Position numbers and translations under genes: made by a program
Assembly: GCA_040220235.1 (NCBI GenBank)
Contig: JAVJTO010000130.1
Origin: Coleofasciculus sp. B1-GNL1-01
Lineage (GTDB): Bacteria > Cyanobacteriota > Cyanobacteriia > Cyanobacteriales > Coleofasciculaceae
DNA length: 18,430 nt
Direction: 5' to 3' (one strand)
The notes under the pieces: model-generated
What the model was told of the DNA's origin: nothing
What the model saw: only the letters and a program-made list of their open reading frames with translations
Database searches by the model: none
In this document: positions 1-18,430 of the stretch, one piece after another
How the letters are laid out: each line of letters starts with the position of its first letter
How positions within the stretch are numbered: the stretch's first letter is position 1

Positions 1-799
1 GAATTTCACACATCATCCAGCAACCCAAGGCATGGGTTACTTGGATAATGCCAAATCTTATGGCTTAAAAGTTCACTCAGTATTCTGTACGACTGGTAAT
101 GGCGTGCCTCTGGGTGTATTACATCAACAAGTCTGGGCTAGAGATATGGCACTTTTGGGTAAGAAACACCAACGACACAAAAAGCCGATCACTGACAAAG
201 AGAGCCAGGGTTGGTTAACTGCCGATTATGCTACTCAGACTGTGATTCCACCAGAAATTGCCGTTGTCACTGTGGCAGATCGAGAAGCCGACATCTACGA
301 GTTGTTTATGCAGCCACGCCGCCCCAAGAGTGAGTTTCTCATTCGTGCTCAGCATAACCGCTCAGTCAAACCAACTCAAGAGCACCAACATATTGAGTGT
401 CTTCAGCAAGCCATTCGTCAAGTTCACCCTTGTGGTCAGCTCACCCTAGAACTCAGACGCCATCCAGAACGCCTTGCCCGTCCAGCTCATCTGACCCTGC
501 GTGCTACCACCCTCGAGTTACAACCTCCAGTTACTCATCCACAGCGACAGCACCTGCAACCAATTCGCGTTCAGGTAATTTTGGCACAAGAAGAAAACCC
601 TCCCTCTGGTGTGTCACCGATCAGTTGGTTACTCTTAACCACTCTGGCGATTACTTGTTTTGAGGATGTGGTGCAATGTTTACGTTGGTACAGCTATCGC
701 TGGTTAATTGAGCGCTATCATTACGTCCTCAAAAGTGGTTGTCGCTTAGAACAACTGCAATTGGAGAGTGCTGACCGCATCCCTGCTAGTCCAAAGTAA
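1..799 (+). pseudogene. IS4-family (IS50/Tn5-like) DDE transposase, 5' part outside the window, C-terminally truncated
   Basis: The frame is open from base 2 (NFTHHPATQG-MGYL...). It has the VADREADIYE second-Asp motif, WLLLTTL, and the Y-R-E-K signature YSYRWLIERYHYVLKSG. Similarity stops at LQLESADRI (~781), followed by PASPK*. The usual C-terminal dimerisation region is not seen in any frame. Confidence 0.9.
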
Positions 800-914
800 G
801 CATAGCGCTTTTTCTTGCCATCGACTAAAATAGGGAAATTCCCAAACTAATCACTTAATCATTTAGCTCAATGAATAAACCTTTAACCCCCTAAAAAATA
901 GCTCAATTATCCCG

Positions 915-3900
915 ATGGTAATACATGGTGTCAAAAGCGGAGTGGCAAAGATTTCTAGGAAAGTCAACTTGCAAACAGTTTTTGTCATACCCTTTGTCTT
1001 ACAAATCGTCACCGCTGTTGGACTAACGGGGTGGCTGTCCTTTCGCAACGGACAAGAAGCGGTGAATGAGGTGGCGACTCAACTCCGTCAAGAACTTACG
1101 GCACGTATTGAACAAAATCTACGAACCTATATCGCGACTCCCCATCAAATTAATCAAAGTAATGTTAATGCCATAAATCTAGGCTTATTAACAGTCAACA
1201 ATTTACCGCCATGGCAACGGTATTTATGGCGTCAAGTACAGCTAGAAAAATCAATTGGTATTGTTTTAATTGGCAACGAACAGGGGGAAATTATCGGTGT
1301 GCAACGGCGTGATAATGGCAAGCTGGAGATTCGCGTCGCTGGAGAATCAACGAATAATGACTTTTACGTTTATTCTATAAATAATCAAGGCGATCGCGTT
1401 CAACTTCTCAGCATTACCGAAAACTTTGATCCACGCCAGCGCCCTTGGTATAAAGCCGCCGTAGCCGCCGGAAAACCCGCCTGGAGTGAGATTTATACCC
1501 ACTTTGTTGAAGAAACCCTGCAAATTGGTGCAGCACAACCGATTTATGATCAAAATGGTAATCTCTTGGGTGTGGTAACCAGTATTCTGCGTCTCTCCCA
1601 AGTCGGGGATTTTCTAAGGAGTTTGCACATTGGCAAAACGGGACAAGCGTTTATCATGGAACGATCCGGATTATTAGTCGCCACCTCCACAACGGAAACC
1701 CCATTCCGCAACCAAAACCGCCAACTGAAACGATTTCTGGGTTCTGATAGTCGGAATTCTCTCACCCAAGCAACCGCTGAATATTTAACCAATCACTTTG
1801 GTGACTTACAGCAGATTCAACAGACTCAACAGTTAGAATTTCAACTCGATGGTAAACGGCAATTTGTGCAAGTGTTACCCCTGCAAGATGACTATGGCTT
1901 AGATTGGCTAATTGTCGTGGTGATTCCAGAAGCTGACTTTATGGAACAGATTGAAGCCAATACACGTTCCACTATTCTATTATGTCTGGGAGCATTAGTT
2001 GTCGCGATCGCGGCGGGAATTCTCACGGCTAAATGGGTGATTCAACCGATTATTCGTTTAAATAGGGCGGCGAAAGCGTTAACATTGGGTCAGTGGAATT
2101 ATCAAATTGAAGTTGAACGTGCCAATGAATTGGGAGAACTTGCCCACTCATTCACCACTATGGCGCAGCAATTACAAACCTCCTTTGCTAGTTTAGAAGC
2201 CAAAAATCAAGAATTACAACGCCTCGATAAAATTAAAGATGAATTTTTAGCGAATACCTCTCACGAATTGCGGACTCCCTTAAATGGTATGATTGGCATT
2301 GCTGAGTCCTTAATTGACGGTGCAGCGGGTTCCTTGTCGGAATTACAACAGCAAAATTTAGCTATGATTGTCAGTAGTGGACATCGACTGGCTAACTTAG
2401 TTAACGATATCCTCGACTTTTCCAAACTCCGCTATCAAACACTGGAATTGCAACTCAAACCTGTGGGTGTGCGAGAATTAGTGGAAGTGGTTCTTACCCT
2501 CAGCCAAACCCTAATTCGCGGCAAATCTTTACAACTCATTAATGCCATTCCCCCGGATTTACCCGCCGCCAACGCCGATGAAAATCGCTTACAACAGATT
2601 CTGCATAATTTAATTGGCAATGCGATTAAGTTTACGGATAAAGGCGTGATTGAAGTTTCGGCAAAAGTAGTTACCGCCGCAAAACCGGATGAATTGATAG
2701 AAGCAAAGTCGCAAAAATTCCCCCAACAAATCCTGGCAATTACCGTCTCTGACACAGGTATAGGTATCCCTGAAACTAAACGCGATCGCATCTTTGACTC
2801 CTTTGCCCAAGCAGACGGTTCCACGGCGAGAGAATACGGCGGTACCGGATTGGGGTTAACGATTACTAAAAAGCTAGTCGAGTTGCATGGAGGGAGTATC
2901 TGGGTAGAGTCTCAAGTCGGCGTAGGCTCTCAGTTTCATTTTACCCTACCCCTGGCGGATAAATCCCCAGTTAGTATCAATAAACGTTCCCCAATTAGCC
3001 GTCGGATTAACTCAGAAACGGGCGAATTATCTGTGCTTCCGCTTCCCTCTGATTCAGCCTCTGGCGGACATTCCTTTACCCTCGCCACAGCTAATAAACC
3101 GGGAACCCATCCCTTTAAAATTTTGATTGTCGATGATGAACCTGTCAATTTGCAGGTACTGGTTAACCATTTATCCTTGCAAAATTATGCCATCACCCAA
3201 GCGTCGAATGGTATTGAGGCATTAGCAACCATTGAAAACGGCTTTAAGCCTGATTTAATTTTACTCGATGTGATGATGCCCCGGATGACCGGTTATGAAG
3301 TTTGCCAAAAAATCCGCCAACAGTTTCCGGCTAATGAATTACCCGTCGTCATGCTAACCGCTAAAAATCAGGTGTCGGATTTGGTGATTGGTTTAAATGT
3401 CGGGGCAAATGATTATTTAACCAAACCTATCTCCAAACACGAATTGCTTGCCCGGATTAAAACTCATCTGCAACTGTCTAATATTAACATCGCCTATAGT
3501 CGCTTTGTTCCCCATGAATTTCTGAAACTGCTGAACAAAGAAAGCATTATTGAGGTGCAATTGGGGGATCAAGTGCAAAAATACATGTCTATTCTGTTTT
3601 CGGATATTCGCAATTTCACCACCCTCTCAGAACGGATGACGCCGACGGAGAATTTTCAATTTATCAATTCCTATCTCTCGCGGATGGAACCCGCAATTCG
3701 GGAAAATTACGGCTTTATTGATAAGTATATTGGTGATGGGATTATGGCACTGTTCAATAGTGGTGCTGATGATGCCGTAAAAGCTGGAATTGCGATGTTG
3801 CATCGTTTGATTGAGTATAATCAGCATCGGCAACGTTGTGGCTATCTGCCGATAAAAATTGGGATTGGTATTAATACGGGTTCATTGATGCTGGGAACGG

Positions 3901-4313
3901 TGGGGGGTCCTTGTCGCATGGATGGGACAGTCATTAGTGATACGGTTAATTTAGCCTCGCGCTTAGAAGGATTGACGAAAGAGTATGGGGTTTCGTTGTT
4001 AATTTCCCATCATACTTTTTCTCAATTACAGCATCCAGCGGATTATGCCATTCGCCGGATTGATCAGGTTCAAGTTAAGGGAAAATCAGAATTAGTGACG
4101 GTTTATGAAGTATTTGATGCTGATCTGTCAGAGGAGAAAGCGAGTAAGTTGGCGACGTTGCAACTGTTTACTGAGGCATTGTTTTATTATGATCAGCACT
4201 ATTTTTCAGACGCTGTTCAACTCTTTCAGGCGGTGTTGCAGATTAACCCTACTGATCAAGTTGCCCAAATTTATTTGGAACGTTGTTTGAGAAAGAATTC
4301 GGTAGAGTTTTGA
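915..4313 (+). CDS. Membrane hybrid sensor histidine kinase / adenylate cyclase (TM-dCache-TM-HAMP-HisKA-HATPase_c-REC-class III cyclase)
   Basis: Two TM segments flank a Cache domain (FDPRQRPWY). HAMP: ANELGELAHSF. H-box: ANTSHELRTPLNG. N/G boxes: NLIGNAIKFT, DTGIGI, GGTGLGL. REC: ILIVDDE, LLDVMMP, TAK. Cyclase: LFSDIRNFT, DKYIGDGIM, GTVISDTVNLASRLEG. Confidence 0.95.
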   Translation: MVIHGVKSGVAKISRKVNLQTVFVIPFVLQIVTAVGLTGWLSFRNGQEAVNEVATQLRQELTARIEQNLRTYIATPHQINQSNVNAINLGLLTVNNLPPWQRYLWRQVQLEKSIGIVLIGNEQGEIIGVQRRDNGKLEIRVAGESTNNDFYVYSINNQGDRVQLLSITENFDPRQRPWYKAAVAAGKPAWSEIYTHFVEETLQIGAAQPIYDQNGNLLGVVTSILRLSQVGDFLRSLHIGKTGQAFIMERSGLLVATSTTETPFRNQNRQLKRFLGSDSRNSLTQATAEYLTNHFGDLQQIQQTQQLEFQLDGKRQFVQVLPLQDDYGLDWLIVVVIPEADFMEQIEANTRSTILLCLGALVVAIAAGILTAKWVIQPIIRLNRAAKALTLGQWNYQIEVERANELGELAHSFTTMAQQLQTSFASLEAKNQELQRLDKIKDEFLANTSHELRTPLNGMIGIAESLIDGAAGSLSELQQQNLAMIVSSGHRLANLVNDILDFSKLRYQTLELQLKPVGVRELVEVVLTLSQTLIRGKSLQLINAIPPDLPAANADENRLQQILHNLIGNAIKFTDKGVIEVSAKVVTAAKPDELIEAKSQKFPQQILAITVSDTGIGIPETKRDRIFDSFAQADGSTAREYGGTGLGLTITKKLVELHGGSIWVESQVGVGSQFHFTLPLADKSPVSINKRSPISRRINSETGELSVLPLPSDSASGGHSFTLATANKPGTHPFKILIVDDEPVNLQVLVNHLSLQNYAITQASNGIEALATIENGFKPDLILLDVMMPRMTGYEVCQKIRQQFPANELPVVMLTAKNQVSDLVIGLNVGANDYLTKPISKHELLARIKTHLQLSNINIAYSRFVPHEFLKLLNKESIIEVQLGDQVQKYMSILFSDIRNFTTLSERMTPTENFQFINSYLSRMEPAIRENYGFIDKYIGDGIMALFNSGADDAVKAGIAMLHRLIEYNQHRQRCGYLPIKIGIGINTGSLMLGTVGGPCRMDGTVISDTVNLASRLEGLTKEYGVSLLISHHTFSQLQHPADYAIRRIDQVQVKGKSELVTVYEVFDADLSEEKASKLATLQLFTEALFYYDQHYFSDAVQLFQAVLQINPTDQVAQIYLERCLRKNSVEF

Positions 4314-4390
4314 GGTGGAGATATTAAGTTTTAATCTAGGGGCGTGGTACACCTAATTTGATGAATTATTACGCCCGGAAACCTTAGGAA

Positions 4391-4468
4391 CGCAAAGCTT
4401 TGCGCCCTTGGCAATGTACCTATTTTCAACGCAGAGGACGCAGAGGGTAGCGCAGAGGGGCGCAGAGG
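4391..4468. repeat. Intergenic short repeats: palindrome CGCAAAGCTTTGCG plus 4x CGCAGAGG
   Basis: Perfect 14-bp palindrome at 4391-4404. CGCAGAGG occurs at 4430, 4439, 4451 and 4461, between convergent genes. Confidence 0.7.
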
Positions 4469-4687
4469 TTGCTTGCAATGTTTCGGTTTTTGCTGTGTTC
4501 CGGTTCCTCTGAGGGAAACAATAAGGGGGCAATCCAACCGAATAGAATCCCGCCAATGACGATAATTTCTATAACAGTTAATAGCGTATTTTGTTTCATA
4601 TTGTGTTACTCGAAATAGTTATCATTTTCTTCTACCTTGCCACTTTACTCTTTCCCTTCTGCCCTCTGCCTTTTCGGGATTATGATA

Positions 4688-5293
4688 TCATCTATCCTCG
4701 CGCCGCCCGAATGAACGCAGTGTCTGAATCCACTTTTTAGGGGAATCCTCTGGACGATAGTTTAGCTTAAACATAGATACCCATAATGGCAGTCCTCCTA
4801 CCTTTGCACTGATTAACAAGTGCATCGCTAAACATCCAACTAATATCACCCATCCGGTTAAGTGTAGATAATACCAGATATGATTTAATTCCCCATTGGG
4901 CAACCATTCTTCTTTGACCATACTGCCAGTCACTAAGGAAAAGGTAACTGCTAATAACATCACCGTATTAACAATCCGATGCAGACTATACCAACCGATA
5001 GGTTTACCCAGTTGCCTGAGTTTTTGAAACGAATTGGGTTGAACTAGGCGTTTAGACCCTAAATGAAAACTGTATAAAGCAAACGCTGGCATTACGGCTA
5101 GGAGTAAGGTTTTGCCAAATGTACCATGAATGCCAATAATATCCGGAATTTGGGGCAGAGAGAGTTGACCAAATCGTCCATCGTAGGTGTCATAAACCCA
5201 GTAGGATGTGATGATGGCTAAAATGGCAATTAGCCCATTGATACCATGCAACAGTCTCAGAAGTAATGGTTGATAAGGGGTAGCACGAGACAT
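4688..5293 (-). CDS. Cytochrome b/b6-domain (Ni-hydrogenase cytochrome b-like) membrane protein
   Basis: Four hydrophobic helices with spaced His residues that are candidate haem ligands (RLLHG, GIHGT, SLHRI, YLHLT, AMHLL); N-terminal PYQPLLLRLLH. Confidence 0.8.
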   Translation of the reverse strand: MSRATPYQPLLLRLLHGINGLIAILAIITSYWVYDTYDGRFGQLSLPQIPDIIGIHGTFGKTLLLAVMPAFALYSFHLGSKRLVQPNSFQKLRQLGKPIGWYSLHRIVNTVMLLAVTFSLVTGSMVKEEWLPNGELNHIWYYLHLTGWVILVGCLAMHLLISAKVGGLPLWVSMFKLNYRPEDSPKKWIQTLRSFGRREDR

Positions 5294-5321
5294 GATTCAC
5301 GTTATCTCGATCAAAATATAG

Positions 5322-5335
5322 TATTCTATAGAATA
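5322..5335. promoter_or_regulatory. Perfect 14-bp palindrome TATTCTATAGAATA, candidate operator in a divergent promoter region
   Basis: Self-complementary and 29 bp upstream of the 5293 start. It is AT-rich, so chance occurrence is possible. Confidence 0.3.
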
Positions 5336-5487
5336 ACAAAGATTAATCATTCTCCATTGATTTAAAGCCCACGGAAAAGCTGGTCATGTCACTTGGCTAC
5401 TGAGTTACCCAAATGAGCGAACGGTGAGATGTTCAACCTAACTGCCATAATTGTTTATAGGAAAAGCACACCTCAAGGAGGCTGGCG

Positions 5488-6078
5488 ATGAAGAAAAGTA
5501 AACTGGGGTCATTTCTATTCATTAGCATGATACTGGGGTTGACAGCCAATCCCGCTCAGGCGTTACCCGGTCAAACCGTGGAAACCGTCGCGGCTTGGAT
5601 TGCGGCTCATCCTACCTTGGAACCCGGTATTGGAGATGGCTTAGTCGTGACTAAGCGTAATACAGCCGCTCAACGATTTAAGTTTGAAGCCTCGGTGCTT
5701 CCTCCAGGTCAAATCGCCTTTCCCACGAATCGCCGTCTGATTCAAAGTGAGCAAATTTCCTTCTATGACATGATTAACGGCGTGACTCCAGAACGACTCA
5801 CGGAGTCATTGCGCGTTATTTATGGTCCAGCAATTTATCAAGATTATCAGAGAGCTAACCTGGTATATGCTTATCCCACACCCGCAACCATTGATTTAGC
5901 TCGGCGACAGAATCGACCGATGCTAATAGCACGACAAGGCGAGCTTTTATTAGGTGATCGCTTTGCCTATTGGTTAGAAGTAACTCGCACGGAGAATGGC
6001 AAGCCAATTAATGGGCGGATAACGGTTTTCTTGCCCGAAGATTTAGACAAACTTGAAGTTGAATTACGAAATCGTTAG
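5488..6078 (+). CDS. Conserved cyanobacterial hypothetical exported protein
   Basis: Strong RBS AAGGAGG at 5475-5481. Sec-type signal peptide (MKKSK, hydrophobic core, PAQA/LPGQ). 196-aa ORF. Confidence 0.85.
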   Translation: MKKSKLGSFLFISMILGLTANPAQALPGQTVETVAAWIAAHPTLEPGIGDGLVVTKRNTAAQRFKFEASVLPPGQIAFPTNRRLIQSEQISFYDMINGVTPERLTESLRVIYGPAIYQDYQRANLVYAYPTPATIDLARRQNRPMLIARQGELLLGDRFAYWLEVTRTENGKPINGRITVFLPEDLDKLEVELRNR

Positions 6079-6110
6079 TCATTGGTCATTGGTCATTGGT
6101 CATTGGTCAT
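6078..6110. repeat. STRR2-type heptamer tandem repeat (GTCATTG) x4.7
   Basis: gtcattg x4 plus gtcat, starting at the stop codon of the upstream gene; matches the TTGGTCA STRR class. Confidence 0.85.
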
Positions 6111-6161
6111 GTCCGTAGTTATTTGGAAAGGAGTCTTAGTCTTTTCCCCTCCTACCTCCTG

Positions 6162-6512
6162 TCATTTGTCATTCATTTGCCAAATACCTGAAAAAATACT
6201 CTCAACAGCACGAGCAATGCGCTTGAGATCTTCATCGAGCAGGGGGGGCCAATTCACACTAGCCCGACGCCCTGCTTCAAACTGTTCTCGGCTCTCATAA
6301 GCCAATAAATATAAGGCGTGAACAAGTTCTCGGTCTAGAGTTGATGCATCTCGCAGACGCTCAAATATCATCTTTAGGGCTAATAAAATATTGGTAATCT
6401 GACCTGGAATCGGTGGTTTGTACGACTTGAGTCGAACCAAAAAGGCGTCTTGATTTTGGTCAGATATTGTGGCTTGATTAATCACAAAGTTACGGGCTGT
6501 TTTGTAATCCAT
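6162..6512 (-). CDS. Small conserved cyanobacterial helical hypothetical protein (family I recall is often labelled 'dethiobiotin synthetase'; no P-loop present)
   Basis: 116-aa ORF with MDYKTARNF...PPIPGQITNILLALK...LDRELVHALYLLAYESR...WPPLLDEDL. It lacks the BioD GTDTxVGKT motif. Confidence 0.8.
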   Translation of the reverse strand: MDYKTARNFVINQATISDQNQDAFLVRLKSYKPPIPGQITNILLALKMIFERLRDASTLDRELVHALYLLAYESREQFEAGRRASVNWPPLLDEDLKRIARAVESIFSGIWQMNDK

Positions 6513-6565
6513 TGAATTTTAATAGACGAGTTGGCGCTGATAATTTTGTCTGAATGCTACTATCG

Positions 6566-6707
6566 CTAAATCCGGATTAACTATTCTCTTTGTGCGGGGG
6601 ACAAGGTAGAAGGTAGAAGGTAGATGGTAGATGGTAGATGGTAGATGGCAGATGGCTGCAAGAAAAAAGTACCCACGTTATAAAGGGAGTTACTTAAGCG
6701 GATTTAG
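6566..6707. mobile_element. MITE-like element: imperfect terminal inverted repeats enclosing a (A/T)GGTAGA heptamer array
   Basis: Left end CTAAATCCGGATTAACTA (6566-6583). Right end 6691-6707 reverse-complements to CTAAATCCGCTTAAGTA. Seven heptamers lie at 6604-6652. Confidence 0.55.
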
Positions 6708-7107
6708 TATCATACCATTTCTTTGTAACATTACACCTCATATTCATCCCTACCTACTTCACTGACTCAGGTGGAAGGCTGACACTACCTCTGCTTTCTG
6801 TTCTCCATTCCTTGTTTTCTGTTGCCTAATCTCCACCATTAAATTCAATTTTTAAGCTTATAAGTGCGACAGGTTGATGTCCTAAATATCTGGATTTTAT
6901 TCTCTATCCATAGTTGCTTCGGTTCGATTCCCTTAGTCATCAAATTTATAGAATTTATTATTTCTTCCAATTTTATGCGGATTTGGCATTGAACTGTCTG
7001 AAGCAAGTATTACACGACTTACGAATTTGAGATCTTTTTTGTAGAGACTAACCTTTAACTCTGCTTAAAGAAGCAAAAACGTCAGTCTTGATGTATAAGC
7101 GCGGCAA

Positions 7108-7287
7108 ATGACATCTACAATGCACATTTATAGTTGGGTTTTGTTCGCTAGTCTATCCCTATCTGAACCAGGAAGACTTGATTCCTCTTTTCTGGTAGAT
7201 CAGCAAAGGTTAGTGCTAGCTTCAACAGAACAAAGTCCGCCCCCTGGTTGTAATCGAACTGATCCTCCTGACTGTCAACCTCGATAG
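7108..7287 (+). CDS. Putative 59-aa small protein with hydrophobic N-terminal segment and C-terminal Pro-rich two-Cys tail
   Basis: Hand translation: MTSTMHIYSWVLFASLSLSEPGRLDSSFLVDQQRLVLASTEQSPPPGCNRTDPPDCQPR, ending in a double stop TAG TAG. It is just under the 60-aa ORF-track cut-off and fills an otherwise empty ~880-bp gap. No obvious RBS. Confidence 0.55.
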   Translation: MTSTMHIYSWVLFASLSLSEPGRLDSSFLVDQQRLVLASTEQSPPPGCNRTDPPDCQPR

Positions 7288-7394
7288 TAGACTGCTTTGA
7301 AACTAAAGCCAGTTTAAAATACTTCGTGGCAACCTCCTGTTTATAGTCGGGTTATTTATGTTTAAGGACAAATAATCAACGACCAATGAAAACG

Positions 7395-8831
7395 TTACCC
7401 AACAGATTTCCACCTGCCATGAAAACTCAACGCAATGACCTGTGGTAATTGCAGCCGACAGACGGGTTCTTGATCAAGAGCATCGCTGTCATAGATCCAT
7501 ACTTCACTTTGGTCAGAATTTCCATCATAAACGACGGTTAAGACCCACCCCTGTTCTGGATTTAGCGTGTCAGGTGCATAAATGGGTTCTGAAGGATAGC
7601 GATTCTTGCCCAAATCGGCTTCGATTAGGGTTTGGGTTTGACAATCAAAGCGGGCGATCGCACTATAAATTTCGCGACGGTGATCCATATCTTGGCGATG
7701 CAGTGCTAGATAAATAGAACGAGAGGTTTGACCCACTTGCGCGTCTGGAACTACTGGAAACTCGACGTATCGATCTAGCAATTCCCGTTCGGCGATAATC
7801 ATCCCAGTTTGGGGATTGATCTCAACTTGCCATAATGTCTCGTTGGTAACGGTATGAATCTCACCCATGGCGATGTCTTGGAGACGTTGGTTTGTGCCAA
7901 AATCCGGATATCGAATAAATTCGACCACGATAGAACCCTGCTGATTCACATAGCCATTGGCAAAATGCCACTGAAACCAAGGATCGGCTTCGCTACGGGC
8001 GACTAATGAAAGCGTTTCTCGGTCAACGATTAAAATTTGGGTTCCTAATTGGGGACGCCATTCCATCGCCTCGCCAAAACTACTCACCCCCAAGGCGGCG
8101 GGTAGGAGATTCACTCGTACAGGGGGTACGAAAAAGACAAGATAAGAGCCTGCGAGGACAAAATCATGAATTAGGGGTATGCCTTTGATAGGTATCGTTC
8201 CTTTTTGGATAATTTTGCCCGTTGAGTCGCTTTTGTAGAGATTTAGATTGGAATTAAGTCCGAGGCTGATGCCAAAGTTAAATATCTCCCCCGTTTCTGG
8301 ATCACACTTGGGATGGGCTGAAAACGAGTCTCCCTCGCCTAAATAGTCTAAGCGATCGCGCCCCCAGGTTTCTAAGGTTTGCAGGTCAAGTGCATAAGGA
8401 TTCCCGCCTTCCCACAGGGCTAGTAATTTATCCGGTAGGGGTAATACAGAGGTATTTGCCCTGTTTTTCACGGGTTTACCCCACCGTTCCCAGATTCGCC
8501 CTGCGGCTTTGGTGCCGTAGTTGGGATAAAGTAATGTCCCGGCGGCGGCTTCGTCTTGATAGGCGGGGGTTTGCACGTAGCGATAGACCCCAGTCGCTGT
8601 AGCATCGGTGAAATGAACCGCTAAAATAGCGCCATCCCCATCAAACCAATGTCCCATCCGTTGACCTCCTCGTTCTAAACGGGCTGGTCCATTGCGATAC
8701 AGAGAACCTCGTAATCTTTGGGGGATTCTACCTGAGAGAATGGGTAAGGGGGTGAGGGGAAATTCAGTGGCAGGTTGAGCGATCGCGTTTGCCCAAGCTT
8801 TACGGGTTGATGGTGGGGTAACTGTTTGCAT
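7395..8831 (-). CDS. Carotenoid cleavage (di)oxygenase, RPE65/CCD family
   Basis: LRGSLYRNGP and HWFDGDG motifs; four Fe-ligand His motifs (FSAHPK, LIHDF, QWHFAN, SFHG); EPIYAP. Confidence 0.95.
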   Translation of the reverse strand: MQTVTPPSTRKAWANAIAQPATEFPLTPLPILSGRIPQRLRGSLYRNGPARLERGGQRMGHWFDGDGAILAVHFTDATATGVYRYVQTPAYQDEAAAGTLLYPNYGTKAAGRIWERWGKPVKNRANTSVLPLPDKLLALWEGGNPYALDLQTLETWGRDRLDYLGEGDSFSAHPKCDPETGEIFNFGISLGLNSNLNLYKSDSTGKIIQKGTIPIKGIPLIHDFVLAGSYLVFFVPPVRVNLLPAALGVSSFGEAMEWRPQLGTQILIVDRETLSLVARSEADPWFQWHFANGYVNQQGSIVVEFIRYPDFGTNQRLQDIAMGEIHTVTNETLWQVEINPQTGMIIAERELLDRYVEFPVVPDAQVGQTSRSIYLALHRQDMDHRREIYSAIARFDCQTQTLIEADLGKNRYPSEPIYAPDTLNPEQGWVLTVVYDGNSDQSEVWIYDSDALDQEPVCRLQLPQVIALSFHGRWKSVG

Positions 8832-8972
8832 GGTTCCCGATTCAGGGTGACTATTTCTTCTATCTTAGTTAATTTTTGTAACAAAATGAGCGCTAGGTTT
8901 TTATCATTTTTTCCCTGAAACCCTTTTATAGATTTGGTTTCAGCACTATTTATTGGCTTTCGCTTACAAAAT

Positions 8973-8990
8973 AGGGGGTTACACCCCTCA
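8973..8990. promoter_or_regulatory. HetR-box-like palindrome AGGGGGTTACACCCCTCA (GGG-N5-CCC)
   Basis: GGGG-TTACA-CCCC inverted repeat. It matches the hetP HetR site as I recall it (GAGGGGTCTAACCCCTC) at 12/17 positions and is centred ~35 bp upstream of the putative sRNA start. Confidence 0.45.
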
Positions 8991-8999
8991 TCCCTAAAG

Positions 9000-9008
9000 T
9001 GCTATAGT
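9000..9008 (+). promoter_or_regulatory. Extended -10 element TG-C-TATAGT
   Basis: TG at 9000-9001 and TATAGT at 9003-9008, 6-7 nt before the GTAGATGCACCCTGA motif. Confidence 0.55.
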
Positions 9009-9014
9009 TTGATA

Positions 9015-9067
9015 TGTAGATGCACCCTGATAATCAAGAGAGTCGCGCAAGTGACTCTTTTTTTTTT
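9015..9067 (+). ncRNA. Putative ~52-nt small RNA, NsiR1-like 5' motif
   Basis: Promoter, then single-stranded TGTAGATGCACCCTGATAATC, then an intrinsic terminator. GTAGATGCACCCTGATAA matches my recollection of the conserved NsiR1 5' end; this has not been checked by search. Confidence 0.6.
9036..9067 (+). terminator. Rho-independent terminator
   Basis: Stem AGAGTCGC, GCAA (GNRA) tetraloop, GTGACTCT, then a 10-T run at 9058-9067. No + strand protein gene ends upstream of it. Confidence 0.8.
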
Positions 9068-9495
9068 GACATTCCCCCCATTACATTACAAATTTTAACG
9101 GAAAGTAAATTAGTTTATCATTTTGACACCATTGTCCGGAACAGTGATACATTAAAAATTGAAGCAAGCAATAAAGCTTCCAGTGACAGATATTACACTC
9201 CCGTTCACTGTCGAGTTCAGGAGGTAAAATAACTATCAATCTTATTTCGCTTGTATCAGTAATATCTGCCACATCAGATAGTGAAACGATCCAAATTAAC
9301 AATAGCAGCCCAACCATAGCCGCTAATATTTCCTCAATTAATTTGCTGGGAGCAATGCAACTGAAGACCACTCAAGAGTAGTAGTTCAGTGCAACTCTGT
9401 TTAGGCTAGTGATAGCAAGAGGAGATTCCTTAGATGAGTCAGGTCAGGCTGCTATTGTTTTAGCGGGTCTGGCGATTCACCTCACGCCATAAACT

Positions 9496-9587
9496 TCCCC
9501 TGCTCCCCTGCTACCCCGCAGATACAAAGCTGCTCAAGTATTTCCATGCCCGCTGTACTAGCTCCCCCTCTCCTCATCTCCCTGCTC
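9496..9587. repeat. Degenerate pyrimidine-rich TCCCCTGC-type short repeats
   Basis: tcccctgc x2 at 9496-9511, plus ctccccctc/ctccctgctc variants at ~9562-9587. Confidence 0.5.
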
Positions 9588-9782
9588 GTAAACGCCTCGT
9601 GATCGCTACTATAAGATTTAGGTGTCAATCAGCCGTCGGTTGACCAATAAAAAGGACTAGATAACTAAACCCTTAAATCTGGGGTGGGCTTAACGGGACA
9701 TCCTTTCCGACGCCGCACCCGAAACCATGACTCGTCATCAGACGAGGCTTTTTGCCCAGCGAAATAGTTTGACAGTTTTGCC

Positions 9783-10262
9783 ATGACAATTTATTTTTAT
9801 AAGGTTGAGAAACCCTATGGCTGCTTTTCCAACTTCTCTCCCCACCCGATCCAGATCGATGGCTGGTGTTGGCAAACCGTTGAGCATTACTATCAGGCGC
9901 ACAAGTTCGTCGGGACGACAGACGAAGCCTTGATCAGGACAATCAAAAATGTGGCAACACCAATGGAAGCCGCCCTCCTCGGACGCGATCGCACCCGGAA
10001 TCATCGCCCTGATTGGGAACAGGTAAAACAACAGATTATGTGGCGAGGGGTTTTGACCAAATTTCTGACCCATCTTGATATTCAGCAAATCCTGCTGAAC
10101 ACCGGAGAAGAAATGATTGTTGAAGATTCTCCCACAGATTACTACTGGGGGTGTGGTCAGGATCAAACTGGTGAGAATCATTTAGGAAAAATGCTGATGA
10201 ATGTTCGTCAACATATCCGACAACATTTAGCACAGGCGAACTGCAAACTCGTGGATCGGTAA
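9783..10262 (+). CDS. NADAR family protein (YbiA/RibX-like N-glycosidase)
   Basis: PYGCFSNFSPHP, WQTVEHYYQAHKF, RPDWEQVK, KFLTH, EDSPTDYYWGCG and GENHLGKMLM motifs. Confidence 0.93.
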   Translation: MTIYFYKVEKPYGCFSNFSPHPIQIDGWCWQTVEHYYQAHKFVGTTDEALIRTIKNVATPMEAALLGRDRTRNHRPDWEQVKQQIMWRGVLTKFLTHLDIQQILLNTGEEMIVEDSPTDYYWGCGQDQTGENHLGKMLMNVRQHIRQHLAQANCKLVDR

Positions 10263-10325
10263 ATCTGAAACAGACGCATACTCTGGCGCTTTCAGGTGAT
10301 TCAGAGGAAACGGTAGAATCACATT

Positions 10326-10447
10326 TATAGCACTACGAGGTACGGAAAGGACATCAGTTGATCCCAAGAGGGAACAGGGAACAGGGAACAGGGAACAGGG
10401 AACAGGGAACAGTACAGAATGTCCTAACCTGTCTTGGTACTGCTATA
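10326..10447. mobile_element. 122-bp MITE-like element with 29-bp imperfect TIRs enclosing (AGGGAAC)6
   Basis: Left TIR TATAGCACTACGAGGTACGGAAAGGACAT (10326-10354). Right 10419-10447 reverse-complements to TATAGCAGTACCAAGACAGGTTAGGACAT (21/29 identical). Heptamers lie at 10369-10410. Both ends are TA. Confidence 0.65.
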
Positions 10448-10662
10448 CCGTCTGATTCGCTGATGTGCATCTAATTTGTCTTTAGGGAATCCTGATCAGG
10501 GGTGTAAAAGGTGGGAGGGTATGCCCATTAAAGGCGTGACATACAACTCAGGGCGTTCAGGTTAGGGTGCGCTCACGGCTGAGTGTTATGTGAAAACTGA
10601 TTTCAGCTCAAAGAATCCTTACACTATAAAGTTAAGTATATTCATACAGATTTGCGAAATCG

Positions 10663-13599
10663 GTGCATCGAGCTAACCATCTGATTCGTAACTTGGATTG
10701 CCCTCTAACCCAGAATCAGACCGCGTTTCATAGGAGTAGGACAGTGTTACAACCAGAACTCGATCAAGAAGACTTGTTGCGCCGGATCACGAATCGGATT
10801 CGCCAATCATTAGAATTACAAGAGATTTTAAATGCCACAGTTGCAGAAGTGCGATCGTTGCTAGGAACCGATCGCGTCATGGTTTACCGCTTTAATGCGT
10901 CGGGTGGTGGACAGGTGATTGCTGAATCAGTCAACACCAATCGACTTTCGTCGCTCAACGGATTAAACTTTCCTGCGGATGATATTCCCGAACAAGCGCG
11001 TCAATTGTACCTCACCGAGCGCTTGCGTTCCATTGTGGATGTTTCCGAGGGGCTGATTGGTTTATCACCCTTAGAACCCTCAGAAACGGAGAATCGCTCC
11101 ACCCCGCAACCGATTCACTATCGTCCTGTCGATGCTTGTCATACCAAGTATTTACGAGCAATGGGTGTTCAGTCTTCCATGGTTTTACCCATTGTCCATT
11201 ATGATATTCAGGCTCAACGGTCTCAGAAACGACTCTGGGGACTGTTAGTCTCTCATCACGTCACACCCCGTACCATTAGCCAACGGGAATTGCAGATTGT
11301 CCAATCAGTGGTGGATCAGGTGTCCATTGCCATTGCTCAGTCTAATCTCTTATCCCAAACCCGTCAGCAGCATCAGATCGAAGCGACGATTAATCGTGTC
11401 TCCACCTTGCTGCATTCGTTACCCACAATTCAACTCCAAGCTGCTTTACAAGAAACGGTTAGCGCTCTATCGAGTTGGGGAGGTAGACTCTATATCGCCC
11501 CAGACCGGGTGAATCCGAGGGCAGAGTGCCTGATATATGGTACACAACCTACATTTGGAGATGAAGACAGTCCGACGACGATTGAAGAGCATCCCGTGTT
11601 TGTCCAATGGGTAACAGGGGATAGAACCGTTGACCCAGCCAATGGCTCATCTGCATCCAATTCGACTCCCGCCGGTTGTCAGCCACTCATCGTCAACGAT
11701 TTGCATCAAGTCTCAGAGTTGGCGAGTCTAGTTCCAGCCTTTGATGGGACTCCAATTCGAGGTTGGTTAGTAATACCCTTGTATTATCGCTCCTCATTCT
11801 TGGGTTATCTAAGTATTTTTCGCTCCCAAGTGGTGCAAGAAATTTTGTGGGCGGGAGAGTTTAACCCCAATGAAAAACAACGCAGTCCCCGTGAATCTTT
11901 TGACCAGTGGCGAGAGGTCAAACGGAATCAAACTCAACCGTGGACGAATTACGACATTGAACTGGCGATCGCACTCGGTCATCATTTTGCCATGGCGATC
12001 GAGCAATATAAACTCTATGCTCAGGTACAAGCCCTAAATAGTAACTTAGAATGCCAAGTGGCTGAACGCACCGCGAAGTTACAGCAATCTCTAGAGCAAG
12101 GGCGGGCGCTACAGCGAGTGACCAACCAAATTCGCAGTACTCTTGATCTGAAACTCACCCTACAAACGATTGTACGAGAAGTTCGTCAACTGCTGAACAC
12201 TGACCGAGTGATCATTTATCGGTTTACTGATGATTCCCACGGTCAAGTTATTGTGGAATCAATGACAGGTCAGTGGTTATCACTTTTAGATATTGACGAT
12301 CCGCAGCAGTATTTCTCGAAAGCCCAGATTCAATTGTATCAGCGGGGTAATTTAGGAGTAATTAAGGATGTCACTCAAGCTCGATTAACTCCGGATCAAC
12401 AAGAGTTCTTAAAACGTTGCCAAGTGCAAGCCGCTTTAATTGTTCCCATTGGGCAGGAAAATCCTCAAGCTAATGAGATGCCAGTTATGCTGGATAGTCT
12501 TCCTTGTCCCAGATGGGAGCAACCTCTCTGGGGATTTTTAATTGCTCAAGAATGTAAAGCTAGGCGAGACTGGCTCCCCTCAGAGATTAAACTGCTGAAA
12601 AAGTTAGCCGATCAAGCGGCGGTAGCGATTCAGCAAGCGGAATTATTTACCCATACTCAAGCCCAAGCGCAGCAATTGGCAAGTGCATTTCACCATCTCA
12701 AGCAAACTCAAGCCCAACTGATTCAAACCGAAAAAATGTCGAGTCTAGGACAGTTGATTGCTGGAGTAGCTCACGAAATTAATAATCCGGTGAATTTTAT
12801 TTATGGCAACCTGGTTTATACCAGTCAGTATGCTCAGGATTTACTGAATATTATTCATTCCTATCAGAAATATTATCCTCAGCCAGAGCCAGAGATTATT
12901 GAATTGTTAGATGTCATCGACTTGGAGTTTTTAGAAGGAGATTTACCCAAGCTTTTAGAGTCGATGAAAATGGGATCGGAACGGATTCGCAAGCTAGTTT
13001 TGTCGTTGCGAAATTTCTCCCGCCTTGACCAAGCCGAGAAAAAGTTAGTGGATATTCATGAAGGGATAGAGAGTACGCTACTAATTTTACAATATCGTCT
13101 GAAAGGGAAACCCAATCATCCAGGGATTCAGGTGATCAAAAATTATGGGGAGTTGCCGCTGGTTGAATGCTATCCCAGTCAACTCAACCAGGTTTTTATG
13201 AATGTTTTAAGCAACGCGATCGATGCGTTAGAAGACTGTAATCCAGATAACCAGAGGATTACGATTTCCACAAGTGTTAAATCTAAGACTGTGGAGAACC
13301 AATATAGTCCGAATAACACCACACAAATAGAGAAAAATCAAGACTCATCTCCAAGTCATATCATCATTCAGATTGCTGATAGTGGTTCAGGAATTAGCCC
13401 AGAACTTCAATCACAAATTTTCGATCCCTTTTTTACAACTAAGCCGATTGGTAAAGGAACGGGTTTAGGGCTTTCGATTAGTTATCAAATTATTGTGGAG
13501 AAACATGGGGGAATATTTAAATGCAGTTCTCAGCCAGGAGAAGGAACTGGATTTTGGATTGAGATTCCCATTCGTCAGTCTCAAAGCGAGGATAAATAG
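10663..13599 (+). CDS. Knotless phytochrome sensor histidine kinase (nGAF-PHY-GAF-HisKA-HATPase), AphC/Cph2-like; start may be GTG at 10744
   Basis: GAF1 has FPADDIPEQAR and the bilin-binding RPVDACH (Cys codon 11137). The PHY tongue has WAG...PRESF..WRE. A third GAF follows. H-box AGVAHEINNPVNFI; QVFMNVLSNA; DPFFTTK; GTGLGL. An in-frame GTG at 10744 has AGGAG at 10732-10736. Confidence 0.93.
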   Translation: MHRANHLIRNLDCPLTQNQTAFHRSRTVLQPELDQEDLLRRITNRIRQSLELQEILNATVAEVRSLLGTDRVMVYRFNASGGGQVIAESVNTNRLSSLNGLNFPADDIPEQARQLYLTERLRSIVDVSEGLIGLSPLEPSETENRSTPQPIHYRPVDACHTKYLRAMGVQSSMVLPIVHYDIQAQRSQKRLWGLLVSHHVTPRTISQRELQIVQSVVDQVSIAIAQSNLLSQTRQQHQIEATINRVSTLLHSLPTIQLQAALQETVSALSSWGGRLYIAPDRVNPRAECLIYGTQPTFGDEDSPTTIEEHPVFVQWVTGDRTVDPANGSSASNSTPAGCQPLIVNDLHQVSELASLVPAFDGTPIRGWLVIPLYYRSSFLGYLSIFRSQVVQEILWAGEFNPNEKQRSPRESFDQWREVKRNQTQPWTNYDIELAIALGHHFAMAIEQYKLYAQVQALNSNLECQVAERTAKLQQSLEQGRALQRVTNQIRSTLDLKLTLQTIVREVRQLLNTDRVIIYRFTDDSHGQVIVESMTGQWLSLLDIDDPQQYFSKAQIQLYQRGNLGVIKDVTQARLTPDQQEFLKRCQVQAALIVPIGQENPQANEMPVMLDSLPCPRWEQPLWGFLIAQECKARRDWLPSEIKLLKKLADQAAVAIQQAELFTHTQAQAQQLASAFHHLKQTQAQLIQTEKMSSLGQLIAGVAHEINNPVNFIYGNLVYTSQYAQDLLNIIHSYQKYYPQPEPEIIELLDVIDLEFLEGDLPKLLESMKMGSERIRKLVLSLRNFSRLDQAEKKLVDIHEGIESTLLILQYRLKGKPNHPGIQVIKNYGELPLVECYPSQLNQVFMNVLSNAIDALEDCNPDNQRITISTSVKSKTVENQYSPNNTTQIEKNQDSSPSHIIIQIADSGSGISPELQSQIFDPFFTTKPIGKGTGLGLSISYQIIVEKHGGIFKCSSQPGEGTGFWIEIPIRQSQSEDK

Positions 13600-13639
13600 G
13601 GGCTGCTGAATAACCACAAGACTTATTCAGCAAGCCCTA
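13597..13639. repeat. Inverted repeat (TAGGG-CTGCTGAATAA / TTATTCAGCAAGCCCTA): hairpin or collapsed MITE between convergent genes
   Basis: ~16-bp arms with a 9-nt spacer, overlapping the stop of the phytochrome gene; could act as a terminator. Confidence 0.6.
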
Positions 13640-13787
13640 CTTATTATTTCCTTATTCCGCCGATCGCGTCTAGGGGATTGTTGGCAGAAAATAGTCTCAA
13701 TCATACCCCGTCTGATGCGATCGCACTTCACTCATCTTAGGAAAAGTTAACCAACGTGCGTGCGATCGCCTTTTTTAACCCAAGTTA

Positions 13788-14261
13788 TTAAGGTTTTATG
13801 GTAATTTCTCCTACCATACCTGCTTCTGTATGTCCAGAAATTGAACAATGGAGTTCGTAGGTTCCGGGTTTCATTGGCACAAATACCCACTCAGCCTCGC
13901 CACCGGGTTTGAGTTCTAATTCATGGATTGCCCCTTTAACTTCGACTTTGGCGGCTTCTACTTTTTGAGTCCAACTCGCATCGGCGAAGTCTTTGGCGGT
14001 GAAGTAGTGCTTTTGGGGACTGGGATTATCCAGCAATAGTTTGTAGCGTTTGCCCGCGACAAATTCAAATTGGTTGGGGAAGAACTTCAATTCATCGGCT
14101 GAATTGCCTAAACTCACGTTGACCTCTATGGCGGGAGTCGCCGCTATCGCAGGTAAGCATACTAGGTTAATTCCGAGAATTAGTCCAATGATTGCGGTTA
14201 CGCATCGGCGCAGCCATTGATTTTGCCAGGGGTGATTTAAGCACATTTTTATTGACATCAT
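13788..14261 (-). CDS. Exported cupredoxin (type-1 blue copper) domain protein
   Basis: Signal/TM segment; KHYF His and ELHCSISGHTEAGM (Cys-His-Met ligands). The likely start is ATG 14261, 14258 or 14246, because the ORF-track extension to 14312 runs into a repeat. Confidence 0.88.
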   Translation of the reverse strand: MMSIKMCLNHPWQNQWLRRCVTAIIGLILGINLVCLPAIAATPAIEVNVSLGNSADELKFFPNQFEFVAGKRYKLLLDNPSPQKHYFTAKDFADASWTQKVEAAKVEVKGAIHELELKPGGEAEWVFVPMKPGTYELHCSISGHTEAGMVGEITIKP

Positions 14262-14285
14262 ACTATTCAGATATTGCACCATTAG

Positions 14286-14344
14286 GTTGGGTTGAGCGAA
14301 GTCGAAACCCAACGGAATCTGGGGCTAAAGCCCCGACTACGAAC
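14286..14344. repeat. Small dispersed repeats: GTTGGGT-TGAGCGAAGTCGAA-ACCCAAC hairpin plus GGGGCTAAAGCCCC-GACTACGAAC
   Basis: 7-bp inverted arms around a GAGCGAAGTCGA core at 14286-14313; a second palindrome at 14321-14334. Confidence 0.7.
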
Positions 14345-17145
14345 TACGAACCCGCCGTTACGATTACTAGATTATCAGGATGGAGTAATTCTTTCGCCGC
14401 CTGATTGACTTGTTTGACGCTAACGGCTTCAATGTGACGGACAAACTCCCGCAGTTCATCGGGGGTTAACCCATACACTTGATGGTCGAGAATGGTTTGG
14501 GCTAAGTTGTCAGGATGGGCAAGGGTGACGGGATATTGGCTGGTAATTGAGCGTTTAGCGGTAGCTACCTCAGTTGCTGTTACCCCCTGCTCTTGGATCT
14601 GTTGCAGTAGCGTAATGGTATTGGCGATCGCACGTTGAGTATCTTCGGGGGCGGTTTGCATTTCAATCACAAAGGACCCATCATAGATTCCGGTTTGAAA
14701 GTAACTGTAAATCCCATAGGTTAAGCCTAAGCGATCGCGGATCACGCTTCCTAATCGACTGGCTAGGGTATCGCCGCCGATGATTTGATTGAGAACTAAT
14801 GCAGCATAGTATCGCGGATCAGTGCGATTCATGGCGTCGTTTCCCATCAAGGTGACGGATTGGGATTTTCCGGGTAAGCGTCGATTGACTTGTACGGTGC
14901 TAGGAGGTAGCTGAACCGCTGGAACAGTTAACTGGGGCGGCTTTCCGGTGGCTGTCCAACTACCGAATTCCTGCTCGAGGAGCGATCGCACTTGCTGGGG
15001 GTTAAAGTCGCCGACTAGGGTAAGGATTGTGCGATCGGGACGATAATAGGTCTGATAAAATTGCACCACATCCTCACGAGTAATCTGACTCAGACTTTCT
15101 GGCGTTGGGAAACTGTGAAAGGGATGATCTTTGGGATAAAGGGTTTGGGCTAAGGTTCGTTGGGCGACAGAGGCGGGATCATCGAGTTCGATTTGCAGAT
15201 CTGTTAATGCCCGTTGACGGCTTAATTCCAATTGATCTGGGGGAAATATTGCCCGTTGTAAGACATCACTGAGGGGTTGAATTAAGGAGGATAAATCAAC
15301 AGACAGGGCACTCGCTGTAATAAATGTTCCTTCCCGCACTGTATAAAAGTCTAGATCAATTCCCCGATCATCTAAACCTTGAGCCAGGGTTAATGCATCC
15401 TGAGTCTGAGTTCCATTCATCAGATTGTCGGCGGTAAGTTCGGCGACACCGGACTTTTGAGGGGGATCATTGGCGCGACCTGCTTTAATATATCCCGTTA
15501 AGGTGACAGTAGGTGTACTGCGATCGCGTAACAGCAAAACTTGTACTCCTGAGGTTAACGTCAATCGTTCTGGTAAGGGTTGAGTTGGGGTTAAGGTTGC
15601 ATCTGCAACCACAGGAGGCAAATATTGGGCGACTTCTGCGGGATCGACGGGAGAGTCAGCATAAAAATGTTCCGTTGTTTTACTAAATTCACCGATACCG
15701 TGACTGGGTTCGTCCTGAATCTGAGTCGGTTGGAAGAAGCCAACGGTACGCTGTTGGGGAGTAAGATAGGTTTGGGCAACACGTTGTACCGCTTGGCTGG
15801 AGACTTGAGCAACGGCGGCTAAATACTGATCCGTAAACCGATAATCCCCAGCGGTGGTATGATTTGCTCCTAATTGGAAGGCTTGACTGGTGACATCGCG
15901 GTTGTCCAGAATCAGTTCAGCTTTCAGTTGGGCTTTAGCGCGATTCAGTTCAGCTTCAGTGACACCCTGATTTTGTAAAGATGCGATCGCCTCTTGGAGA
16001 ACCCGTGCGATCGCGTTAAGATCTTCACCAGGATCTGTGGTGACAAATAGAGCATACCAGCCGCGATCGTGAAAATTCGCCGCATATCCCCCTGCATCAC
16101 TTGCCAATCCCGACTCGACTAAAGCCTGATAGATGCGAGAACTCCGTCCTGATGTCAAAATATAATCCATCACATCAATAGCGGCAACATCCGGGTGAGT
16201 CACATTCGGGAGAGGATAAACCACCTGCACCAGCGCTGCACTACCCGGTTGTTCCAAAATCACCAAATTCTCCCCATCTGACACACCGAGCGAAGCCGAG
16301 GTGTCCCTATCTCCCTCATCTGACACACCGAGCGAAGCCGAGGTGTCCCCATCCCCAGGCTGACGTGCATCAATAGTGCCAAAATGCTGGTTCACCGCCT
16401 TCAACACCGCATCCGTTTCAAAATCACCGACAATAATCACCGTGGCATTATCAGGACGGTAATAGGTGCGATAATAATCCTCAACTTGTTCTAGCGTAAA
16501 CCCTTCTACATCCTCCTTCGTCCCCCCAACAGGTAATCCATAGGCATGATTAGGAAAAACCTGGCGCATGATTTCGCGATCAAGGCGATATCCTGGCTCA
16601 TTTTCGTACCCTTCCAATTCTGAAATAACCACCCCTTTTTCCGTCGCCAGTTGTTCAGCATTAATCTGGGCATTTTGCATCCGATCTGCTTCCAGAATCA
16701 GCAAAGCTTCGAGTTTATCACGCTGAACGGTGTTGTAATAAGCCGTTTGATCGTAACTGGTAAACGCATTGGAATCTGCCCCTAACGCACTCAGTAGGCG
16801 ACCAAATTGAATCGGACGATTAGTCGTTCCTTTAAACATTAAATGTTCCAGTTGGTGCGAGATTCCATTTAATCCTGGGGTTTCATCCCGTGAACCCACC
16901 TTATACCACACTTGGACGGTGACAACTGGGGCGGAATGGACTTCTTTGGTGAGAACAGTTAAGCCGTTGTCCAATACAGTTTTACGCACCGTTTCAGTGA
17001 GAGACAAGGAAGAATCAGAGTTAGTGTTGGGTAGAGAGGTTTGACTCAAAGTGGCTGTATTCGAGAAAAGCAGCACAGCGCTAAGGCAGAGGCTAAACAG
17101 GAGAAGGGGGACGAAATAGCGATTGAGAAAATGAAACCCAGGCAT
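14344..17145 (-). CDS. M16 family (pitrilysin/PqqL-like) zinc peptidase, two fused M16 modules, exported
   Basis: N-terminal signal peptide; LDNGLTV; WYKVGSRDE; inverted zinc motif HQLEH; NAFTSYDQT. The second module lacks HxxEH and has SRL..IRDRLGLTYG. Confidence 0.95.
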   Translation of the reverse strand: MPGFHFLNRYFVPLLLFSLCLSAVLLFSNTATLSQTSLPNTNSDSSLSLTETVRKTVLDNGLTVLTKEVHSAPVVTVQVWYKVGSRDETPGLNGISHQLEHLMFKGTTNRPIQFGRLLSALGADSNAFTSYDQTAYYNTVQRDKLEALLILEADRMQNAQINAEQLATEKGVVISELEGYENEPGYRLDREIMRQVFPNHAYGLPVGGTKEDVEGFTLEQVEDYYRTYYRPDNATVIIVGDFETDAVLKAVNQHFGTIDARQPGDGDTSASLGVSDEGDRDTSASLGVSDGENLVILEQPGSAALVQVVYPLPNVTHPDVAAIDVMDYILTSGRSSRIYQALVESGLASDAGGYAANFHDRGWYALFVTTDPGEDLNAIARVLQEAIASLQNQGVTEAELNRAKAQLKAELILDNRDVTSQAFQLGANHTTAGDYRFTDQYLAAVAQVSSQAVQRVAQTYLTPQQRTVGFFQPTQIQDEPSHGIGEFSKTTEHFYADSPVDPAEVAQYLPPVVADATLTPTQPLPERLTLTSGVQVLLLRDRSTPTVTLTGYIKAGRANDPPQKSGVAELTADNLMNGTQTQDALTLAQGLDDRGIDLDFYTVREGTFITASALSVDLSSLIQPLSDVLQRAIFPPDQLELSRQRALTDLQIELDDPASVAQRTLAQTLYPKDHPFHSFPTPESLSQITREDVVQFYQTYYRPDRTILTLVGDFNPQQVRSLLEQEFGSWTATGKPPQLTVPAVQLPPSTVQVNRRLPGKSQSVTLMGNDAMNRTDPRYYAALVLNQIIGGDTLASRLGSVIRDRLGLTYGIYSYFQTGIYDGSFVIEMQTAPEDTQRAIANTITLLQQIQEQGVTATEVATAKRSITSQYPVTLAHPDNLAQTILDHQVYGLTPDELREFVRHIEAVSVKQVNQAAKELLHPDNLVIVTAGS
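16275..16349. repeat. Two identical 33-bp repeats (42-bp period) with SDR-like core CGAGCGAAGCCGAG inside the peptidase CDS
   Basis: CATCTGACACACCGAGCGAAGCCGAGGTGTCCC at 16275-16307 and 16317-16349; encodes DTSASLGVSD twice. Confidence 0.9.
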
Positions 17146-17229
17146 ACGGTTAAGAAGACTGCTCCTTTAATTTGAGCATTGTACCGTGTAGAGGAACTTC
17201 AGAGCATCCGAGAAGCCGAAACCCCATCC

Positions 17230-17362
17230 CGTCGGGTGGGCATTGCCCACCAACCTTGTCGGGGCGACCCGCCGTTTGTCTTTAGAATAGAAAAATACTG
17301 TAGGGGCGACCCGCCGGATTTAATTAACACCATCCAACCTTTAATTATGTCGGGTCGCCCTC
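17230..17362. repeat. GTAG/GTCG-type small palindromic repeats (GGTGGGCATTGCCCACC; GGGGCGACCCGCCG x2 and its inverse CGGGTCGCCCT)
   Basis: Hairpin at ~17236-17252. GGGGCGACCCGCCG occurs at ~17260 and ~17303, and the inverted copy at ~17351-17361. Confidence 0.7.
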
Positions 17363-17387
17363 CGGTGGGTATTGGTAATATCTAATA

Positions 17388-17507
17388 CCGCACATTGATG
17401 CTGGGGCGAGTCGAGATCAGTTAATTCTTCCTCCGCACATTGATGCTGGGGCGAGTCGATATCAGTTAATTCTTCCTCCGCACATTGATGCAGCGACTCG
17501 CCCCTAC
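17388..17507. repeat. 45-bp tandem repeat x2.3 ending in an inverted CGACTCGCCCCTAC arm
   Basis: CCGCACATTGATGCTGGGGCGAGTCGA(G/T)ATCAGTTAATTCTTCCT at 17388 and 17433, with a partial copy at 17478. Confidence 0.85.
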
Positions 17508-17549
17508 AGATTTTACAGATTTTACAGATTTTACAGATTTCACAGATTT
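17505..17549. repeat. 9-mer tandem repeat (TACAGATTT) x5
   Basis: Four exact units and one CACAGATTT. Confidence 0.9.
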
Positions 17550-17597
17550 ACGCAGGATACCATACGGTTCAATCGAACGCATATTGGTGGAGGGGAA

Positions 17598-17726
17598 AGG
17601 GCGCACGTCGGTGCGCCCCTACGGTTATAATCCATCAAAATACCTGTACCCTATCGGTAGGGTGGGTTAGGCGGTTATCCCCTTTTTTCAGTAACCTTTT
17701 AATGAAATATCCGCCGTAACCCACCA
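17598..17726. repeat. Two further REP/SDR-like hairpins
   Basis: AGGGCGCAC-GTCG-GTGCGCCCCTAC at 17598-17622; GTAGGGTGGGTTAGGCGG...CCGCCGTAACCCACC at ~17657-17726. Confidence 0.7.
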
Positions 17727-17765
17727 ATCACAAACTTATACCAAGTTGCAGTCTAATGTAGAATT

Positions 17766-17843
17766 TGTCATGCTGAACAAAACGCAGTGAAACGGAGTGA
17801 CGCGAAGCATCTGTCCAGATTCTTCGCTTCGCTCAGAATGACA
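17766..17843. repeat. TGTCATxCTGA...TCAGAATGACA palindromic REP-like element
   Basis: Ends TGTCATGCTGA and TCAGAATGACA are inverted; inner CGAAGCATCT / AGATTCTTCG arms. Confidence 0.7.
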
Positions 17844-18039
17844 TGATAAGTAGTCGGACAAAAGAAAACGGCACTGTATGAAGTTTTGTAATGAAGAGTC
17901 CCAGATGGCTTGTTGTGGATTAGATGTGTAGGCTGACTTTATTGGTGTAAATGTAAAAATGTGTCCCTAAGACTACGCCGCAGCCCAAGAAATAACCGTT
18001 TTTAATATTTGTTGGTGTTCGGTCGGTAATTATGAGAGA

Positions 18040-18430
18040 ATTGAACAGATTTTGTTAAAGGAAAGGAAAGTAAAACTGAGTGAACGTCAGTTACGAAGAA
18101 TTCTAAAAAAAAAATATATCTGGAAAAGAACAAGAACGTCTCTGGTGAATAAGCAAGACTCAAGAGCAAGAGCGACAAGAAGGCGGACTTAGAGATGCTC
18201 CAATGGGCAGAAGCCGCCGGGAAAATTTGCTTAAAATACTTAGATGAGTCAGGTTTTAGCTTGTGGTATACGCCAATATATACTTGGGAAAAAAGAGGAG
18301 AACTTGCAAAGAATTGAACAAACAAAAAAGAAAGGAAAAAGGTTAAATATATGTGGCTTGTTAGAAGTGGGAAAAAGTTTTGAGTATGGTCTGGTATTAA
18401 AAAGTTTTAAAAGTGAGAGTTATATAAAAT
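18040..18430 (+). pseudogene. IS630-family transposase fragment, frameshifted, runs off the window
   Basis: Hand translation: LLKERKVKLSERQLRRILKKKYIWKRTR, then a frameshift to KADLEMLQWAEAAGKICLKYLDESGFSLW, then a frameshift to QRIEQTKKKGKRLNICGLL...FKSESYIK. This gives a winged-HTH end plus the first catalytic D (YLDESGF). An A10 run lies at 18105-18114. The N-terminus is not recognisable. Confidence 0.85.

Follow-up and report, generated by a model that had tools for sequence, protein, structure and literature searches.

The question raised by positions 8973–9067 of the window (the whole 18,430-nt stretch of DNA that was analysed, contig C130 of an 8.66-Mb genome) is whether they hold a small-RNA gene in its own right and, if so, how this gene is related to NsiR1 of Nostoc (Anabaena) sp. 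PCC 7120 (RF02399) and which regulator its promoter may answer to. A first-pass annotation, made from the sequence alone, had proposed an NsiR1-related gene with its own predicted promoter and terminator, and this is borne out by a full-length Rfam match, by the seed and by conservation. The best reading of the comparisons described below is that the unit probably represents a sister class of NsiR1, set apart by its promoter class.

Sequence inspection confirmed all the parts that had been described: an extended −10, TG-C-TATAGT, at 9000–9008 on the plus strand, a 21-nt leader at 9015–9035, a stem at 9039–9046/9051–9058, which can be extended to 9036–9061 and is capped by a GCAA loop (9047–9050), and a run of ten Ts at 9058–9067, the putative intrinsic terminator as a whole occupying 9036–9067 (+). 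The GNRA cap holds for this copy, but the loop type varies among homologs of the small RNA. The start had been placed at about 9015, a near-identical position within the range of 9014–9016, but G9016 is the more likely +1, because the Nostoc NsiR1 entry begins at the equivalent G (Table S3, in the part of PMC4734099 consulted). The predicted RNA would then occupy 9016–9067 (+), with a length of ~46–52 nt, its first 16 nt (9016–9031, plus strand) being the NsiR1 seed, predicted to be single-stranded with an unpaired probability of 0.6–1.0. The −10 would likely be read by a group-1 sigma factor, and there is no consensus −35 at 17 bp upstream of it. The −35 region is covered by a palindrome at 8973–8988 (approximately −40 to −30, assigned to neither strand), with a GGG-N5-CCC core at 8976–8986, which lies at the very start of the coordinates given by the first-pass annotation and had nevertheless gone unmentioned. 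The unit is divergent from a carotenoid-oxygenase-like gene (7395–8831, minus strand), which starts 185 nt away, and it had rightly been described as having no plus-strand gene upstream: once the ORFs that run antisense within the oxygenase gene are set aside, which are the only plus-strand ones within ~2.7 kb upstream, the nearest ends at 6300.

Taken singly, the parts of the unit are not above chance, whereas in combination they are: the terminator alone is one of 17 found against 16.7 expected, and a promoter scan, which requires a −35, did not return this site. The fold has a z-score of −3.22, with 3 of 200 shuffles equally stable. In an alignment of seven same-genus sequences (this genome and six congeners) the promoter is invariant at 44 of 46 positions and the RNA at 51 of 52, compared with only 30 of 69 in the adjoining spacer, and among 34 aligned homologs the terminator stem has double-sided changes in 5 of its 9 pairs (covariation term −1.32). 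The element at 8973–9067 is real and conserved.

The relation to NsiR1 is close but not that of a canonical copy. The Rfam model RF02399 is matched over its whole length (model positions 1–60, E 0.037), yet at 28.8 bits the window copy remains below the gathering threshold of 39 bits. Ten other copies that belong to the palindrome class or have no palindrome (below, the palindrome is also called the box) score 28–37 bits, and two Trichodesmium box copies score 46–48 bits; Rfam overlooks most box-class copies. The 18-nt 5′ sequence of Nostoc NsiR1 is identical to window positions 9016–9033 (Table S3, as excerpted from PMC4734099). The two share a short, conserved, single-stranded 5′ part, an intrinsic terminator at the end of a predicted RNA of ~50–60 nt, multiple sibling copies and a link to HetR. 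They differ in that the window copy has GGG-N5-CCC and an extended −10, whereas Nostoc NsiR1 has the DIF1 motif TCCGGA at −35, in that the terminator stem of the window copy is shorter and of a different sequence from that of the Nostoc array, and in that the window copy is single and adjoins the oxygenase-like gene, not standing in a tandem array upstream of hetF. Homologs of NsiR1 have been listed in 38 genomes, only 27 of them heterocystous (Table S3, PMC4734099, in part), and RNA162 of the non-heterocystous Limnospira indica is an Rfam-annotated NsiR1-like RNA (PMC8400943, in part). Like the window copy, whose host is very probably non-heterocystous, RNA162 and the listed homologs outside heterocyst formers are NsiR1-like sequences in filaments without heterocysts; the rows of both sources that we consulted carry no mention of promoter classes or of a HetR box, those of the Limnospira supplement giving counts for Rfam-called NsiR1 copies and no promoter class (PMC8400943). 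No description of a HetR-box promoter class was found in the literature searched, the coverage of which was incomplete, and its novelty is therefore provisional.

The flanks of the window are ~92% identical to Coleofasciculus sp. D1-CHI-01, a genus that we take to form no heterocysts. No PfaA/HglE-type synthase scored over the cut-off in the host genome, such synthases being present in two genomes of family f5, presumably a heterocyst-forming family. Because of these Coleofasciculus-like flanks and the lack of a synthase over the cut-off, the host is very probably non-heterocystous, which had been raised as a possibility in the first pass and distinguishes it from Nostoc. A check of gene content, which had also been proposed, showed that this Coleofasciculus-type genome has hetR with an RGSGR-containing, patX-like ORF upstream of it, hetF and two hetP-like genes. 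The patX-like ORF lies on contig C51 at ~204600–205200 (L134), behind a TCCTGA motif. A nifH-like gene is found at C147:25376–26188 (L135); the nif genes of the genus are, we assume, of non-cyanobacterial origin. What hetR and patX do in cyanobacteria that lack heterocysts has been called an open question (PMC11298460).

The proposal that the unit is an orphan or ancestral single copy does not hold, since the host genome contains 13 copies of the exact 12-nt seed. Seven of them exceed the Rfam cut-off, with TCCGGA or TCCTGA at −35: a four-copy array on C85, single copies on C98 and C157, and one on C74, 317 nt upstream of hetF and antisense to its leader, as is NsiR1 in Nostoc. Five of the 13, the window copy included, have instead the GGG-N5-CCC palindrome and a sigma-70-type −10, and a copy on C100 belongs to neither promoter class. 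There is no copy within 500 nt downstream of the host's own gatB; that of the window is, in Coleofasciculaceae, a dispersed duplicate. Diverged seed-like units were also seen in this genome at C28 (~16692, reverse-strand index), C77:35931 and C100:28770, the first kind being preceded by a box, another having a box within the downstream hairpin and a third lacking both.

The same division into two classes is found beyond this genome. Searching named genomes for an exact 17-nt match gave at least 125 stretches, and in a first count 333 distinct copies comprised 284 with TCCGGA (up to one mismatch), 37 with the palindrome, none with both and 12 with neither. In a larger set, from which a terminator filter passed 344 of 370 copies (terminator-followed relatives being what the first pass had advised looking for), 264 have TCCGGA only, 68 the palindrome only, one has both and 11 have neither; in random 46-nt windows the frequency of GGGN5CCC is 0.6%. 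The two promoter classes are almost mutually exclusive, and they differ also in the −10, an extended TGnTAnnnT being present in 39 of the 68 box-type copies versus 2 of the 264 of the TCCGGA type. Of 401 genomes drawn from across the phylum, 77 have the box together with the seed (reversed-pattern control, 0), including 26 of 26 in family f2 and 20 of 46 in f5; within the order, 115 of 251 genomes combine an extended −10 with the seed. At 20 of 58 box-type loci the unit lies 3′ of one common gene on the same strand, recognised from its sequence as what we take to be gatB; because this neighbour is shared, the palindrome class appears to be an old orthologous lineage, dispersed but ancestrally gatB-linked, as opposed to the hetF array of Nostoc NsiR1. 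The invariance of the seed is partly circular, as the copies were found by the seed; nevertheless, at the 30 loci found with only 10 of its letters, CTGAT comes next at every one among the matches listed. A seed match in a Parcubacteria bin (L101), which has no terminator, was discarded as due to chance. In Spirulina (L024 and L081) a box-type RNA stands tail-to-tail, 80–91 nt apart, with a gene that we take from its N-terminus to be hetR, and in Trichodesmium erythraeum IMS101 (L172, 7575640–7576070) three tandem box-type copies adjoin the tmRNA gene.

What binds the palindrome is probably HetR. GGG-N5-CCC has been reported from structural data and EMSA to be indispensable for HetR, the other bases being dispensable (PMC4649674, in the part available), and a HetR-site consensus including flank letters has been derived from hetP (PMC4192349, likewise). 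In the window this core is found at 8976–8986. The flanks, which were not part of the search, agree with the hetP consensus: T four positions before GGG in 51 of 68 copies, T after GGG in 61, and, after CCC, C in 59 and A in 61. The exact 11-nt hetP core occurs in two Trichodesmium copies, and the window site is identical to the hetP crystal DNA at 14 of 21 positions; an equal match is reached by 94 of the 3200 strand-counted GGGN5CCC sites in this genome, and the case for a HetR site therefore rests on position and co-inheritance. The HetR-site promoters of hetP and hetZ in Anabaena PCC 7120 have the same core with matching flanks, but they precede protein genes, whereas the predicted site of the window stands before a small RNA and covers the −35 region. 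At hetR itself, a GGGN5CCC site is dispensable (PMC7377430, in part). A scan of the host for promoters with box and −10 yielded ~30 intergenic candidates and no clear regulon. A dispersed short repeat of the host genome (C30, C53, C105, C106, C161 and others) carries a near-perfect hetP-type palindrome (18/21) and could titrate HetR or seed new sites.

Co-inheritance with hetR is seen first at the level of the seed: in lists of 301 genomes compared by eye, every one of the 158 with hetR carries two or more seed copies, and 19 of the 143 without it have any (13 have one, five have two and one has four). NsiR1, known as a heterocyst marker, thereby appears as a pan-HetR RNA family. For the box, hetR was present in 72 of 73 genomes tested among the 77 with box plus seed, the remaining one being G383, and in a second set in 29 of 29 genomes with a box or near-box versus 1 of 7 without a box. 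Operator loss was followed with copies picked by extended −10 plus seed, not by the box, the sample consisting of 30 loci (115 genomes had a match) and 20 chosen regions that deliberately included f5 genomes without a box match, and leaving out three genomes of unknown hetR state. An intact box was found in 24 of 31 hetR-containing and 0 of 16 hetR-less genomes, and a box within one mismatch in 31 of 31 and 2 of 16, respectively (the other 7 of the 31 having exactly one mismatch), where the hetR-less set represents three families and hence few independent losses, not independent samples. Five further hetR-less genomes retain the unit without the box. Lineages without hetR have mostly lost the palindrome but kept the −10, seed and terminator, which amounts to a natural loss-of-operator experiment. 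As a promoter that HetR may target directly in filaments without heterocysts, the box class is a conserved candidate of small size. Two genomes are exceptions: G441, which has DIF1 copies and a complete hetF besides its intact box copy and in which hetR was not found by Pfam or protein search, and G383, with five box copies and no hetR found. Since all seven members of the G383 family, including a single-contig congener, have hetR, its absence there is probably an assembly gap. G309 has three DIF1-type copies in a family with hetR in none of seven members.

We therefore give a probability of roughly one half to the reading in which the window encodes a stand-alone ~50-nt sister RNA of NsiR1 that is predicted to be repressed by HetR and to silence mRNAs by seed pairing. 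A sigma-A-type polymerase would start near G9016 from the extended −10 and stop at the U tract; HetR would bind the box at −40 to −30, over the −35 region, and likely repress; the unpaired seed would then pair with mRNAs and, judging from Nostoc, likely silence them. That the gene is transcribed we regard as very likely. The sign of HetR control is less secure, repression being mildly favoured because the box start varies from −41 to −32 across 68 copies, the activating HetR site of hetZ lies further upstream, at ~−50 to −40 as computed from the available part of PMC3610870 (the window's box being ~10 bp nearer the start), the promoter and RNA outlive hetR, and down-regulation of some genes by HetR has been reported (PMC4192349, in part; PMC11298460).

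Activation by HetR is considerably less likely than repression, though it is the strongest competitor: the RNA would be the same, and HetR, bound at the box, would activate through contact with RNA polymerase at the −35 position, which as a complete account we consider slightly less likely again. It would fit the commonest box position, which is fixed (40 of 68 copies have the start at −40, and 54 have it between −39 and −41), and the absence of a consensus −35 at 17 bp. The patA promoter is reportedly activated by HetR through such a site. The same has been described for hetZ (PMC3610870, in part), and all known NsiR1 copies depend on HetR (PMC9045159, in part). Against activation stand the variants in which the box comes as near as −32, the persistence of −10, seed and terminator in lineages without hetR and the 10-bp distance from the known activating position at hetZ. 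Were it nevertheless true, the class would serve HetR induction as a rapid and direct branch, with the HetZ-dependent DIF1 copies as the slower one. What canonical DIF1 promoters require is HetZ and not direct HetR binding (PMC7377430, in part), so that the two promoter classes would differ in logic under either sign, control being direct and possibly negative for the box class versus indirect for Nostoc NsiR1.

On the preferred reading, repression from the box, a wider scheme may be drawn, which as a whole is improbable, a little more so than activation: an ancient seed may have been connected to HetR in two ways of opposite sign, box copies being repressed and thus on in low-HetR cells and DIF1 copies being on via HetZ in high-HetR cells, together forming a homeostat and amplifier on hetF and a further core target that patterned the cell state of filaments before heterocysts existed, with unicellular descendants keeping the RNA and shedding the operator upon the loss of HetR.

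Quite unlikely is a third account, in which the RNA is regulated independently of HetR and the palindrome either binds a different factor inherited together with hetR or is a relic. The boxes of G441 and G383 would be explained in this way, GGGN5CCC palindromes, including that of the dispersed repeat, are common in this genome, and the central letters of the box are mostly TGACA, unlike the TCTAA of hetP; however, these letters are irrelevant for HetR by EMSA (PMC4649674, in part), the flanks agree with the consensus from hetP, loss of the box follows that of hetR and all relatives of G383 have hetR. Still less probable is a role mainly in cis, antisense to a long oxygenase leader in the manner of NsiR1.1 for hetF: the oxygenase starts 185 nt away, is also the neighbour at L047 and L086, and a weak sigma-70-like site on the minus strand (9121–9092) would give a leader covering the RNA, but such sites number 31 where 31.5 are expected by chance, the majority of box-type copies stand beside other genes, among them the 20 of 58 that follow gatB on the same strand, and conservation of the seed extends far past the oxygenase neighbour. 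That the unit is merely the start of a small protein gene (the 70-aa ORF at 9020–9232, which begins within the seed) or a silent dispersed repeat, as its tandem and dispersed copies might suggest, is very improbable, as the stem covaries and the conservation of promoter and RNA far exceeds that of the spacer, and the protein reading was rejected because the ORF is frameshifted or truncated at the T run in congeners, with products of 26 to 70 aa.

As to what a silencing RNA of this kind would act on, NsiR1.1 of Nostoc blocks hetF and NsiR1.4 blocks alr3234 by pairing, identical NsiR1 copies also partly regulating hetF (PMC9045159, in part); NsiR1 is bound by PatR (PMC11797042, in part), and in one study nsiR1.1 had little effect on hetF promoter fusions (bioRxiv 2020.09.09.290692, in part). 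Upstream of the host's hetF lies a 16-nt stretch to which the seed is perfectly complementary, with a predicted 16-bp duplex of −30.4 kcal/mol; predicted duplexes with both hetP-like genes are weak (−11.7 and −10.6). We tentatively suggest the hetF leader as one target in this host, at somewhat less than even odds. A second seed-complementary site, apart from the antisense copy, lies 86–95 nt before hetF at 10 of the 31 hetF-start loci listed (L022, L013, L039, L046, L057, L083 and others) and is a candidate trans-binding site. A search of 7261 crude ORF start regions and of the genome-wide list of complements gave no convincing ribosome-site target beyond the opposite strands of the copies themselves, and a complement search of five genomes with a single exact copy gave no shared target gene; a family-wide complement search with one mismatch mostly counted the RNA genes themselves. 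A 16-bp seed complement was noticed at C70:141556–141572 (−); it is flanked by the gene for a small membrane protein and by one for a 296-aa product, and a box-type copy lies 4 kb away. The hetR-less genome G047 keeps the RNA, and its HetF homolog (C28:52848–54332, L222; 525 aa) is without the central protease region, its gene having no upstream seed complement. A similarly short HetF form stands beside a DIF1-type copy in G441 (C74).

As to transcript data, sixteen RNA runs contained only small shares of the region, and of four metatranscriptome runs two had contigs that pass over the unit, long and flat, and the other two left it uncovered, such contigs being unable to resolve a 50-nt RNA. 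Table S1 for Trichodesmium gives no start site for any of its five copies, the TCCGGA type included, and is hence weak evidence; the tables for Nostoc PCC 7120 give no separate transcript or sRNA after gatB, where that strain may or may not have a copy.

Just 3′ of the unit, at ~9165–9460 (+) and with TCCGGA at 9135–9140, lies a second structured RNA, which is probably non-coding. It has no match in an Rfam search or in the Nostoc sRNA table, but is matched in 17 of 36 family genomes (some matches being short and weak) and in none of 24 outside it; C102 carries a paralog. Long-range stems are predicted, with double-sided changes in 9 of 52 pairs among eight sequences and no net covariation energy, and it appears as separate short contigs in three RNA runs, one of them beginning at 9174, ~35 nt after the DIF1 motif. 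It is followed at 9494–9568 by a short dispersed repeat with ~30 BLAST matches elsewhere in the genome. The window ORFs at 32–799, 9783–10262 and 10663–13599 are, respectively, transposase-like (at the start of the contig and presumably IS4-like), one for a protein with a NADAR/riboflavin N-glycosidase domain and one for a histidine kinase with phytochrome-like similarity.
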